A stretch of 64,000 nucleotides of DNA, taken from NCBI GenBank assembly GCA_031291395.1, contig JARLJD010000115.1, positions 846 through 64,845 of the forward strand, in the 5' to 3' direction. This DNA is from Alphaproteobacteria bacterium. Its GTDB lineage: Bacteria; Pseudomonadota; Alphaproteobacteria; UBA9219. The translations under genes were made by a program, and so were the position numbers. Below are positions 1-64,000 of this stretch, in pieces. Numbering within the stretch: the stretch's first letter is position 1; the number at the start of each line of letters is the position of its first letter. Below the pieces are notes generated by a model, which had not been told where the DNA came from, made no database searches, and was given only the letters and a program-made list of their open reading frames with translations.

Positions 1-304
1 GCTTAGGCCGAGATGGATTAAGAATGAAGCTGCGCCCGATACCGGAGCTTATCCCCGACGCCTTGCGCAACACGTTGATTCTTTCCGTAGGCCAAGCCCG
101 ATTGTCTTCGCAGGTATTTTGAGAAAACGAGGCGGGCATAGCGTAGGATCGAATTGGATGAAAGCACGTTAATCGGAGGAATGGTTTTTATCAAGACCGA
201 ATAGTTCAAAAAAGGGAAATTCCCTCTAACAAGTCCGGATAAGTGGCAGGATTGCAACTATCGAAGGGGCGGGAAGCCTTTGAATTATGGCGGAATTGTG
301 GAGA

Positions 305-1300
305 TTAGGGGCTGGAGCCGGAATCGGCGCTTTTGGAAATCAGGTCGCGCAATTTCTTTTGCGGCCTTGGGCCAAAATGGCTGATGACTTCGGCGGCGGC
401 GATTGCGCCGATGTGGCCGCATGCGGGCAGGCTTTTGCCGTGGGTCAGGCCGTAGAGGAATCCCGCCGCGAAAAGATCGCCTGCGCCTGTGGTGTCGACG
501 ATTTCGGCCACGGGATACGCAGGGACTTCATAGGTGTTTGTTCCGGCCGCGATAATCGCGCCTTGCGCGCCGCGCGTCACAATGGCGATGTCGGCATGCG
601 CGCGCGCGGCGTGAAGCGCGGCTTGCAAATCCTGGGTTTCGTAGAGTTCCCTGATTTCGTTTTCGTTTGCGAAAAGAATGTCGATTTCGCCTGCGATCAA
701 TTCCAGAAAAGCCTTGCGGTGGCGCGAGACGCAAAACACGTCCGACAGGGTCAGCGCGCGTTTGCGCCCGGCTTCGCGCGCCAGACGCGTCGCGTAAAGG
801 AAGGCTTGCTGCGCTTTGGGCTTGTCGAACAGATAACCTTCCAGATAGGTGATTTCGGCATTTTGCACGACCGAGGCTTCGACGTCGTCGGGGCCGAATT
901 CAGCGGCCGCGCCAAGTGTCGTGTTCATGCTGCGCTGCGCATCGGGCGTCACGAAAATCAGGCAGCGGCCCGAGGGCAGATCGGGCGACGGCTTTGTGGC
1001 AAAATCTATGTCTTGCGCGCGCAGATCATGCGTGAAAATAGCGCCGAACCGGTCGCGCCCGACTTTGCCCAGAAAAGCGCCCGTTCCGCCCAAAGACGAG
1101 AAGCCCGCCATTGTATTGGCGGCCGAGCCGCCGGACGACATTTCAATGGCAGCGCCTGCGCGTTCATAAAGCGCGGCCGAGCGGTCGTCGCCGACCAGAA
1201 CCATAGCGCCTTTGGTGATAGAGTTGGCGCGCAGAAAAGCGTCGTCCGTCGAAATAATAATGTCGACCAGAGCGTTGCCGATGGAACAGAGATCAAACAT
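305..1300 (-). CDS. PfkB-family kinase, adenosine-kinase-like
   Basis: 331 aa; ribokinase-family signature DTTGAGDLFAAGFLYG near the C-terminus; GG dipeptide near the N-terminus; length fits adenosine kinase. Confidence 0.75.
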   Translation of the reverse strand: MFDLCSIGNALVDIIISTDDAFLRANSITKGAMVLVGDDRSAALYERAGAAIEMSSGGSAANTMAGFSSLGGTGAFLGKVGRDRFGAIFTHDLRAQDIDFATKPSPDLPSGRCLIFVTPDAQRSMNTTLGAAAEFGPDDVEASVVQNAEITYLEGYLFDKPKAQQAFLYATRLAREAGRKRALTLSDVFCVSRHRKAFLELIAGEIDILFANENEIRELYETQDLQAALHAARAHADIAIVTRGAQGAIIAAGTNTYEVPAYPVAEIVDTTGAGDLFAAGFLYGLTHGKSLPACGHIGAIAAAEVISHFGPRPQKKLRDLISKSADSGSSP

Positions 1301-1373
1301 GGGAGGCGGGGGTTAGGGGTTGGGGAAGGCTTTGGTAACCCTATTTTGCTTAACAGGTATCACCGACTTGCCA

Positions 1374-2024
1374 TCAAAGGCGGTTTATTTTTTGGCCGAT
1401 ATGGCCGAGCTGCATCGACAGATCGCCGTCGCACCAGAGCGCGAGGCCGGCGGCGCGCGCTTGTTCGCAGAAATAGTAATCCTCCCCGCGCAACTGGTCG
1501 CCTTCGGCGACAAGATTGAACCAAGGCTTGGGCAGGGCGTCGAAAACGCTCATGCGGATCAACAGGCAGCCGGTCGGGATTTGTTTGACGCGGCGCAGGC
1601 CCGACGTGATTTGGATGTGTTCCCCTTCCTCGGTCACGGTCAGAGGGTGAAACGGCGGCACGCGGCGGGAATAGCTGGCGCCGACGATGTCTTTGTCATG
1701 CGCCAGAAGCCGTTTCAGCGTATCGGCGGGGAAGATCATGTCGGTGTCGAGGAACAGCAGATGCGACGCCTTCACGATCTGCGCCGCGCCCGCGCATTGA
1801 TTGCGCCCCAGCGGCACGAGCGACGACCGCGCATTAAGCAGCACCACCGGCGCGCCCGGATTCATGCACAGCATCGCGAGCGACATAGCGAAATCCGCGT
1901 GGACGAAGTCGCCGGAGGGAATGCCGAGGGCGATGAGGGGAGGGGGGGAAGTGGTCATTGTTTTCTTTCTGTCACGAAGGAATTTTCTCTCTCTCTCTTC
2001 CCTAAAGGGCAGAGGTGTTTTCAT
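1374..2024 (-). CDS. putative glycosyltransferase (DxD motif), paralogue of the next gene
   Basis: The paralogy rests on conserved blocks: IALGIPSGDF, LFLDTDM (DxD), DKDIVGA and EDYYFC. True start is probably MTTSPPPL near 1961. Confidence 0.5.
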   Translation of the reverse strand: MKTPLPFREERERKFLRDRKKTMTTSPPPLIALGIPSGDFVHADFAMSLAMLCMNPGAPVVLLNARSSLVPLGRNQCAGAAQIVKASHLLFLDTDMIFPADTLKRLLAHDKDIVGASYSRRVPPFHPLTVTEEGEHIQITSGLRRVKQIPTGCLLIRMSVFDALPKPWFNLVAEGDQLRGEDYYFCEQARAAGLALWCDGDLSMQLGHIGQKINRL

Positions 2025-2280
2025 AAGTTAGGAAGAACAAAAATATACGCAAAAACAATCGTCATACCGGCGTAAGCCGGTATCCAGATTGAAAGTTTTT
2101 TCTTTCCGCAACAACAGCGTTTGTGGCTCATTTCTGTTCTAATCACGAAAGCTTTCACATGTTTCAACTTCGGGATATTAGATTTCAATCTGGATACCGG
2201 CTTACGCCGGTATGACGATTGTTTTCGCACACAACTTATGTAGAAACTCTTGCTTGAGGAGAAAGAGTTTTCGTTGCGCA

Positions 2281-3051
2281 TTATCTCACTTCTCCCCCAA
2301 ACCGCGCCGCCGCATTGCCCCGATAAGTATAACTCCCGCTATGCTCCAGCCTGCTGTTCAGGTCGAGCCAGATTTCGCCGCCGATCGCGCGCCAGCGGCG
2401 GCAGAAGGCGAAGTCTTCGCTGAGGTAGACGCCGGTGTCGGGGTCGATTTGGCAATCGAACAGGGCGTAGAGATGATCGCTCGGCTGGCTGGGGCGCGGG
2501 AAGGCGTGCAAGGCTTTGTATTTGGTTTCGGGATAGGCTGCGATCATGCGCTCGAACACCCCGCGTTTGATCAGTTGGAATCCTGTTCCGGCATAAGTGC
2601 CGGTGGCAAAGCCGTTTTCGCGCTTGGCCTCGGTGCCTTCGCACAAGGCCGCGACGTAGGAAAGACCGGCTTCGTCCAAAGTCTCCTTGCTGTGGCCGAA
2701 ACGCTGCGCCAGTTGATTCCAGTCGATGACTTTGGCGGGATAGAGACCGGCCACGAAATCCTTGTCGAATTTCAGCATCCGCGTCACTTGTTCGACCGAA
2801 AAGGAAATGTCGGCGTCGACGAAAAGCAGATGCGTCGTCGCGGGGTTGTCGAGAAATTTGGCCACAATCGCGCTGCGCCCGCGCGTGATGAGCGCGTCGT
2901 TGCCCAGCATCACGACCGCGACACCGAACCCTTCCTGCGGCGCGGCCGCGGAAAGATTCAAAAGCGACATCGTGTAATCCTGCGACACCATGCCGCCGAA
3001 ACAAGGGGTGCCGACGACGATGAGGGGGTTGGCCATAGATCGTGACTCCAA
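2281..3051 (-). CDS. putative glycosyltransferase (DxD motif), paralogue of the previous gene
   Basis: Blocks IVVGTPCFGG, LFVDADI, DKDFVAG and EDFAFC are collinear with the upstream ORF. Confidence 0.5.
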   Translation of the reverse strand: MESRSMANPLIVVGTPCFGGMVSQDYTMSLLNLSAAAPQEGFGVAVVMLGNDALITRGRSAIVAKFLDNPATTHLLFVDADISFSVEQVTRMLKFDKDFVAGLYPAKVIDWNQLAQRFGHSKETLDEAGLSYVAALCEGTEAKRENGFATGTYAGTGFQLIKRGVFERMIAAYPETKYKALHAFPRPSQPSDHLYALFDCQIDPDTGVYLSEDFAFCRRWRAIGGEIWLDLNSRLEHSGSYTYRGNAAARFGGEVR

Positions 3052-3054
3052 GCA

Positions 3055-3207
3055 GGGGGATTCCCTCTCCCCCCTCTTGGGGGGAGAGGGTTAGGGTGAG
3101 GGGGAACGTGGAGAGTCATAACATACTCTCAACCGCCCCCCTCACCCCCGTATCAATTACGGGGCAGGCTCCAACCCCTCTCCCCCCAAGAGGGGGGAGA
3201 GGGGCTT
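3055..3207. repeat. Family-1 GC-rich palindromic repeat, MITE-like (copy 1)
   Basis: Terminal inverted repeats of the form GGGATTCCCTCTCCCCCC-N4-GGGGGGAGAGGG + TTAGGGTGAGGGGG, mirrored at the other end. Intergenic. Confidence 0.8.
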
Positions 3208-3220
3208 TCGTTCGGGGTTA

Positions 3221-4414
3221 TCATACATCCGTCCTTCCGTCGCAAACAATCTGCAACAATTTTTCGTTCAAGCCGTTCCACGTCCAATCTTTCATCCGCT
3301 CGGCAACCACGGCAGCGTCGCGGCGGGATTGTTCGCGGTTGGCGTAGGCGTATTCCATTGCGGCTATGACTTCGTCTACATCTGTTTCGCCCCAATCTTC
3401 CACCGTGCGCATTCCTTCCGACGGCTTGACCGATTTTTGCGCGCGGAAAGCGTTGCAGCCGATCAGATCGACGAGGTCTTTCTGGCCGGTATTATAGGCG
3501 ACATAGGTCGGAACGCCACAGGCCATTGCCTCCATCGCCACCAGATTGGTGCCGCCTTCGCAGCGGTTGGGAAAGACCGCGAGATCGCATTCGCGCAAAA
3601 CCGAAGGCATCAACAAATTATGCGTGAAGGGCAGGTCGATGAAGCTGTCTGCGGGCAATCCTTGCTGCAAAAGCCATTGTTTCAGTTTCAGCCCGTAATC
3701 CTTTGCGGCTTCGGGCGTCGAGTCGCAATGCCCGGCAAACGCAAAAGCGGAAGCATCCGACGTTAGCAGATTTTGCCACGCCGCAACCAGCAAAGCGTCG
3801 GGATGCGCGGCGTGAAAACGCTTGAAGGCGGCGAGGACGATGTCTTGCCCTTTGCGAAATTCGAACTTGCCGCCGGAGAAGATCACGAAACGGTCGCGAT
3901 AAAGCCCCGACGCGGGCGCGGGATGAAACAGCGCGGGGTCGATGCCTTGATAGCACAGATGCACCGGCCCAATGGCGAGGCTTTTCAAATAATCGGCGTT
4001 CCAGCGCGATATGGCGATGAACATATGATAGTTTTTGGCGATCTCGCGTCCGTGCGGGGTGCAGACAAGATGCTCGATGGCGGCGCAGCCGACGTTCGGC
4101 GCGCCCCACACGCGGTCTTGCCCGGGAAAGCCCGTAAAGTCGCTGCTGCAACCGTGCAGAACGGCATGTTTGAAGCTGAGGGTTTCAGCAGGATTGGCTT
4201 GAAGAAATTGATACAGCTTGATCGCCGTCGCAAAGATGGGTTCGACTTTGGCCTGCTCCAGCGGAAGCAAAGTTGTGACCGAGGGGTTGCTGGTCAGAAT
4301 AATATCCGTGGCCGCGCCCCCGCGCCGCAAATAGTGCAGCAGAATTTGCAGGCCATAGATACCGTAACCCGACACCGTCGATAAAACCCAGCTGATGGCG
4401 AGAGGAGAGGACAA
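3221..4414 (-). CDS. glycosyltransferase family 4 (GT-B fold)
   Basis: 397 aa; C-terminal EGGTNLVAMEAMACGVP matches the GT4 E-x7-E motif; sits beside other glycosyltransferases. Confidence 0.7.
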   Translation of the reverse strand: MSSPLAISWVLSTVSGYGIYGLQILLHYLRRGGAATDIILTSNPSVTTLLPLEQAKVEPIFATAIKLYQFLQANPAETLSFKHAVLHGCSSDFTGFPGQDRVWGAPNVGCAAIEHLVCTPHGREIAKNYHMFIAISRWNADYLKSLAIGPVHLCYQGIDPALFHPAPASGLYRDRFVIFSGGKFEFRKGQDIVLAAFKRFHAAHPDALLVAAWQNLLTSDASAFAFAGHCDSTPEAAKDYGLKLKQWLLQQGLPADSFIDLPFTHNLLMPSVLRECDLAVFPNRCEGGTNLVAMEAMACGVPTYVAYNTGQKDLVDLIGCNAFRAQKSVKPSEGMRTVEDWGETDVDEVIAAMEYAYANREQSRRDAAVVAERMKDWTWNGLNEKLLQIVCDGRTDV

Positions 4415-4507
4415 GGGAGGGGGCGGGGGTTAGGGGTTAGTCGGCGTGAAAAGATTGAGTGAGCCTGATTCTTTGTGAGTCAGAAACAGCGGTGCCGCAA
4501 GAGAGGT

Positions 4508-4672
4508 GGGATTCCCTCCCCCTGCGTGGGGAGGGTTAGGGAGGGGGGAGCGCCGCAGAGATCAAGTTTTAGATTATAAACAATTGTGCCACAAAACCGT
4601 TCCTAATCCCAAACCGCCTTTCCCAGCCGATCTCCCCCCCTCCCTAACCCTCCCCGCGAGGGGGAGGGAATC
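4508..4672. repeat. Family-1 GC-rich palindromic repeat (copy 2)
   Basis: GGGATTCCCTCCCCCTGCGTGGGGAGGGTTAGGGAGGGGGGAG ... CTCCCCCCCTCCCTAACCCTCCCCGCGAGGGGGAGGGAATC: ~45-bp terminal inverted repeats around an ~80-bp core. Confidence 0.8.
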
Positions 4673-4804
4673 TCGCTGTTTTTGCTTCACCGTTCTTTTT
4701 AACCGTCAAACAGAATCATTTTTATTTCCTCATGCCGCTTTAACAAAGCGCATCTCCACTCCCTACCCTCCCACGCCCCGTTTGCGCAAGAGCAAAATCG
4801 TGTT

Positions 4805-5473
4805 ATGACACCCCCTCATCTTTCAACCGACGTGGGACTTATGACGATTACCTTATATGCTGGCGATTTGCCGAGCGATGTTTCTTTCGGCGATTGCGTC
4901 GCCGTCGATACCGAATCCATGGGGCTGAACTGGGAGCGCGACCGGCTGTGTCTGGTGCAATTGTCGTCGGGCGACGGCAACGCGCATTTGGTTCAATTTG
5001 CAGCGGGGCAATATAACGCGCCTAACCTCAAGAAGCTTTTGACCGATCCCAAAGTCACCAAACTGTTCCATTTCGCGCGCGCCGATCTGGCGACGCTTTT
5101 CCGCTATCTGAAAGTGATGCCGCAGCCGATTTATTGCACGAAAATCGCCTCGGTTCTGGTGCGCACTTTTTCCGAGCGCCACGGATTGAAGGATTTGACG
5201 CGGGATTTGATCGGCGTCGATTTGTCGAAGGAACAGCAAACCTCCGACTGGGGCGCACCGACTTTGTCGCCCGAACAAATGACCTATGCCGCCTCGGACG
5301 TTTTGCATTTGCACAAGCTGAAGGCGGTTCTGGACGCAAGGCTGGCGCGCGAGGGACGGACAGAGCTTGCGCGTAAGATCATGGATTTCCTGCCGGTTCG
5401 CGCGGAACTGGACGTCGCCGGTTGGCGCGAGGTCGATATTTTCTCGCACAAGCCGACGAAAAGGCCGGATTAG
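4805..5473 (+). CDS. rnd: 3'-5' exonuclease domain protein (short RNase D-like)
   Basis: 222 aa; DTESMGL and YAASDV motifs of the DEDDy exonuclease fold. True start possibly MTITLY at 4841. Confidence 0.7.
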   Translation: MTPPHLSTDVGLMTITLYAGDLPSDVSFGDCVAVDTESMGLNWERDRLCLVQLSSGDGNAHLVQFAAGQYNAPNLKKLLTDPKVTKLFHFARADLATLFRYLKVMPQPIYCTKIASVLVRTFSERHGLKDLTRDLIGVDLSKEQQTSDWGAPTLSPEQMTYAASDVLHLHKLKAVLDARLAREGRTELARKIMDFLPVRAELDVAGWREVDIFSHKPTKRPD

Positions 5474-5491
5474 GAATTGGCAAAGAAATGC

Positions 5492-5773
5492 CTATATCCG
5501 TCCTTCATTCAGCGCTTCGCGCAGCACTGCTTCGACGCGGACATTGTATCCTGCGCCACTGCTGCGAATACTGGCGATGACGTCCGGCGACAGCTTGAAA
5601 CTTTGTAGTTGCTTCTTCGCGGCTGATTTGGGACGGCCAACTTTGCGTTTCTGCGCATACGCAGCCAGATCGGGAAAACTGTCCCGAAGCCTGCTCGCAT
5701 GAACTTGATCACCCGCGCGCAAGGGACGAACTTCGCCGTTTTTTTCTATCAAAGGGCTATGTGTTTTCCGCAT
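5492..5773 (-). CDS. brnA: BrnA antitoxin (ribbon-helix-helix, type II)
   Basis: 93 aa; conserved GEVRPLRAGD segment; overlaps the upstream brnT by 17 bp, which is the typical BrnT/BrnA arrangement. Confidence 0.75.
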   Translation of the reverse strand: MRKTHSPLIEKNGEVRPLRAGDQVHASRLRDSFPDLAAYAQKRKVGRPKSAAKKQLQSFKLSPDVIASIRSSGAGYNVRVEAVLREALNEGRI

Positions 5774-6029
5774 AAAACTTCTCCTCTCGTTTGTTGGCCT
5801 TGCGCAGACTGATTACGCGTATGTGACAATCGGCGATTGGCTTAAAGCAAAGCACATGCAATCTTGTTCCGATATAGCCGTAGGCGACAATGCGCCGCTC
5901 TCCGTAATCCTTACGCAAATCGTTGATGCGAAGCGCTGTGTCATAATCGAATTTTTCGGCCTCAGAGAAGGGAAGTCCGCGTTCGCTTGCGTTCTTCTCG
6001 CTTTTTGCCGGATCGAACTCGATTTTCAT
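5757..6029 (-). CDS. brnT: BrnT toxin (DUF497 ribonuclease)
   Basis: 90 aa beginning MKIEFDPAKSEKN...ERGL, the canonical BrnT N-terminus. Immediately precedes brnA in the same orientation. Confidence 0.75.
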   Translation of the reverse strand: MKIEFDPAKSEKNASERGLPFSEAEKFDYDTALRINDLRKDYGERRIVAYGYIGTRLHVLCFKPIADCHIRVISLRKANKREEKFYAENT

Positions 6030-6276
6030 GCTAATTATGGTAACACCTGAAATAGGGGGGTGTCAACGCACCGAAACACACGCGTATTTCCTCCAGAAAG
6101 CGAAAGGCTGTTTTTCGCTATAATTGCGCTAAGTTAGGATCCACAAGGGCAACGCTTCCTTCGGTAGGCTGGATTTTATTCGGCCACGCGAGACCAAACG
6201 CATTCGCATGGCGCACGAAGGCCGGATTAAGAAGAAGCCAGCCCTGCGGCACTAGAGGCGCGCCGGAAATGTCCTT

Positions 6277-6897
6277 TTGGGCCGTCTTGTCGCCTTTTTT
6301 ATCCCGATCCTCCATAATTCACCCTATTTTTACCTTTGTCCCGTATTCTTCTGTCATATGTTTAACAGCCTGTTTCAGGAGAACATTATGGGACAAGGGG
6401 GAAAATACGGGGGGATTTCAGGAAAAGAGGGGGAATCTTTTCTAGGCTATGCTGGCTATAGTTTTGGCGCAGCGCCGGATAACAAGGCAAACGATATACA
6501 TGGAAACAGCCCTCTAGGGGAGCCCATAAGGCAAGTGTATCCCGCAAGCGATCTAACCGGTAATAAAGCTTTTAAACCACAGGCTTTAGGCTTTTCGCTC
6601 AATTTTTCGCCCGCGTTAAGTAAAGCGGCTGCCGATAAAGAATGGTTTATGATCGCCGCAGTCTTGAGGAAATATGGCGTTGATGTGCTTTCGACGTGCA
6701 AAAGCGATATTAAAAAGGGTCCGATTGTTCGAAGTTCTTTCACCCGCCTAACATTTAAGACTCCTTTGAAAGATCAAACGGCGCTTACGGCCGCGATCAA
6801 GGAGATGGACAAACTTTATAAAAGCGGGAAGGGATTGCCTAAGAACGATCAGGCGTCGGCAATTGACAAAACGGGGGCGTTGTCCGCTTCTCCCTGA
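6277..6897 (+). CDS. hypothetical protein in a low-GC insertion
   Basis: ORF of 206 aa, or 169 aa from MGQGGKYGG at 6388. GC is markedly lower than the flanks. No recognisable motifs. Bounded by duplicated lptC 5' and brnA/brnT fragments. Confidence 0.4.
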   Translation: MGRLVAFFIPILHNSPYFYLCPVFFCHMFNSLFQENIMGQGGKYGGISGKEGESFLGYAGYSFGAAPDNKANDIHGNSPLGEPIRQVYPASDLTGNKAFKPQALGFSLNFSPALSKAAADKEWFMIAAVLRKYGVDVLSTCKSDIKKGPIVRSSFTRLTFKTPLKDQTALTAAIKEMDKLYKSGKGLPKNDQASAIDKTGALSASP

Positions 6898-6921
6898 TAG
6901 TCTCGACAGGTTGCTTTATAA

Positions 6922-7051
6922 CCGCGGAAACGCCTGTGCGGGAGGAGTGGTTTCGTCGGCTGCTCGTAAGGGACAAACCTCGCCGTTTCTTCCTATCAAA
7001 GGGTTACGTGCTTTCTGCATAAGAAGCTTTGTTATCTACTTCCTGCTGTTT
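6922..7051 (-). pseudogene. remnant of a second brnT-3'/brnA-5' copy
   Basis: Minus-strand translation gives ...AEKQQEVDNKASYAEST* (compare the BrnT C-terminus KREEKFYAENT*). It overlaps MQKARNPLIGRNGEVCPLRAADE...* (compare BrnA MRKTHSPLIEKNGEVRPLRAGD). The fragment is truncated by a stop. Confidence 0.6.
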
Positions 7052-7081
7052 TTCGGCCATAATTATCGCTAAACTCATAGG

Positions 7082-7756
7082 ATGAACTCGACACCCAAAG
7101 GCAACGCTCCGTCCGGCAGGTTGGATTTTATTCGGCCGCGCGAGACCAAACGCATTCGCATGGCGCGCGAGGGGCGGATGGCGGTTGTCGTCAGGAAACT
7201 GAGGTTCTGGCTGCCGCTTGTGGCGGCTGGCGTTTTGGGGCTGCTGTTTGTGTGGCCGGATTTGATGCCTAATTTCACGATGACCGATATAGCCAAGAAC
7301 GTTCCCGATCTGGTGATCGACAATCTGCATTACACGGGGATGGACAGCAAAAGCCAGCCCTATTCCCTGCTGGCGGCGCAGGCGACGCGTCCGGCTGCCT
7401 TGCACGGCATCTATGATCTGGTGAAACCCGAAGGCGAAATAACATTGCAAAGCGGGGCTTGGCTGGACGGCAAGGCCGATTACGGGCGCTATGACGAAAT
7501 CGATAAAAAGTTGTGGCTGGGCGGCGATGTACGGCTTTTCCACGACAAGGGCTATCAGCTGACGACCGACGAGGCTCAGATCGATTTGAACACTAACGAT
7601 GCATGGGGGGATAAAAACGTTTTGATTCAAGGGGATTTCGGCACCGTGCGCGGAGTCGGGTTCCGCTTTCTTGACTCGGGTCACACCGTCGTGGTCAATG
7701 GGCCGGCTAAGGCTGTGCTTAGTTTACATGGGAGTATGGATTCTGGTAAACCGTAA
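7082..7756 (+). CDS. lptC: LPS export protein LptC
   Basis: 224 aa; N-terminal transmembrane helix, then the pattern typical of LptC. Followed directly by lptA and lptB. Confidence 0.7.
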   Translation: MNSTPKGNAPSGRLDFIRPRETKRIRMAREGRMAVVVRKLRFWLPLVAAGVLGLLFVWPDLMPNFTMTDIAKNVPDLVIDNLHYTGMDSKSQPYSLLAAQATRPAALHGIYDLVKPEGEITLQSGAWLDGKADYGRYDEIDKKLWLGGDVRLFHDKGYQLTTDEAQIDLNTNDAWGDKNVLIQGDFGTVRGVGFRFLDSGHTVVVNGPAKAVLSLHGSMDSGKP

Positions 7757-7938
7757 CAGTTAAGCTGTCCTTCCCGCGAAGGCGAGATCCATCGTGAGCG
7801 ATAGCGCGCCTAAGAGTCAAACGGTAGTTGTGTTGGAAGCGCCGTTGTTTATATCGGCGCGGACGCACCTCAAGATGGATTCCCGCAATTGCGGGAATGA
7901 CGGCTCTTGCGGTTTAGGGGTTACAATTAAGGATAGAT

Positions 7939-8847
7939 ATGCGCCTATGCGCTGGATTCTTAGCTATGTGTTTCACCCTTGGCGCTCTTGCGACTGCCGA
8001 GGCTAAAAACGCGCATGCGCTGCGGGATCCGAACGCGGCAGCTCCGGCGCAGCAGATTGAGGTGACCGCGGACAAGACTCTGGAATGGTATCAGGATCAA
8101 AACCTGTATGTCGCGCGCGGCAACGCCAAGGCGGTGCGCGGAGATTTGACCGTTACCGCCGATTTGCTGACCGCGCATGAGCGCGAAAAACCCAAAGACG
8201 CAAAGGACAAGAAAACACCCGCCGACAAAAAGGCCGACAACGACGCCGGAGACATCGACAAAATGACCGCTGAAGGGCATGTTGTGATCCTTAAGCCCCA
8301 TGCGCGCATCACGGGCGACCGCGCGGTGGACGATGTCGATGGGCATGTCATTGTCGTGACGGGCGACAATCTGCGCTATGAAACCGACAAGCAGGTGGTG
8401 ACGGCGAAAGATTCTCTGGAATACTGGGATGATAAGAAAATCGCCGTGGCACGGGGCAATGCGGTCGCGGTTAAGGGCGACCGGCATGTCGCGGGCGATG
8501 TTCTGACCGCCGAATTCCGCGACACGCCGAACGGATCAAGCCAGCTTTACAAAATGACCGCCGTCGGCCATGTCACCGTCGTCACCAAAAACGACGTGAC
8601 CCGCGGCGATAAAGGCGTTTACGATGCCGCCCGCGATATCGCGATCGTCACGGGGCATGTGCGCATCACGCGCCCCGACGGCACTGAACTGACGGGCGAT
8701 GTCGGCGAATCCGATTTTGCCGCCAACCAAAGCCGTTTGATGAATGACGGATCGGGGCGCGTGCGCGCTTTGCTGCCCGCCAGAACGACAGAGAAAGCGT
8801 CGAAACCCGCGGCGACAACGCCCGCGCCGCACGGAGAAACACAGTGA
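7939..8847 (+). CDS. lptA: LPS transport periplasmic protein LptA (OstA-like)
   Basis: 302 aa; signal peptide; repeated 'VTADxL...A.GN' OstA-like beta-jellyroll motifs. lptCAB gene order. Confidence 0.75.
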   Translation: MRLCAGFLAMCFTLGALATAEAKNAHALRDPNAAAPAQQIEVTADKTLEWYQDQNLYVARGNAKAVRGDLTVTADLLTAHEREKPKDAKDKKTPADKKADNDAGDIDKMTAEGHVVILKPHARITGDRAVDDVDGHVIVVTGDNLRYETDKQVVTAKDSLEYWDDKKIAVARGNAVAVKGDRHVAGDVLTAEFRDTPNGSSQLYKMTAVGHVTVVTKNDVTRGDKGVYDAARDIAIVTGHVRITRPDGTELTGDVGESDFAANQSRLMNDGSGRVRALLPARTTEKASKPAATTPAPHGETQ

Positions 8848-9635
8848 CAAGCACAGCCAAAGTCGTTCCTCTTACCAAGCCAAAGAAGAAACCCGTGCGC
8901 ATGGCGGTTCCTGACAAGGGCTTGTCGGCGCAGCATCTGGGCAAACGCTATAAGCGCCGTCCTGTCGTGCATGATGTCAGCTTTTCGCTGCAGCGCGGCG
9001 AGGTCGTCGGGCTTTTAGGGCCGAACGGTGCGGGCAAGACGACTTGCTTTTATCTGGTCACGGGGCTGGTCAAGGCGGATACCGGGCGCATTCATATGGA
9101 CGGGCTGAACGTCACCGATTTCCCGATGTATCGCAGGGCGCGGCTGGGGCTTGGCTATCTGCCGCAGGAATCCTCGATCTTTCGCGGCCTGACGGTCGAG
9201 GACAATATCCGCGCGGTTCTGGAAATCGTCGAGTCCGATTACGGCGCGCGCGAAAACATGCTGAACGAATTGCTGGCCGAGTTCGGGATTACCCATTTAA
9301 GGCAAGCGCCTTCTGTCGCTTTGTCGGGCGGCGAAAGGCGGCGTTTGGAAATCGCGCGCGCTTTGGCCTCGCAGCCGCATTTCGTTTTGCTTGACGAGCC
9401 GTTTGCGGGCATCGATCCGATAGCTTTGGGCGATATCCGCGATCTGGTCGTGCATCTGCGCGATCGCGGCATCGGCGTTCTGATCACGGACCACAATGTC
9501 CGCGCCACGCTGGAAATCGTCGACCGCGCTTATATTATTCACGACGGTCGCGTGTTGATGCAAGGCTCGCCGCAAGAGATTATTGAAAACGCCGATGTCA
9601 GGCGGGTGTATTTGGGGGAAGAGTTCAGGATGTAG
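8844..9635 (+). CDS. lptB: LPS export ABC transporter ATP-binding protein LptB
   Basis: 263 aa; Walker A GPNGAGKTT, ABC signature LSGGERRRLEIARAL, Walker B LLDEPFAGID. Overlaps the lptA stop by 4 bp. Confidence 0.9.
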   Translation: MTSTAKVVPLTKPKKKPVRMAVPDKGLSAQHLGKRYKRRPVVHDVSFSLQRGEVVGLLGPNGAGKTTCFYLVTGLVKADTGRIHMDGLNVTDFPMYRRARLGLGYLPQESSIFRGLTVEDNIRAVLEIVESDYGARENMLNELLAEFGITHLRQAPSVALSGGERRRLEIARALASQPHFVLLDEPFAGIDPIALGDIRDLVVHLRDRGIGVLITDHNVRATLEIVDRAYIIHDGRVLMQGSPQEIIENADVRRVYLGEEFRM

Positions 9636-9952
9636 GAAGCGGCAGAGGCATAATAAAACCGGTTTGTTTTCTGCTGGTTTTGTCAGGCTAATCGGATGAT
9701 TTTCGATTTCATCGGAAGTCGAGAAGACCCATATTAATACGATAATATACTGAGAAACAAAGATAGATTTGTGTGGTTGTGTTGCAGATACCCCACGAAA
9801 TACCCCCAAACGTAAAAAATTCCGTTCAAGAAGCGATATTAAGGGTTAATAAATGTTTAATTAAGGGATTGTCAAGCTGTCCCGACGATTATAAAGATTG
9901 GTAACTGCAGGCCATCATCTGCGGCACAAATTTTGCTGTAAAGAAATCTAGC

Positions 9953-10717
9953 ATGACCCCAGACGAACCAAAGCTTCATTTTTCTTTACCTCCGATAACA
10001 GAGGCTATTTTGGCGTTCAATTTTTCTGCGCCCCTAGAAAAGCGGTGGCTAGAAAAAGTTCCAACAAAACTGAAAAAAGAATATGAACTCAAAGCACCGC
10101 TTAAAAATTACTCCGTCAGCATCGAGCAAAGCCCTACGGGGGAGGATAAGTCGTCGATAAAAATTGAAGAACTAGGCTTGCGCTTAGCGAGCAAGGATCA
10201 AACCAACATCCTCCAAATTAGCCAGAATTTCATAACTTTTCATAGGCTTGCCCCATATATAGATTGGGAATATCTTCGCACATCTGCACAAAACGGCCTT
10301 GAAACACTTGATAAATTGGCTGGGGTCACCCCAATAAATAAACTCTCGACTAGATACCTTAATAGGATTGATATCCCTTTTGAAGACCTTGAGAAAAGAA
10401 GCATCACCTTTGAACGGTACTTTGCGCTATATTCCACGCTTCCCCCTGCCTTTGAATCAATGGCAAACGTATACAATGCATGGTCTCGTGCATTTGATGA
10501 TGTTCAGCAAGGCTATAGGTATGTGATTAATTTTTCGCCAGCACCCCCAGCCATATTGGATCACCACTCGTTCAGCTTGGATATTGAAGTTACTTCAATT
10601 GGCGAGATTCCGTCCAAGCGTAGTGATCTATGGGCGTTTGTCGAAAAGTTTAGGAGTGAGAAAAATAAAGCTTTCCTTTCGTGTCTGACGCAAGAGACAA
10701 TAGGGTTATTCAAATGA
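9953..10717 (+). CDS. hypothetical protein, islet gene 1
   Basis: 254 aa in low-GC DNA; no recognisable catalytic motif. Its stop overlaps the next start in ATGA, indicating translational coupling. Confidence 0.5.
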   Translation: MTPDEPKLHFSLPPITEAILAFNFSAPLEKRWLEKVPTKLKKEYELKAPLKNYSVSIEQSPTGEDKSSIKIEELGLRLASKDQTNILQISQNFITFHRLAPYIDWEYLRTSAQNGLETLDKLAGVTPINKLSTRYLNRIDIPFEDLEKRSITFERYFALYSTLPPAFESMANVYNAWSRAFDDVQQGYRYVINFSPAPPAILDHHSFSLDIEVTSIGEIPSKRSDLWAFVEKFRSEKNKAFLSCLTQETIGLFK

Positions 10718-11484
10718 CATTTCAGACAGCTTACACCGATGAGCTTTTCACGCCGAGTGCGGGCAGGCAGCCTTTCGGGGCAAACGCCACTCCCTCTACA
10801 GAGAAGAATTCATTTCCCATGCTCTTTTTGAGCCCAACAATAGGCGCAAGCCTTGATGCACCGATCACGAATAAAAAGTGGACTTGGTCTGCAGAGAGCA
10901 TAACGCCGCCCGATATGGAGACGTTGCTTGTCCATTTGACAGACAACTTTCGAAAAGGAACTTTTGCAGGAAAATCTGGCCTTATATGGGCAACAGATCG
11001 AGATACCAGCAAAGACTCGGGATGGACGGAACGGGAAATCGAACTAGAACAAGTAAATGACAACCTTGCCGAATTGAAAATCTATTACGCGACCGTTGCT
11101 CGATATAAGTCTAAGAATTGGCAGACGCATATCTTTCATGAATTAGACAGGCTTTTGCAATTTGATGCATGGGGGCCTGATGCGTCATTAATCAAGAAAG
11201 AATCTTTCATCTCTTTGATGAAATTCATCGTGTTTGCCCAACCGTTTCGACTTCCGGGCCTTGCTGTTGCAAAAAATGGAAATATGTCAGCCGGCTGGAA
11301 ATTAGGAGAAAGAACCGTAGTAATTGAATTCAAAGAAAATGAAGAGGCCATTGCAATAGTGTCTAAAGTGACCCAGCGGGGAAAACAAAAGGCAGCATGG
11401 CAAGGAAATGTGGGGGCATTAAAAGAGTTTTTGAGCAGTTTTGGGAATTGGGGCTGTTTAGATGAGCAGAAAAAAACAGCCTAA
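10681..11484 (+). CDS. hypothetical protein, islet gene 2
   Basis: Likely start is MTFQ at 10714 (ATGA overlap with gene 1). ~256 aa; no recognisable motif. Confidence 0.5.
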   Translation: MSDARDNRVIQMTFQTAYTDELFTPSAGRQPFGANATPSTEKNSFPMLFLSPTIGASLDAPITNKKWTWSAESITPPDMETLLVHLTDNFRKGTFAGKSGLIWATDRDTSKDSGWTEREIELEQVNDNLAELKIYYATVARYKSKNWQTHIFHELDRLLQFDAWGPDASLIKKESFISLMKFIVFAQPFRLPGLAVAKNGNMSAGWKLGERTVVIEFKENEEAIAIVSKVTQRGKQKAAWQGNVGALKEFLSSFGNWGCLDEQKKTA

Positions 11485-11953
11485 ACAAATATCCCGTCGC
11501 CTCCTTGGAAACGAAGAGCATATCGCGAGATACTGCTATCGTCAGCAAATTCTGCGAGATCCAGAAACGGGCGACGTAATATCAATACTTGATTCCTTTA
11601 AATTGAGGCCCATCGACAAGGGGGAACTATCCGTCGATCAATTTGAAAAACTAGGAAACGATTTTAATGCACGATTAAAAACCGCTGTATCAACCTTTCG
11701 CTCTATGATCAAGCATAGTCCCGTTACAGCGGATAGCATGATCAGCGTTTTAAATGTTGGGGCGGTAAAAGAAATTGGCAGAGGGGCTGGAAAAGAATTG
11801 AAGGTCAAAGATAAGTCGAGACCAGACCGTCCGACTTATGCCCATTTGCTTGGATTGCCGCACGATAATTCTGACAACAGTCTTTTGGCTTCACTGTCTG
11901 ATGAAGGCATAAAGTCTTGCCACTTTATTGAAGTAATCGACAAGTTGCCTTAG
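11462..11953 (+). CDS. hypothetical protein, islet gene 3
   Basis: 163 aa; overlaps gene 2 by 23 bp. Contains an R-x4-H segment (RPTYAH), only weakly HEPN-like. Low GC. Confidence 0.45.
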   Translation: MSRKKQPKQISRRLLGNEEHIARYCYRQQILRDPETGDVISILDSFKLRPIDKGELSVDQFEKLGNDFNARLKTAVSTFRSMIKHSPVTADSMISVLNVGAVKEIGRGAGKELKVKDKSRPDRPTYAHLLGLPHDNSDNSLLASLSDEGIKSCHFIEVIDKLP

Positions 11954-12158
11954 TCTTTGGATTCGCTGGGCAGGGGCACATTGTGCCCTTGTGTTCTCAT
12001 ACACTCGTCAATGATCTTTTTCTTGCCCTCTGGTGTTAATGCATCGTCGGATTCTTTGACCTGTTCATCTGTCATGCTGTTGCGATTGGCGAGATAGCCG
12101 ACAAGCCCAAAGGGGCTGAACATCTTTTCAGCAAGCTGTTTTTGCTTGGATTAGAAAA

Positions 12159-12245
12159 TGGTGCGGTCGAGAAGACTCGAACTTCCACGAGATTGCTCCC
12201 ACAGCGACCTCAACGCTGCGCGTCTACCAATTCCGCCACGACCGC
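12159..12245 (-). tRNA. tRNA-Leu (anticodon GAG)
   Basis: Reverse complement reads GCGGTCGTGGCGGAATTGGTAGACGCGCAGCGTTGAGGTCGCTGTGGGAGCAATCTCGTGGAAGTTCGAGTCTTCTCGACCGCACCA. It has a 7-bp acceptor stem, anticodon loop TTGAGGT, a long variable arm, TTCGAGT in the T loop and an encoded CCA. Confidence 0.9.
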
Positions 12246-12415
12246 ACGTCTGTGATAGGAGGCAGGGGCAAGCCAATAGCAGAAAGGCACTGCCTTTATC
12301 AAGGGGTTATCTGGGGATTCTTTTTTTTGCACGGCTTTTAGCCCGCCTTGCCGATATCTCGTTTGGCGCGTTCGCGGCGGGCCTAAAAATGCGCGTTTCC
12401 CTTTTCGGGTCTAGA

Positions 12416-12450
12416 CGGAAAAACCCCGCTCTTGGCGAGCGGGGTTTCCT
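12416..12450 (-). terminator. rho-independent terminator of hppA
   Basis: GC hairpin AAAACCCCGCTC-ttgg-CGAGCGGGGTTT with a T-run on the minus strand, just downstream of the hppA stop. Confidence 0.6.
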
Positions 12451-12477
12451 GTATCAAAGCCCTGTTTACCAGCAGCC

Positions 12478-14586
12478 TTAGACAGCGTGCGCCGCCGCCA
12501 GAATAGCCAGCAGCAGGATCGCTACGATGTTGATGATCTTGATCATCGGGTTGACGGCGGGACCGGCGGTGTCCTTGTACGGGTCGCCGACGGTGTCGCC
12601 GGTCACGGCAGCCTTGTGGGCGTCGGAGCCTTTGCCGCCGTAGTTGCCTTCCTCGATGTACTTCTTGGCGTTATCCCACGCGCCGCCGCCCGAGGTCATC
12701 GAGATGGCGACGAAGATGCCCGTCACGATCGTGCCCAGCAACATCGCGCCGAGCGCGGTGAAGGCCTGCGCCTGCCCTGCGACGAAGCGCACGACGAAGT
12801 ACAAAACAATCGGAGCCGCGACCGGAAGCAGGGACGGCAGGATCATTTCGCGGATCGCGGCCTTGGTCAGCATATCGACCGCGGTGCCGTATTCCGGCTT
12901 GGCCTTGCCTTCCATGATGCCTTTGATCTCGCGGAACTGGCGGCGCACTTCCTGCACCACAGCGCCCGCTGCGCGGCCTACGGCGGTCATCGCCATAGAA
13001 CCGAACAGATAAGGCAACAGACCGCCGATGAACAGGCCGACCACGACGAACGGGTTCTGCAAATCGAACTTCACCGGCACATTCGGGAAGTAATGCTGCA
13101 AATCCTGAATGTAGGCTGCGAACAAAACCAAAGCTGCAAGCCCCGCCGACGCGATGGCATAGCCTTTGGTCACCGCTTTGGTGGTGTTGCCGACGGCGTC
13201 CAAAGCGTCGGTCGTGACGCGGATTTCTTTCGGCATGTTCGACATTTCGGCGATGCCGCCCGCGTTGTCGGTCACAGGGCCGTACGCGTCGAGCGCCACG
13301 ACCATGCCCGCCAAAGCCAACATCGTCGTCGCCGCCAAAGCGATGCCGAACAGACCCGCCGTGGTATAGGCCAGAACGATGCCGACGCAGATCACGATCA
13401 CCGGCAAAGCCGTCGATTCCATCGACACGGCCAAGCCCTGAATGACGTTGGTGCCGTGGCCGTTGGCCGAGGCCGCCGCGATGCTGCGCACCGGACGGTA
13501 TTTCGTCGCGGTATAGTATTCGGTGATCCACACCATCAGCGCGGTCACGCCAAGCCCCGTCAAGGCGCAGGTCATCACCTGCATGCCGGAGAGAACCTGA
13601 CCGGAGACTTCGGTCACCGAATCGTTCAGGCCGATCTGCTTGTTGACGACAAGAGCGATCAGCCCCGCCGAAATCACGCCGGTCGCCATAAGCCCTTTGT
13701 ACAAAGCGCCCATGATGTTCTGGCATTTGCCCAAGCGAACGAAGAAGGTGCCGATGACCGAGGCGATAATGCACACGCCGCCGATCAGAAGCGGCAACAG
13801 CATCATCGTCGCGCGCTGTTCGCCCATAAAGAAGCTGGCGGCCAGCAACATCGTCGCCACGATCGTGACGGCGTAGGTTTCAAATAAATCCGCCGCCATA
13901 CCGGCGCAATCGCCGACATTGTCGCCGACATTGTCGGCGATCACGGCGGGGTTGCGCGGGTCGTCTTCCGGAATCCCGGCTTCGACCTTGCCGACCAAAT
14001 CCGCGCCGACATCGGCGCCCTTGGTGAAGATGCCGCCGCCCAAACGCGCGAAGATCGAGATTAGCGAGGCGCCAAAGCTTAGCGCGACGAGGGCTTCAAT
14101 GATCGAACGCATCGACGCTTCGTCCGCGCCGCTCTTCCAGTGCAGAAGCGCGTAATAATAGCCGCTGACGCCAAGCAAGCCGAGGCCGACGACCAAAAGG
14201 CCGGTGATCGCGCCCGCTTTGAACGCAATGTTCAAAGCCGGTTTCATGCCGCCTTCCGCCGCCGCCGCGGTGCGCACGTTGGCGCGAACCGAAACATTCA
14301 TGCCGACATAACCCGCCGCGCCCGAAAGCACAGCGCCGATGACAAAGCCGAGCGCCACATGCGCGCCCAGAAAAGCGCCGAGAACAACGCAAATAACCAC
14401 GCCGACAAGAGCAACGGTCATATACTGGCGGTTCAGATAGGCCTTTGCGCCTTCCTGAATGGCCGCCGCGATTTCCTGCATGCGGGGGGTTCCTGTCGGA
14501 GCCGATAGCACTTGACGCGCCGTAAACAATCCGTACAGCAGGGCAAGAATGCCGCAGCCGAAGATTAGAAAAAACTCGTTACTCAT
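12478..14586 (-). CDS. hppA: membrane-bound H+-translocating pyrophosphatase
   Basis: ~702 aa polytopic membrane protein. Motifs match V-type PPase ([25 protein letters not shown]). Start chosen at MSNEFF. Confidence 0.9.
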
Positions 14587-14734
14587 TGCCTGTCCTCGTG
14601 GGGTTTTGATTGTGAAGGAGAATGCCCTTTGCCGGAGTCGCAAGGGCGCAACCGGCGGTTAAAATGCCCGAATGCGCGCAGGAAGGCAAGAGGGGGATTG
14701 ATTCGGGACGGATGATTCGCGGTCAGACATTCAG

Positions 14735-14770
14735 AAAAAAGCGGTCGCCGGAAGGGCGACCGCTTTTTTT
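14735..14770. terminator. bidirectional rho-independent terminator (after rpmB)
   Basis: AAAAAAGCGGTCGCC-ggaagg-GCGACCGCTTTTTTT: perfect hairpin with A/T runs on both sides. Confidence 0.7.
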
Positions 14771-14784
14771 CGCATGACTCTGAA

Positions 14785-15078
14785 TTACTTCGCAACCCGC
14801 GCTTGCGCTTTGGCGATTTGCTTCTTGATTTTCAACGCCGGTTCGCTGAGGCGGCTGTTGCGGGTGCCGAGCAGCCATGCGTCGATTCCACCGTTGTGTT
14901 CGACGGTACGGATGCCGTTTGCGGTCAAGCGCATCGAAACGGCTTTCCCCAGAATCTCTGACGGGAATGAGCAAACCTGCAAATTCGGCTGCCATCTGCG
15001 GCGCGTTTTATTGTTCGCATGGCTGACATTGTTGCCAAAATGCGGCTTCTTGCCGCTGACGGAGCATACACGGGACAT
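14785..15078 (-). CDS. rpmB: 50S ribosomal protein L28
   Basis: 97 aa beginning MSRVCSVSGKKP.FGNNVSHANNKTRRRW.PNLQ, the canonical L28. Confidence 0.9.
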   Translation of the reverse strand: MSRVCSVSGKKPHFGNNVSHANNKTRRRWQPNLQVCSFPSEILGKAVSMRLTANGIRTVEHNGGIDAWLLGTRNSRLSEPALKIKKQIAKAQARVAK

Positions 15079-15272
15079 AATTTTCTCGCGGGGCTTTCCC
15101 CGGCCTTCATTAAGGTTTCGTTTCGCGGATAAACGCGATGAGGGGGGCTTTATAAGGGGGAGAACGTTGCGGAGTCAAGGAATTGGTTGGGCGGGAAAAC
15201 AGGGGACATAATAAAAAAGCGCTTTAACTAATTTTTTGTGGGAATAAAGCCAGCCGTTGAGGCGCATTTTTA

Positions 15273-15530
15273 TTATGTCCCCTTGCCCGCCAACTGTTTC
15301 TCAACCATAGCGATGACGTCGCCAACTGTGCGGATGTCCGTGGCCGAGGTGTTGGCGTTAAAGGGCAGTTGCACGCCGAATTTGTCTTCCAGCGCGAAAA
15401 CGACTTCGACCATATCCAGCGAGCTGACGTTCAAATCGGCCAGCTTAACGTCGGGCGTCAATTTGCTGCGATCGATCAACGCTTTTTGCGCGACGATGTC
15501 GAGGATTTCATCCATACGGTTCGAGGTCAT
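15273..15530 (-). CDS. acyl carrier protein (AcpXL-like, LPS-associated)
   Basis: ~85 aa with DLNVSSLDMVEVVFALEDKFG, a phosphopantetheine-attachment Ser motif. Adjacent to lpxD. The upstream ORF extension runs into a family-2 repeat, so the start is set at MTSNR. Confidence 0.7.
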   Translation of the reverse strand: MTSNRMDEILDIVAQKALIDRSKLTPDVKLADLNVSSLDMVEVVFALEDKFGVQLPFNANTSATDIRTVGDVIAMVEKQLAGKGT

Positions 15531-15565
15531 AAGAGAGCCTGAGTTGTTAAGTATACTGCAACACG

Positions 15566-15655
15566 CCACAAATTGCGCTTTCTCGTAGGAGCGGCTTCCA
15601 GCCGCGACCCTTTGCTCTTACGTCAACAGTCGCGGCTGGAAGCCGCTCCTACGAA
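15566..15655. repeat. Family-2 long-hairpin repeat (copy 1)
   Basis: TTCGTAGGAGCGGCTTCCAGCCGCGAC-N~21-GTCGCGGCTGGAAGCCGCTCCTACGAA, flanked by CCACAAATTGCGCTTT. Six copies in the window. Confidence 0.85.
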
Positions 15656-15691
15656 CAGATAATGTGTGACCTTGCGAAGTATATCTAACGA

Positions 15692-16798
15692 CTAATCGTT
15701 TTTCGATAATTTCTCAAGGGTCTCCATTTTTTCGGCTAACTGCTCGATTTTCTTGAAGAATTGTTTTAAACGGCCAAGGTTGAACAGATTTTCCATCATG
15801 CGCTCGCGCGAGGTGGCGGGGAGGCCGCCGACAATGGCGCGTTTGCCCACGTTTCCCGCGACGCCGCTCATCGCCATGACGATCGCGTCGTCGCCGATCA
15901 TGACGTGATCCGCGACGCCGACGGCCCCGCCCAGCACCACGCGGTCGCCGATTTTCGCGCTTCCTGCTATGCCGACGCGGCCGCAGATCATGCAATTGTC
16001 GCCGACCGAGACGTTATGGCCGATTTGAACCTGATTGTCGATTTTGGTGCCATTGCCGATGCGGGTTGACAGAATGGTGCCGCGGTCGATGCTGGTGTTG
16101 GCGCCTATTTCGACATCGTTTCCCAGAATGACGGGCGCCAGAGAGGCGATGCGGAGCAGGGACGTATTTTGCGCCGTGACCTCGCCCCCGCGGCCCGCTT
16201 TGGCGGCCTCGACGCTGCCGGTCTGCGGCGTGACGAAGCTGAAGCCGTCCGCGCCGATGCTGGCGTTGAAATGGATTGTCGCGCGGTCGCCGATTCGCGT
16301 GCCCGCGCCGATTCTAACGCCCGGATAAATCAAAGCGTTAGCACCGATCGTGGCGTTCGGGCCGATATAGCATTGCGGGTGCAAAACGGCATTGTCGCCG
16401 ATCGTGGCATTCGCGCCGATATAAACCTGCGCGCCGATCGCGGCGTTCTTCCCGACCGTCGCGCCCTCTTCGATGACGGCGGAGGGGTGAATGCCTGATT
16501 TCACGACGACAGGCTCGGCAAACAAAGCGGTGACTAGCGCCATTGCGAGACGCGGGCGCGTCACAATAATGCGATTTTCCAAAAACGCGCTGTCGCTTTC
16601 CTCGCCACAGACGATAGCGGCCGCAGCCTTGCTGTCTTTGAGTAAAGGCAATAAGGATGCCTCCATCGCCAGCGCCAGATCGCCCGCCCCCAAAATATCG
16701 GCGGGGTGCGCCAAGCGCGTGATGCGCAGCGAACCGTCGCCGATTAAACGACCTTCGACGGCGGAGGCGATTTGTTGGAGGGTGAAGGTTGGGGGCAT
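15692..16798 (-). CDS. lpxD: UDP-3-O-acylglucosamine N-acyltransferase
   Basis: 368 aa; long left-handed beta-helix hexapeptide repeats (IGxNxxIG...) with an N-terminal LpxD-type domain. Confidence 0.8.
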
Positions 16799-16965
16799 GA
16801 TACAGCAGGCGATGCTTGAATATTCGTTAGGTTAGCAACTACATTCCTGTACGCTGCGTTCAAGGTCAAGTTTTTGTTTTCCTGCAGGTGAACGAGGGAT
16901 GGAAATAATTGCGGATTTTTTCGTTTTCCCATGATATTCTTTGCAAACATCAGAGGATTTTGCAC

Positions 16966-17343
16966 ATGGATGACACGTTTCCCTCTTATCTTTCGCGCGT
17001 CCTTTATCGGCTTCAGAAATATCGTGAGCTGGATCGATGCGCGCTGATTGCCACCTTTCGCGGGGCGGGGGCGTTGTTCGGTCGTTCCGTAAAGAAAACC
17101 GCAAAGAATGCCGCGCATTCGGTTATCGTCACTTTCCGCTATGGCATACCCGTTCGCATTTTCCCTGACGGCACGGAAGAAATCGATTGCAGTTCCCCTG
17201 AAATGAAAGCCTCCGGCAGTTCAAGCATCATAGGCGTTCTTCGGCACATGGCAAAAAGTCTTCTTTCCGTGACGCCTTCGCCGTTTGCGCCCTGCCCGAC
17301 GATGCGTCCGCGCGGCAAGCCGTTGGAACCGGCTTTTGTTTGA
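16966..17343 (+). CDS. hypothetical protein
   Basis: ORF 16909-17343, probable start MDDTFPS. No recognisable motif. Sits between lpxD and acpS. Confidence 0.3.
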   Translation: MDDTFPSYLSRVLYRLQKYRELDRCALIATFRGAGALFGRSVKKTAKNAAHSVIVTFRYGIPVRIFPDGTEEIDCSSPEMKASGSSSIIGVLRHMAKSLLSVTPSPFAPCPTMRPRGKPLEPAFV

Positions 17344-17365
17344 TCCCCTCGCGCTATAATCCCCC

Positions 17366-17770
17366 ATGATCATCGGCATCGGCAGCGATTTGGCGAATAT
17401 CGAGCGCATCGGCAAGACGCTGGAGACATATGGCGAACGGTTTGTGCAACGGGTTTTCACGCCGGTTGAGCAGGCCAAGGCGGCGAAGCGCGCCAACAAA
17501 CCCGCGACTTATGCCAAGCGGTTCGCAGCCAAGGAGGCTTGCGCCAAGGCTTTGGGCACCGGCCTTTATCGCGGTGTTTTCTTCCGCGACATGGGCGTTG
17601 TCAACCTGCCTTCGGGACAGCCGACTTTGGAACTTTCCGGCGGGGCGCTTAAACGTCTGCGCGCGATGACCCCGCCCGGCATGACCGCCCGAATCCACCT
17701 TACAATCACCGACGACGCGCCGTGGGCGCAGGCTTTTGTGGTGATCGAGGCTAATAAATTCCCGGAATAA
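17366..17770 (+). CDS. acpS: holo-[acyl-carrier-protein] synthase
   Basis: 134 aa beginning [15 protein letters not shown], with [14 protein letters not shown]: the AcpS family. Confidence 0.9.
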
Positions 17771-18446
17771 GCCGTGCGGTTTTTTCCGCATAGGCTTCAT
17801 ATTCGGGGAAATGTTCCGTCAAAACTTTTTCTTCGTAATGGATGCGCACCAGCTGTAGCGCCAGTTGCACGGCGACCAGAAGCAGCGCCCACGGCGAAAG
17901 GAAATTAATCACGACCCCCAGCGTCGCCACGGCTTCGGCCAGATACAAAGGATGGCGCACGACGGCATAGGGGCCTTGCGTCACAAGCCGCCGTCCTTCC
18001 GGCAAGATCGAGAAAGAGCGCCCCAATCGCAGAAGGATCATAACCGCGAACGCATTGCCGATCACGACCAGAAGGCAGGCCAGTATTCGCGCCCACAGGG
18101 GCAGAGACTCGCATGGGCTGAGCAGCAAAAGACCGGACATCAAAAACCCGCCCAGAATGGCGGCGGCGCAGGGGATGGCTCCGGCGAATTTGCTGATCGG
18201 GCGCAAGCGCACGGCGTAAAGCCCCGCGACCATAAGCGAATACAGCCCGATCGACAGAACCGAGAAAGCCTGCCCCAATTGATAGGGCTGCGGATGCGCG
18301 AAATCGACGCCTTTCATATGGGAAATGCCGCTGTGCAAGCAAACGCCCGCCGAAAAAGCGAAGGTCACGCCAAGCGCAAAGCGGATCGCGAGGTCGAGCC
18401 AGAAGGAACGGTCAAACGGTGAATCCTTTGTTTCGGAAAGAGACAT
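17751..18446 (-). CDS. isoprenylcysteine carboxyl methyltransferase family membrane protein
   Basis: 231 aa; multiple transmembrane helices; C-terminal [14 protein letters not shown]...[15 protein letters not shown] matches the ICMT/PEMT family signature. Confidence 0.7.
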
Positions 18447-18599
18447 AAAATCGGTTATGACGCCTCTTGCTTAAAACTTGCTTAAGCGCGGAAGGTTTGG
18501 GGTTACAATTCATGGCAATCAAGACGCATGCAATTCTGTGGATTTTTTTGACAAAATTTGCCATAATGCGGGTATTCTTGTGATTTGAGGCAAAGGCCT

Positions 18600-18854
18600 A
18601 TGACAACTATGAATATATCTCTTCCTGAAACCATGAAATGTTTCGTGGATCATCAGGTAATGGATGGCGGTTACAGCACGTCGAGCGAGTATGTTCGCGA
18701 CTTGATTCGCAAGGATCAAATCCGTCTTGCGCAACAGCATTTAGCGACCCTGATCATGGAGGGGCTGGAATCCGGTGCTGCCCTGCCTGTCGATGATGCT
18801 TATTGGGAAAACAAACGCAATGCGTTGACGCAAAAAGATCAGACCGCCCCATGA
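18600..18854 (+). CDS. parD: ParD-family antitoxin (ribbon-helix-helix)
   Basis: ~84 aa from MTTMNISLPE; the SSEYVRDLIRKDQ motif is typical of ParD (COG3609). Overlaps the downstream toxin start by 4 bp. Confidence 0.7.
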   Translation: MTTMNISLPETMKCFVDHQVMDGGYSTSSEYVRDLIRKDQIRLAQQHLATLIMEGLESGAALPVDDAYWENKRNALTQKDQTAP

Positions 18855-19168
18855 AGCCTGTTCGTATTCGTCCGCGCGCCGACAGAGAAATTGACGCGCT
18901 TGCGGATTATCTCGCGCGCAGCAATGTCAGCGTGGCGTTGCGTTTTCTGGGCTCTGTGCAGGAAGTTTTCGATCTGATCGGCAAACAACCGGGAATTGGC
19001 TCTTTGCGCTATGCCCATTTGCCGATGCTTGAAGGCTTGCGCGTGTGTTCAGTGTCTGGATTTGAAAAGCATCTGGTGTTTTTCATTGAGAGGCACAGTT
19101 ATATTGACGTGATCCGCGTCCTGCACAGCGCGCGCGATCTTCCTGCCGCTCTTGCAGAAGACGAGTAA
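18851..19168 (+). CDS. parE: ParE/RelE-family toxin
   Basis: ~105 aa from MKPVRIRPRADREIDALADYL with HLVFFIERHSYIDVIRVLH: the ParE fold signature. Confidence 0.7.
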   Translation: MKPVRIRPRADREIDALADYLARSNVSVALRFLGSVQEVFDLIGKQPGIGSLRYAHLPMLEGLRVCSVSGFEKHLVFFIERHSYIDVIRVLHSARDLPAALAEDE

Positions 19169-19172
19169 CAAA

Positions 19173-20084
19173 ATGCCCAAACCCCACACTTCCTCCCCCG
19201 TTCACGGCTGGCTAGCACTGGACAAGCCTTTAGGGTTGACGTCGACGCAGGCTTTGGGGCGGGCGCGGCGGCTTTTGGGCGGGAAGAAGGCGGGGCATGG
19301 GGGGACGCTGGATCCGCTGGCGACGGGGGTTTTGCCTTTGGCTTTTGGCGAGGCGACCAAAGTGATTCCCTATGTGATGGACGGCGACAAAGAATATGAA
19401 TTCACGCTGCGCTGGGGCGAGGAGCGGGCGACGGGCGATGCCGAGGGCGAGGTGATCGCGACAAGCGACGCAAGGCCGAACGAGGCGCAAATTCTTGCGG
19501 CAATGCCTGAATTTATTGGCACAATTCAGCAAAAGCCTCCGGCTTTTTCGGCGATTAAGGTGCAGGGCGAACGCGCCTATGACCTTGCCCGCGCGGGGGA
19601 AAAAGTCGACTTGGCGGCGCGCGACGTTCGAATCGATAAGTTTGAACTTATTGACATCATTGACAAAGACAGCGCGAAATTTCGCGTTTCCTGCGGCAAG
19701 GGCATGTATGTGCGTTCGCTGGCACGGGATTTGGCGGAAAAACTGGGGGGCTGCGGTTATGTCGGTGCGCTTCGGCGTACGAAAGTCGGGCCTTTCACGA
19801 TCGAAAATGCCGTTTCGATGGATGAATTGGAGCGTTTGAGTGCTGAAAATGCGGCTTTGACCGCTTTATTGCCCATAAAATCGGCGTTGGGAGCCATTCC
19901 TACCCTGATCTTAACCCCAAATGAGGCCAATACCCTGCGTTTAGGCCAGAGAATTTTGATCCGACCCCAACATGGCACGCTTTTTGAGGCGCCTTTGATC
20001 TTCGCTGAATACGATTGTGTGCCGATAGGTTTGATCGAAGCCAAAGCAGGGGAATTCCGCGTTTTGCGGGGGTTTCATTTCTAA
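19173..20084 (+). CDS. truB: tRNA pseudouridine(55) synthase
   Basis: HGWLALDKPLGLTS...GHGGTLDPLATGVLP with the catalytic Asp motif. ~303 aa. Confidence 0.9.
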   Translation: MPKPHTSSPVHGWLALDKPLGLTSTQALGRARRLLGGKKAGHGGTLDPLATGVLPLAFGEATKVIPYVMDGDKEYEFTLRWGEERATGDAEGEVIATSDARPNEAQILAAMPEFIGTIQQKPPAFSAIKVQGERAYDLARAGEKVDLAARDVRIDKFELIDIIDKDSAKFRVSCGKGMYVRSLARDLAEKLGGCGYVGALRRTKVGPFTIENAVSMDELERLSAENAALTALLPIKSALGAIPTLILTPNEANTLRLGQRILIRPQHGTLFEAPLIFAEYDCVPIGLIEAKAGEFRVLRGFHF

Positions 20085-20272
20085 AAACTGTGACTTTTCA
20101 GCATCTTTAGTTTGGCTTCCCTTTTCTCTCAAATCTCGTCATGCAATCGCATACTTTTGCCGGTTATCATTTCAGTTTTCGTAGAAGCGGTTTATGTCGT
20201 TCTGCAGTATAATCGATTTACAACCGATCCTTAATCAGCCCCTCGCCTTATAGGCGAGGGGCTGATTGGTTG

Positions 20273-21448
20273 TTACAGATGCGGGACACCAACTGTACGG
20301 ACTACAAATTTGTTGGATATTGCTCCGGGAGCGTTGTCGGAAAGAAAGGCCTTGCGCTTATTAGATTTTTCATAAGCAGCCATTTTGGCTTTAAGCGCTG
20401 CTTCCCTTACCTCTTTGTTACCTGTCATATACCTAGGCAATAGATCGGCACCAACCACGATAATATCATCTGATACGGGCGCGTGCTTTACATCAAGGCC
20501 TTGGTTCCGATTTTTTCTCAACGCATTGATCAATTCCTGAGGTGACATATACACCGCGTTGCCGAGGCTTTTGCTAAGTTTTTTAGAGCCGTCCGCAAAC
20601 AAAAGCGGAACATGAAGAAAATCCCCCCTGTATTGGTCTATTCCCAACCCAGCTGCTAAATGCTCCATCAACGAAGTTCGATTGGTAGGAAAATGATCAA
20701 TTCCTATGACCCATAGATCGGGTTGTTCAGCCGCTAATCTGGCAGCCTGCAGCATTCGGAATTGCATCGCCCATGAAAGATTTTTAGCCTTTTGACTAAA
20801 ATGATAATTCCCCATGAATTTGTGCCAGCCGTCAATTAATAGGCCCTCTGAGGACTTTTTCAGCGTTGCATCTGTAACGGGGGCGTGGCAGTCGGGGCAT
20901 AAGGGCCAGACAAAACCTTTTTTGCCTTGAATAGGAGTTTGTGTGAAAAACCCAATAACGCGTCCAATGCCTGCAGAATGATGCATTGCGCTAAGAACGG
21001 TTTTTTCAAATTCCGGTGTACCAACGAGTTCGGAGGCGCGACGAAAATCAAGCTTCACGTAAGGGAACCGAGCGCCGATCGTACCGCGAACAACTCCCTC
21101 GATGACGGGTTGCCAAAAGTCGGCAAGACTGCCTTTATGACCATTGGGGGCGGGCATGAATTGGAACGTCGTGCTTCCCGGATACATATTTGCGGCATTG
21201 GCAGATTCACGGGTTCCATCCGCGCCGACATACTTCACAGGTTCAATATCATTAAGCCATATTTGAAGCCTAAATTCTGGCTTTTCACGATTGATGTCTT
21301 CATAGCGCTCACATAGCAGATAGGGGTAGGCTATTACAGCCGCCATGTTGCCCGCATGCAAGCCGTAAGGTCTGATACCAACGCCTATTTTTTCATTTCC
21401 CTTTGCCTCGCTGACCCAATAGGTCAAACCTCCCCATCCGATGTGATT
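20273..21448 (-). CDS. class-I aminoacyl-tRNA-synthetase-like protein (LysRS-I/TrpRS-like catalytic domain, no anticodon-binding domain)
   Basis: HIGH-region variant GIRPYGLHAGN (compare LysRS-I P-S-G-x-x-H-x-G-N and TrpRS GAQPSGELTIGN). KMSKS variant KLSKSLGN. ~391 aa from MNHIGWGG, where LysRS-I is ~520 aa. Low-GC islet. Confidence 0.55.
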   Translation of the reverse strand, partial: NHIGWGGLTYWVSEAKGNEKIGVGIRPYGLHAGNMAAVIAYPYLLCERYEDINREKPEFRLQIWLNDIEPVKYVGADGTRESANAANMYPGSTTFQFMPAPNGHKGSLADFWQPVIEGVVRGTIGARFPYVKLDFRRASELVGTPEFEKTVLSAMHHSAGIGRVIGFFTQTPIQGKKGFVWPLCPDCHAPVTDATLKKSSEGLLIDGWHKFMGNYHFSQKAKNLSWAMQFRMLQAARLAAEQPDLWVIGIDHFPTNRTSLMEHLAAGLGIDQYRGDFLHVPLLFADGSKKLSKSLGNAVYMSPQELINALRKNRNQGLDVKHAPVSDDIIVVGADLLPRYMTGNKEVREAALKAKMAAYEKSNKRKAFLSDNAPGAISNKFVVRTVGVPHL

Positions 21449-21753
21449 CATTTTTACAATCTCTATTTTAAATATTAATCTTTGAAATACCCTATAATTT
21501 AAGGGGCTATTTGCGTCGGTCTTATATCTTGCATTTTTGCAATTTGCCAATTCTTTTTTACTTTCATGGCCGTAAGAGTTTTGTTTGTAAGCTCCTTACA
21601 CATAGCTTTGTGCGATGGTTTGAGGGATAGAAAGATTCCCAAACTTTCCCCTTCCCATCTCCCCTGCTTCCCGCTAAAAAAAACTGCAAGGCGACAGGCT
21701 CGTTTGCGTTCACCGGATGCCTTGCTCCGGAACGTTTTAACCGTCGTGATCCT

Positions 21754-23046
21754 ATGAAAAACGTTGTCGTTGTGGGTGCCCAGTGGGGCGATGAGGGCAA
21801 GGGGAAAATCGTCGATTGGCTGTCGTTTCGCGCGGATATCGTCGTGCGCTTTCAAGGCGGGCATAATGCGGGGCATACGCTTGTTATCGACGGCGTCACC
21901 TATAAACTGAATCTGCTGCCTTCGGGCATCGTGCGCGAGGGCAAGCTGTCGGCCATCGGCAACGGCGTGGTCATCGATCCGTGGCATCTGATTAAAGAGA
22001 TCGACGCGATCCGCGAAAAGGGCGTGCATGTCGCGCCCGACAATCTGGTCATAGCGGAAAACTGCCCGCTTATTCTTCCCGTCCACGGCGCGTTGGACCG
22101 TGCGCGCGAGGCCGCGCGGGGCGACGCCAAAATCGGCACGACGGGGCGTGGCATCGGCCCCGCCTATGAAGACAAAGTCGCGCGCCGCGCTATACGCATG
22201 TGCGATCTGGCCGAGCCGGAGATTTTGCGCGCCAAGCTGGAATTCATGCTGTTGCATCACAACGCCTTGCTGCGCGGCTTTGGGGCGGAGGAATTCGATC
22301 TTGAAAGGCTCTATCAAGAGATTATGATTATCGCCCCCAAAATCCTGCCCTATGTCGGCGTGGTCTGGGAAATTTTGGAAACGGCGCGCAAAGCGGGAAA
22401 ATTGATGTTGTTCGAGGGCGCGCAGGGCGCGATGCTGGACATCGACCACGGCACCTATCCTTTCGTTACCTCCAGCAACACGGTCGCGGCCAACGCGGCG
22501 ACAGGCTCTGGCGTGGGATCGAAAACCGTCGGGCGCATCGTCGGCATTTGCAAAGCCTATACCACGCGCGTGGGCGCTGGCCCCTTCCCGACCGAGGATA
22601 CAAGCGAGGACGGCGAAACGCTGGGTACGCGCGGCAAGGAATTCGGTACCGTCACGGGGCGTCGGCGGCGTTGCGGCTGGCTGGACGCCGTCGCGGTACG
22701 TCAAGCGGTCAAGACAGGCGGCATCGACGGGATCGCGTTGACCAAGCTCGATATTCTCGACGCGTTCAAGGAATTGAAAATCTGCCGCGCCTATAAACTG
22801 GGCGACAAGGTCATCGACTATCTGCCCGCAGGGCAACAGGCGCAAGCCGCGGTCGAGCCGATCTATGACCTCTGCGAAGGCTGGAATTGCAGCACCCGCG
22901 GCCTGCGCAGCTGGGCCGACCTTCCCGCGCAAGCCCTCAAATACATCCGCCGCGTCGAAGAACTGATTGAAGCGCCCGTGATTTTGCTTTCGACCAGCCC
23001 CGAACGCGACGACACGATTTTGATGAAAGACCCGTTCGCGGATTGA
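21754..23046 (+). CDS. purA: adenylosuccinate synthetase
   Basis: 430 aa beginning [21 protein letters not shown], with GHNAGHT: canonical PurA. Confidence 0.95.
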
Positions 23047-23077
23047 CGATTTATCGTCAAATCGACCCTAATTTACG

Positions 23078-23160
23078 CTTTCGTAGGAGCGGGTTCCACC
23101 CGCGACCTCTTGTTATTACGGCAACAGTCGCGGCTGGAAGCCGCTCCTACGAAAAAGCGC
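23078..23160. repeat. Family-2 long-hairpin repeat (copy 2)
   Basis: CGTAGGAGCGGGTTCCACCCGCGAC ... GTCGCGGCTGGAAGCCGCTCCTACGAAAAAGCGC, between convergent purA and typA. Confidence 0.85.
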
Positions 23161-23196
23161 AAGAAGATGTTGAGGAAGTCACAATCTGTCCCCTAC

Positions 23197-25014
<1,818 letters not shown>

Positions 25015-25468
25015 CTTCACTAAAGGGTGTTGGGCGTTAAAACACGACGAACGGCAATCCAAAAGGAAAGCATTTATAAGTCGCTCTTTCGTGCGCAGAG
25101 TTACGGGTTAGAAATGCTTTCGTCAATCTTTATAAATAAAAGGCAACGAATTTTAAATTTACCCTGTTGAAGCCTAACAGCATTTTTAGCGGCTTCTTCA
25201 AGCGGGGTCGGCTTGAAATCAACGGCAGGGAAATTATGTCAGCAGAGCGCTAAAACAAGTAATTTCAAAGTGTTGTTATCGAAACTCCTAAGAAACCAAG
25301 GTGCGGCAAAAATGGCGGGGGCGCCTTGCCTTCTGTGGGGTAGCGACTTTATATGAGATTCCCTTGAAAACAAAAGGCCTCTGCTCCGGCCTCGAAAGTA
25401 TTTCAATGTTTTGAATCCATGGGAAAACCGATTAGAATTGGGAATAAACAGAAAATCGAGCATTACTT

Positions 25469-26440
25469 ATGGGTTCAGTTTCAAAAAAGAAGCCTTGGTT
25501 TCTGAAAAGCGGCTTTCGCTCATCATGGGATATCGCGGCGCGAGAGGCGACGAATTGGCTGATGCCGTACGAAGCCCTTCAAATAGCGAGAATGGCGCAT
25601 GAGATCTGGGAGCAAAACCCGAATTCGCGCGTTTTTTCCTTGGGACAAAGTCCAGCGTGGATTGTTAAAGCCTTGGAAAAAGAGGCGGCACTTAAAAAGT
25701 TAGATTATAAAACGGGATATATCCCATTTTCTGGCAGTTTCTTTCTTCCTGCGGATGTGCTTGAGCAAAATAAGGACTTGTATTGTTATTCATCATGGGA
25801 TGGGCGAACCAACCTTTGCGAAAGAATAAACCGTCATAGGATGGATCCCTATAGAAAAGTTTTAGAAAAAATTGGCATGAGCCCGGAATCAATTATTGAT
25901 CATTTTACGAAAAACAATGCCACGACAACCATTACCGAAATTATGGGTCAATCCGGTGGTGGCGCAGCCTCTTTCCTGTACGTCCTTTTTTCCTGGGCTA
26001 AAGACGACGGCGCCGAGGCATCGCTGCGTGAAGCCGTGAATGTCCGGCTTTATAACAACAGTCAACTCGATTTGCCTTTCAGCCTCAGAATTGAAGGCTT
26101 CGATCCCATCCCATGTAATTTTCATCCGATTGATTCAGATTTGCGGGATACGCTTATGAATTGTCGCGACAATGTCAGGATTGTTCCTTACTATCCCTCG
26201 GAAAAGTGGCTGAAAGAACCGGGATCGCCTGAAGGTGATCCTCGCATTTTGCAAAATACGGAGGAGGTGCTGGGGGAAGCCGTTGTCATTACTAATTTTG
26301 CTCCCAATCTATATGATAAATGGCGAATGTACGGTCGCGCGGCTGTAAAAAAATTTCTGCCCCGCGACGCGCCAAAAGCTGTTTCTTCAAAACGTTCAAC
26401 GCTCGCAAGTGTAATCGGCGAAACCCCGTTCGTACGTTAG
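25469..26440 (+). CDS. hypothetical protein (low-GC orphan)
   Basis: 323 aa; surrounding region 25060-26450 is clearly lower GC. No recognised motif. Confidence 0.45.
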   Translation: MGSVSKKKPWFLKSGFRSSWDIAAREATNWLMPYEALQIARMAHEIWEQNPNSRVFSLGQSPAWIVKALEKEAALKKLDYKTGYIPFSGSFFLPADVLEQNKDLYCYSSWDGRTNLCERINRHRMDPYRKVLEKIGMSPESIIDHFTKNNATTTITEIMGQSGGGAASFLYVLFSWAKDDGAEASLREAVNVRLYNNSQLDLPFSLRIEGFDPIPCNFHPIDSDLRDTLMNCRDNVRIVPYYPSEKWLKEPGSPEGDPRILQNTEEVLGEAVVITNFAPNLYDKWRMYGRAAVKKFLPRDAPKAVSSKRSTLASVIGETPFVR

Positions 26441-26450
26441 GCGTGGTTTC

Positions 26451-28343
26451 TTATTCCGCCCCGCTGGCAAATTGCGTCACCTGTTCTTGCAGCGCCTTCA
26501 TGCGGCGTTCGTTTTCTTCCGTTGGCTGCTCGCGGTACGAGGCGCGGGCGGCGGCATAGTCTGCTTTTATTTTTCCTTGTTCCAACGTTTGCCACATCGC
26601 CAGCCACGCCTTCCGCGCCTCGTCAAGCGCGACTTCGGGGCGGGCGGCTTGGACGTGGAGGTAAGTTTCGGGGGAGAGGATTTCGTCCAGAACCGAAACG
26701 TCACGATCATAATCGAAAACGGATTCCCTTTCGCGCTGCGCCGCGTTTTCGGACAAGGCGCGGCGCAATTCGTCGGCTGTCGGCGCGGTGTCGTGGATTT
26801 GAGATAGATGGTCGATGACGCTTTGGCGCAAGGCTTCGAATTCGGGCGTGCGGATTTCCATTCCGGCGAAGCTTTCGCCGAATTCGTCGAACAAATCGGG
26901 GTGGTTGATCAGAAGGGCAAGCAGGATTTTTTCCATCACGCGCTGCCCGCTTTGCGGCGAGCGGCGGGCTTCGAGAAAGGGCGCAGGCGGGGCGTTTTTC
27001 CAGTTGCCGCCTTGCCTTGGCGTGAAATTCTGCGGCTTCCAGCCGAAGGCGTCGTCGATGCGTTTTTTGAATTCGTTGCGATAAAGCTCGCGTAAGGCTT
27101 CGTCCTTAATCTGGCTGACGCGCCCATTCAGGGCGGTTTTGAATGCGCCGCGTTCTTCGGGCGTGCGCATTTGCCGTCCGGCCAGCGCCAGATTCCACAA
27201 CACGTCGATCATCGGCAACGCTTGTTTCAGCAAAGAGTCGAAGGCCGCTTTGCCCGATTGGCGGATCAATTCGTCGGGGTCTTTGGCGCCCGCCATTGTC
27301 GCGATGCGCAAAGTTTGCGACGAGGTTAAAAGCGGCAAGGCGCGTTCGACCGCGCGCGTGGCGGCGCGCAGACCGGCGGTATCGCCGTCAAAGCACAGGA
27401 TTGGGCTGTAATCGCGCGAGGCGTCGCGCGTATCCGGCGGGGGCAGCCATTTCCACAAAATCTGAATCTGCTCTTCGGTGAGCGCCGTGCCCAAGGGCGC
27501 GACCGCGCCGCTATATCCCGCTTCGACCAGCGCGATCACGTCCATGTAGCCTTCGACGACGATGATCGGCTGGCCCTGCGTCAAAGCGGTTCGGGCGCGG
27601 GACAGACCATAGAGCAATTGGCCTTTGTGAAACAGCGCGTGGTCGGGGGAATTCAGATATTTGGGTTCGCCGTCGCCCAGAATGCGCGCGCCGAAGGCGA
27701 CCGTGCGCCCGCGGCTGTCGCCGACCGGAAACATCACGCGGTTGCGGAAAAAGCTGTAAGAGTCGGGGCGATCCTCGGCTTTTTTGGCGAGGCCGACGGC
27801 GATCAGGTCGTCGAGCGCATAGCCTTCGCCGGTCATTTTGCGCAGCAAAGCTTGCCCGTCGTTCGGCGCATACCCCAAACGGAAACGGCGGATCGCATCG
27901 TCGCCAAGGCCGCGTTTGCGCAAATAGGCCAATGCTTCGCGTCCGCTGGGTGAGAAAAGGTGTTCTTCAAAAAACGCCGTCGCTTTGTCGAGCAGTTGAT
28001 AAAGCTGTTTCTCTTTATCGAATTTCTCGCGCGCGACGGGCGTGTCGCGCGGCACTTGCAGACCCGCTTGCGCGGCGAGGCTTTCGACCGCTTCGGGGAA
28101 GCTTAGGCGGTCGAAGCGCATCGTAAAGCCGATCACGTCGCCGTGCGCGCCGCAGCCGAAACAATGGAAAAACTGCTTGGCGTCGTTGACGTAAAAACTC
28201 GGCGTCTTTTCGTTGTGAAAGGGGCAACAGGCTTTGAATTCCCTCCCCGCGCGGATGATGCGCACCCGTGCGCCGACGATGCCGGATAGAGGCAGCCGGT
28301 TGCGGATTTCTTCGAGGAAGGAGGGAGGGAATGTGGGCATGGG
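26451..28343 (-). CDS. dnaG: DNA primase
   Basis: Zinc-ribbon CPFHNEKTPSF...HCFGCGAHGD and TOPRIM EGYMDVIAL. ~630 aa from MPTFPP. The upstream ORF extension covers a family-3 repeat. Confidence 0.9.
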   Translation of the reverse strand, partial: PMPTFPPSFLEEIRNRLPLSGIVGARVRIIRAGREFKACCPFHNEKTPSFYVNDAKQFFHCFGCGAHGDVIGFTMRFDRLSFPEAVESLAAQAGLQVPRDTPVAREKFDKEKQLYQLLDKATAFFEEHLFSPSGREALAYLRKRGLGDDAIRRFRLGYAPNDGQALLRKMTGEGYALDDLIAVGLAKKAEDRPDSYSFFRNRVMFPVGDSRGRTVAFGARILGDGEPKYLNSPDHALFHKGQLLYGLSRARTALTQGQPIIVVEGYMDVIALVEAGYSGAVAPLGTALTEEQIQILWKWLPPPDTRDASRDYSPILCFDGDTAGLRAATRAVERALPLLTSSQTLRIATMAGAKDPDELIRQSGKAAFDSLLKQALPMIDVLWNLALAGRQMRTPEERGAFKTALNGRVSQIKDEALRELYRNEFKKRIDDAFGWKPQNFTPRQGGNWKNAPPAPFLEARRSPQSGQRVMEKILLALLINHPDLFDEFGESFAGMEIRTPEFEALRQSVIDHLSQIHDTAPTADELRRALSENAAQRERESVFDYDRDVSVLDEILSPETYLHVQAARPEVALDEARKAWLAMWQTLEQGKIKADYAAARASYREQPTEENERRMKALQEQVTQFASGAE

Positions 28344-28417
28344 AGTGCTGATTGTCGAAGTGTTTTTCGTTTGGGGGAATATAGCCTGTTTTTCTGAAAA
28401 GCTGAAAAGAAAGGAAG

Positions 28418-28506
28418 CAAATGGGATTCCGGATAAATTTTGCGCCACAGAATCCTGTTATTAATCTCGTTCTACGGTTTGAGCGCAAAATTTTCCGGAA
28501 TGACGG
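28418..28506. repeat. Family-3 palindromic repeat (copy 1, reverse orientation)
   Basis: AAATGGGATTCCGGATAAATTTTGCGCC...GAGCGCAAAATTTTCCGGAATGACGG. The arms CCGGAAAATTTTGCGC and GCGCAAAATTTATCCGG form a hairpin. Confidence 0.8.
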
Positions 28507-28554
28507 TGGCTTTTGGGGGGGGCTTCGTATGCATCGTCATTTCGGCTCCGTTCT

Positions 28555-31500
28555 TCAGAACGTCACCTCCATCAATCGCGGCGCGTAGGTCCAGAGGAGG
28601 AAACAGCGCACTTTTTTGTCGGGAAAAATACCGCGCAGGAGGAGGCGGTATTCGGCAAGTTGTTGGCGATACGCAGCGGGGATGTCCTCGACGCGGTCGG
28701 GCGGGGGGCGGTTGGTTTTGTAATCGACGATCCAGACTTCATCGCCGCAAAGGCATAATCTGTCGACTTGGCGAAACACGTTCGTTCCGTCCAGACGTCC
28801 CGTCAGCGGCGCTTCGGCGAGGCTGTCCGGCGCGAACAAGGCGGCGAATTTTTCGTCGTTTAGCAAGCGCGAGACTTCGCCTGCGATTTCCTCGCGCTGC
28901 GCTTGCGTCAGATCGTAACGAGGGGGGGCGAGGAAACGAGCGACGGCGTCGCCGCGGCGTTCGGGCGCGATGTCGGGCAGGCTTTGCAGCAAACGGTGGA
29001 TGATGCGGCCGCGCGCGAAAGCGGCGTCGGGCGTCGCCGTTGCCACGTCATGCGAGGGCGCAAAGGAAACGACGGTCTGCGGCTTTTCGACGCTTTGCAA
29101 CGCCCAAGCGGGCAGCGGCGTTTTGGGTTTGATCGGCGGCGGCGTCTGCGGCGGCTGGGCGAGAAAAGCCGCGCTGTTGGCGAAGGCGATTTCCGGCGCG
29201 GGGCCGCTTGCGTCGGCGGGAAGAAAATCCTGATGCAACGGGCGCAAAGCTGCGGCTGCGAGGCCATACCAGCTGGATTCCATCTCGCTCTTGCCGTTTT
29301 GCCAGCCGCACAGATAAAGCCGGTTCGACGCGCGAGTCAGCGCGACATAAAACAGGCGGCGATATTCTTCCAATTGCTTGTCTCGCGCTTCCTGCCACAG
29401 GCGCTTCGCCTCGCCGAATTTCGGCGCGCGGGTTAGGAACAAGGGCGTGTCTTTTTTCCATTGGAATTTCGGCAAATCGGTCGCGCGCGGCACGGCCGTC
29501 GTGTCGGGCAGGAAGACGATCGGCGCTTCGAGGCCTTTGGAGGCGTGCACCGTCATGATGCGCACTTGGCCGCCTTCTTGCTGATCCCCCTGATCGAGTT
29601 CGCGTTTGATCTCGGCGTCCGATTGCGTCAGCCAGCGCAGGAAATTTTGCAGGGACGGGGAATGATTGCTGCTGAAATTTTGCGCCGCGTTAAGCAGTTC
29701 TTCGATGGGATCAAGACATTCGTCGCCGAGCCGCATCCACAACGCTTTACGTCCGCTGTCGGCATTGGCGGGACAGGGCGCGTTCAGAATGTGCGAGAGG
29801 AAAGCGAAGGGAGGGGAGAAATCGGCTTCGTTGAGTTTGGCGGCGAGGTAGGCGTGAGTGGCGGCGAATGTGGGATCGTCATTTTGTAAGAGACTCCCCC
29901 TCCCCTTGAGGGAGGGGGTAGGGGGTGGGGGCGTTCCACAAGAGCAAGCGTTTAAAATAATAAACGCCGATCCCGGTCGTTCCCCCCCACCCCCTACCCC
30001 CTCCCTCAAGGGGAGGGGGAGTTTCTCTTTTGGGGCTTTATCTTTTATGCTTTGCCATAGAGAGCCTGTGCGGCCTATCGCCAGTTCCATCAACTGCTCT
30101 TCGCTGAGGCCGATCAGGGGGCTGCGCAGGAGGGCGGCGAGGTTGAGGTCGTCTTCGGGGAGCAGGACAAAACGCAGCATCGCCAGCAAATCCATCACCG
30201 GCAATTGGCGGATCAGGCGCATGCGGTCGACGCCGGTGACAGGCACGGCGCAAGCTTTCAACGCGCGCACCATAAGATCGGCGAAACGCCCGCGCCGACG
30301 AAGCAAAATCATGATGTCGCCGGGCGCGATCGGGCGGGATGCGCCCGGCAACGTTTCATGCCGCGTCAGCCAGAATTTTATTTTGCCCGCGATTTGTTGC
30401 GCCAGTTCCGCTTGCGGGTCGCGTTCGTCTTCATAGCCGGTCGGCATTTCCCATTCGCTGCCGCTTTGCGCTTTGTCGGCGTCAGGCTCCAGCAAGGGCC
30501 AGAGTTCGACGCGGCCGATTTTTTCGCTTCCGTCCTTGTTGGGCGCGGCGTTGTGCGTGACCAATTCTTGCGACACGCCCGCGCGCGCGGCATCAAGGGC
30601 GAAGATCGTATCGACGGCGGTCAAAATGGCGGGCGCGGAGCGGAAGGAGGTGTGCAGGCCGATTTTCTCTAGCTTGCCTCCGGCTTCGGTCAGGCGGCGC
30701 GAGAAATCCTCGCGCAGGGAAAGAAAGGCTTCGGGATCGGCGTTTTGGAAACTGAAGATCGATTGTTTTTCGTCGCCGACGACGAACAAAGTGCGGCCAC
30801 GGTTTTCTTGCGCGAAAAATTCTTGCGTCAATGCTTGCACGATGTTCCATTGCGCGCGGCTGGTGTCCTGCGCTTCGTCCACCAGAATGTGGTCGATGCC
30901 GCGGTCGAGCTTGTACAGGATCCACGGCGCGATGCCTTGACGGCGCAGAAGATTTTGCGTGAATAAGATCAGGTCGTCGTAATCCACGGCGGCTCTTGCC
31001 GCTTTTCGCGCTTCAATTCGCGCGGCAAATGCGCTTCCGACGATCAGAACGCTGGCTGTTATGTCGGCGATTTCCGCCGCTTCGATGCGTTCCAAAACCG
31101 ATTGCAGGCGCGAGGCTTCGCGCGAACAAATGTCGTCGACGTCGGGATGCTGCTTGCGAATGTCGTTGCTGGCAACGAAGGATTTTGAAAACGGCTCGCG
31201 CTCTTTCGTCAGGAACAAGCTTAAATAATCGTCGAACCGCGCGGCGCGTTCCGGCATCGGGGTTTTCAGAAAATCCGCCAGCGCCGCGCCGCGCGTTTGA
31301 TAGCGCGAACTGCCTTTCAGGAGCCACGCGGCAAGCTGCCGCAAAATGTCTTCCGGCGCGTTTTGGATCGCGGCGAAGCGCAGGCGTTCCGGCGTCTCGC
31401 CTTGTTCCAGTTGCAGCAGGCCGCGCATTTTTGCGATTGTTTTTTCCTGCGCTTCGGCAAGCCGCGCGCGGGCGTGCATCACTTCCTGCAACATGTCGGC

Positions 31501-32091
31501 GAAACCGGATTCGCCTTGCGCGGCGATCAGCACCGTCAGCGCTTGCGCCAATTCTTGGTCTGGATGTTCTTCGGCCTCGCGCAACAAATCGTCCAGAACT
31601 TCGTTGCCGAGAAGTTTCAAATCCTGTTCGTCGATCAGGGCGAAATGCGGCGGCAATCCGGCCTCCAGCGGGAAACGCGACAGGATTTCCTGACAGAAGG
31701 AATGGATCGTGCGGATGCGCAATCCCCCCGGGCAGGAAAGGACGCGGGCGAATAGCCGCCGCGCTTCGGTTCTTTGTTGCGCCGTCGGCGGGCTTGCTTG
31801 CAATTTGTCGAGATCGTGATCCAGTTCCTTGTCGTCGCAGACCGCCCATTTGCTGAGCGTCGCGGTGACGCGGTTGGCCATTTCGGCGGCTCCGGCGCGG
31901 GTGTAGGTCAGGCACAGGATTTTCTCTGGCCGTACGCCCGATAAAAGCAGGCGCGTGACACGCGCGGTCAAAACCGTCGTTTTACCGGAACCCGCGGACG
32001 CGTTGACCCACACGGAGGATGCGGGATCGGACGCCGTGCGTTGATTGGCGTTTGGGTCGGCGAAGGAGGGTTGGGGAAGGGGGAGGGTCAT
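28555..32091 (-). CDS. addA: double-strand break repair helicase AddA
   Basis: 1178 aa; UvrD-type Walker A ASAGSGKTTVL; C-terminal PD-(D/E)xK nuclease; adjacent to addB. Contains an in-frame family-1 repeat at 29893-30021. Confidence 0.85.
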   Translation of the reverse strand: MTLPLPQPSFADPNANQRTASDPASSVWVNASAGSGKTTVLTARVTRLLLSGVRPEKILCLTYTRAGAAEMANRVTATLSKWAVCDDKELDHDLDKLQASPPTAQQRTEARRLFARVLSCPGGLRIRTIHSFCQEILSRFPLEAGLPPHFALIDEQDLKLLGNEVLDDLLREAEEHPDQELAQALTVLIAAQGESGFADMLQEVMHARARLAEAQEKTIAKMRGLLQLEQGETPERLRFAAIQNAPEDILRQLAAWLLKGSSRYQTRGAALADFLKTPMPERAARFDDYLSLFLTKEREPFSKSFVASNDIRKQHPDVDDICSREASRLQSVLERIEAAEIADITASVLIVGSAFAARIEARKAARAAVDYDDLILFTQNLLRRQGIAPWILYKLDRGIDHILVDEAQDTSRAQWNIVQALTQEFFAQENRGRTLFVVGDEKQSIFSFQNADPEAFLSLREDFSRRLTEAGGKLEKIGLHTSFRSAPAILTAVDTIFALDAARAGVSQELVTHNAAPNKDGSEKIGRVELWPLLEPDADKAQSGSEWEMPTGYEDERDPQAELAQQIAGKIKFWLTRHETLPGASRPIAPGDIMILLRRRGRFADLMVRALKACAVPVTGVDRMRLIRQLPVMDLLAMLRFVLLPEDDLNLAALLRSPLIGLSEEQLMELAIGRTGSLWQSIKDKAPKEKLPLPLREGVGGGGERPGSAFIILNACSCGTPPPPTPSLKGRGSLLQNDDPTFAATHAYLAAKLNEADFSPPFAFLSHILNAPCPANADSGRKALWMRLGDECLDPIEELLNAAQNFSSNHSPSLQNFLRWLTQSDAEIKRELDQGDQQEGGQVRIMTVHASKGLEAPIVFLPDTTAVPRATDLPKFQWKKDTPLFLTRAPKFGEAKRLWQEARDKQLEEYRRLFYVALTRASNRLYLCGWQNGKSEMESSWYGLAAAALRPLHQDFLPADASGPAPEIAFANSAAFLAQPPQTPPPIKPKTPLPAWALQSVEKPQTVVSFAPSHDVATATPDAAFARGRIIHRLLQSLPDIAPERRGDAVARFLAPPRYDLTQAQREEIAGEVSRLLNDEKFAALFAPDSLAEAPLTGRLDGTNVFRQVDRLCLCGDEVWIVDYKTNRPPPDRVEDIPAAYRQQLAEYRLLLRGIFPDKKVRCFLLWTYAPRLMEVTF
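29893..30021. repeat. Family-1 GC-rich palindromic repeat (copy 3), inside the addA reading frame
   Basis: CTCCCCCTCCCCTTGAGGGAGGGGGTAGGGGGTGGGGG...CCCCCACCCCCTACCCCCTCCCTCAAGGGGAGGGGGAG, translated in frame as ...LPLPLREGVGGGG...PPPTPSLKGRGS... Confidence 0.8.
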
Positions 32092-32158
32092 GCGGCAGCC
32101 CCAATGACAATGTCCTCTTCATTCGCGGGAAAGAAACAAACGCGCCGCAAACACGGCG

Positions 32159-32323
32159 GTATCCCCTCCCCCTTGAGGGGAGGGTTAGGGAGGGGGGATG
32201 GCCGCAAGAAACGGCGTTTGTAATTATCAATGAACCTTGCCGTAAGGCAGCTTATGACTCCCAACAGCATTCCCCAGTCGCTCCCCCCCCTCCCTAACCC
32301 TCCCCTCAAGGGGGAGGGGATAC
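32159..32323. repeat. Family-1 GC-rich palindromic repeat (copy 4)
   Basis: Between the addB stop and the addA start; TCCCCTCCCCCTTGAGGGGAGGGTTAGGGAGGGGGGA...mirror. Confidence 0.8.
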
Positions 32324-32377
32324 CGCTGCTTTCGCTACGATATTGTTTTCGACTCGCAAAAAATGATTGGTTCGTTT

Positions 32378-35326
32378 TCATCCCCCCTCCCCCGTCCTGC
32401 CCCATTCCGCGAGGCGCGAAAGGTGGGCGTAGTCGTTGTATTTCGGTTGCAGGCGCGGTTTGGGGGCGGCCTCGTAAGCTGTTTCGGGATCAGCAAAAGT
32501 TTCGATCAGCATTTTCAATCCGGCTTCGGCCTTTGCGATCAGTTCGGGCAATTCTTCGTCGAAAACCGTTATTTTGCAACCGCTGCTGCCGCCTTTCAAA
32601 GCCCAGTATTCGCCCGCGCAGGTTTCGGCGGGCGCGAGGCCTTCGAAGCCCCCTGCTGCGGCGATCAAAGCCAGCAATTGCAATTGCGGTTCGACGCCGG
32701 ATAGGACTTCGTTTTTCGACGGCACCGCGCCGGTTTTGTAATCGATGATGACAAGGCTGCCGCCGTCTTCCAAAGCGTCGATGCGATCTGCGCGGCCGGT
32801 CAACGTCAGGCCGTCGATCTCGATCGCGCCTTTGGCCTCGGGGGCGAGCATTTTGACGCCGCTCTCGCGCCGCTTGCGGTCTTGATCGACGAACCACGCC
32901 GCGATGTCGGCAAAACGCGCGCCCCAGAAAGCGCGGATGCGCGGATTGCTTTTGTCTTGCGCGAAAATCTCACGGCCTATGCTCAGCAATTGCGCTTCGG
33001 CGTCTTGTGGAAGCGCGTCGGGAAAGGCGCGGATGAATTGTTCCAGCGCCGCGTGAATCATCGTGCCGCGATCCGACGCGTCCCATTCGGCGTCCAGCTC
33101 GTCCAGCTTTTTCAGTTTCAGAATATGCTTGGCGTAAATGGCGTAGGGATTGCGCAGCCACGTCGTGATTTCCGTGACCGACAGCGCGGTCGGGCGCGTG
33201 GCGACAGGAGGCCGCGGTTGCGGGCGGGCGCAGGGTTTGATCTCCTCGCGCAAAGGGGCGTCCAGCGCTTGCGCCCATTCGCGCCACTGTTCCGTCGGCG
33301 CAAGAGCGTCGCGCGTGTCGTCGGACAATCCCGCGGCGCGCAGCACCGCTTCGATTTGCAGCAGAAAGCGCGACGGCACGGTCGGCGTGCCGTTCGCGCG
33401 TAGGGATCGCGTCAGCATCACTTCTTTTGCGGCGGCCAGTTGGACGAAATCATGCGCCGACAAGCCGATGCGAAATTCGGGCGCGGGCAGATTGAATTTT
33501 TTGCGCATCGGCCGCGACATCCACGGATCGAAACCGGCGTCTGGCGGCCACGAACCTTCGTTCAACCCGCCCAGAATCATCAGATCGGCGTCGCATAAAC
33601 GCGCTTCGAGCGGGCCGAGGATGCTGAGCCGAGGATGCGTCGCGCGTGTCGCGCGGAGGGTTTTCATCTCGGCCAAAGAGGCGAACAACGCGCTGTAATC
33701 GGCGCAGGAGATCGGCGGGAAATCGGCGGCTCCCTCGCGCCATTCGTCGAGCCACGCGGCGACGTCCTCGCCGCTTTCGCCTTGCCACAGCCGCGCCGCG
33801 CCAGCTTGTTTGTCGGAGGCCGCAACTTTTTCGGCCACCGCAATATGCGCGGCGATATGCGCGTTTAAGGGCCGCAAGCCATTTTCTTTGAGCGGCAGCA
33901 GAAGTTCTTTCAGCGCGGCGAAATCTTCCGGTTGTTCCTTGCGCGCGCGTATTTCAGCTTGGCGGGCTTGCGCGCGGCAAAGGGCTGGATTCTGGCCACA
34001 GGCGGCGAAGGGATGCTTGAGTAAAGCCAGAAAATCGCTGGCCGTGGCGTGAGGGGAGGCGGCGGCCAGAAGCAACTCAAGAAACGCCCCGATCGGCAGG
34101 CTTGTTAAATTCGCGCCGCCGGAATCGTCGGCGTCAATGCCCCAGCGCCGCAACTGCGCCGCCACGCGGGCAGCCAGTTTTCGATCCGCGGTGACGAAGG
34201 CCGCCGTTTGATCGGGCGACTCCAACAAAGCGCGGAGACGCAAAGCAATAACTTGCGCTTCCTCCTGCGGATGATCGAGGGTTAGGCGGGTTAGTCCGGC
34301 AACTGCGGTGTGATCCAATGTTCCGCGCAGATTGCGCCACGCCTCGGTGACGGAAGCGGGACGCATCGCTTCGCTGAGGAGTTTAACGCGAGAGGATAGT
34401 TCTTGAACGGCAAAGCCCCCCTCACCCTGACCCTCTCCCCCCAAGAGGGGGGAGAGGGAATCTCCTTTGGCTTGATGGGAATGACATGTTAAGGCAGAAA
34501 AATCCTCAACCTCTCCTCGCCCAACCCCCATCTTCTCCAACAATCTTTTCATGCTGTGTTGCGGATGCGTGTCGTCGATGGCATCCCACGCTTCGTTGTC
34601 GATCGCGCGGTCGAGACCCGGGAGGATGACGGCGCCCAAAGGCGAACCCGCGATCACATCCAGCAATTCCGCCGTGGCGGGAACCGAGCCGGTGGAACCG
34701 GCGGCGATGACCGGAAAATCGGGCGGGTTTTTGCGCCACACATCCGCCTGCGCCGCCAGAACCTGATTGCGGCGCAAAGCGGGATCCTGACAGCCGAGTT
34801 CGGCCAGAATCAGCGGCCAGTTTCGGGTGACGATTTCGAGAAACAGAAGCGTTTGTTGCCAATGCTCGGCCAGTTCCTGCTCTTCGACCAATTCGGGAAG
34901 TTTGGCGATGTCGCAGGATGCAATCTGGATTTGATCGAGAAAACGCGCCAAAGCCTCCGCCGCCAAGGTCGCCTGATCCCACGACAAATTGGGGTCGCGT
35001 TGCCGCACTTGTTGCGTCAGCAGCATCAATCTTTTCAACGGCGCAATCGCGGGCGGGATGCCAAAATCGCCTTCGTCGGCGAAAGCCATTTCTTCTTCAT
35101 CGACATCGCCCAAGGGGCGCATGCGCGGCAGCAACACGGGCTTTCCCCCCGCAATGCGGGCAAAGGAATTTCCCAAATACCGGCAAGCGCGGCGCGTCGG
35201 CAGCAAAATCACATGCCGCGACAAAAGAAATCCGTCGCCGTTCGTCCGTTCCCACAATTCCGCCGCCAGCGTATCGAGAAACGGCAGATCGGGGTTGATC
35301 GTGAAGATGTTTTTCACGTGCCCCAT
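32378..35326 (-). CDS. addB: double-strand break repair protein AddB
   Basis: 982 aa; conserved neighbour of addA; C-terminal nuclease-like region. Carries an in-frame half family-1 repeat at 34418-34462. Confidence 0.8.
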   Translation of the reverse strand: MGHVKNIFTINPDLPFLDTLAAELWERTNGDGFLLSRHVILLPTRRACRYLGNSFARIAGGKPVLLPRMRPLGDVDEEEMAFADEGDFGIPPAIAPLKRLMLLTQQVRQRDPNLSWDQATLAAEALARFLDQIQIASCDIAKLPELVEEQELAEHWQQTLLFLEIVTRNWPLILAELGCQDPALRRNQVLAAQADVWRKNPPDFPVIAAGSTGSVPATAELLDVIAGSPLGAVILPGLDRAIDNEAWDAIDDTHPQHSMKRLLEKMGVGRGEVEDFSALTCHSHQAKGDSLSPLLGGEGQGEGGFAVQELSSRVKLLSEAMRPASVTEAWRNLRGTLDHTAVAGLTRLTLDHPQEEAQVIALRLRALLESPDQTAAFVTADRKLAARVAAQLRRWGIDADDSGGANLTSLPIGAFLELLLAAASPHATASDFLALLKHPFAACGQNPALCRAQARQAEIRARKEQPEDFAALKELLLPLKENGLRPLNAHIAAHIAVAEKVAASDKQAGAARLWQGESGEDVAAWLDEWREGAADFPPISCADYSALFASLAEMKTLRATRATHPRLSILGPLEARLCDADLMILGGLNEGSWPPDAGFDPWMSRPMRKKFNLPAPEFRIGLSAHDFVQLAAAKEVMLTRSLRANGTPTVPSRFLLQIEAVLRAAGLSDDTRDALAPTEQWREWAQALDAPLREEIKPCARPQPRPPVATRPTALSVTEITTWLRNPYAIYAKHILKLKKLDELDAEWDASDRGTMIHAALEQFIRAFPDALPQDAEAQLLSIGREIFAQDKSNPRIRAFWGARFADIAAWFVDQDRKRRESGVKMLAPEAKGAIEIDGLTLTGRADRIDALEDGGSLVIIDYKTGAVPSKNEVLSGVEPQLQLLALIAAAGGFEGLAPAETCAGEYWALKGGSSGCKITVFDEELPELIAKAEAGLKMLIETFADPETAYEAAPKPRLQPKYNDYAHLSRLAEWGRTGEGG
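34418..34462. repeat. Family-1 repeat half-element (copy 5), in frame within addB
   Basis: CCCCCCTCACCCTGACCCTCTCCCCCCAAGAGGGGGGAGAGGGAATC, translated as SPLLGGEGQGEGG. Confidence 0.7.
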
Positions 35327-36045
35327 CCTCTACCAGATTCCAGCAATTCATTAGCGATGCGCCAATCGTCAGGCGTGCCGACGTGATAGCAGGTTCCGTC
35401 ATGTTCCACGCCGAAAAGCCGTTCTTGCGCTTCGACCTGATCCCAAATGACGTTGTTGGAAAAAACCTTGGTGGGCGGGAGAGCGATAAGTTCGGGTTTC
35501 AGGATTTGCGCTGAAATCCACACATAAGGCCGCGGCGGGGTAATATCTTTACGCCTCACGCGCCCGTCGGCGTCCATTGAAAAATCGCCTTTGGCTGCAT
35601 CGAAGCCGCGCGCTTTCTCCGTACGCATCAACAGCAACAATGCGTCCATAATTTCTGGATTCCATTTTTCCCGCATGCGCTCAAGGCTCGGCACAGTTTT
35701 GTCCAACCACGGCAAATCGGCGTTGAGCGAGAAAAACGGCAGGCCTTCAAAATAAGGCAAAGCTTTTGCAATACCGCCGCCGGTGTCGAGCAATTCCGTC
35801 TCTCGCGAGATCATAATTTCGATGTCGCGTCGCGCGCGCAGATGTTCCTCGATCTGCTCGGCAAGATAAAAGGTGTTGACGACGGCGCGTTTAATTCCCG
35901 CCGCGACCAGTTTATCCAGCGCATGATCCAGCATCGCGCGTCCGCCGATAGGCTGCAACGGCTTGGGCCGCGTCAACGTCAAAGGCCGCATCCGCATGCC
36001 AAGACCAGCGGCGAGGATCATGGCGGTGGGGGAAAGAGGGGGCAT
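35314..36045 (-). CDS. nucleotidyltransferase (MurU-like sugar-1-phosphate nucleotidyltransferase)
   Basis: N-terminal ILAAGLGMRMRPLT...KPL..I G+P motif; 243 aa. Confidence 0.75.
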   Translation of the reverse strand: MPPLSPTAMILAAGLGMRMRPLTLTRPKPLQPIGGRAMLDHALDKLVAAGIKRAVVNTFYLAEQIEEHLRARRDIEIMISRETELLDTGGGIAKALPYFEGLPFFSLNADLPWLDKTVPSLERMREKWNPEIMDALLLLMRTEKARGFDAAKGDFSMDADGRVRRKDITPPRPYVWISAQILKPELIALPPTKVFSNNVIWDQVEAQERLFGVEHDGTCYHVGTPDDWRIANELLESGRGWGT

Positions 36046-36112
36046 CGTAAGGCGGGATGAGGAAAAGAGTGACTCGATCGAAAGTTAAAAAACCGGTGAA
36101 GCCATAGCGGCA

Positions 36113-36278
36113 GAATCCCCTCCCCCCTCGCGGGGTGGGTTCGGGAGGGGGGAGGGCGACTGGGACAGGCGGGGGCGGGTGATTAAGAGGTTTGGGGTAA
36201 GGTTCGTTTACAATCCCAAACTTTGTCTCTTACCTCACTCCCCCCACCCTAACCCTCCCCGCGAGGGGGAGGGGATTC
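36113..36278. repeat. Family-1 GC-rich palindromic repeat (copy 6)
   Basis: GAATCCCCTCCCCCCTCGCGGGGTGGGTTCGGGAGGGGGGAGGG ... CCCCCCACCCTAACCCTCCCCGCGAGGGGGAGGGGATTCC. Confidence 0.8.
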
Positions 36279-36327
36279 CATCGCTTTGGCGGCACCGTTT
36301 GTGCCACTCATTTCCTTGTTCCGCCTT

Positions 36328-36984
36328 TTATCCCAACCCCCGCACCATGGCGTCGTGGTCGATATCGGGTTGTTCGTCTTGTTGGCTGCTGGGCGTCGCG
36401 ATGAAACCGTCTTGGGCGAGACTTTCCGCGGGTTCGGCGGCTTGCGGGCCGCGTTCGCGCAGGACGCGGCGCTCGGCGCGTTTGACGGCAGCTTCGAGAT
36501 CTGCTTGCTTGCACAGGCCGAGCAAAACCGGATTTTGCGGCTTGATGTTGGTCGCGTTCCAGTGCGAACGGTCGCGCACCTTGGCGATGGTTTCCTTGGT
36601 CGTGCCCAGAAGACGCGAGATTTGTGCGTCGAGCAGATCGGGATAGTTCTTGATGAGATAAGCGATCGCGTCGGGCTTCTCTCCGCGTTTGGAAACTGGC
36701 GTGTAGCGCGCGCCTTTGGTGCGGGCGATCGGTTGGGGCAAGTCGCTTTTGACCATTTTCAAACGGCCGCGCGGATCGGCTTCGCAGCGCTTGATCTCGG
36801 CTGGCGTCAACTGTCCGTTGAAAACGGGGTCGAGGCCGACAATGCCGACCGCGACTTCGCCGTCGGCAATGGCCTGCACTTCCAGTTTGTGCAAACCGCA
36901 GAATTCCGCGATCTGCTCGAACGTCAGCGTCGTGTTTTCAACCATCCATACGGCGGTCGCTTTGGGCATAAGGGGCAGGGCCAT
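36328..36984 (-). CDS. DUF1013-domain protein
   Basis: 218 aa with TFEQIAEFCGLH, in the style of the alphaproteobacterial DUF1013 family. Confidence 0.6.
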   Translation of the reverse strand: MALPLMPKATAVWMVENTTLTFEQIAEFCGLHKLEVQAIADGEVAVGIVGLDPVFNGQLTPAEIKRCEADPRGRLKMVKSDLPQPIARTKGARYTPVSKRGEKPDAIAYLIKNYPDLLDAQISRLLGTTKETIAKVRDRSHWNATNIKPQNPVLLGLCKQADLEAAVKRAERRVLRERGPQAAEPAESLAQDGFIATPSSQQDEQPDIDHDAMVRGLG

Positions 36985-37208
36985 TGGTGTTCTCCTAAAT
37001 AAAACCGGGCAAAAATTCGGGCTCTTGCCGGCCGCGGCTAGGCGACCGAACGATCCGCGAGCAAATTGTGGGGATCGGTTAAAGTCCCCTAGTCAGGAAA
37101 CTTCATCTGCTATTTTACCCATATGCGCGGGGGATTCCACTGTTTTTTTGCGCTTTCGGCGTTATTTTTTTGGGCGAGGGAGTTTGGGTTACGCCAAGCC
37201 GTCATTCC

Positions 37209-37769
37209 CTACCCCTTCCATTCCGGCCATTCCTCCCCACGCCGGATCGCTTCGCCGATGGGGGTGAAGACTTCCACAAGGCGGTCATAAGCCGGTTTTT
37301 TGAACGACACGATCAGGTCGGGGGCTTGCGCCAGCTCGATCCATTTCCATGCCACAAATTCCGGCATTTCCGGCTCGTTCTTGCCTGACAAGTCGATTTC
37401 GCTGTCTTGACCGAGGAAGCGCAGCGCGTACCATTCCTGTTCTTGTCCCCGATATTTGCCGCGAAAAACGATGCCGCCTGCGCCGTCGCTGGAGATGCGG
37501 CGTTTTTGCAGCCAGTCGGGGAATTCGTAACGCAGGATTTCGGGGACTTTGGCAATAATGCGGGCATTGTCGGTGCCGATTTCCTCTTTCATCTCGCGCA
37601 AAACCGCCGTCATCGGCGCTTCCTCTTTCTGCACACCCCCTTGAGGCATTTGCCACGCGCCGCGCTGGTCGCGGCGCTCTGCCACCAGAACCAGACCCTG
37701 CGCGTTAAACAGACAAAGCCCGACGCCTCGGCGGTAAGGCAGTTTTTGAAAATCGATACCTGTGGTCAT
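37209..37769 (-). CDS. rppH: RNA pyrophosphohydrolase (Nudix)
   Basis: Nudix box GGVQKEEAPMTAVLREMKEEIG; 186 aa. Confidence 0.8.
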   Translation of the reverse strand: MTTGIDFQKLPYRRGVGLCLFNAQGLVLVAERRDQRGAWQMPQGGVQKEEAPMTAVLREMKEEIGTDNARIIAKVPEILRYEFPDWLQKRRISSDGAGGIVFRGKYRGQEQEWYALRFLGQDSEIDLSGKNEPEMPEFVAWKWIELAQAPDLIVSFKKPAYDRLVEVFTPIGEAIRRGEEWPEWKG

Positions 37770-37790
37770 GTTTTCCTGTTCCTTTTTGTT

Positions 37791-38873
37791 TTACTGAACC
37801 GTGGCGCTAAGCGGCGCAAGCGCTATGCCGCGCTCCGGCAACCCTTTGATCCACGTTTGCAACTGGGCGACCATGACCGGAGTCGCTGCGGTGATGCCGA
37901 CAGCGTGGCCGGTTTGGCGCGCGGTCTTTTCCAGATCGCCAAGCGTCGCCGCAATAACGTCCGGGGACAGATCGGCATCCAGCCGTTCGGTCGTTGTCGC
38001 GACCGGAACGCCGTCGCTGCGCGCCATATCCGCCACCACGCTGTACGGCGCGTCGTGCGTATCCAGCACCATCAGGCCGCGATCATGCAACACTTGCATC
38101 ACCGGCGCGAACTTCTCCTGATTGGCGGTAAAGCTTGCCCCATGCGTCGACGTAATGCCGACATAACCGACGGCCTTGCTCAGGACTTTTAGCAACCGCG
38201 CTACGTTATCGCTGTTGGACAAATTGGTCAGAAGCGTACCGGGGCCCGGGTCGTTTTGCGGATAATCGAACGGCTCCATCGGCACTTGCAGCAGAATTTC
38301 ATGCCCATTTTGACGCGCGCGCGTTCCCAAGGCGGCAACCGCCGGCGCTTGCGCGTTAAAGGACAGGGTCACGGGCGGCGGCAACTGGGTTATGGCCTGA
38401 TCGGTGATCATTTTCGCCATGCCCAGCCCCGTGACGACAATCGCGATGCGCGGCCTTTTGTCGGCGGCATTGAACGGGCGGGCGTAAACCTGCCACGGGC
38501 GCAAGCCGCTGTCGCTGATGCGCGGCAAGCTGCCGTTGCCGGTGTCTTCGGTCACACGGCTGTCCGGCGCGGGCGTAAGTTTGACGCTCGGATCGTAAAA
38601 TGCGGCAGCATCGGCCTCGACGCCGCTCTTGACGCCCGCGGCTTCAGGATTTTCCTCTGTCTTTGATTGCGGCGCATAAGACGCCGCTTCGACGTTTTGC
38701 GCCGATCGGTGAAGCCGCATGTGAATCCACACCGGAGGCGCGATCAGCACAACCAGCAAAACCGCCGCGCCCGCCAGCTTGACCTTGCGCGGATAGCGCG
38801 CGAGGAAACTCTCGCGCCGCGGCGGCAGATCCAGATAATCGGGAGGGCTTTTGGACATGGGGTCGGGATTCAA
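37791..38873 (-). CDS. divergent polysaccharide deacetylase family protein (YibQ-like)
   Basis: 360 aa; N-terminal transmembrane helix; C-terminal fold in the pattern of the YibQ family. Confidence 0.55.
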   Translation of the reverse strand: MNPDPMSKSPPDYLDLPPRRESFLARYPRKVKLAGAAVLLVVLIAPPVWIHMRLHRSAQNVEAASYAPQSKTEENPEAAGVKSGVEADAAAFYDPSVKLTPAPDSRVTEDTGNGSLPRISDSGLRPWQVYARPFNAADKRPRIAIVVTGLGMAKMITDQAITQLPPPVTLSFNAQAPAVAALGTRARQNGHEILLQVPMEPFDYPQNDPGPGTLLTNLSNSDNVARLLKVLSKAVGYVGITSTHGASFTANQEKFAPVMQVLHDRGLMVLDTHDAPYSVVADMARSDGVPVATTTERLDADLSPDVIAATLGDLEKTARQTGHAVGITAATPVMVAQLQTWIKGLPERGIALAPLSATVQ

Positions 38874-38938
38874 GAAACCGGAGAATGCGACTTTAAAGCA
38901 TTTCTCGATCCGGCGGAATCTTTTTTGTGCCTTGTCCT

Positions 38939-39913
38939 TTATTTCTCCGCCGCCGCAAGATTAGGCGCGGCTTCCGGCGGGGGGGGAAGGGTCTGGCGCA
39001 GCAGAACGATGCTGATGCGACGGTTACGCGGATCTTTGGGGTCGGGCACGAAAGGATCGCGATCGGCCACGCCCGAGATGCGGACGATGCGGGTTGCGGC
39101 AACTCCGGCCTTAACAAGATATTCGCGGCTGACATCGGCGCGCTCGGCCGACAGTTCCCAGTTGTTGTGCCCCGACCAAAGCGAAAAAAGCGCGCTGTCG
39201 GTGTGTCCGGTGATCGCGATCTTGTTGGGCAGCATAGCGATCACTTTGCCCACCAGAATCAGCAACTCCCGCGCCCGCCCGTAAGGATCGGCGCTGGCGG
39301 AGGGAAACATCGAAAATTTGTCGCGGTCGGTGATCTGGATGCGCAAGCCTTCGGGCGTGCGGTCGATAACGATCTGATTGGCAAAATTCTGCAATTCCGG
39401 ATTGGACGCGATCGCCTGTTTCAGGATTTGCTCGGCCTGCTTGAACGATTCTTCCTCGCTCTTCATCGCTTCGGCCACTTCCTGCGCATTCATTGGTTGC
39501 GCGGCTTTGGCGGCGTTGCCCTGAGCGTCTGTTTTACCGGCCCCCGCTTCCTTGCTTAGGCCTTTGGTGTCTTCGTCGCCTTCTTCGCCCTGTCCCGCCG
39601 TCGGAATCGTGGTGTTTTGCGCCGAAGGGGGCGACCGGTCGGAAATTTCCCCGCCGCTTACGCTCGTGATCGACTCGCCGCCGAAGACGCCGCCCGCGCC
39701 GGAATCGGATTTGGAAATGCTGGCCGGAGCGAAATAATCGGCAAGCCCCTTGCGCTGCTCGGAGGTCGTGACGTTCAGCAGCCACAAGAGTAAAAAGAAC
39801 GACATCATCGCCGTAACGAAATCGGCATAGGCGACTTTCCACGCCCCGCCGTGATGGCCCGCGTGGCCGCCCTTCTTTTTCCTGCGGATGATGATGACGG
39901 GTTGATCTGCCAT
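38939..39913 (-). CDS. motB: flagellar motor stator protein MotB
   Basis: N-terminal transmembrane helix with YADFVTAMMSFFLLLW; C-terminal OmpA-like domain; the stop abuts motA. Confidence 0.85.
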   Translation of the reverse strand: MADQPVIIIRRKKKGGHAGHHGGAWKVAYADFVTAMMSFFLLLWLLNVTTSEQRKGLADYFAPASISKSDSGAGGVFGGESITSVSGGEISDRSPPSAQNTTIPTAGQGEEGDEDTKGLSKEAGAGKTDAQGNAAKAAQPMNAQEVAEAMKSEEESFKQAEQILKQAIASNPELQNFANQIVIDRTPEGLRIQITDRDKFSMFPSASADPYGRARELLILVGKVIAMLPNKIAITGHTDSALFSLWSGHNNWELSAERADVSREYLVKAGVAATRIVRISGVADRDPFVPDPKDPRNRRISIVLLRQTLPPPPEAAPNLAAAEK

Positions 39914-40785
39914 TACACCGTCGGCGGCGGCAAAGCCGACGTCGCCTCTTCAAGCTCGGAAAAACTGGGGCGAACTTCGCTGAGCAGCGTTTTGCGCGCG
40001 TATTCGACCGAAATGGACGGCGCGAAGCCCTGTAAATGCGCCAAAAGCCCCACCTTGATACATTGCAGATATTTGGACTGCGCCGCCAGAATCGCGCCGA
40101 TGGAATTGGCCATAGGCCCGATCATGCCGTAAGACGTCCACACGCCCATGAATGTTCCGACCAAAGCGCCGCCGATCAACTCGCCCAGAACCTCAGGCGG
40201 TTCGGAAATCGAGCCCATCGTGTGAATAACGCCCAGCACGGCGGCGACAATGCCGATGGCCGGCATGCCGTCCGCTATGTTGGTGAGAGCGGTGACAATG
40301 GCGGCATCCTCGCCGTGATGAACCTCCAGTTCTTCGTCCATCAAGGCCTCAAGCTCGTAAGGCTTGTCCGATCCCAGCGTGACGAGGCGCAGGTAATCGC
40401 ACAGAAAGCTGACCGCGTGATGATCGTGCAGAAAGTTCGGATAATTCGCGAACAGCGAGCTTTGCTCGGGATTTTCGATGTGCTGTTCCAGCGCCAGAAG
40501 GCCTTTGGTCTTGGCCAGCTTGAAAAGCTGATACAACATGCAAAGCAGTTCGATATAGGACGCTTTGTTATACTTCGCCTTTTTCAGCATCAGACCCATC
40601 GCCTTGCCGGTGCGGCGGATGACGACCGAGGGATTGCCAATGATAAAACCGCCCGCAGCCGTTCCGCCCATAATGACGAGCTCAAGCGGCGCCGCTCTGG
40701 CGAGAACTTCCAGATGGCCGCCTTCAACCGCATAGCCGCCCAAAGTGCAAGCGACGACGGTGATGATGCCGATAATCAGATTCAT
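39913..40785 (-). CDS. motA: flagellar motor stator protein MotA
   Basis: 290 aa, four transmembrane helices, MotA/TolQ/ExbB signature; immediately upstream of motB. Confidence 0.85.
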   Translation of the reverse strand: MNLIIGIITVVACTLGGYAVEGGHLEVLARAAPLELVIMGGTAAGGFIIGNPSVVIRRTGKAMGLMLKKAKYNKASYIELLCMLYQLFKLAKTKGLLALEQHIENPEQSSLFANYPNFLHDHHAVSFLCDYLRLVTLGSDKPYELEALMDEELEVHHGEDAAIVTALTNIADGMPAIGIVAAVLGVIHTMGSISEPPEVLGELIGGALVGTFMGVWTSYGMIGPMANSIGAILAAQSKYLQCIKVGLLAHLQGFAPSISVEYARKTLLSEVRPSFSELEEATSALPPPTV

Positions 40786-40900
40786 TAGTGATTCCGCACG
40801 AGGAAACGAGTGTTCCCGATAGTGGCGCGGGAAGGGTTAAAATGGGTTTAACGGGGGAGGGGAAAGCGGGGAATTGCAAGCTGTTTGTTAACGGTTAACT

Positions 40901-41512
40901 ATGCGCGGTGTGGGAATTATTGAAATAATTCTGTTTCAGTTTCATGGGTCTTATTTTATTATCCGCTCATGCCGAGAAAATAATCTAGGCTATATCATTG
41001 CAAACCAACGAGGAGAAAGACAATTGAGTAACATTATCAAGGACACATATAAAAAATTATCTATCCACATGACTCAAAGACGGCTCAAGGCACTCGATAA
41101 TACGATAGATCCAAAAAAGCAATTTAGGCTAGTTATTAAGCTTGGGTTACTCAAGGACGTCAAAGCCCTCGCTCAAAAAGGCACCCTTAAACGTTATATA
41201 CCTCAAACTAATAACCTTATAATTAATTACGAAAGTTGGAAAAAAAGGATGGGAGACTTATCAGTTGAGTACAAAGAAAATTTTTTTGCGAGTCCATTTC
41301 ATTCAATTTTACGCTATGAATTTTTAGTCAGTAATGGGGATAATGTCGTTTTTCAGCATTCTATAACAGACGGGGAAGAGGATGAGGATATGCTTATTCC
41401 AAAGCCCGTGCATGAAAGTAAGGAAACGATTGTTATGGGAAAATGGTTCAGTGCGATCAGAAACGAAGCCGCCGCTTTAAGGCGGGCTAATGCCTTAACA
41501 AAGCATCTGTAA
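40901..41512 (+). CDS. hypothetical protein (low-GC orphan)
   Basis: Low-GC islet 40800-41650. ORF of 203 aa, or ~148 aa from MTQRRLK. No recognised motif. Confidence 0.35.
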   Translation: MRGVGIIEIILFQFHGSYFIIRSCRENNLGYIIANQRGERQLSNIIKDTYKKLSIHMTQRRLKALDNTIDPKKQFRLVIKLGLLKDVKALAQKGTLKRYIPQTNNLIINYESWKKRMGDLSVEYKENFFASPFHSILRYEFLVSNGDNVVFQHSITDGEEDEDMLIPKPVHESKETIVMGKWFSAIRNEAAALRRANALTKHL

Positions 41513-41689
41513 TTTGTAATTCTTGCCATAACCGAGGGATGCGGAAGGCACAAGACGGAAAGGCTCTTTCTTTTTTGTCTTCTGCCCCCTTTCCTCTATT
41601 GCCCTAATCCCGCCCCATTTCTCAGGCTTGATGTTTTCCGCAAGAACGGTTAGCTCTTAATCCTCCCGAAACCAAAAGGATTCGAACAA

Positions 41690-42571
41690 ATGTCCAAGAA
41701 AATTCTCCTCGCTACTGTCGCCTTACTGGGAACGCTGGCGATGCCCGCATGGGCTGCCGATGCCGCTACCGCCTCGGCTCCCAAGTCCGAAGATCCGGTC
41801 GTCGCCCGCGTCAATGGCGAAGAAATTCACCGCTCCGACGTCATGCGCGAATTACAGATGGCGGGGCCGCAGATGCAGCAGCTGCCGCCGCAGATGATCT
41901 ATCCGCAGATTTTGCAAAAGATGATCGCGACCAAAGTGGTTGCGGAGAAGGGCTATGCCGAGGGTTTGCAGGACGACAAGGAAGTCAAGCAGCGCGTCAA
42001 GGATCTGGAAGCTCAGGTCGTGGCCGAATCCTATATCCACAAGCAGATCGAGCCCAAGATCACCGATGCCAAGATCAAGGAACGCTATGACCAGCTGGCG
42101 GCCAAGTTCAAGCCGCAGGACGAAGTCCGCGCGCGCCACATTCTGGTCAAGACCGAGGCCGAGGCCGACGCGATCATCAAGCAGCTGAAGGGCGGCGCCG
42201 ATTTCGCCAAGCTGGCCGAAGAGAAGTCGAAAGACACGGGCTCTGCCAAGCAGGGCGGCGATCTGGGCTATTTCGTGCATGACGCAATGGTCAAGAATTT
42301 CGCCGACGCCGCGTTCGCGATGAAAGTCGGCGAGATCAGCGACAAGCCGGTCAAGACGGAATTCGGCTATCACATCATCAAGGTCGAAGGCAAGCGCAAG
42401 TCCTCGCCGCCGCCGCTGGCCGAAGTCAAGGAACAGATCGCCAACCAGCTGGGCCAGGAACTGACCAACGACGAGGTCAAGTCGCTTGAAGCCAAGGCCA
42501 AGGTTGAGAAATTCAACATCGACGGTTCGCCTTTGCCGGCCGCCGATGAGAAGAAGGAAGAGAAAAAATAA
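41690..42571 (+). CDS. peptidyl-prolyl cis-trans isomerase, parvulin (PpiC-type) with SurA-like N-domain
   Basis: Signal peptide; rotamase motifs ARHILV, GGDLGYF and EFGYHIIKV. Confidence 0.85.
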   Translation: MSKKILLATVALLGTLAMPAWAADAATASAPKSEDPVVARVNGEEIHRSDVMRELQMAGPQMQQLPPQMIYPQILQKMIATKVVAEKGYAEGLQDDKEVKQRVKDLEAQVVAESYIHKQIEPKITDAKIKERYDQLAAKFKPQDEVRARHILVKTEAEADAIIKQLKGGADFAKLAEEKSKDTGSAKQGGDLGYFVHDAMVKNFADAAFAMKVGEISDKPVKTEFGYHIIKVEGKRKSSPPPLAEVKEQIANQLGQELTNDEVKSLEAKAKVEKFNIDGSPLPAADEKKEEKK

Positions 42572-42592
42572 TCCTGCCGTTTGGCACGCGAG

Positions 42593-42624
42593 AAAGCCCG
42601 GAGCGCACGTTCCGGGCTTTTTTT
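42593..42624 (+). terminator. rho-independent terminator after the PPIase gene
   Basis: AAAGCCCGGAGC-gcac-GTTCCGGGCTTTTTTT. Confidence 0.65.
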
Positions 42625-42641
42625 GTTGCGTTGTTTTCTTG

Positions 42642-42713
42642 TTCGTAGGAGCGGCTTCCAGCCGCGACTTTTTGTTTTACGACAAAAGTCGCGGTTGAGA
42701 GCCGCTCCTACGA
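42642..42713. repeat. Family-2 long-hairpin repeat (copy 3)
   Basis: TTCGTAGGAGCGGCTTCCAGCCGCGAC...GTCGCGGTTGAGAGCCGCTCCTACGA. Confidence 0.85.
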
Positions 42714-42739
42714 TTTTTCAACTCATCGGGCCGTCGGCA

Positions 42740-43444
42740 TTATTCCTTAAACCGATACCCAACCCCATACAGCGTTTCGATCTGCGAAAATTCGGCGTCG
42801 ATATCCTTAAACTTTTTGCGCAGGCGTTTGATATGGCTATCGATCGTGCGGTCGTCGACATAGATCGCCTCGCCGTAGGCGGCATCCATCAGCTGATCTC
42901 GGTTTTTGACATGACCCGGGCGCTGCGCCAAAGCTTTAACCAACAGGAATTCCGTCACCGTCAGTTCGACCGGCAAACCTTTCCATGTGCAGACATGCCG
43001 CGCGCTGTCGAGCGTCATATCGCCGCGCACGAGAAGGGCGTGAGGGTCGCTTCCTGCAGGTTCGGCGCGCGCCTGTTCGCGGCGCAACAGAGCGCGGATG
43101 CGTTCGACCAGCAGACGTTGCGAAAACGGCTTTTTGATATAATCGTCCGCGCCCATGCGCAGCCCCATGATCTCGTCCACTTCCTCGTCTTTCGAGGTCA
43201 GGAAGATCACCGGCATATGAAGGGTGGCGTTGTTTTGGCGCAAATGCTGCAACAATTCCATGCCGTTCAGGCGCGGCATCTTGATGTCGAGCACGGCCAA
43301 ATCGGCCGGAGCTTGCGTCAATCCGCGCAAAGCTTCGTCGCCGTCGGCGTAAGTGCGCACCGCGAACCCCTCGGCCTCCAGCGCCATTTGCACCGAAGTC
43401 AGAATATTGCGATCGTCGTCAACAAGAGCGATGTTTTGCGGCAT
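42740..43444 (-). CDS. chvI: OmpR-family response regulator, ChvI-like
   Basis: Near-identical to the ChvI consensus: [40 protein letters not shown] and [18 protein letters not shown]. Confidence 0.8.
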
Positions 43445-43537
43445 GTTTTACCTCTGTGCGATACATAGGGTCGTTCGGCTTTCGCGGGAATGACGAAGCC
43501 AAGATACTATAACCATGTTTCCTTGGGAATTCTAAGA

Positions 43538-43760
43538 GCGCCGTCATTCCGGAAAATTTTGCGCTCAAGCCGTAGGAGGGAAGGCAAAACAGATTTCTGA
43601 GGCGCAAAATTTATCCGGAATCCCATTTTGTCTCTTTCTTTTCTGCCTGAGAAAAGAAAACAAATGAGATTCCGGATAAATTTTATTGCGCGCCCGATAC
43701 ATCGTTTTCTACTCACAACGCTTGGAGGAGCGCGCAATAAAATTTTTCGGAATGACGGCT
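43538..43760. repeat. Family-3 palindromic repeats, two inverted tandem copies
   Basis: 43538-43640 reads GTCATTCCGGAAAATTTTGCGCTCAAGCCGTAGGAGG...GGCGCAAAATTTATCCGGAATCCCATTT. 43645-43760 is its imperfect reverse complement. Confidence 0.8.
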
Positions 43761-43967
43761 CTTTTATTTCCCAGAAAACGAACTGTGTCTCAACCTACGC
43801 CCTTTCCGTGGAAAAATCCATATCCGGCGAAAAACCCGCGCGCCCTGCTGACAAGCAAAAGAATTTCTGCTTTAATCTCCCTCGTCCGGGGTGTCCCTTC
43901 GTCATAGGGGCTGAGATTATACCCGTTGAACCTGATCTGGATCATGCCAGCGAAGGGAGAAACTATG

Positions 43968-44981
43968 AGCGTCATCGCATCCGTGCGCGGGGATTCCCGC
44001 CAAAAGAACCCGTTTCTTTCCCAACATATTTTCGACTCGCCGCAGCCTGCGGGGCGAAAGATCACGGCGGGTTTCACCTATTTGCAGCGCATCGGCAAGG
44101 GCGCGACTTACGATGTCTGGTTTCCCGACGCCTTGCGGCGCGAGCTTGACGCGCGTTCAGCGGCGGGGCTTGCGCTGGGGTCGGAGCAGTTCCCCGCGGA
44201 ATGGGCTGCCGTGCGCCAGTTCGAATTGCTGCAGGAATCCGGCAATCATAAAATCTACGACCTTGACCCCGTGATGCTGCAACGCTCGATGCTGGATCTG
44301 TCGCGCAGCATGCGGGCGGGCGGCTATCGCGTCACGGTGGCGACTCTGGGCTGTTATCAGGATCGTCAAGCAGGCGACGAGCTTGAGATTCTCGACCGTA
44401 GTCTGCAGGAACGCATCGAGCAGATGATTCATATGCTGTATCTCGACGAGGCCAGTCGGCAGGCCAACGCCGAAGCTGATGCCAAGCTTGCGGTTCAGAA
44501 ATGGGATTATCGCGAGGCCTTGCCGCATGTCGGCATCGTTTTAGGGGCGCAGGAGCTTTTTGATCAGAAAGAGGGGGAAGGGGGAAAGAAGGGGAAGGGC
44601 GACAAGAAGGGAGGGGCTGGCGGCGCAGGAATGCCGGTAGCGCGCAAAAACAAACAAGCGCGGGAATTTTTCAAAATCCTCGGCCTGTTGCCGCAAAAGC
44701 ATATTATACACGACACGGCGATCGGTTTGCAGTTGCCGGAACTGAATGGCAGGAATCAGTGGAATTATATTGCCGCACCCGACGAAACGCTGGCGGCGTT
44801 CAACCGCGTGCTGGATGATTTATTCGACAAATTCAACGGCATTTCCCTGTCGCGCCTGCAGGGACGCGCAGACGCCACGGATGAGATTAAAGCCTCGACT
44901 TTGCATCTGCGCGGCTATGGCGACCATTTAAGCCAAAATGGAATCAAGCTTTATTACGGAACAGAGCTGGCATTAAATTAG
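43968..44981 (+). CDS. hypothetical protein
   Basis: ~337 aa from MSVIASV (ORF starts at 43926); Lys/Gly-rich internal stretch; no recognised motif. Confidence 0.4.
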   Translation, partial: SVIASVRGDSRQKNPFLSQHIFDSPQPAGRKITAGFTYLQRIGKGATYDVWFPDALRRELDARSAAGLALGSEQFPAEWAAVRQFELLQESGNHKIYDLDPVMLQRSMLDLSRSMRAGGYRVTVATLGCYQDRQAGDELEILDRSLQERIEQMIHMLYLDEASRQANAEADAKLAVQKWDYREALPHVGIVLGAQELFDQKEGEGGKKGKGDKKGGAGGAGMPVARKNKQAREFFKILGLLPQKHIIHDTAIGLQLPELNGRNQWNYIAAPDETLAAFNRVLDDLFDKFNGISLSRLQGRADATDEIKASTLHLRGYGDHLSQNGIKLYYGTELALN

Positions 44982-45105
44982 CCGGTTTGAGAGCAAGAGG
45001 ACACAATGGTTAGAGTTTCCCATGACGCCCTATGTGGCATTCCTGTATAAATATGCGTCATGCGCAAATACATCGCTTGACGGCAAGCGTTCTTTTAGAA
45101 ATTTT

Positions 45106-45774
45106 TCACCCCACATACCCCCTCACCCCGCTTAAAAACGCCCATAAAGCCAAGACAGCCAGCACAACAGCCGTTATGCGGTTAACGACAACAATGCGCC
45201 TTTCGGTGAAATGGCGGCGCAGCAATCCAACCCCGCCCGACAGCAACACCCACCACAAAGCCGATCCGGCGAAAATGCCGAGAACCATAACGCCGGCCTC
45301 CAGCTTGCGGGTAATCGCGCCGAACGTCGCCACGACCGCCAAAGTCCCGAACAAAGTCAGCGGATTGGTCATTGTGATGACAAGCCCGCTGAGCGCCGAG
45401 CGTACCGGGCACATAAACGATTTTTCGCGCGCCAGATTCAAAACTTTGGCCACAAGCTCGGTCGGATGCGGCGGCCTCGGGTGATCGTTCCATGTATGGA
45501 ACGCGGTCGCGAAAACGATAAGCCCCCCGACAATCCGGATCGAGGCCTCATAATGATGAATAAAGCCCACAATAGCGCTGACGCCCAAAACGGCGATCGC
45601 CCCGAAAAAAGCGTCGGCGCAGGCAGCCCCAAGCCCCGTCGCCAGACCGGCGATCATCCCCTTTTGCAAGGTGCGCCTGATGCACAACAACCCGACAGGC
45701 CCGACCGGCGCGGCAATCACCACCCCAAGCACTAACCCCCGGTATAAAACGCCCATTTCCTCAAGCAAACGCAA
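45106..45774 (-). CDS. LysE/RhtB-family amino-acid exporter
   Basis: ~215 aa, six transmembrane helices; N-terminal GLVLGVVIAAPVGPVGLLCIRRTL in the LysE style. Confidence 0.7.
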   Translation of the reverse strand: MRLLEEMGVLYRGLVLGVVIAAPVGPVGLLCIRRTLQKGMIAGLATGLGAACADAFFGAIAVLGVSAIVGFIHHYEASIRIVGGLIVFATAFHTWNDHPRPPHPTELVAKVLNLAREKSFMCPVRSALSGLVITMTNPLTLFGTLAVVATFGAITRKLEAGVMVLGIFAGSALWWVLLSGGVGLLRRHFTERRIVVVNRITAVVLAVLALWAFLSGVRGYVG

Positions 45775-45885
45775 TCTCCGTGAATGGCCGGACCGATTTC
45801 TTAACTTTATTGCCGCCAGCCCTTATGGCAAAGAGCGCAACATATAGCAAGGAGGGGAACTCGCACCGCAAATGAAAGATAAACG

Positions 45886-46389
45886 CTACAAAACCTTCCC
45901 CACGCATTTCATCCCGCCGCCCTGCACTTGCCCAAGCATCGCAGCAACGCTCCGCCCGCTTTCCGGATGCTTCCATTCCGGCGCGATCTCATTCAAAGGC
46001 CGCAGCACGAATTCGCGTTCGGTCATCTGCGCGTGGGGGATTCTCAGCTCCGGCGTTTTTATCACCATATCGCCGTAAAAAATCATGTCGATGTCGATCA
46101 TGCGCGGGCCATAATGATAGACCGGCGCGCGACCTATTTCCCTTTCGATATCCTTGATCGTCCACATCAGCGCCAAAGGCTCGATTCCAGTCTTGCCGAC
46201 AAGGGCGGCGTTCATAAAGACCGGTTGATCCGGCACATAAAGCGGAGAGGATTCATAAACCGACGACACCGCCGTAATCTCGATGTAGGGCGCCAGCGCC
46301 TTAACGGCGGCGCGCAGCATCTTAAGGCTTTCCCCCAGATTGGAGCCAAGCCCCAGAGCAACAGGAACCACAGGTCGATCAGACATCAT
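45886..46389 (-). CDS. folK: 2-amino-4-hydroxy-6-hydroxymethyldihydropteridine pyrophosphokinase
   Basis: VALGLGSNLG...GPRMIDIDMIFYGD...EREFVLRPL: HPPK motifs. Confidence 0.9.
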   Translation of the reverse strand: MMSDRPVVPVALGLGSNLGESLKMLRAAVKALAPYIEITAVSSVYESSPLYVPDQPVFMNAALVGKTGIEPLALMWTIKDIEREIGRAPVYHYGPRMIDIDMIFYGDMVIKTPELRIPHAQMTEREFVLRPLNEIAPEWKHPESGRSVAAMLGQVQGGGMKCVGKVL

Positions 46390-47059
46390 GCCCCTCCAAA
46401 ACGTTACGCGCTAAAGCGATGCTTATCTTGCGCCCCGCGGCCAGCGCCGCGCGATCCAGCCTCTCGACCAGATCGCGAATGCCCGCGGCATCGCGCGGCA
46501 TGCGCGGGGCAAGATAGGCCACGACCTCGGCATCGAGCGCCACTTGCCGGTCGCGGAACTGCTTGACGATCAAGGCTTCGAGCAACGCATCGTCGGGATC
46601 GTGCAAGGCCGCCGCCGGAAGCGTCAGCAATCGCGAGCGCAAATCCGGCAAAACGATAGGCGCCAGCCCCGCGCCGCGAGTCATCGTCAAAAGCAGCCAG
46701 CCGTGGATGCTTTGCAAATGATTGTAAAGATGGAACAGGCTTTCTTCGGCTTTATCATGCCCCGCCACGGCGTCGGCATCGTCAAGCGCGATTGCTTGCG
46801 TTTTCGCCGTCAACGAAACGCAGTCTTGCGCAATCAGCTCATCAAGCGTCACCAAAGCGCCGCCGCTTTTCGCCAGCCACAGATGAAGCAAATGCGTCTT
46901 GCCGCAGCCCGCAGGCCCCGTCAGGATCAAGCCGTGCGCAGGCCAATCCGGCCATTTCCCGACCCACGCGGCGGCCTCGCGATTGCAAGACGTGACCAGA
47001 AAATCGTCCGCCCCCATCGCGGCGTCATGCGGCAAAGGCAAGGGGATCTGCTGCATCAC
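46379..47059 (-). CDS. hdaA: DnaA regulatory inactivator Hda (HdaA)
   Basis: 226 aa; truncated DnaA-like AAA+ fold with Walker A GPAGCGKTHLL; typical folK-hda neighbourhood. Confidence 0.75.
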   Translation of the reverse strand: MMQQIPLPLPHDAAMGADDFLVTSCNREAAAWVGKWPDWPAHGLILTGPAGCGKTHLLHLWLAKSGGALVTLDELIAQDCVSLTAKTQAIALDDADAVAGHDKAEESLFHLYNHLQSIHGWLLLTMTRGAGLAPIVLPDLRSRLLTLPAAALHDPDDALLEALIVKQFRDRQVALDAEVVAYLAPRMPRDAAGIRDLVERLDRAALAAGRKISIALARNVLEGHDV

Positions 47060-48114
47060 TGATACATCGCGCTGGCTTTATACTGCCGCACGCCAAAACG
47101 CACCAGAACCCCTATCACCGCGGCAGTCGGCACGGCGATCAGCACGCCGGTAAATCCCATCAGTTTCACGCCCGCGATCAAAGCGAACAAAATCCAAACG
47201 GGATGCAGCCCGACGCGATTACCGACAAAGCGCGGCGTCAGGATATAGGCTTCAAAAAAATGTCCGACCGCAAAAACGGCAACGACCAAGCCGATGCGCA
47301 GCCAGTCGCCGTCGAATTGCACGCAAGCCAGAATAACGCTGGTGACCCAGCCGAAAACCGTGCCAACATAAGGGACGATCGTCAGAACGCCCGCAACGAT
47401 GCCGACGGTGGCGCCGTATTTGAGGCCGTTAAGGCTCAGCCCCGTACTGTAAATGACGCCCAGAATCACGCACACAATCGCTTGCCCGCGTATGAAGCCG
47501 GACAAAGTCAGGTCGATTTCCGTCATCTGTTCGCGAACGGTTTCATAGTAACGGCGGGGGATAAGTTCATCAACGGTTTTGGTCAATTTTCCCCAGTCGC
47601 GCAGCGCATGAAAGGCCGTGACGGGCGTCAGGATCGAAAGCGCGACGGCATCGACGAGGGCAAAGCCGCCGCTGACGATTTGCTTGACCGTTTGGCTGAG
47701 CCAGCCGACGGCGTTGCCGGTCGATTGCGCGGCGGCGTTGCGGATTTTTTCGACATCCTCCGGCGAAAAACGCGCCAGCCAGTTTTGCGCCCAAGGCAGA
47801 TAATGTTCGCGGATTTTCGTGGTATAATCGGGCAGCGCGTTAATCAAAGCGCCGATCTGGTGGTTAAGCATCGGCGAGATCAGTAGAATGATCGTCCCCA
47901 CCAGAAAAAGAAATCCCGACAAAACCGTCAAAGCCCCAATCCAGCGCCGCACCTTGTGTTTTTCCAGCGCCGTCACGGCCGGTTCCAGAAAATAGGCAAT
48001 GGCCAGCCCCGCCAGAAACGGCAGCAACACCGGCTGAAACAGCCACAAAACGCCGATAAACGCCGCCAGAGTCAGCAGCCAGAATCGCAGCGCGAAATTA
48101 TTGGTCGGAGGCAT
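47056..48114 (-). CDS. AI-2E family (PerM/YdiK-like) transporter
   Basis: 352 aa, eight predicted transmembrane helices, AI-2E family pattern. Confidence 0.75.
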   Translation of the reverse strand: MPPTNNFALRFWLLTLAAFIGVLWLFQPVLLPFLAGLAIAYFLEPAVTALEKHKVRRWIGALTVLSGFLFLVGTIILLISPMLNHQIGALINALPDYTTKIREHYLPWAQNWLARFSPEDVEKIRNAAAQSTGNAVGWLSQTVKQIVSGGFALVDAVALSILTPVTAFHALRDWGKLTKTVDELIPRRYYETVREQMTEIDLTLSGFIRGQAIVCVILGVIYSTGLSLNGLKYGATVGIVAGVLTIVPYVGTVFGWVTSVILACVQFDGDWLRIGLVVAVFAVGHFFEAYILTPRFVGNRVGLHPVWILFALIAGVKLMGFTGVLIAVPTAAVIGVLVRFGVRQYKASAMYQ

Positions 48115-48249
48115 GATCTGTCCTTAAACACACGCGAAGCCGCCAGCTTAGACGATTTTAAGAAAAAATCGAGGTTTATGAAATGGGCAACGCCCAAGCC
48201 GTAATGCCAACCGCTCGATGAAATGACATGCCCAAGAAAAGAGCGGCGA

Positions 48250-48365
48250 ACTCCCCTTCCCCTCGAGGGAAGGGGTCGGGGGATGGGGGGACGCATGAGC
48301 CGTATTCATAAAGCCTACACAGCTTTTGCGGCACTACCCCCCCTCCCTCAACAGGAAGGGGAATC
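48250..48365. repeat. Family-1 GC-rich palindromic repeat (copy 7)
   Basis: CTCCCCTTCCCCTCGAGGGAAGGGGTCGGGGGATGGGGGG...CCCCCCCTCCCTCAACAGGAAGGGGAATC. Confidence 0.75.
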
Positions 48366-48425
48366 ATTAATCGCGAATCGGTTTGTGCTTTGGTTGGTCT
48401 ACTTCGCAAAGTCACAAATTATCTG

Positions 48426-48500
48426 TTCGTAGGAGCGGCTTCTAGCCGCGACTGTTGATGTAAACACAGAGGGTCGCGGCTGGAAGCCGCTCCTACGAAA
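48426..48500. repeat. Family-2 long-hairpin repeat (copy 4)
   Basis: TTCGTAGGAGCGGCTTCTAGCCGCGAC...GTCGCGGCTGGAAGCCGCTCCTACGAAAAA. Confidence 0.85.
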
Positions 48501-48633
48501 AATCACAATTTATGGCGTGTCGCAGTATATAACAGGGCGCAGTTGGGAGTCGCAAATCATGCATAAGAAAACGCCGCGACTCTCTCGAAATCGCGGCGTT
48601 CTTTCTCTAATTATCCTGAAACAACCCCTCGCC

Positions 48634-49224
48634 TCACGCGCTCTTGCGATCGTCCGAAGAAGGCGCGTCGTCGTCGAGCAGCGAGGTGAACTTGGCCGCG
48701 CTCTTGAATCCGCCCACGCCCTGAGCCGTCTGCGCACCGCCGCCAGTGACTTGCAACTCGCCGATGATCTGGCCGCCCGCGCTGATTTCCAACTCGCCAT
48801 ACTTGACCATTCCGCTGATGCGGCCGGTCGAGCGCACGGTCAAACGCCCGTGAACCGTCAATTGCCCGTCATAGCGACCGGCGATGTCGGCATTTTCGAT
48901 CTCAACGCTGCCGCGGAATTGGCCGGTTTCGTTGATCTCAAGCAGTTTGCCGTCGGTCAGTTTGGCTTCGACCTTGCCCGCCACGACCAGAACGTCGCAC
49001 GAGGTAATCTCGCCCGAAACCGAAAGCCCCTCGCCGACAAACAGCTTGCGGCCTTCCGCCGCACTGCCGGAAGAGCGTGGCGTGACGCCGGGCAAACGCC
49101 GACCCGTAGTCGCTGCGCGGGGCAATCCAGGCGATTGTTCGGTACGGATCGCGGGAACGGAAACGTCATCCGCCGCGGTGTCTTGGGCATCGTTTTTGGC
49201 TTTATCTTTGCTGGGACCGAACAT
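48634..49224 (-). CDS. bactofilin
   Basis: 196 aa; central beta-helical repeat region (G-x-V-x-G-x-L...); disordered termini. Confidence 0.75.
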   Translation of the reverse strand: MFGPSKDKAKNDAQDTAADDVSVPAIRTEQSPGLPRAATTGRRLPGVTPRSSGSAAEGRKLFVGEGLSVSGEITSCDVLVVAGKVEAKLTDGKLLEINETGQFRGSVEIENADIAGRYDGQLTVHGRLTVRSTGRISGMVKYGELEISAGGQIIGELQVTGGGAQTAQGVGGFKSAAKFTSLLDDDAPSSDDRKSA

Positions 49225-49464
49225 TCGTTACTCCTCCGGAATGAAGTGCGTGGTGGAGCTAGACCGTTAACACATACTTAATGAAAAAGGCAAGAAGAAT
49301 AGGGGCTCGGAAACAAGGCAAACCCATCAATCGTTAATATCAAAAAGTTTTCTTAATCATTTCAGAGGCCATCTCTTAACGGGCTTTCACTGTCTTGTTG
49401 ATGCTGGCTTCATATCGATCAAAACGCCAGAAAATCGATTTTGCCTTCCATTGATTTGGTTGAA

Positions 49465-52059
49465 CTATTTCACGTTAACGGTTGATGATCGCACCACCAA
49501 CCCTTCATGCCCGGCATCCACCGTCACCGCCTGACCGTCAAGAATTTTCCCCGCAAGAATATCCTGCGCCAGCGGGTTTTGCAGCGTGCGCTGAATAACG
49601 CGCTTAAGCGGTCTTGCGCCATAGACAGGGTCGTACCCTGATTCGGCCAGCCAATCGAGCGCGGCTGGAGTCACATTCAGCGTGATTTTACGCGACTCCA
49701 GCAAGGAATACAGACGTTTAAGCTGCGTCGCGACGATGGCGGCCATATTGTCGCGCGACAGGCGGCGGAACAGCAGGATCTCGTCCAAGCGGTTCAGAAA
49801 TTCGGGGCGGAAATGCCCGCGCACGACATCCATCACCTTGTCTTTGGTGCGCGGCGAGAGTTCAACGCCGTCATCCAACGCAATAACCTCCGACCCCAGA
49901 TTCGAGGTCAGGATAATCAGCGTGTTTTTGAAATCGACCACGCGGCCTTGGCCGTCCGTCAGGCGGCCGTCGTCCAGCACTTGCAACAGGATGTTAAACA
50001 CATCGACATGGGCTTTTTCGACTTCGTCGAACAGGACAACCTGATAGGGGCGGCGGCGCACGGCTTCGGTCAAAACGCCGCCTTCTTCATAGCCGACATA
50101 GCCCGGGGGCGCGCCGATCAGCCGCGCGACCGAATGTTTTTCCATAAATTCCGACATGTCGATGCGTTGCATCGCCTGTTCGTCATCGAACAGGAATTCC
50201 GCCAGAGCCTTGGTCAATTCCGTTTTGCCGACGCCCGTCGGGCCAAGGAAAAGGAACGAGCCGATCGGGCGGTTGGGATCCTGCAATCCGGCGCGGGCGC
50301 GGCGCACGGCATTGGCCACGGCGATAATCGCCTCGTCCTGCCCGACGACGCGCTGGCGCAGATGCTCTTCCATTTTCAACAGTTTGTCGCGCTCGCCCTC
50401 CAGCATCTTATCGACCGGAATCCCCGTCCAGCGGCTGACGATCGAGGCGATGTCGCCGTCTTTCACGACTTCGTCGAGCATCGCGTTTTCCGATTGCTTC
50501 TGCGCTTCCTGCAATTTGCGCGTCAGATCGGGAATGACGCTGTAGGTTAGCTCGCCCGCGCGGGTGAAATCGCCGTTGCGCTGCGCTTGTTCCAACTCGG
50601 CGCGGGATTGCTCCAAACGCTCCTTCAATTTCTGTGCGCTGCCGATCTGCTCTTTCTCGGCGCGCCAGCGCGAAGTCAAATCGGCGGATTGTTTTTCATA
50701 TCCCGCCAGTTCCTGATCCAATTTGACCAGCCTGTCCTGCGAAGCGGCATCCTGTTCTTTTTTCAAAGCCTCGCGTTCGATTTTCAGCTGTATAATTTTG
50801 CGGTCGATTTCGTCTATTTCTTCGGGCTTGCTGTCGACTTCCATGCGCAGACGCGCCGCCGCTTCGTCGATCAGGTCGATCGCTTTATCGGGCAAAAAAC
50901 GGTCAGTGATATAGCGGTTGGACAGCGTGGCGGCCGCGACAATCGCGCCATCCGTTATGCGCACACCGTGATGCAGTTCGTATTTTTCCTTAAGCCCGCG
51001 CAAAATCGAAATCGTATCGACGACCGAGGGCTGGCTGACGAAAACCGGCTGGAATCGTCGCGCCAAGGCCGCGTCTTTTTCGATATACTGGCGATATTCA
51101 TCCAAAGTCGTCGCGCCGACGCAATGCAATTCGCCGCGCGCCAAAGCGGGTTTCAGCATATTGGACGCGTCCATCGACCCGTCGGCCTTGCCCGCGCCGA
51201 CCAGCGTGTGAAGCTCGTCGATGAAAACGATAATCTCACCCGCGGCGTCGGAAATTTCGCGCAAGACCGCTTTCAGCCGTTCCTCGAACTCGCCGCGGAA
51301 CTTCGCGCCCGCGACCAAAGCGCCGAGATCGAGCGCCAGCAATTTTTTATCCTTCAGGCTTTCCGGAACGTCGCCGCGCACGATGCGCTGCGCCAGCCCT
51401 TCGACGATCGCGGTTTTGCCGACGCCCGGCTCGCCGATCAAAACCGGATTGTTTTTCGTGCGCCGCGCCAGAACCTGAATCGTGCGCCGGATTTCCTCGT
51501 CGCGCCCGATCACAGGATCAAGCTTGCCGTCCCGCGCCGCCTGCGTCAGATCGCGGGAATATTTTTTCAGCGCGTCATAGCCCTGTTCCGCATTGGCGTT
51601 GTCAGCCTTGCGGCCGCCGCGCATGTCGTTAATCGCTTTGTTCAAAGCCTCCGCCGTCACGCCCGCGCCGGTTAAATCCTTTTGCGCCGTTGAACCTTGC
51701 GCTAGCGCGAGCGCCAGCAACATGCGCTCGACCGTCACATAATTGTCGCCCGCTTTTTTGGCGACTTCGCCCACGGTCGCCAGAAAACGCGCGAATTCCG
51801 GCGACATGCGCAATTGGTCGGCGTTGCCTTGGGCATAGACTTGGGGGATTTTGTCAAGTTCGGCCTCGACCGCGTTTAACGCCTGTTTCGGATCGCCGCC
51901 CGCCGCGCGGATCAGCCCCGCCGCCATGCCTTCGCGGTCGTCGAGCAACACTTTCAGCAAATGATCCAGTTGCAGCATCTGGTGACGCTTGCCCAAAGCC
52001 AGCATCTGCGCCGACTGAATAAAGCCCTGCGAACGTTCGGTGAAATTTTCCAGTTCCAT
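49465..52059 (-). CDS. clpB: ATP-dependent chaperone ClpB
   Basis: ~864 aa from MELENF; two AAA+ modules ([15 protein letters not shown] and [14 protein letters not shown]) plus the coiled-coil M-domain. Confidence 0.95.
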
Positions 52060-52080
52060 GATCCCCCGCTTTCTGCGACG

Positions 52081-52175
52081 CCACAAATTGCGCTTTTTCG
52101 TAGGAGCGGCTTCTAGCCGCGACTGTTGCTGTCACAACAAGAGGTCGCGGCTGGAAGCCGCTCCTACGAAAAAGC
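52081..52175. repeat. Family-2 long-hairpin repeat (copy 5)
   Basis: CCACAAATTGCGCTTTTTCGTAGGAGCGGCTTCTAGCCGCGAC...GTCGCGGCTGGAAGCCGCTCCTACGAAAAAGCGC. Confidence 0.85.
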
Positions 52176-52249
52176 GCGAGTCGTGCCGTTCCGCAGTATA
52201 ACACTCCCATGATGTAGGCAGCAGCGGGGAAATTACAAGCGGGATTATC

Positions 52250-52699
52250 CTACAGGATCAACATCTGGCGCAACAGCACGTCATAGACGGGAACGGGGGA
52301 GCCAACACCGTTCACCTGCCGCAGCAGTTCTTGCCGTATCCACGGGGTTGAACTGAAACGCGCGATTTCTTCCGGGGGCTCTTGAGAGAGAAAATCGTTG
52401 ATCTTGTCTGTTATGCGCGGCTGATAGCCTTCAAGAATAGCCTTGTCCTTGCTAGCGATTTCCAGAGAAATATCGACCTGCACCTGCGCTGAACTGTCTT
52501 TGCTTCCCACATCCACCATCATGCGCGGCAAATCGACATAGGTCATATCGGAGACGAAGGCATGCGCAACGGGAGCCGGATGTTTGATCAGCCCCGCTTG
52601 ATCGGCAACCAAATAGCCGCACGCGGCGAGCCCGACAAACAGGAGCACGCAGGCAACGTAAATCTGCACCATCCGCGATCTGGACGCGTTTTTGCTCAT
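52250..52699 (-). CDS. FliL-like flagellar basal-body-associated protein
   Basis: ~150 aa; N-terminal transmembrane helix; YVDLPRMMVDV...V.VDISLEI.... core conserved with FliL. Confidence 0.5.
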   Translation of the reverse strand: MSKNASRSRMVQIYVACVLLFVGLAACGYLVADQAGLIKHPAPVAHAFVSDMTYVDLPRMMVDVGSKDSSAQVQVDISLEIASKDKAILEGYQPRITDKINDFLSQEPPEEIARFSSTPWIRQELLRQVNGVGSPVPVYDVLLRQMLIL

Positions 52700-52828
52700 A
52701 AGCCGTCGCACATAACAGGCCTCCTGATTATGCGTTGATTGTACGCTTTTCTTGTTAAGAAGCTTTTAAAGATAAAATTGATTGTGTATTATTGGAAAAT
52801 TGTACGTTTCCCCTTCTGAAAGCATGTA

Positions 52829-53530
52829 ATGAGCAAGTGGCAAACCGATAAAAGTTCGGACCTCGTTTGGTGTCGCCCGATTTCCGCGCGGGAACAAAAG
52901 GAAGCCGTGGCCGAACGGCTTTCGCGGCGATTGAAGGACGGGGACGTCGTCGGAATCGGATCGGGTTCCACAAGTTTCCTGACGCTTTTGGCCTTGGCGC
53001 GGCGGGCCGCTGCCGAGTCCCTAAGTTTCACCGCCATTGCGACCTCGATCGAGATCGAGCGCGTTTGCGCGGCGCTTGGCGTTCCGACCGCCTCATTGGC
53101 CTGTTTGCGGCCGGACTGGAATTTCGACGGCGCTGACGAGGTCGACCCCGTCGGGCGGCTCATCAAAGGGCGCGGCGGCGCGATGTTTCGCGAAAAGCTG
53201 GTTATGGCGGCAAGCCTTGAACGCTATATAGTCGTCGATGAATCGAAAATGGTTTCGCGCCTCGGCGAAAAATTCGCCGTGCCGGTCGAGGTGGTTCCCG
53301 AAGCCGTCGATCTCGTCCGTCAACAGTTGGCGGCCTTGGGCGCGGTCGCAAGCGATTTGCGTTTGGCCGCGAGCAAAGACGGCCCGGTCGTGACGGAATT
53401 CGGCGGCATCATTCTGGATGTGCGGTTCAAAGACGCAGTTCCTTCCGAACAGGCTTTGGAAAGCCTCCCGGGCGTTGTTGCGACCGGATTATTCGACGGG
53501 TGGAAGTATACGCGGGTTGCGGCGGATTGA
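52829..53530 (+). CDS. rpiA: ribose-5-phosphate isomerase A
   Basis: GIGSGSTSF...DGADEVD...KGRGGA: RpiA motifs. Confidence 0.9.
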   Translation: MSKWQTDKSSDLVWCRPISAREQKEAVAERLSRRLKDGDVVGIGSGSTSFLTLLALARRAAAESLSFTAIATSIEIERVCAALGVPTASLACLRPDWNFDGADEVDPVGRLIKGRGGAMFREKLVMAASLERYIVVDESKMVSRLGEKFAVPVEVVPEAVDLVRQQLAALGAVASDLRLAASKDGPVVTEFGGIILDVRFKDAVPSEQALESLPGVVATGLFDGWKYTRVAAD

Positions 53531-53537
53531 TGTACTC

Positions 53538-53640
53538 TTGGTCGACACAAATTGTGACTTTCGTAGGAGCGGCTTGCACCCGCGACCGCTTGTTTTTTAC
53601 GGCAATGGTCGCGGCTGGAAGCCGCTCCTACGAAAAAGCA
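53538..53640. repeat. Family-2 long-hairpin repeat (copy 6)
   Basis: CACAAATTGTGACTTTCGTAGGAGCGGCTTGCACCCGCGAC...GTCGCGGCTGGAAGCCGCTCCTACGAAAAAGC. Confidence 0.85.
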
Positions 53641-53642
53641 GA

Positions 53643-54311
53643 TCAATGCCTCACCTCGCCGTCGTCCCCCGCTTGCGGCATTGCGGCCATTTCCAGCAAA
53701 GTCACCAGCATTTTCGCCCGCGCGGCGAAGCTCTCGGCTTCCAGAAGCGCTTGTTTTTCGTTGGGCGCAAGCGGGCAGATCATGACGATCGTCGGCAGCA
53801 GAACGTCGCTCGGCGCGTTTTTGACTACTTTCCAGTCGACGGAAATCGCGTTCTTCCTGAAATAAATCTGCATCAGTTCCAAAAGCCGGTCGCGGTCGAT
53901 GTCGGAAGGGTCGTTTTCGCCGAGATCGGTCAGATAAGGCTGCCAGTCGACGTCCACCGTGCGGAATAGGCGCATCCTTGGCTTCTCCCCCGTGACGCGG
54001 AAACGGCAGAGTCCTGTCAACACAATCTGCATGCGCCCGTCGTCGGTTTCGCTGAACGAGGTGATGCGCCCCGCGCAACCGACAGAATAAAGGGGAGGAT
54101 TGTCCATCTCCTCGTTCACGCTGGGCTGAAGCATGCCGATCAAACGGCCCTTGCCGAGCGCGTCTTCGACCAGAGCCAGATAGCGCGGCTCGGAAAGGAT
54201 CATCGGCAAACGCGCGTTCGGCAGCAAAACGGAACCCAATATCGGCAAGACCGGCAATTGCGCAGGCAATGCGGAAGGGTGGGTTTTCGCGGGCAGAACA
54301 AAGCTGGTCAT
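53643..54311 (-). CDS. LON N-terminal (substrate-binding) domain protein
   Basis: ~222 aa from MTSFVLPA; LPILGSVLLPNARLPMILSEPRY matches the LON-N domain. Overlaps the upstream thioredoxin gene by 4 bp. Confidence 0.7.
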   Translation of the reverse strand: MTSFVLPAKTHPSALPAQLPVLPILGSVLLPNARLPMILSEPRYLALVEDALGKGRLIGMLQPSVNEEMDNPPLYSVGCAGRITSFSETDDGRMQIVLTGLCRFRVTGEKPRMRLFRTVDVDWQPYLTDLGENDPSDIDRDRLLELMQIYFRKNAISVDWKVVKNAPSDVLLPTIVMICPLAPNEKQALLEAESFAARAKMLVTLLEMAAMPQAGDDGEVRH

Positions 54312-55234
54312 GAAAACAGAATCGAGGATAGGCGCTTGCGCGCGGAAATCGTCAAAGGATCGGTCGGACCGAAGGCTTCGAAAAACTTGACAAGCTGCTT
54401 GCGCGCCGCGTCTTCGTTCCATGTCCGCGCGCGGCGCACGATTTCCAGCAATTGATCCACGGCCTCGGGGTTGCGTCCGGCAGCGTAATAGGCCAAAGCG
54501 AGATCGAAACGCGCCGCGTGATCGGCGGGGTCTTTTTCCAAACGAGCTTCAAATTCCGCCGCTTTGCCCGCGCCTTTTCCCGCTTGCTCCGCCAGTTCGA
54601 TCGCGGCTCTAACGGCGTCGAAAGCTTTGTCTTTGGCGAGCGCGGCGGGCGCAGAGTCGAGCATCGCCCGCGCCTTGGCAATTTCGTTTTCTGCGAACAG
54701 GCAGCGCACCAGACCGGCATAGGCCTTGGCGTTTTCCGGCTCCATATCCAGAATGTCGGCGTAAATCGCCCGCGCCCTTGCAATGTCGCCCGTGGCCAGA
54801 TCATCCTCGGCCTGTTTGAAGGCGACATCCAGACCGGCTTTTTCCGCGCCGACGACGCCGGTCGCCTGCATCAACTGATCCAGCCACGCTTTAATCTGCG
54901 CCTCCGGCAAAGCCCCAGCAAAGGCGTCAACGGGACGGCCCTGATAAAACGCGTACACGCTTGGCACCGATTGCACGCCCATTTGCTGCGCGATCGCCTG
55001 ATTTTTGTCGATGTCGACTTTGGCCAGCCGCACCGCGCCGCCCGACGCGCGCGCCAGTTTTTCCAGCGCGCCAGTCAAGGACTTGCAAGAGGCGTCCCAC
55101 GCAGCGCAGAAAGCGACCAGCACCAAGGCCGCGCGCGAGGCTTCCAGAACATCGGCCTTAAAGCTCGCCAGCGTCACATCTTTGACAGCGTTATCTGGAA
55201 CCGAAGCGGTAGACGGAGAAAGCAAAGACGGCAT
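54308..55234 (-). CDS. thioredoxin-domain co-chaperone (YbbN/CnoX-like, Trx + TPR)
   Basis: Thioredoxin fold with a degenerate CxxC (WDASCKSL); C-terminal TPR-like helical repeats. Confidence 0.7.
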   Translation of the reverse strand: MPSLLSPSTASVPDNAVKDVTLASFKADVLEASRAALVLVAFCAAWDASCKSLTGALEKLARASGGAVRLAKVDIDKNQAIAQQMGVQSVPSVYAFYQGRPVDAFAGALPEAQIKAWLDQLMQATGVVGAEKAGLDVAFKQAEDDLATGDIARARAIYADILDMEPENAKAYAGLVRCLFAENEIAKARAMLDSAPAALAKDKAFDAVRAAIELAEQAGKGAGKAAEFEARLEKDPADHAARFDLALAYYAAGRNPEAVDQLLEIVRRARTWNEDAARKQLVKFFEAFGPTDPLTISARKRLSSILFS

Positions 55235-55655
55235 GAAGCGAACCTGCAAAAGGGATTTGTCTTATTTTATAGATAAGCCTTTTTCAGGAACCTTCGCAAG
55301 GACGTGATAAAACGCGCCCTTGCCTCATGCCGATATTCACCGCGTCGGGCAAGTCACCACTGCGCCGCAGCGGTGGCCATAAGGCCAGCACCCCGAATAA
55401 GACTCGTCATCCGTTATATATGTTCCTGTTGGCCGATCCGCGGCCTGAACCGCCGCATAGGCCGCGCCCGCATAGCCGACAAGCGTCAAGGCAACAAGCA
55501 AGGATAAAAGAGCCTTTGTCATGATACCCTCCTGTTTTTTTGTGAGTTTCGCAAGCGGGAGGCGGATCGTCCACCAGCCCGCCCTTAATTGGTACAACTA
55601 AGGTACTATTTCTGCGGGTTTTTGTCAATGGCGGCCATTCTAACCGAATCGCGAC

Positions 55656-56321
55656 CTACTTCACCTGCGGCAGTTGATCTTGTTTGGTCAAAGCGACGGT
55701 AACTTCCTTGGCTTTTTCCGGAGCCATTTGCGCCATAATCGGCGCTGTGCTTTTGGGCTTCATTTTCTGGATGACACCCAAAAGCACAGGCATATCCAGC
55801 GTGTTGAAAATTCTGGCCGCGTCTTCCGGCTTCATCGTTTCATAAATCTTGACCAGATTGGCGAGTTGCGCCTGCTGCGCCCCGCCTACTTGATCGACCA
55901 TCGACTGCAACTGTTTGCGCAGCGTTTCCATTTCCTTGATCTTTTGATCGATGCGCTGCTCCGTGATCTTCAACAGGGATGCGCGCGTGTCGAGATCGCC
56001 GGATCGTTTATCCAGTTGCGCGCGCCGGTCGGAAAGCTGTTTCAGGACATCAAGCTCGGCGGGCGACGCATCGGCGCTGGGCGGCGACGCTGCCAGAGCC
56101 GGTTCAACCGGCGTGTCCGGCGCTTTGGCTGGAGGCGGCGCTTCCTTTTCTGGTGCAGCGGCGCTCGGCGAACTGGCATCTTGGGCTTGCGCCGTTTCCA
56201 ACGTCAATTTTCCCGACGAAAGGACGCTCCGCATATCGTTGATGCGCAGCCCCATAACCAAAACGCCGAGCAAAATCGCGAGGGGAAGAAGCACGCGCGG
56301 ACTGAAAAGATATTTGGTCAT
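55656..56321 (-). CDS. flagellar-cluster periplasmic coiled-coil protein (MotE-like)
   Basis: 221 aa; signal peptide/transmembrane helix, Pro/Ala-rich linker, coiled-coil C-terminus; downstream of fliM in the same orientation. Confidence 0.4.
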   Translation of the reverse strand: MTKYLFSPRVLLPLAILLGVLVMGLRINDMRSVLSSGKLTLETAQAQDASSPSAAAPEKEAPPPAKAPDTPVEPALAASPPSADASPAELDVLKQLSDRRAQLDKRSGDLDTRASLLKITEQRIDQKIKEMETLRKQLQSMVDQVGGAQQAQLANLVKIYETMKPEDAARIFNTLDMPVLLGVIQKMKPKSTAPIMAQMAPEKAKEVTVALTKQDQLPQVK

Positions 56322-56328
56322 AACGCCC

Positions 56329-56826
56329 TCAGCTCAGTTTCTGTAAAGCTTGCAGCAATTCCTGTTCGGCGCGCGAGGGGGGGGACGCATCTGGCTTTTC
56401 CGCAGGCGGCGAGGCGGGTTTGTTGGCCGCCCTTTTTTCGACCGGCGCTGTCGGCTTGCTGGCCTCTTTCGCCGGAGCTTGCGGCTTCTTGTCTGTCTGC
56501 AAAACGTTCGAGGCCGAAGCGCTGAGCCTTTCGGCGACGCCGTCGGCGCTGTCGACGATGAAGTTAAGCTCGTCGCGCACCATACCCGCTTTTTGAACCA
56601 GTTTTTCCAGATCGTCGCCGCTTTCGCGCGCAGCGGCGCGCAGCATCTTGATGCCCGCCTCTGCCCTAAGGACGGCATTGTTGAAATCGCGCACAAAGCG
56701 TTCCATCTCGGCGCGCGATGCGCGCAAATCCCGAAGTTGGCTGATCAGGCGGATCGCCTGAAAGATGCCGACGCCGACCACGACGATCAGGATCGCATCA
56801 AGAATAATGGCGGCCCATTCGCTCAT
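56329..56826 (-). CDS. flagellar-cluster membrane protein (hypothetical)
   Basis: 165 aa; N-terminal transmembrane helix then coiled coil; between fliM and the MotE-like gene. Confidence 0.4.
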   Translation of the reverse strand: MSEWAAIILDAILIVVVGVGIFQAIRLISQLRDLRASRAEMERFVRDFNNAVLRAEAGIKMLRAAARESGDDLEKLVQKAGMVRDELNFIVDSADGVAERLSASASNVLQTDKKPQAPAKEASKPTAPVEKRAANKPASPPAEKPDASPPSRAEQELLQALQKLS

Positions 56827-56838
56827 AGCGTTTCCCTA

Positions 56839-57906
56839 TCACAATTCGTCTTCGTGCTTGTGAAGCGTAATTTCCTCGACCCGCACCGCAACGTGATCGT
56901 TCAGCGATCCCATACGGCCTTGAAACAACGTCACGTCGCCCGCGCGCAGCGAAACCAGATCGTCGGCCTTGACGTTCAGCATCAGGCGCGAGCCGGGCTT
57001 CCAGTTCATGACCTCGTACAACGGCACCGTCACCTCGTCCAGAACCGCGCGCATCCGCATGTCGGTCATCAAAAGCTCGTTGCCCAAATGGTTTTCCCAA
57101 ATGCTGTCGCGGCCGAATTTTTCGCCCATGAACATTTGCAAGAGCAATTCGCGGATCGGCTCCAGCGTCGCATAGGGGATCAGGACTTCGATGCGTCCGC
57201 CCCGATCTTCCATGTCGATGCGCAACTTGGCCAACACAGCGGCGTTGGCAGGGCGGGCGATCGTGGCGAAGCGCGGATTGGTTTCAAGCCTATCGAAACG
57301 GAACGTCACGGGCGACAACGGATCGAACGCGCCCGACATATCGGCCAGCACGACGCGCACCAGCCGTTCGACCAGATTGCGTTCGATCGTTGTATAAGGC
57401 CGCCCTTCGATGCGCATCTGCGCCGTGCCGCGCCGCCCGCCAAGCAACACGTCGACGATCGAATAGATCATCGCGCTGTCGATCGTCATAAGCCCCGAAT
57501 TGTCCCATTCCTCGGCTTTGAACACGCACAACATTGCGGGCAAGGGAATCGAGTTCAGATAATCGCCGAAACGCACCGAGGTGATCTGATCAAGGCTGAC
57601 TTCAACGTTGTCCGAGGTAAAGTTGCGCAGCGAGGTCGACATCATGCGCACCAGCCGGTCGAACACGACCTCCAGCATCGGCAGGCGTTCGTAATTGACG
57701 AGCGCGCTGTTGATAAGCGCCATGATGCCGGAATTTTCCTGACCGTCGGCATTGGCGTCGCCGAAGCCGAGGAGGCTGTCGATTTCATTTTGCGACAGAA
57801 CGCGCGCGGAACTTCCGTCTTCCGCGCCTTCGGCCGAAGATGCTGCCTCCCATTCGGCGGCCATCTTCTCTTCTTCGGTCATTTCCTTTTCAGGTGTATC
57901 AGCCAT
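56839..57906 (-). CDS. fliM: flagellar motor switch protein FliM
   Basis: 355 aa; LSQNEIDSLLGF N-terminus; CheC-like middle domain; C-terminal FliN-like SpoA domain. Confidence 0.85.
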   Translation of the reverse strand: MADTPEKEMTEEEKMAAEWEAASSAEGAEDGSSARVLSQNEIDSLLGFGDANADGQENSGIMALINSALVNYERLPMLEVVFDRLVRMMSTSLRNFTSDNVEVSLDQITSVRFGDYLNSIPLPAMLCVFKAEEWDNSGLMTIDSAMIYSIVDVLLGGRRGTAQMRIEGRPYTTIERNLVERLVRVVLADMSGAFDPLSPVTFRFDRLETNPRFATIARPANAAVLAKLRIDMEDRGGRIEVLIPYATLEPIRELLLQMFMGEKFGRDSIWENHLGNELLMTDMRMRAVLDEVTVPLYEVMNWKPGSRLMLNVKADDLVSLRAGDVTLFQGRMGSLNDHVAVRVEEITLHKHEDEL

Positions 57907-58457
57907 TACTGCACCAGCATCTCCTGAAATAAAACATCGCGAATGCGCACGGGCTGCGCGGCTTCGGTCACGCGCATCAGCAGCTCCTCGCGCAAACGGT
58001 ACAGACCGGCGGAGCCGCGCAAATCCTCGATGCGCAGCTCGCGCAGATAAATCTGGAAATTGTCGATGATGCGCGGCTTGATCTGGTCGATCAGCGGCGT
58101 GTCCTTCGCGTCGGCCAGTTCCAGCGTGACTTTCACCTTGAGATAATGCGGATGATTGCCCTCGCCGCTCAGATTCACGATCATGTCGCCGAGCGGATAA
58201 TAAACCGGCTTGCCTTTCGTATCTTCCGCGCCCGCGACGGGTTTGTCGGCGTCGGTTTTATGCCCCATCATGAAGAACGCGCCCGCGCCGCCGCCCAGAA
58301 TAATAACCGCCGCAACCGCGCCGATGATCATCAGCTTCTTTTTCTTAGCCTTGGCGGCATCGGCTTCCAAGGCTTCGCCCTCGGCGGCGCCTTCTTTTTC
58401 CTCGCCTGCTTCCTCGGCATCCTTTTTCTTTGCGTCTTCGGCCACAGTCAACCCCAC
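57906..58457 (-). CDS. fliL: flagellar basal-body-associated protein FliL
   Basis: 183 aa; transmembrane helix; YYPLGDMIVNL...YLKVKVTLEL...KPRIIDNFQIYL is the FliL signature. Overlaps the fliM start. Confidence 0.8.
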   Translation of the reverse strand: MGLTVAEDAKKKDAEEAGEEKEGAAEGEALEADAAKAKKKKLMIIGAVAAVIILGGGAGAFFMMGHKTDADKPVAGAEDTKGKPVYYPLGDMIVNLSGEGNHPHYLKVKVTLELADAKDTPLIDQIKPRIIDNFQIYLRELRIEDLRGSAGLYRLREELLMRVTEAAQPVRIRDVLFQEMLVQ

Positions 58458-58832
58458 GGAAAAGAACCTGTCCTCGCGAAAGCGGGGATCAGGGAGGAGG
58501 AACGAATCGCCCCAAACCCACTATCCTGTTCTTTATCCCATTAACCAGAGATGGTTAACAAGTGATTAGGCTGGGAATGTAACCCGTTAAACGAGCGCTG
58601 TCACCTTATTAACCCAAAACCACTTAATCATCCTTGAAATTTTTAAAACCGCCATGCTCTCTAAAAATTTTATTACGCCCCCCTACCCGCATTATGAGTA
58701 AAAATCCGCTCACGATCTCGGCTTTTGAGACAAAAATCGTGGACAGCATCCGAGATCAAATAAAATTGTGCGGATGTTTTGCATAAGCCATTGTTCCTAA
58801 TTATGCCGTCCAAATAAAGGATTGCGCGGTCT

Positions 58833-59525
58833 TCAAGTTTCAGCCGCCATGATTCGGTTTGCCAACACGCTCCGCGCAACGTCGGGGGTCAGATGGGCGA
58901 GGCTTGGCAGCACGAGATCTGCCAAGGAGAAATCGTTATGTCGGGTCGTTTCCGTCGGGACGATAATCACAGACATCCCTGCCTCTTTGGCGGCCTTGGC
59001 GTCTTTCTCTGCGTCGCCGACTATTAAACAATGGGAGGGTTGAATATGAAATGAATCCGCAATGTATTTGAAGCGCGAAGACTTTGCGCTTCTTCCCCAT
59101 TTTTCCTTGTCCCACGGCATGTCACTTGATGCGATCATTTTGAAGAAATCTTCAATCTGAAAAAGACGCAAAATCTTCACGACATCCTCTTTGGCAGACG
59201 TCGAATCGACAGTGAGAACATATTTTGATGCCAAACTGGAGACAGCCTTATAAGCGCCAGACATGAGGACGATTCGCTCAGAAAGCTTTTCCCGAAATAC
59301 GCTATCTTTCTGCTCCTTCAGTTGATTGGCCATGTTCAACAAATGGGCGCAGCCATGTTTTTGTAATGTGAAATCCAGACTGTGGCCGTGACGCGTCCAG
59401 TCTTCGGAAAACTCTTCAAATTTGAAATCAATGCCGTACGCGGCAAGCACATCCTTATAGGCCATCCAATGAGCCCGTTCGGAATCGACAAGGGTGCCGT
59501 TGAGGTCGAAAATCACAACATCCAT
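58833..59525 (-). CDS. HAD-superfamily hydrolase
   Basis: MDVVIFDLNGTLVDSE (DxDGT-type motif I) and C-terminal GDAEKD. Confidence 0.75.
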   Translation of the reverse strand: MDVVIFDLNGTLVDSERAHWMAYKDVLAAYGIDFKFEEFSEDWTRHGHSLDFTLQKHGCAHLLNMANQLKEQKDSVFREKLSERIVLMSGAYKAVSSLASKYVLTVDSTSAKEDVVKILRLFQIEDFFKMIASSDMPWDKEKWGRSAKSSRFKYIADSFHIQPSHCLIVGDAEKDAKAAKEAGMSVIIVPTETTRHNDFSLADLVLPSLAHLTPDVARSVLANRIMAAET

Positions 59526-59688
59526 AGGATATGTCCCGCTAACGGATATTATTCATGAGTCATTATTCTGGATTGTTCTGGCCGAGTAAAGGCTTTCATA
59601 TCTATCAAATTCCAACCGTGATATTGCCCCTCTCGCGCGATGCTGTTATGTTCCCGCTTTCTCATTCATCATGCAGAACAGGTTTTTC

Positions 59689-60888
59689 ATGTCAGAATTT
59701 CTTACCCTTGACAGTATCTCTCTCGCTAACAAAACTGTTTTGTTGCGCGCCGGTCTTGATGTGCCGGTGAAAGACGGCGTTGTGACCGATACCGTGCGTT
59801 TGACGCGCCTGATCCCGACTCTCAAAGACTTGTCGCAAGCCAAGGCCAAAATCGTCATTCTGGCGCATTTTGGCCGCCCCGGCGGACAACGCAATGCGAA
59901 ATACAGCTTGCGCCCCGTGGTGGAGGAATTGCAAAAAATCTGGGGGCAGCCCATCGCTTTTGCCGACGATTGCATCGGACCTGTCGCCGCCGCCGCAATT
60001 ACCGCCTTGCCGTTCGGGCAGATTCTGGTTCTGGAAAACACGCGTTTTCATGCGGGCGAGGAACAAAACGATCCCGCATTCGCGGCGCAGCTGGCCGCGC
60101 TCGGTGAAGTCTATGTCAACGACGCGTTTTCGGCTGCGCATCGTGCCCATGCAACAACCACAGCTCTAGCGCGGCTTCTGCCCCACGCCGCAGGCCGCCT
60201 GATGCAAGCCGAACTCGAAGCGTTGAAAAAAGCCTTGGGCAAACCGCAACGTCCGGTCGCGGCTTTGGTCGGCGGGTCGAAAATTTCGACCAAGCTCGAT
60301 TTGCTGGAAAATCTGATTACGAAAGTCGACGTGCTGGTGTTGGGCGGCGGCATGGCGAATACTTTTCTGGCGGCGCAAGGCGTCAACGTCGGCAAATCGT
60401 TGCATGAGGTCGACATGCTTGACACCGCCCGCGCAATTGCGGCCAAAGCGGTCGTGCGGCATTGCCGCATCCTCTTGCCCTCCGACGCCGTTGTCGCCAC
60501 GGCTTTGCAAGCCAACATCGCCGCGCAAACGGTAAACGTCAACGCTGTTCCGGCGGACAGCATGATTCTCGACATCGGCCCGCAATCGGCTGCCGCCATC
60601 GGCGAGGCTTTGAAAACCTGTCAAACCGTGGTCTGGAACGGCCCCCTCGGCGCGTTCGAATTCCCGCCTTTCGACCAGTCCACTGTGGCCATCGCCAAAG
60701 CCGTCGCCTATCTGACCAAACAAGGCAAAATTCTCTCCGTGGCCGGAGGCGGCGACACCGTTTCCGCCCTGACCCACGCCGGAGTCACGGAAGACCTCAC
60801 CTATGTCTCAACCGCAGGCGGCGCGTTTCTGGAATGGATGGAAGGCAAGACATTGCCGGGTGTCGCTGCGCTGGAAGTCACTCAATAA
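59689..60888 (+). CDS. pgk: phosphoglycerate kinase
   Basis: ~399 aa from MSEFLTL; VLLRAGLDVP, HFGRPGG and GGGMANTFL motifs. Confidence 0.95.
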   Translation: MSEFLTLDSISLANKTVLLRAGLDVPVKDGVVTDTVRLTRLIPTLKDLSQAKAKIVILAHFGRPGGQRNAKYSLRPVVEELQKIWGQPIAFADDCIGPVAAAAITALPFGQILVLENTRFHAGEEQNDPAFAAQLAALGEVYVNDAFSAAHRAHATTTALARLLPHAAGRLMQAELEALKKALGKPQRPVAALVGGSKISTKLDLLENLITKVDVLVLGGGMANTFLAAQGVNVGKSLHEVDMLDTARAIAAKAVVRHCRILLPSDAVVATALQANIAAQTVNVNAVPADSMILDIGPQSAAAIGEALKTCQTVVWNGPLGAFEFPPFDQSTVAIAKAVAYLTKQGKILSVAGGGDTVSALTHAGVTEDLTYVSTAGGAFLEWMEGKTLPGVAALEVTQ

Positions 60889-61043
60889 TCAGTTCCCCCT
60901 TGCCCCACCAGAGATAGGGGTCTCTAGCCGCAGATAAAGCAGAAAGATTCCACTTGCTTTATCCACAGCTAGAAGCCCCTTTCTTGTGTCCCCTTCTCTC
61001 CCGTGCTACAAAAACACCGAACACACCGCTAACACATCCCCCC

Positions 61044-62576
61044 ATGGTCGCCCGCGTCACCACTGTCGCCTTCGAAGGCACAAACGTTCTCGACATCGAC
61101 GTGCAGGTGCAAATGTCGTCGGGGATGCCAAAATTCAATCTGGTCGGCCTGCCCGACAAAGCCGTCGCCGAAAGCCGCGAACGCGTCCGCGCCGCCTTGT
61201 TCGCTTTGGGCCTGTCGCTGCCCGCCAAACACATCGCCGTCAATCTCGCGCCCGCCGATGTGCTTAAAGAAGGCTCGCATTTCGATCTTCCGATCGCGCT
61301 GGCCTTGCTGGCCGCGATGCGCGTGTTGCCGCCTGAAGAGATTTCCCATTACACCGCTTTGGGCGAACTCGCGCTCGACGGTGCCTTATCGCCCGTGGCC
61401 GGAGTCCTGCCCGCCGCTGTAACCGCCAGCGCCGCAGGCCGCGGCCTGATCTGCCCCGCCAAAAATGGCGGCGAGGCCGTCTGGGCGGGCGAATTGGAAG
61501 TTTTGGCCGCGCCGTCTCTTCTCGCCCTCATCAATCATTTCAAGGGCACGCAGGTGTTGGGTCGCCCCGAAGCGCGATTGCAGACCGAGGACGGGGGTTA
61601 TGCCGATCTGCGCGACATCAAAGGACAAGAAACCGCCAAACGCGCGCTGGAAGTCGCGGCAGCCGGAGGGCATAATCTGCTGATGATTGGCCCGCCCGGC
61701 TCCGGCAAAAGCATGCTGGCCGCACGGCTACCCGGCATTCTGCCGCCGCTCGCCCCCGACGAAGCGCTTGAAATTTCAATGATCCATTCGCTGGCGGGCT
61801 TGCTTGATGAAGGCAAATTGCTGCGCCGCCGCCCCTTCCGCGATCCCCATCATTCCGCCTCGCTGCCCTCGCTGGTGGGGGGAGGCGTCCGAGCCAAACC
61901 CGGGGAAATATCGCTGGCGCATAACGGCGTTTTGTTCCTCGACGAATTGCCGGAATTCCAGCGCCCCACGCTCGAAGCCCTGCGCCAGCCGATGGAAACA
62001 GGCCGCGCCGTCGTCTCGCGCGCCAATCACCACGTCACCTATCCCGCGCGCGTGCAATTGATCGCCGCGATGAACCCGTGCCGCTGCGGACATATGGCCG
62101 ACGCTTCCCGCGCCTGTGGCCGTGCGCCCAAATGCGCGGCAGACTATCAATCGCGCATCTCCGGCCCCTTGTTTGACCGCATCGACTGCCACGTCGACGT
62201 CCCCGCCGTCAGCGCCGCCGATCTCAGCCTGCCGCCCCCCGCAGAGGACAGCGCAATCGTGGCCGCGCGAGTCCTCGCCGCGCGGGAAGCCCAAACCGCG
62301 CGCTATCAAGCTTTGGCGAACGATAACGCCGCCCTTCCCCCGCCCCGCACCAATGCCGAAGTCGACGGCGAAATGTTGGAAAAAGTCGCCGCCCCCGACC
62401 AAGCCGGCCGCGACCTCCTAACCAAAGCCGCCGAGCAAATGAAACTCTCCGCGCGCGGTTATCACCGCGTTTTGCGCGTAGCGCGGACCCTCGCCGATAT
62501 GGAAGGGAAAGACAGCGTGCAGCGTTTGCACATAGCCGAAGCGCTGAGTTACAGACGGCTGAATTTAGGGAAATAG
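61044..62576 (+). CDS. YifB/ComM-family Mg-chelatase-like AAA+ ATPase
   Basis: Lon-protease-like N-domain; Walker A GPPGSGKSML; AAA+ core; ~510 aa from MVARVTTVAF. Confidence 0.85.
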   Translation: MVARVTTVAFEGTNVLDIDVQVQMSSGMPKFNLVGLPDKAVAESRERVRAALFALGLSLPAKHIAVNLAPADVLKEGSHFDLPIALALLAAMRVLPPEEISHYTALGELALDGALSPVAGVLPAAVTASAAGRGLICPAKNGGEAVWAGELEVLAAPSLLALINHFKGTQVLGRPEARLQTEDGGYADLRDIKGQETAKRALEVAAAGGHNLLMIGPPGSGKSMLAARLPGILPPLAPDEALEISMIHSLAGLLDEGKLLRRRPFRDPHHSASLPSLVGGGVRAKPGEISLAHNGVLFLDELPEFQRPTLEALRQPMETGRAVVSRANHHVTYPARVQLIAAMNPCRCGHMADASRACGRAPKCAADYQSRISGPLFDRIDCHVDVPAVSAADLSLPPPAEDSAIVAARVLAAREAQTARYQALANDNAALPPPRTNAEVDGEMLEKVAAPDQAGRDLLTKAAEQMKLSARGYHRVLRVARTLADMEGKDSVQRLHIAEALSYRRLNLGK

Positions 62577-62595
62577 GTTGCCTTTAAATCAGGAT

Positions 62596-62680
62596 TTTTT
62601 GTCATTCCGGAAAATTTGCTTTTTTGCCCTTGCTTGCAAAAATGCAAATTTATCCGGAATCCCATTTGGTTTCTCTTCTC
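62596..62680. repeat. Family-3 palindromic repeat (copy 4)
   Basis: GTCATTCCGGAAAATTTGC...GCAAATTTATCCGGAATCCCATTTGG. Confidence 0.75.
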
Positions 62681-62729
62681 TTATCTCAAACAACGCCATA
62701 CAATGCTTTCATCATTTTAGGAGAACCCC

Positions 62730-63191
62730 ATGCCCCTACGCACCCAAATCACCGACGCGATGAAAAACGCCCTGCGCGCCAAAGACGAACGCACTCTCGC
62801 GACCACGCGCATGATCATCGCAAAGATGCGCGACCTCGACATAGCCGCGCGCCCGAAAGGCAATGCCGAGGGCATCGGCGACGATGAAATTATGGCAATG
62901 CTGCAAGGCATGATCAAACAGCGGCGCGAGTCGATCGCGCTCTACGAAAAAGGCAACCGCGCCGATCTGGTTCAACAGGAAAGCGAAGAAATCGCCGTGA
63001 TCGAACGCTTCCTGCCCCAACAAATGGATGAAGCCGCGATCTCTGCCGCCATCGACAAAATCATCGCCGCCACCGCCGCGAGCAGCATCAAGGATATGGG
63101 CAAAGTCATGGGCGAACTCAAAAAAGCCTATACCGGCCAAATGGATTTCGCCAAAGCCGGGGCGTTGGTGAAGGGGCGGCTGGCAGGATAA
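62730..63191 (+). CDS. GatB/YqeY-domain protein
   Basis: 153 aa; the pattern DAMKNALRAKDE...KQRRESIALYEKGNRADL... is typical of the YqeY family. Confidence 0.8.
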   Translation: MPLRTQITDAMKNALRAKDERTLATTRMIIAKMRDLDIAARPKGNAEGIGDDEIMAMLQGMIKQRRESIALYEKGNRADLVQQESEEIAVIERFLPQQMDEAAISAAIDKIIAATAASSIKDMGKVMGELKKAYTGQMDFAKAGALVKGRLAG

Positions 63192-63192
63192 T

Positions 63193-64000
63193 TTAGACGG
63201 GACAATATTGCTGCATCCACATCCTCACCGGCAACAAACAAGGCTCCCGTAAGACATGCGCCAGATGCAGTCGGATCCGCGGCAAGAAAACGAGTTTCTC
63301 CCGCCGCCCCGTGCGCAGCACCAATCGCGTAATAATCCCCAGAATCCGCGTATGCCGCTGCGCCGATAAAATAACGCAAGCGCGCAAGAGATCATCTTGG
63401 GACAACGGGCTTTCGGCGACGCTGCGGTAATGCGCGACAACCTCCGGCAACAACGCAAACCCGCCGTCGCGCCGAACCTCCTCGCACAACGAGGCAAGGT
63501 CGTAAGCGACAGCCCCGATCCCCGCATCCTGAAAATCCAGCACGCCCAGATTCCCGTCCGGCAAATCCATTAAATTGTCGGGCATAAAATCGCGCAACAA
63601 CAGGCTTTGCGGCAATTTTTCAATCCCGCGCATCACCGCCCGCCACGCCGCGCGAAAATCAATCCGCTCCCCCTCCGTCGCATCGCGCTGCAACGCAAAG
63701 GGAATATAGGCATCGAGAAAAAGCTCGGCCTGCGTCGTGAAAAGTTCGGCGTTATAACAAGGAAAATCCAGCCCCGCGGCATCCCGCCCGTCAAACCGCC
63801 GATGCAACTGCGCCAGAATTTCGGCGGCACGCAGAAAATAAGGCTTGGCCTCCTCTCCCGCATCGATCGCGGCTCCGACATTGCGCGCGCCGAAATCCTG
63901 CAGCAAAAGCAGCCCCCGCGCGGCATCTTGCGCATATATCTCCGGCGCTTCGATGCCAGCCCGTTGCAGAATTTTCGCCACAGCGACAAAGCGCGGCGTG
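63193..64000 (-). CDS. aminoglycoside-phosphotransferase-family kinase (AmgK-like), N-terminus beyond the window
   Basis: APH-fold motifs (LLLQDFG, ...DFQDAG) in the minus-strand translation. The ORF runs off the right edge of the window. Confidence 0.6.
   Translation of the reverse strand, partial: TPRFVAVAKILQRAGIEAPEIYAQDAARGLLLLQDFGARNVGAAIDAGEEAKPYFLRAAEILAQLHRRFDGRDAAGLDFPCYNAELFTTQAELFLDAYIPFALQRDATEGERIDFRAAWRAVMRGIEKLPQSLLLRDFMPDNLMDLPDGNLGVLDFQDAGIGAVAYDLASLCEEVRRDGGFALLPEVVAHYRSVAESPLSQDDLLRACVILSAQRHTRILGIITRLVLRTGRREKLVFLPRIRLHLAHVLREPCLLPVRMWMQQYCPV

Follow-up and report, generated by a model that had tools for sequence, protein, structure and literature searches.

A recurrent three-gene cassette with a TIGR04255 protein and a predicted ADP-ribosyltransferase fold is a candidate toxin-antitoxin-like or phage-defence system

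In a 64-kb stretch of alphaproteobacterial DNA (64,000 nucleotides in full, called the window here), we found a low-GC islet flanked by lptB and the 3' end of tRNA-Leu(GAG), with three coupled ORFs of 254, 256 and 163 aa inside. The cassette is conserved, mobile and undescribed, and the third gene product is predicted to have an ADP-ribosyltransferase (ART) fold, which makes the trio a credible candidate for a new system of toxin-antitoxin-like or phage-defence type. A preliminary description of this DNA had singled out the trio as a candidate undescribed conflict system; the proposal stands, given the foreign composition, the recurrent cassette, the lack of any describing family and the predicted fold. 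The features of the islet are as follows (positions in the window).

9636 to 9952, plus strand: AT-rich intergenic leader of the cassette (from composition)
around 9655 to 9690, inside the leader: likely lptB terminator hairpin (read by eye)
9718 to 9728, no strand assigned: distal copy of the 11-bp repeat GTCGAGAAGAC, partner copy at 12166-12176 inside tRNA-Leu; probably no att remnant
9719 to 9746, inside the leader: weak sigma-70-like site (promoter match at chance level)
9953 to 10717, plus strand: gene 1, TIGR04255 family protein, 254 aa (ORF and NCBIfam match)
10714 to 11484, plus strand: gene 2, 256 aa, ATG start (ORF; ATGA overlap with gene 1)
11462 to 11953, plus strand: gene 3, 163 aa, predicted ADP-ribosyltransferase-superfamily fold (ORF; 23-bp overlap with gene 2)
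11950 to 12123, minus strand: 57-aa ORF, 5'-truncated remnant of a lipoprotein gene of about 100 aa, butting against the tRNA 3' end
12159 to 12245, minus strand: tRNA-Leu(GAG), 3' end toward the islet (ARAGORN)

The segment between lptB and tRNA-Leu had been reported as low in GC, and it is in fact the lowest in the window. Positions 9690-12158 have a GC content of 0.432, and each of the 616 sliding windows of equal length is higher (mean 0.562, sd 0.035). GC3 is 0.42-0.44 in the islet genes versus 0.68-0.79 in lptA, lptB and hppA, and the intergenic part at 9700-9899 has a GC content of 0.34-0.37. These data support a segment that is foreign by composition and adjacent to a tRNA gene. The three co-directional ORFs and their overlaps (4 bp, ATGA, between genes 1 and 2; 23 bp between genes 2 and 3) were confirmed, and the ORF lengths are identical in the NCBI annotation of the same MAG. 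Comparison with homologues of 64-75% identity gave pN of 0.14-0.28 and pS of 0.72-0.88, and dN/dS is about 0.05-0.06 between the window and locus L001, a pair in which dS is not saturated. By these substitution rates the trio genes are real coding sequences and the intact copies are under strong purifying selection, measured between lineages and not dating from after the loss of the carrier element.

The tRNA junction resembles that of a tRNA-integrated island in two respects: the islet adjoins the tRNA 3' end, as described before, and its composition is deviant. Flanking direct repeats with a displaced tRNA 3' end were not found. An 11-bp repeat had been likened to attL/attR. Its two exact copies do exist, but the att reading was rejected on tRNA logic despite a shuffle P of about 0.02 (tRNA and islet share an 11-mer in 2.4% of shuffles). 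It is not credible as an att site because the 7 nt due to carry the displaced tRNA acceptor end match at one position of seven (ATCGGAA versus TGGTGCG) and because the tRNA-side junction cuts the lipoprotein gene. The repeated part of tRNA-Leu is 11 bp internal to the tRNA only, and the same 3.1 kb contains further exact repeats (one unrelated 12-mer, plus 10-mers). The 57-aa remnant aligns over 49 aa with the C-terminal half of a 100-aa ORF (51% identity, E 7.5e-17) in the related locus L002, where the intact lipoprotein gene is convergent to gene 3. A signal peptide and a lipobox (LLAGC) are present in the L002 ORF but missing from the window copy; the truncation at the tRNA-side junction suggests a deletion. 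No integrase ORF is present in the islet, in agreement with the earlier remark, and no further ORF of at least 50 aa fits between 9636 and 12158. In a search for an empty site, all contigs encoding an identical LptB turned out to carry the islet too (exact look-up). An exact-tRNA scan of metagenomes found three contigs, none of them syntenic with the window, and these searches gave no syntenic relative to compare; a scan of genome contigs found one MAG only, the one already known.

The same ordered trio was found in at least eight other metagenomic lineages in unrelated neighbourhoods, with identity down to about 25-35%; a check for co-occurrence of the genes as a cassette elsewhere had been proposed, and they do co-occur, in the same order with differing neighbours. 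Loci were retrieved via gene 2-like or gene 3-like proteins (window/L006, L003/L008, L012, L013/L014, L015, L016, L018/L019, L010 and L025; gene 1 of L010 is cut by the contig end and L025 is decayed). Every retrieved locus with enough sequence has the order TIGR04255-like, gene 2 C-terminal-domain-like, gene 3-like. The 4-bp overlap of genes 1 and 2 is conserved among the trio loci, and genes 2 and 3 either overlap or are 0-10 bp apart. The L012 trio has a serine recombinase gene directly upstream and SSB, DnaN, Dam and Fic genes around it. In L013 the trio is preceded by two TIR_2 genes and followed by a tyrosine integrase gene. In L015 the trio lies behind a terminase gene and is followed by a tRNA 3' fragment (a prophage end), in L018 it comes directly after tRNA-Thr, and in L025 transposases are found alongside. 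The neighbours in L008 and L016 include no mobile-element or defence genes, and one locus scan of viral contigs was negative. Judged from these neighbourhoods the trio is a conserved, mobile cassette. Its small, adjacent, co-directional and translationally coupled genes with a patchy, mobile distribution have the architecture of a tripartite toxin-antitoxin system. P0015 had looked like a natural gene 2-gene 3 fusion. It is not a fusion because its contig, L025, is a frameshifted, decayed copy or an error-rich assembly in which all three genes are broken across frames.

Gene 1 matches NCBIfam TIGR04255 with E 3.3e-29 and 102.5 bits (curated cutoff 30) over model positions 4-251 of 252, and by this match it is a full-length member. 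The first genes of the L008, L012 and L013 trios are TIGR04255 proteins too (96-102 bits), and the A7 profile matches the first gene of every complete trio. Searches of Pfam, PADLOC and PDB gave no match for gene 1. The family is described as a 'sporadically distributed protein' with no function assigned. The earlier statement that none of the three proteins has a recognisable motif is only partly right, as it missed the TIGR04255 assignment of gene 1. The trio as such is covered by no family of PADLOC, Pfam or PHROG.

Word-index homologue searches gave only two to three relatives per protein, so an exhaustive phmmer search was needed. Genes 2 and 3 were joined as one query and searched against a representative set of 1.84 billion sequences, which yielded 453 matches at E<=1e-3. 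Among the 150 matches listed, about 130 cover only residues ~112-250 of gene 2. The protein has a variable N-terminal part of about 110 aa and a conserved C-terminal domain (about residues 112-250). Alignment by hhalign with the middle genes of L012, L013 and L010 gave E values of 1e-41 to 1e-53. No Pfam or NCBIfam family was matched by any of 42 members, and their profile found no PDB match. The C-terminal domain falls in no described family.

The gene 3 fold was modelled from a 21-sequence alignment obtained via the representative search (a 3-sequence alignment led to a useless model with pLDDT 36.7). The model is alpha/beta and predicts an ART-type split beta-sheet fold of a toxin-type ADP-ribosyltransferase. 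Its fold matches include KptA/Tpt1 (about 10% identity); the remainder of the list consists of toxins. The conserved residues are R23, C25, S57, E62, Y126, G131, P133, N136 and L141; H20 is usual, and D135 and D138 are invariant in an 11-sequence subset. The conserved polar residues (R23, S57, E62, Y126 and N136, with D135/D138 in the closer subset) point to an enzyme. In the model the conserved R23 (with H20) is on the first strand and the conserved S57 is on strand 55-60. None of the 21 members matched a described ART family in Pfam or NCBIfam, and a PDB profile search with gene 3 found no match. In PADLOC there was no match for the 21 relatives at E<=0.1 or for the three window proteins at E<=1, placing the trio outside its models, a check that had been proposed for the region. 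The R-x4-H segment (R123/H128) pointed out earlier is not conserved: both residues vary across the family. A HEPN assignment was rejected on this ground and on the alpha/beta model, HEPN being an all-alpha domain. Gene 3 is truncated in L003/L008 and frameshifted in L025; truncation or frameshift is a frequent fate of toxin genes.

TIGR04255 genes are also found ahead of other small genes. On a Vibrio plasmid, a TIGR04255 gene is followed by a gene for a 179-aa unknown protein and then by an overlapping Zeta_toxin kinase gene (PF06414, E 3e-12), from which it seems that the gene 3 position can hold another toxin type. Two small coupled ORFs come after the TIGR04255 gene both on a plasmid of Crinalium and in a P2-like Ralstonia phage. 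For genes 2 and 3, no link by sequence or profile was detected to these TIGR04255 partners or to those in Thermus. The Ralstonia phage proteins look similar by eye, and hhalign is not significant. The link between TIGR04255 and a toxin-like pair (ART-fold here, zeta toxin on the Vibrio plasmid) appears to be undescribed.

We favour a reading of the trio as a toxin-antitoxin-like conflict module of three parts whose effector has an ART fold, and give it about even chances of being right. The islet would be what is left, after trimming, of an element acquired by horizontal transfer, with a self-contained, coupled three-gene module as its surviving cargo. Gene 3 would be the effector and would stop growth either by modifying a nucleic acid or protein with ADP-ribose from NAD+ or by consuming NAD+ alone. 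Gene 2 is our guess for the antitoxin or neutraliser: encoded immediately upstream and coupled to gene 3, it would act as the cognate antitoxin via its conserved C-terminal domain, and the variable N-terminal part may be labile or regulatory. Gene 1, again a guess, would have an accessory role as sensor, regulator or stabiliser and would set when the neutraliser fails, for example during phage infection. The toxin would then be released, and the infection would be aborted or the carrier element stabilised. We infer toxicity and neutralisation only from the predicted gene 3 fold, gene order, gene size and analogy. We likewise infer the role of gene 1, the use of NAD+ and any anti-phage phenotype; for phage defence there is no PADLOC match, and TIGR04255 was not mentioned in the literature searched. 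A point against the preferred reading is that the residues of a canonical H-Y-E or R-S-E triad could not be located on the gene 3 model: no conserved Glu turned up at the expected strand (126-130), and Y126, D135, N136 and D138 are conserved instead.

The same architecture fits equally well with a pure addiction or stabilisation module, that is, a tripartite toxin-antitoxin system whose sole effect is to retain its carrier, be it a prophage, an integrative element or a plasmid, with no part in defence against viruses. The trio is indeed found on or beside mobile elements, and TIGR04255 trios are on plasmids too. We nevertheless consider this explanation unlikely, as the window cassette is intact though its carrier element is gone, and the adjacency to TIR genes and the prophage-end position are typical of defence cargo. 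Addiction and defence roles are not mutually exclusive.

In another explanation, gene 3 is a KptA/Tpt1-like nucleic-acid end-processing or repair enzyme (removing 2'-phosphate or capping 5'-phosphate with ADP-ribose) and not a toxin, genes 1 and 2 are accessory, and the cassette repairs RNA or counters damage. It is the least probable of those considered. The N-terminal RNA-binding lobe of Tpt1 carries R-H-R-R residues, whereas the 163-aa gene 3 protein has room for a single ART lobe without it. No Pfam or NCBIfam KptA/Tpt1 match was found in the 21 members, the other entries of the fold list are toxins, and a zeta toxin occupies the corresponding position of the Vibrio locus. The gene 3 context is also a mobile cassette, not tRNA splicing or repair. 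Should the ART-like fold prove misleading, gene 3 would be a small alpha/beta protein of another role, e.g., structural or regulatory for a mobile element, and the trio would not be toxin-based; we think this improbable, slightly more so than the addiction module.

With the toxin-antitoxin-like module as the preferred explanation, the trio resembles DarTG and CmdTAC in logic and is a member of neither. DarTG consists of a ssDNA ADP-ribosyltransferase toxin and a macrodomain antitoxin. It has two genes and the trio three; no DarT/DUF4433 match (Pfam, NCBIfam) was found for genes 1-3 or their relatives, and genes 1 and 2 have no macrodomain. RES-Xre, MbcT-MbcA and NatRT are NAD+-degrading RES-domain toxin systems. 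The predicted gene 3 structure is similar to RES at the fold level only; there is no RES match, gene 2 matches neither an Xre HTH nor DUF2384 (Pfam), and the trio has an extra third gene. PADLOC, in which neither the window proteins nor the gene 3 relatives had a match, includes PD-T4-9 (CmdTAC). Vassallo, Doering & Laub (2024, PMC11618068) describe CmdTAC as an anti-phage system of the toxin-antitoxin-chaperone type, whose toxin is an ADP-ribosyltransferase acting on mRNA; it is the closest in logic, with three small coupled genes, an ADP-ribosyltransferase restrained by a partner and a third protein that governs release on infection, features that the trio would share. It differs in that gene 1 is a 250-aa TIGR04255 protein and not a SecB-like chaperone (no SecB match in Pfam), and the putative toxin gene is last in the trio while CmdTAC is named in the order toxin-antitoxin-chaperone.

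A broader and more tentative idea, which we think possible but doubtful, is that TIGR04255 supplies the common, hitherto unrecognised sensor/regulator to a wide class of toxin systems built from three genes, with swappable effectors (ART-fold proteins, zeta kinase, unknown small proteins in Crinalium, Thermus and the Ralstonia phage), carried as cargo of prophages, integrative elements and plasmids and providing abortive-infection immunity. In that case the gene 3 proteins would form a new clade of ART toxins whose active site (R/H...S...Y...D-N-S-D) departs from the canonical ones and whose target may be new as well. ADP-ribosyltransferase toxins have recently been found to act on unexpected targets such as ssDNA (DarT) and mRNA (CmdT). 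If the proposed module is real, these toxins would gain a new sequence family, and TIGR04255, a named but functionless family, would gain its first functional context. The compact module of three genes in less than 2 kb would be open to direct tests of toxicity, neutralisation and phage defence, and the apparent exchange of the effector, ART-like in one case and a zeta toxin in the other, downstream of an unchanging TIGR04255 gene would help to guide the search for further effectors.

The low-GC islet between lptB and tRNA-Leu(GAG) (9690-12158) carries a trio of coupled genes, designated genes 1 to 3. The features in this region are:

7082-9635, plus strand: lptC, lptA and lptB
between lptB and gene 1: AT-rich spacer of 317 bp
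9953-10717, plus strand: gene 1, 254 aa
10714-11484, plus strand: gene 2, 256 aa counted from the ATG, which shares an ATGA with the stop codon of gene 1
11462-11953, plus strand: gene 3, 163 aa, with a 23-bp overlap with gene 2
11950-12123, minus strand: 57-aa ORF that, by comparison with locus L002, corresponds to the C-terminal half of a lipoprotein of 100 aa
12159-12245, minus strand: tRNA-Leu(GAG), called by ARAGORN
12478-14643: H+-pyrophosphatase gene (hppA), next after the tRNA

The GC content of the islet is 0.432, lower than in any of 616 sliding windows of equal length (mean 0.562, sd 0.035), and GC3 is 0.42-0.44 in genes 1-3 versus 0.68-0.79 in lptA, lptB and hppA. The preliminary description had proposed a foreign composition and three coupled ORFs, and both are borne out: the ORFs were found with their ATGA and 23-bp overlaps, and pN well below pS supports coding (0.14-0.28 versus 0.72-0.88 against homologues of 64-75% identity). 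In the comparison with locus L001, in which dS is unsaturated, dN/dS is about 0.05-0.06. The MAG's public annotation calls the identical three proteins (P4M13_058xx). Judged by substitution pattern, the ORFs are real genes. The proposed tRNA adjacency also holds. The tRNA-Leu(GAG), the sole tRNA found by ARAGORN in the 64 kb, is on the minus strand and its 3' end therefore points toward the trio. A BrnT/BrnA toxin-antitoxin pair (5492-6029, minus strand) is located just 5' of lptC, where GC drops a second time (about 5600-7000, GC 0.47-0.49), so that the lpt operon has an accessory toxin-type module on either side. The Pfam marks for this pair come from the identical contig L006 (BrnA_antitoxin 850-1131, BrnT_toxin 1115-1387; offset +4642 to the window). 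The only other stretch with 2.5-kb windows under GC 0.50 (0.48-0.50) is at about 19100-22500.

Gene 1 is a full-length match to TIGR04255 (102.5 bits versus a cutoff of 30, E 3e-29), an NCBI family model that carries no function. It has no counterpart in Pfam, PADLOC or PDB, and a literature search found no mention of TIGR04255. Genes 2 and 3 had zero matches in Pfam, NCBIfam, PADLOC, PHROGs and PDB sequences, and a word-index search found no more than two or three relatives per protein. Run as one joined query against 1.84 billion representatives in an exhaustive phmmer search, genes 2 and 3 returned 453 matches at E<=1e-3. About 130 of the best 150 match gene 2 residues ~112-250 alone, in proteins of ~200 aa, which indicates a conserved C-terminal domain after a variable N-terminus. 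Another 19 of the best 150 cover the full length of gene 3 (118-186 aa). No Pfam or NCBIfam family includes any of the 42 proteins resembling gene 2 or the 21 resembling gene 3. The latter 21 also have no PADLOC match, and neither family profile matched a PDB sequence.

Profiles of all three families were searched against every fetched locus. At every sufficiently long locus reached through a gene 2- or gene 3-like protein, the order is TIGR04255-like, gene 2 C-domain-like, gene 3-like. Across loci, genes 1 and 2 retain their 4-bp overlap, and genes 2 and 3 overlap or are 0-10 bp apart. The first genes of L008, L012 and L013 are TIGR04255 members (96-102 bits) and the gene 2 profile matches the middle gene in each of L012, L013 and L010 (E 1e-41 to 1e-53). 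The loci are:

window and L006/L007: same population
L003/L008: uncultured proteobacterium MAG; genes 1, 2 and 3 are 64%, 45% and 58% identical to those of the window
L012: serine recombinase immediately 5' of the trio; DnaN, SSB, Dam methylase, SRAP and Fic nearby
L013/L014: two TIR_2 proteins upstream, tyrosine integrase downstream
L015: terminase gene, then the trio, then a tRNA 3' fragment (GGTTCAAATCCTAGTCCCCCAGCCA)
L016: complete trio
L018/L019: tRNA-Thr(TGT), then directly the trio, then a phosphoribosyltransferase gene
L010/L011: gene 1 cut by the contig end
L025, 278-2052: all three genes split across frames, with two transposases and a C-terminal piece of MmeI alongside

The trio thus co-occurs as the same ordered cassette in distant lineages with different neighbours, which points to a conserved unit that moves. 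By these comparisons it does so among unrelated neighbourhoods, usually as mobile-element cargo. In L015 the tRNA fragment (7340-7384) consists of the T-arm, acceptor end and CCA, ~250 bp downstream of the trio; neither ARAGORN nor Rfam calls a full tRNA there. The terminase before the trio and the fragment after it place this copy at a prophage end, and the fragment is probably an att remnant. In L003 (1870-2226) and L008 (6606-6959) the gene 3 homologue ends after residue 118, no frame continues, and the part with Y126 and GLP-DNSD is missing; it looks like a naturally disarmed copy. The L025 trio is either in decay or the product of an assembly rich in indels, and its protein P0015 is only apparently a gene 2-gene 3 fusion since the genes are frame-split. 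The phosphoribosyltransferase-domain gene (L018 7177-7731, L009 732-1286; PF00156, E 9e-9) is on the same strand, 60 bp past the gene 3 homologue. Seen in one lineage, it may either belong to the system as a fourth component or be an unrelated gene next to it.

TIGR04255 genes are also found with other partners:

L024, Vibrio parahaemolyticus plasmid CP063527.1, 158-2105: TIGR04255, a 179-aa ORF of unknown function and a zeta-toxin family kinase (PF06414, E 3e-12; 4-bp overlap with the 179-aa ORF)
Crinalium plasmid: TIGR04255, then two small coupled ORFs
Thermus megaplasmid: TIGR04255 between a VapC/CopG pair and cas6
L023, Ralstonia phage YO139_2 (P2-like), ON170239.1, 380-2058: TIGR04255 at the record end, then a 165-aa ORF with an ATGA overlap and a 147-aa ORF

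Neither sequence nor profile comparison linked the partners in these four significantly to genes 2 and 3. By eye, the L023 ORFs are reminiscent of the C-domain of gene 2 (DDWDGFGS...GGEVVFEW) and of gene 3 (VYRRV...SVAF...PSV...NPAHALI); hhalign was not significant. L024 shares the three-gene layout of the window but differs in the type of toxin in last position. As far as gene order tells, the layout of a TIGR04255 gene plus two small coupled genes is recurrent, the last being a recognised toxin once and a predicted ADP-ribosyltransferase (ART)-fold protein in the window.

The gene 3 prediction comes from AlphaFold2, which gave pLDDT 91.1 and pTM 0.82 with the 21-sequence family alignment (five models, 87-91) and pLDDT 36.7 with three sequences only. 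Fold matches (scores in brackets) include DarT (5.3, 5.3, 4.5), Tse2 (5.2), CC0527/DUF952 (5.2), a RES toxin (5.0) and Tne2 (5.0). Lower matches include NarE, heat-labile enterotoxin, AvrPphF-ORF2, pertussis-like ArtA, TreX, OspC3, Scabin, MbcT and pierisin. About 25 of the first 31 matches belong to the ART superfamily, counting DUF952 and BC2332, which we take from the ART literature to be members. Foldseek found no significant match to gene 3 in PDB (best E 0.13), with the ART-fold proteins AvrPphF and NarE as matches 1 and 5 of that list; a viral fold library gave a single weak unnamed match. We consider an ART-type fold quite likely for gene 3; the rival is that the fold assignment is misleading. 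The conserved residues are R23, C25, S57, E62, G106, Y126, G131, P133, N136 and L141; H20 is usual, and D135 and D138 are invariant in a closer 11-sequence subset. R23 (after H20, first strand) and S57 (strand 55-60) may correspond, by inference and not by superposition, to the Arg and Ser of an R-S-E site. No conserved Glu was found on the strand expected to carry the catalytic Glu, so any active site would be non-canonical. The R-x4-H segment noticed earlier (R123/H128) is not conserved in the family and the fold is alpha/beta, for which reasons a HEPN domain was rejected. The earlier view that the proteins lack recognisable motifs stands for genes 2 and 3 as to sequence families; it gives way for gene 1 (TIGR04255) and for the predicted fold of gene 3.

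The most economical reading makes the trio a tripartite toxin-antitoxin-like conflict module. In it, gene 3 would be an NAD+-using toxin, acting either by ADP-ribosylation of nucleic acid or protein or by NAD+ depletion. Gene 2, made just ahead of it from the shared message, would be its cognate neutraliser, and gene 1 may be an accessory subunit coupling cell state (e.g., phage infection) to toxin release. In two lineages gene 3 is truncated or frameshifted, which is consistent with a cost of carrying it; a rival reading makes gene 3 a KptA-like repair enzyme, not a toxin. A pure addiction module of mobile elements is another rival, and is compatible with the conflict-module reading. The closest worked example of the proposed logic is CmdTAC, as outlined in PMC11618068: a chaperone detects the capsid protein of the phage, the antitoxin is broken down, and mRNA is modified by an ART. 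The trio has no PADLOC match and no SecB-like protein for CmdTAC, no Pfam match and no macrodomain for DarTG, and no Pfam match and no RES or Xre domains for RES-Xre. By sequence it is a member of none, and resembles them in working at most.

The islet borders were read differently from the preliminary description, which had taken an 11-bp repeat (GTCGAGAAGAC; 9718-9728 and 12166-12176) as attL/attR. The copies are exact. A common 11-mer between tRNA and islet occurs in 2.4% of shuffles, which makes it mildly unusual; other exact repeats, namely 10-mers and an unrelated 12-mer, are present in the same 3.1 kb. A genuine distal att site keeps the displaced 3' end of the tRNA, but the 7 nt beside the distal copy (ATCGGAA) match the tRNA end (TGGTGCG) at 1/7. 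Eleven perfect matches followed by zero similarity are unlike the decay of a duplicated tRNA end. At L002 the lipoprotein gene is intact, with signal peptide and lipobox, and convergent to gene 3; the 57-aa ORF is 51% identical to it over 49 aa (E 7.5e-17). The tRNA-side end of the islet falls inside this gene, and the att reading was rejected on both counts. We read the junction as a probable deletion scar that removed any integrase too. The islet is present on every contig encoding an identical LptB, and three metagenomic contigs bearing an identical tRNA show no synteny with the window.

The proposal of an undescribed anti-phage system is strengthened, in the form of a probably conflict-related one, by the cassette conservation, the mobile and defence contexts and the predicted ART-fold effector. 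The trio is probably an undescribed, conflict-related system, and it would extend the known ART-toxin modules by a predicted toxin family and a third component, both of them new.

Follow-up and report, generated by a model that had tools for sequence, protein, structure and literature searches.

A solitary catalytic-domain relative of class-I lysyl-tRNA synthetase as a candidate amino-acid ligase in an alphaproteobacterium

Aminoacyl-tRNA synthetase paralogues without tRNA recognition, such as MshC, GluQRS, PoxA and SbzA, have repeatedly revealed unexpected chemistry. A 64,000-nucleotide stretch of an alphaproteobacterial genome (here called the window) contains a protein of this kind, which resembles the catalytic domain of class-I lysyl-tRNA synthetase (LysRS-I). 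This raises the question of what a synthetase core does once the part that reads the anticodon is gone. The available data are compatible with a model, favored here with moderate confidence on the strength of sequence comparison and structure prediction, in which the protein is a stand-alone descendant of the LysRS-I catalytic domain that would act as an ATP-dependent amino-acid ligase for a non-tRNA acceptor.

A foreign gene between truB and purA

The gene (Table 1) is flanked by truB (19152-20084) and purA (21754-23046). It had been noticed, in a first-pass annotation made from the letters of the window, as lying in a lower-GC segment of its own, and its composition bears this out. The islet belongs to the 0.9% of lowest GC content among 4210 segments of equal size. 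The gene has a GC content of 47.5% and a GC3 of 45.5%, compared with means of 56.8% (sd 3.6) and 65.7% across 857 ORFs of at least 300 aa, among which it belongs to the 23 lowest by GC and the 17 lowest by GC3. The islet sits at a synteny breakpoint: congeners do not have truB next to purA. Its surroundings show neither flanking direct repeats nor mobile-element marks. The gene was found in only 2 of 20 congeners and in none of the 400 further genomes of the class that were sampled; one of the congener copies (G008) is split by an in-frame stop, which indicates that the gene is dispensable. The gene thus has a foreign composition and a rare, patchy distribution, and it is horizontally acquired.

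Table 1 Features of the locus (positions within the window)
Feature	Coordinates	Strand	Remark
Low-GC islet between truB and purA	20085..21753		45.8% GC; carries this gene only
Perfect hairpin, 16-bp arms	20233..20267	-	6 nt past stop; candidate transcription terminator
LysRS-I-like CDS	20273..21451	-	392 aa + stop; ATG 21449-21451, TAA 20273-20275; translation checked
C-terminal 75-residue helical tail ending GVPHL	20276..20500	-	found conserved in close clade only
KMSKS-type loop KKLSKSLGN, residues 290-298	20558..20584	-	aligned to KMSGSKGN of 1IRX
GIDH, residues 250-253	20693..20704	-	counterpart of LysRS-I GKDH
CPDC, residues 185-188	20888..20899	-	first Cys pair of the zinc ribbon (4 Cys in the family); second pair lost
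NDIE motif, residues 67-70	21242..21253	-	counterpart of LysRS-I DDYD
HIGH-region motif RPYGLHAGN, residues 27-35	21347..21373	-	aligned to HVGN of 1IRX
In-frame upstream extension to TTG, 33 codons	21452..21550	-	absent from all homologues; AT-rich leader

The minus-strand ORF that holds the gene (20273..21550) would give 425 aa from a TTG, and the N-termini of 8 homologues back the ATG at 21451, which yields the 392-aa protein; to judge from these sequences, the upstream extension is probably not translated. The hairpin beyond the stop codon is a probable transcription terminator, judging by its sequence and position. It occurs once in the genome, belongs to no repeat family and was missed by a consensus terminator scan because it lacks a T-run. 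A consensus promoter scan performed no better than on shuffled sequence and called no promoter ahead of the gene on its own strand. In the region 19000-23000, Rfam gave no match at E up to 1, which excludes a T-box or riboswitch there, and no tRNA or RNA element was found near the gene.

A class-I core without an anticodon-binding domain

The first reading of the sequence had proposed a class-I catalytic domain whose HIGH and KMSKS variants match those of LysRS-I, and profile and structure comparisons concur. The family profile aligns with the class-I LysRS structure 1IRX (E 7.5e-7, chain residues 26-289) such that the HIGH, GKDH and KMSKS regions coincide with those of its catalytic core; the HIGH-region correspondence is taken from this alignment. 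The window protein places inside the family tree and shares a core that is invariant or nearly so across 81 alignment rows. Specifically, R27, P28, G30, H32, G34 and N35 of the HIGH region and N67 of the NDIE motif are found in all 81 rows, and D68 and E70 of the latter motif and K294 of the KMSKS loop each in 80. PF01921 scores the window protein at 20 bits (E 3.7e-4), under its cut-off of 27, and other family members at 25-65 bits, the majority over that cut-off, while TIGR00467 (cut-off 147.55 bits) did not match the window protein at E up to 10. Searches of the PDB with the single sequence found nothing, and those with a shallow profile of 9 sequences found chance-level matches only.

The predicted structure of the 392-aa protein (pLDDT 95.2, pTM 0.93) adds to this picture. 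An exhaustive comparison with 48,161 chains gave 1IRX as the best match (Z 19.6, 300 residues aligned), followed by BshC (14.5), CysRS (12.6), GluQRS (4a91; 11.7) and MshC (10.9); a Foldseek search with the model gave E 4e-11. On the basis of the model, LysRS-I is clearly the nearest fold, and the additional likeness to TrpRS that had been suggested (Z about 10 or less) contributes little.

The window protein is short compared with both 1IRX (523 aa) and the genome's own LysRS (571 aa). The structural alignment stops at residue 427 of the 523 in 1IRX, and the sequence alignment spans residues 26-289 only. The anticodon-binding domain is absent, as the length of the ORF had led one to expect and as profile search, alignment and structure model jointly indicate. 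The pocket differs as well. Glu41 of 1IRX, which Terada et al. in 2002 reportedly described as contacting the epsilon-amino group of lysine, corresponds to Ala38 in the window protein and to A, S, T or P across the family, with no family group showing an acidic majority at this position; the counterpart of Tyr268 is uncertain and may be L279 or H280. The putative pocket of the window protein includes W227, Q230, F231, R232, F278 and H280.

A search for a canonical LysRS elsewhere in the same genome, which the first-pass annotation had raised as a check, identified a 571-aa class-I enzyme on contig C182. This resident LysRS scores 335 bits against PF01921, aligns end to end with 1IRX (residues 4-519, E 6e-86), carries Asp at the Glu41 position and shows no significant BLASTP similarity to the window protein (best E 2.0). 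The window gene is not the cell's LysRS and should not carry the annotation lysine--tRNA ligase.

Cluster-embedded relatives and a solitary clade

Searching 1.84 billion proteins with the profile, irrespective of their length, recovered a family of 85 representatives, none of which has a C-terminal anticodon domain. A typical member is about 320 aa long, contains a 4-Cys zinc ribbon and is encoded in a conserved gene cluster. In metagenomes, relatives came to light with the alignment as query but not with the window protein on its own. In the long relatives (524-652 aa), the ligase profile matches in the C-terminal part or only partially. Among them, P0034 fuses an N-terminal APH kinase domain to the ligase and matches the operon kinases (E 1e-57), and P0066 carries a C-terminal hydrolase domain. 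Two further members are extended at the N-terminus: in P0030 the extra part matches nothing in Pfam, and in P0042 it resembles low-complexity mistranslation.

Across 79 loci of relatives, the recurrent neighbors are CGA-synthase-like (53), ABC-F (45), GT4 (42), APH (42), DegT (41), nucleoside-deoxyribosyltransferase-like (36), SAM methyltransferase (35) and radical SAM/SPASM (17) genes, and a nucleotide-hydrolase-like gene is also among them. The partner annotations all lie far under curated cut-offs: the CGA-synthase-like partner matches TIGR04467 in all 4 representatives examined (E as low as 1e-10), at 26-41 bits against a cut-off of 300, the radical SAM partner matches the BlsE-type TIGR04466 (E 9e-21), and the best NCBIfam matches of the GT4 partners are BshA and MshA, both under cut-off. 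By sequence, these clusters look like a peptidyl-nucleoside (cytosyl-hexose) pathway. For comparison, the mildiomycin pathway, as outlined in excerpts of a published account (PMC11784345), comprises the hydrolase MilB, the CGA synthase MilC, the DegT protein MilD and the decarboxylase MilG. Assignment to a known defense system was unsupported, as PADLOC returned no match for 3 family members. The family context points to a pathway that has not been described before and that seems to yield a peptidyl-nucleoside. It occurs widely in genomes of the candidate phyla radiation, which are usually regarded as poor in natural-product clusters.

The window gene itself has no CGA-synthase-like, APH, DegT or GT4 gene adjacent to it. 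A search of the genome (99% complete) with family models found no CGA-synthase-like or NDT-like gene and no TIGR04467 or PF15891 match, and its sole APH gene lies about 43 kb from the window gene. Because gene and genome are without these partners, the pathway context is borrowed from relatives at 24-30% identity.

In the sequence tree, whose root depends on one very long outgroup branch (6.1), the window's clade (support 97) nests within a 15-row clade (100) and this in turn within a 50-row clade (96) of cluster-embedded members, which places it as a derived, solitary offshoot of the cluster-embedded family. Several changes accompany this position. All four Cys of the zinc ribbon CPxC...CxxC are found in 66 of 66 cluster-embedded members, whereas the second pair is retained by 0 of 10 in the window's clade (H210 and G214 in the window protein), and pocket positions are altered relative to the cluster-embedded relatives. 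The four genomic contexts in the close clade all differ. At the same time, the 10 members, at 49-59% identity, retain all catalytic motifs, and their tail is conserved to the final residues (GVPH-L/I/V); together with the intact 392-codon frame, this points to purifying selection.

Within the tail, the model keeps a pLDDT of 94-98 as far as about residue 380. A portion of the tail overlays the region of 1IRX that follows the KMSKS loop (model up to 368, chain up to 427). The tail (residues 316-392) has no match in Pfam, the PDB or the partner clusters, and its matches in a part-search of the Atlas are at chance level (score 0.80, TM below 0.5). Its net charge is +1 to +7 in 7 of the 8 clade members that could be evaluated, and such a modestly basic tail could equally well bind RNA.

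Candidate functions and known systems

As the ATP-using core is kept and the anticodon reader is lost, the acceptor is most likely not tRNA. In the favored model, the protein would be catalytically competent: its Rossmann core, in which the HIGH and KMSKS loops for ATP binding are intact and the LysRS-I-type ND-E and G-DH motifs are kept, would spend ATP on an aminoacyl- (or other acyl-) adenylate, as in MshC and BshC. The acyl group would then end up on an amine or hydroxyl of a molecule other than tRNA; a small compound resembling an amino-sugar or amino-nucleoside is the likeliest acceptor. The window's clade stands outside the cluster, has several altered pocket residues, no longer has the zinc ribbon and has acquired a helical tail; it therefore probably works on another pair of substrates than the cluster-embedded relatives do. 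As the genome is without the rest of the pathway, the substrate may be imported into the cell.

A more far-reaching and distinctly speculative version of this model can be drawn from the same sequence comparisons. The family would then represent the first class-I-LysRS-derived enzymes outside translation, in which cluster members aminoacylate a cytosyl-hexose nucleoside on its amino-sugar to build an undescribed ribosome-targeting peptidyl-nucleoside in candidate-phyla-radiation and other bacteria, with ABC-F and APH for self-protection, and the window's clade would have arisen by capture of such a gene and would inactivate a compound of this kind arriving from outside. Leucylation reduces the toxicity of demethylblasticidin S and offers a model for inactivation by addition of an amino acid. 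If true, a free-living proteobacterium would be shielded from the nucleoside antibiotics of its neighbors.

Four other explanations have to be weighed against the ligase model. The first, which appears unlikely, is a tRNA modification akin to that by GluQRS (YadB), in which the amino acid is put on a modified base or another tRNA position and the basic tail holds the RNA. GluQRS has the same architecture and is a structural neighbor, the positive charge and partial superposition of the tail would suit it, and the window gene stands alone, which is often the case for gluQ. Yet the clade is nested in a family linked to small-molecule pathway genes, the GluQRS model NF004313 reaches 11.3 bits (E 0.14) against a cut-off of 380, the surroundings are devoid of tRNA and RNA elements, and the absence from all 400 other genomes of the class is unlike a conserved tRNA modification. 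The original suggestion of either a tRNA-modifying or an amino-acid-ligating enzyme is thereby narrowed: the neighborhoods of the relatives favor ligation over tRNA modification, and neither is proven.

Does the gene have a function at all? It might be a decaying leftover of a transferred pathway gene that a few genomes retain by chance, in keeping with the missing pathway partners, the lost zinc ribbon, the split copy among only 2 carriers in 20 congeners and the lack of a promoter call upstream. The intact frame, the motifs and tail conserved in the 10 members and the gene's own putative terminator speak against such decay, which makes this a rather improbable account. Still less probable is a protein modification, in which the activated amino acid would be transferred to a side chain or terminus, possibly the protein's own C-terminus. 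The conserved GVPHL at the extreme C-terminus might be accounted for in this way; however, the differing contexts in the close clade provide no conserved neighbor as target, and the relatives are located in small-molecule clusters. To our knowledge, no class-I aaRS paralogue is known to modify a protein. The general precedent is PoxA, an aaRS paralogue that acts on the protein EF-P (excerpts of PMC9437257). Finally, an auxiliary second LysRS that charges tRNA-Lys without an anticodon-binding domain is highly improbable, for although LysRS-I is the nearest fold and family, that domain and the acidic residue at the Glu41 position are missing, BLASTP detects no similarity to the resident LysRS, and the protein stays under the PF01921 cut-off and fails to match TIGR00467.

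A literature search turned up no account of a truncated relative of class-I LysRS, and the comparison with known systems helps to place the ligase model. With LysRS-I (1IRX; PF01921, TIGR00467), the window protein shares the Rossmann core, H-x-G-N, D/N-D-x-D/E, G-x-D-H and the KMSKS loop; it is about 130-180 residues shorter, rare and horizontally acquired. MshC, the Cys:GlcN-Ins ligase of mycothiol synthesis, uses a class-I scaffold and an aminoacyl-adenylate to acylate an amino-sugar instead of tRNA, but it is derived from CysRS and, as far as sequence comparison shows, has only the class-I fold in common with the window protein, whose gene is without pathway neighbors. BshC, the putative cysteine ligase of bacillithiol synthesis (4WBD), is likewise Rossmann-type and aaRS-like (266 residues aligned) and has been assigned the attachment of an amino acid to an amino-sugar, but at 540 aa it has a different C-terminal part and 8% identity. 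Structural identity to BshC and MshC is 8-12%, and sequence-profile searches of the PDB matched neither. GluQRS/YadB is also a class-I paralogue reduced to its catalytic domain (about 300 aa); unlike the window protein, it is derived from GluRS and widely conserved in Proteobacteria, and the window's relatives are tied to sugar and nucleoside genes rather than tRNA genes.

The excerpted text of a 2022 review (PMC9437257) provides two further points of reference. SbzA, an IleRS-like enzyme that places Ile onto altemicidin, and similar enzymes are class-I aaRS-derived, lie in biosynthetic clusters and acylate small molecules, but stem from other parent synthetases; among the aaRS-like natural-product enzymes covered in these excerpts, no example is derived from LysRS-I. 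PoxA/GenX, LysU and LysX, in turn, are LysRS paralogues with non-canonical roles, and all LysRS paralogues in the same excerpts are derived from class-II LysRS, with an unrelated fold. Set beside these systems, the gene and its family offer a concrete and testable case of what may be a new ATP-dependent enzyme that forms amides or esters.

A class-I lysyl-tRNA synthetase-like catalytic domain

The gene between truB and purA encodes a protein in which the ATP-binding apparatus of class-I synthetases is intact and under selection. Its open reading frame opens at a TTG and spans 425 codons, and the product is taken to be 392 residues long because 8/8 database relatives start at the position of a downstream ATG (see table). 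Both signatures named in the first-pass annotation, RPYGLHAGN in the HIGH region and the KMSKS-type KKLSKSLGN, are present, and a perfect hairpin with 16-bp arms, found once in the genome, lies 3' of the stop codon.

Against PF01921 (class-I LysRS) the protein scores a sub-threshold 20 bits (cut-off 27; residues 54-333). The link to LysRS-I is firm through its relatives, which score 25-65 bits, the majority above the cut-off, and through a 46-sequence family profile that matches the LysRS-I structure 1IRX (E 7.5e-7, chain residues 26-289). In that profile alignment, HVGN, DDYD, GKDH and KMSGSKGN of 1IRX pair with HAGN, ND-E, G-DH and KMSKS-type motifs of the family. An AlphaFold model built from 9 sequences was unstable (pLDDT 79.8), whereas 46 sequences gave five agreeing models of five (pLDDT 95.2, pTM 0.93). 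Exhaustive comparison with 48,161 PDB chains places 1IRX on top (Z 19.6, 300 residues aligned, rmsd 5.8; Foldseek E 4e-11), ahead of BshC (Z 14.5), CysRS (12.6), GluRS (about 12), GluQRS (11.7) and MshC (10.9), a ranking identical with the 9-sequence model. The aligned motifs and this top match bear out the class-I catalytic core that had been proposed from sequence inspection.

The protein is separate from the housekeeping enzyme. The genome, 99% complete, carries on contig C182 the canonical lysS that the first-pass annotation wanted sought: a 571-residue LysRS-I (PF01921 335 bits) that aligns to 1IRX residues 4-519, including the anticodon-binding domain (E 6e-86), and shows no significant BLASTP similarity to the window protein (best E 2.0). 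Unlike LysRS-I, the window protein lacks an anticodon-binding domain, as had been claimed: it ends about 95 residues past the KMSKS loop, the model, superposed through residue 368, reaches no further than chain residue 427 of 523 in 1IRX, and none of the relatives recovered when 1.84 billion representatives were searched with HMMER irrespective of length has an anticodon domain at its C-terminus. Glu41 of 1IRX, reportedly described by Terada et al. 2002 as binding the lysine epsilon-amino group, is replaced by Ala38 in the window protein and by Asp in the genome's own LysRS.

Coordinates of the features discussed (window positions unless a contig or locus is named)
Feature	Position	Strand	Remark
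ORF (425 codons)	21550 -> 20273	-	TTG start
Preferred start	21451	-	ATG
RPYGLHAGN	21347-21373	-	HIGH region
KKLSKSLGN	20558-20584	-	KMSKS type
Low-GC islet	20085-21753		1.67 kb
truB-gene-purA junction	19152-23046		
ParD/ParE pair	18585-19168	+	overlapping ORFs; lower-GC patch (48-49%)
Orphan ORF	25469-26440	+	323 aa, GC about 42-45%
APH-family (PF01636) gene	about 63424-64098; G000:C26:64269-64943	-	
Low-GC region with DegT gene	G000:C68:16044-20891		ORFs of 40-45% GC
Close homologue between IMPase-family genes	L035:1649-4705		49% identical
Conserved cluster	L015:3522-11589		

Local setting and distribution

The low-GC islet described earlier between truB and purA is real, with both flanks and an atypical composition confirmed. 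The gene has 47.5% GC and 45.5% GC3, within the lowest 23 and 17, respectively, of 857 genome ORFs of at least 300 aa (mean GC 56.8%, sd 3.6; mean GC3 65.7%), and the islet falls in the lowest 0.9% of 4210 same-size windows. In the listed congeners truB and purA lie on separate contigs or at a distance (nearest pair about 5 kb, in G003), so that the gene marks a rearranged junction specific to the lineage. Directly upstream of truB is a ParD antitoxin/ParE toxin pair, and typA/bipA and a dnaG-like gene flank a second low-GC orphan that matches nothing in Pfam at E up to 0.1.

Eight relatives came out of a word-indexed search covering 5.8 billion proteins: seven full-length ones of 395-403 aa with 49-55% identity, plus a fragment of 229 aa. 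Searching 1.84 billion representatives by profile returned 85 at E up to 1e-3 (35 at E up to 1e-30), canonical LysRS-I not among them; the majority, 310-350 aa long, match the profile only from position 1 to about 320 and so lack the tail. ESM Atlas adds several clusters of 316-412-aa proteins with PF01921 as sole domain and automatic names only. The gene occurs in 2 of 20 congeners, in 0 of 40 other relatives and, at E up to 1e-10, in 0 of 400 further genomes drawn from the class. In congener G008 the copy is split between two contig ends (L033 on C52, L034 on C93), and its frame carries a TAG near residue 230; a pseudogene is probable, the alternative being an artefact of metagenome assembly. 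If it is a pseudogene, the interruption may be by something that breaks assembly.

Close-clade contexts differ in 4/4 loci: truB and purA in the window, ccmH/G/F in L008, an amino-acid permease in L009 and two inositol-monophosphatase (IMPase)-family genes in L035. An IMPase-family gene also abuts a distant homologue in L024, and a functional link is possible.

Pathway clusters and clade-specific changes

More distant relatives belong to small-molecule pathway clusters, and in one case a gene fusion makes the link. Scanning genomes and metagenomes yielded 104 loci, 97 of them non-redundant; 14 without a homologue ORF by a simple ORF caller (short contigs or interrupted frames) were dropped and three close-clade loci set aside, leaving 79 that have one or more ORFs as neighbours within 6 kb. 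The counts are lower bounds because many contigs are short: a ~369-aa protein usually overlapping the homologue's 3' end (53/79), ABC-F ATPase (45), GT4 glycosyltransferase (42), APH-family kinase (42), DegT-type aminotransferase (41), a ~136-aa nucleoside-2-deoxyribosyltransferase-like (NDT-like) protein (36; PF15891 27.5 bits, cut-off 30), SAM methyltransferase (35), radical SAM/SPASM enzyme (17) and Ham1-like pyrophosphatase (12). No Pfam family covers the ~369-aa partner; all four representatives tested match TIGR04467 (cytosylglucuronate synthase, BlsD/MilC type; E 1e-10 to 5e-6) at 26-41 bits, far below the cut-off of 300. The radical SAM partner matches TIGR04466 (BlsE-type cytosylglucuronate decarboxylase; E 9e-21) as its third-best match, also below cut-off. 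In P0034 (652 aa) an N-terminal APH-family kinase (E 1e-57 against the operon kinases) is naturally fused to a C-terminal LysRS-I-like ligase, which ties the two activities together in Rosetta-stone fashion.

The cluster of L015, similar in L011, L014, L016, L020, L027 and many others, from candidate-phyla-radiation and other genomes, runs NDT-like, DegT, SAM methyltransferase, GT4, APH kinase, LysRS-I-like ligase and CGA-synthase-like, often with ABC-F nearby.

A quick IQ-TREE search (82 rows, first 335 residues, genome's own LysRS as outgroup; ORFs <300 or >420 aa and exact duplicates left out) joins the window's nine-row clade (SH-aLRT 97) to P0014 (99), and with five intermediates these make up a 15-row clade (100), nested in a 50-row clade (96) whose other members are cluster-embedded; a very long branch to the outgroup (6.1) leaves the root uncertain. 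In the 10 solitary, 5 intermediate and 66 cluster-embedded rows compared, R27, P28, G30, H32, G34, N35, N67, D68, E70, S140, G250, D252, H253 and K294 are invariant or nearly so. The zinc ribbon's second Cys pair occurs in 0/10 solitary versus 66/66 cluster-embedded rows. Near the LysRS-I pocket the solitary clade has W227/Q230/F231/R232/F278/H280 in place of Y/Y/H/K/T-or-M/F-or-Y, and it bears a 75-residue helical tail ending GVPH-L/I/V, modelled confidently to about residue 380 and without detectable relatives in Pfam, PDB, partner clusters or ESM Atlas. Altered pocket and new tail are consistent with a substrate change.

Proposed function and known systems

Most probably the enzyme forms an aminoacyl-adenylate and hands the acyl group to a nucleophile other than tRNA, in the way that MshC acylates an amino-sugar. 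CGA-synthase-like and NDT-like genes were not found in the window's genome, and its only full DegT gene lies unlinked on contig C68 among several of the lowest-GC ORFs, probably a surface-polysaccharide island unrelated to the gene; the acceptor is therefore likely to be different or externally supplied. The genome's only APH-family gene, about 43 kb away, is probably also unrelated.

The main competing explanation, a GluQRS-like tRNA modifier, draws on the modestly basic tail and appears unlikely. That the family's cluster-embedded members attach an amino acid to cytosyl-hexose nucleosides, and that the window's clade inactivates incoming nucleoside antibiotics by aminoacylation, is a bolder and distinctly improbable proposal. 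It is motivated by leucyl-demethylblasticidin S, 20-fold less active (PMC5572114), a precedent for aminoacylation blunting such an antibiotic.

Full-text searches of open-access and bioRxiv papers found no account of a truncated relative of class-I LysRS, nor any of such clusters in Saccharibacteria. The LysRS paralogues named in a 2022 review of synthetase duplications, LysU, PoxA and LysX, are all class II (PMC9437257). The mildiomycin pathway (PMC11784345) comprises the nucleotide hydrolase MilB, CGA synthase MilC, DegT aminotransferase MilD, cytosylglucuronate decarboxylase MilG and an amino-acid-adding enzyme. The relatives' clusters resemble it component by component via remote similarities, and the L015-type cluster looks like an undescribed pathway of peptidyl-nucleoside type. 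The window protein would join the synthetase paralogues with non-canonical chemistry.
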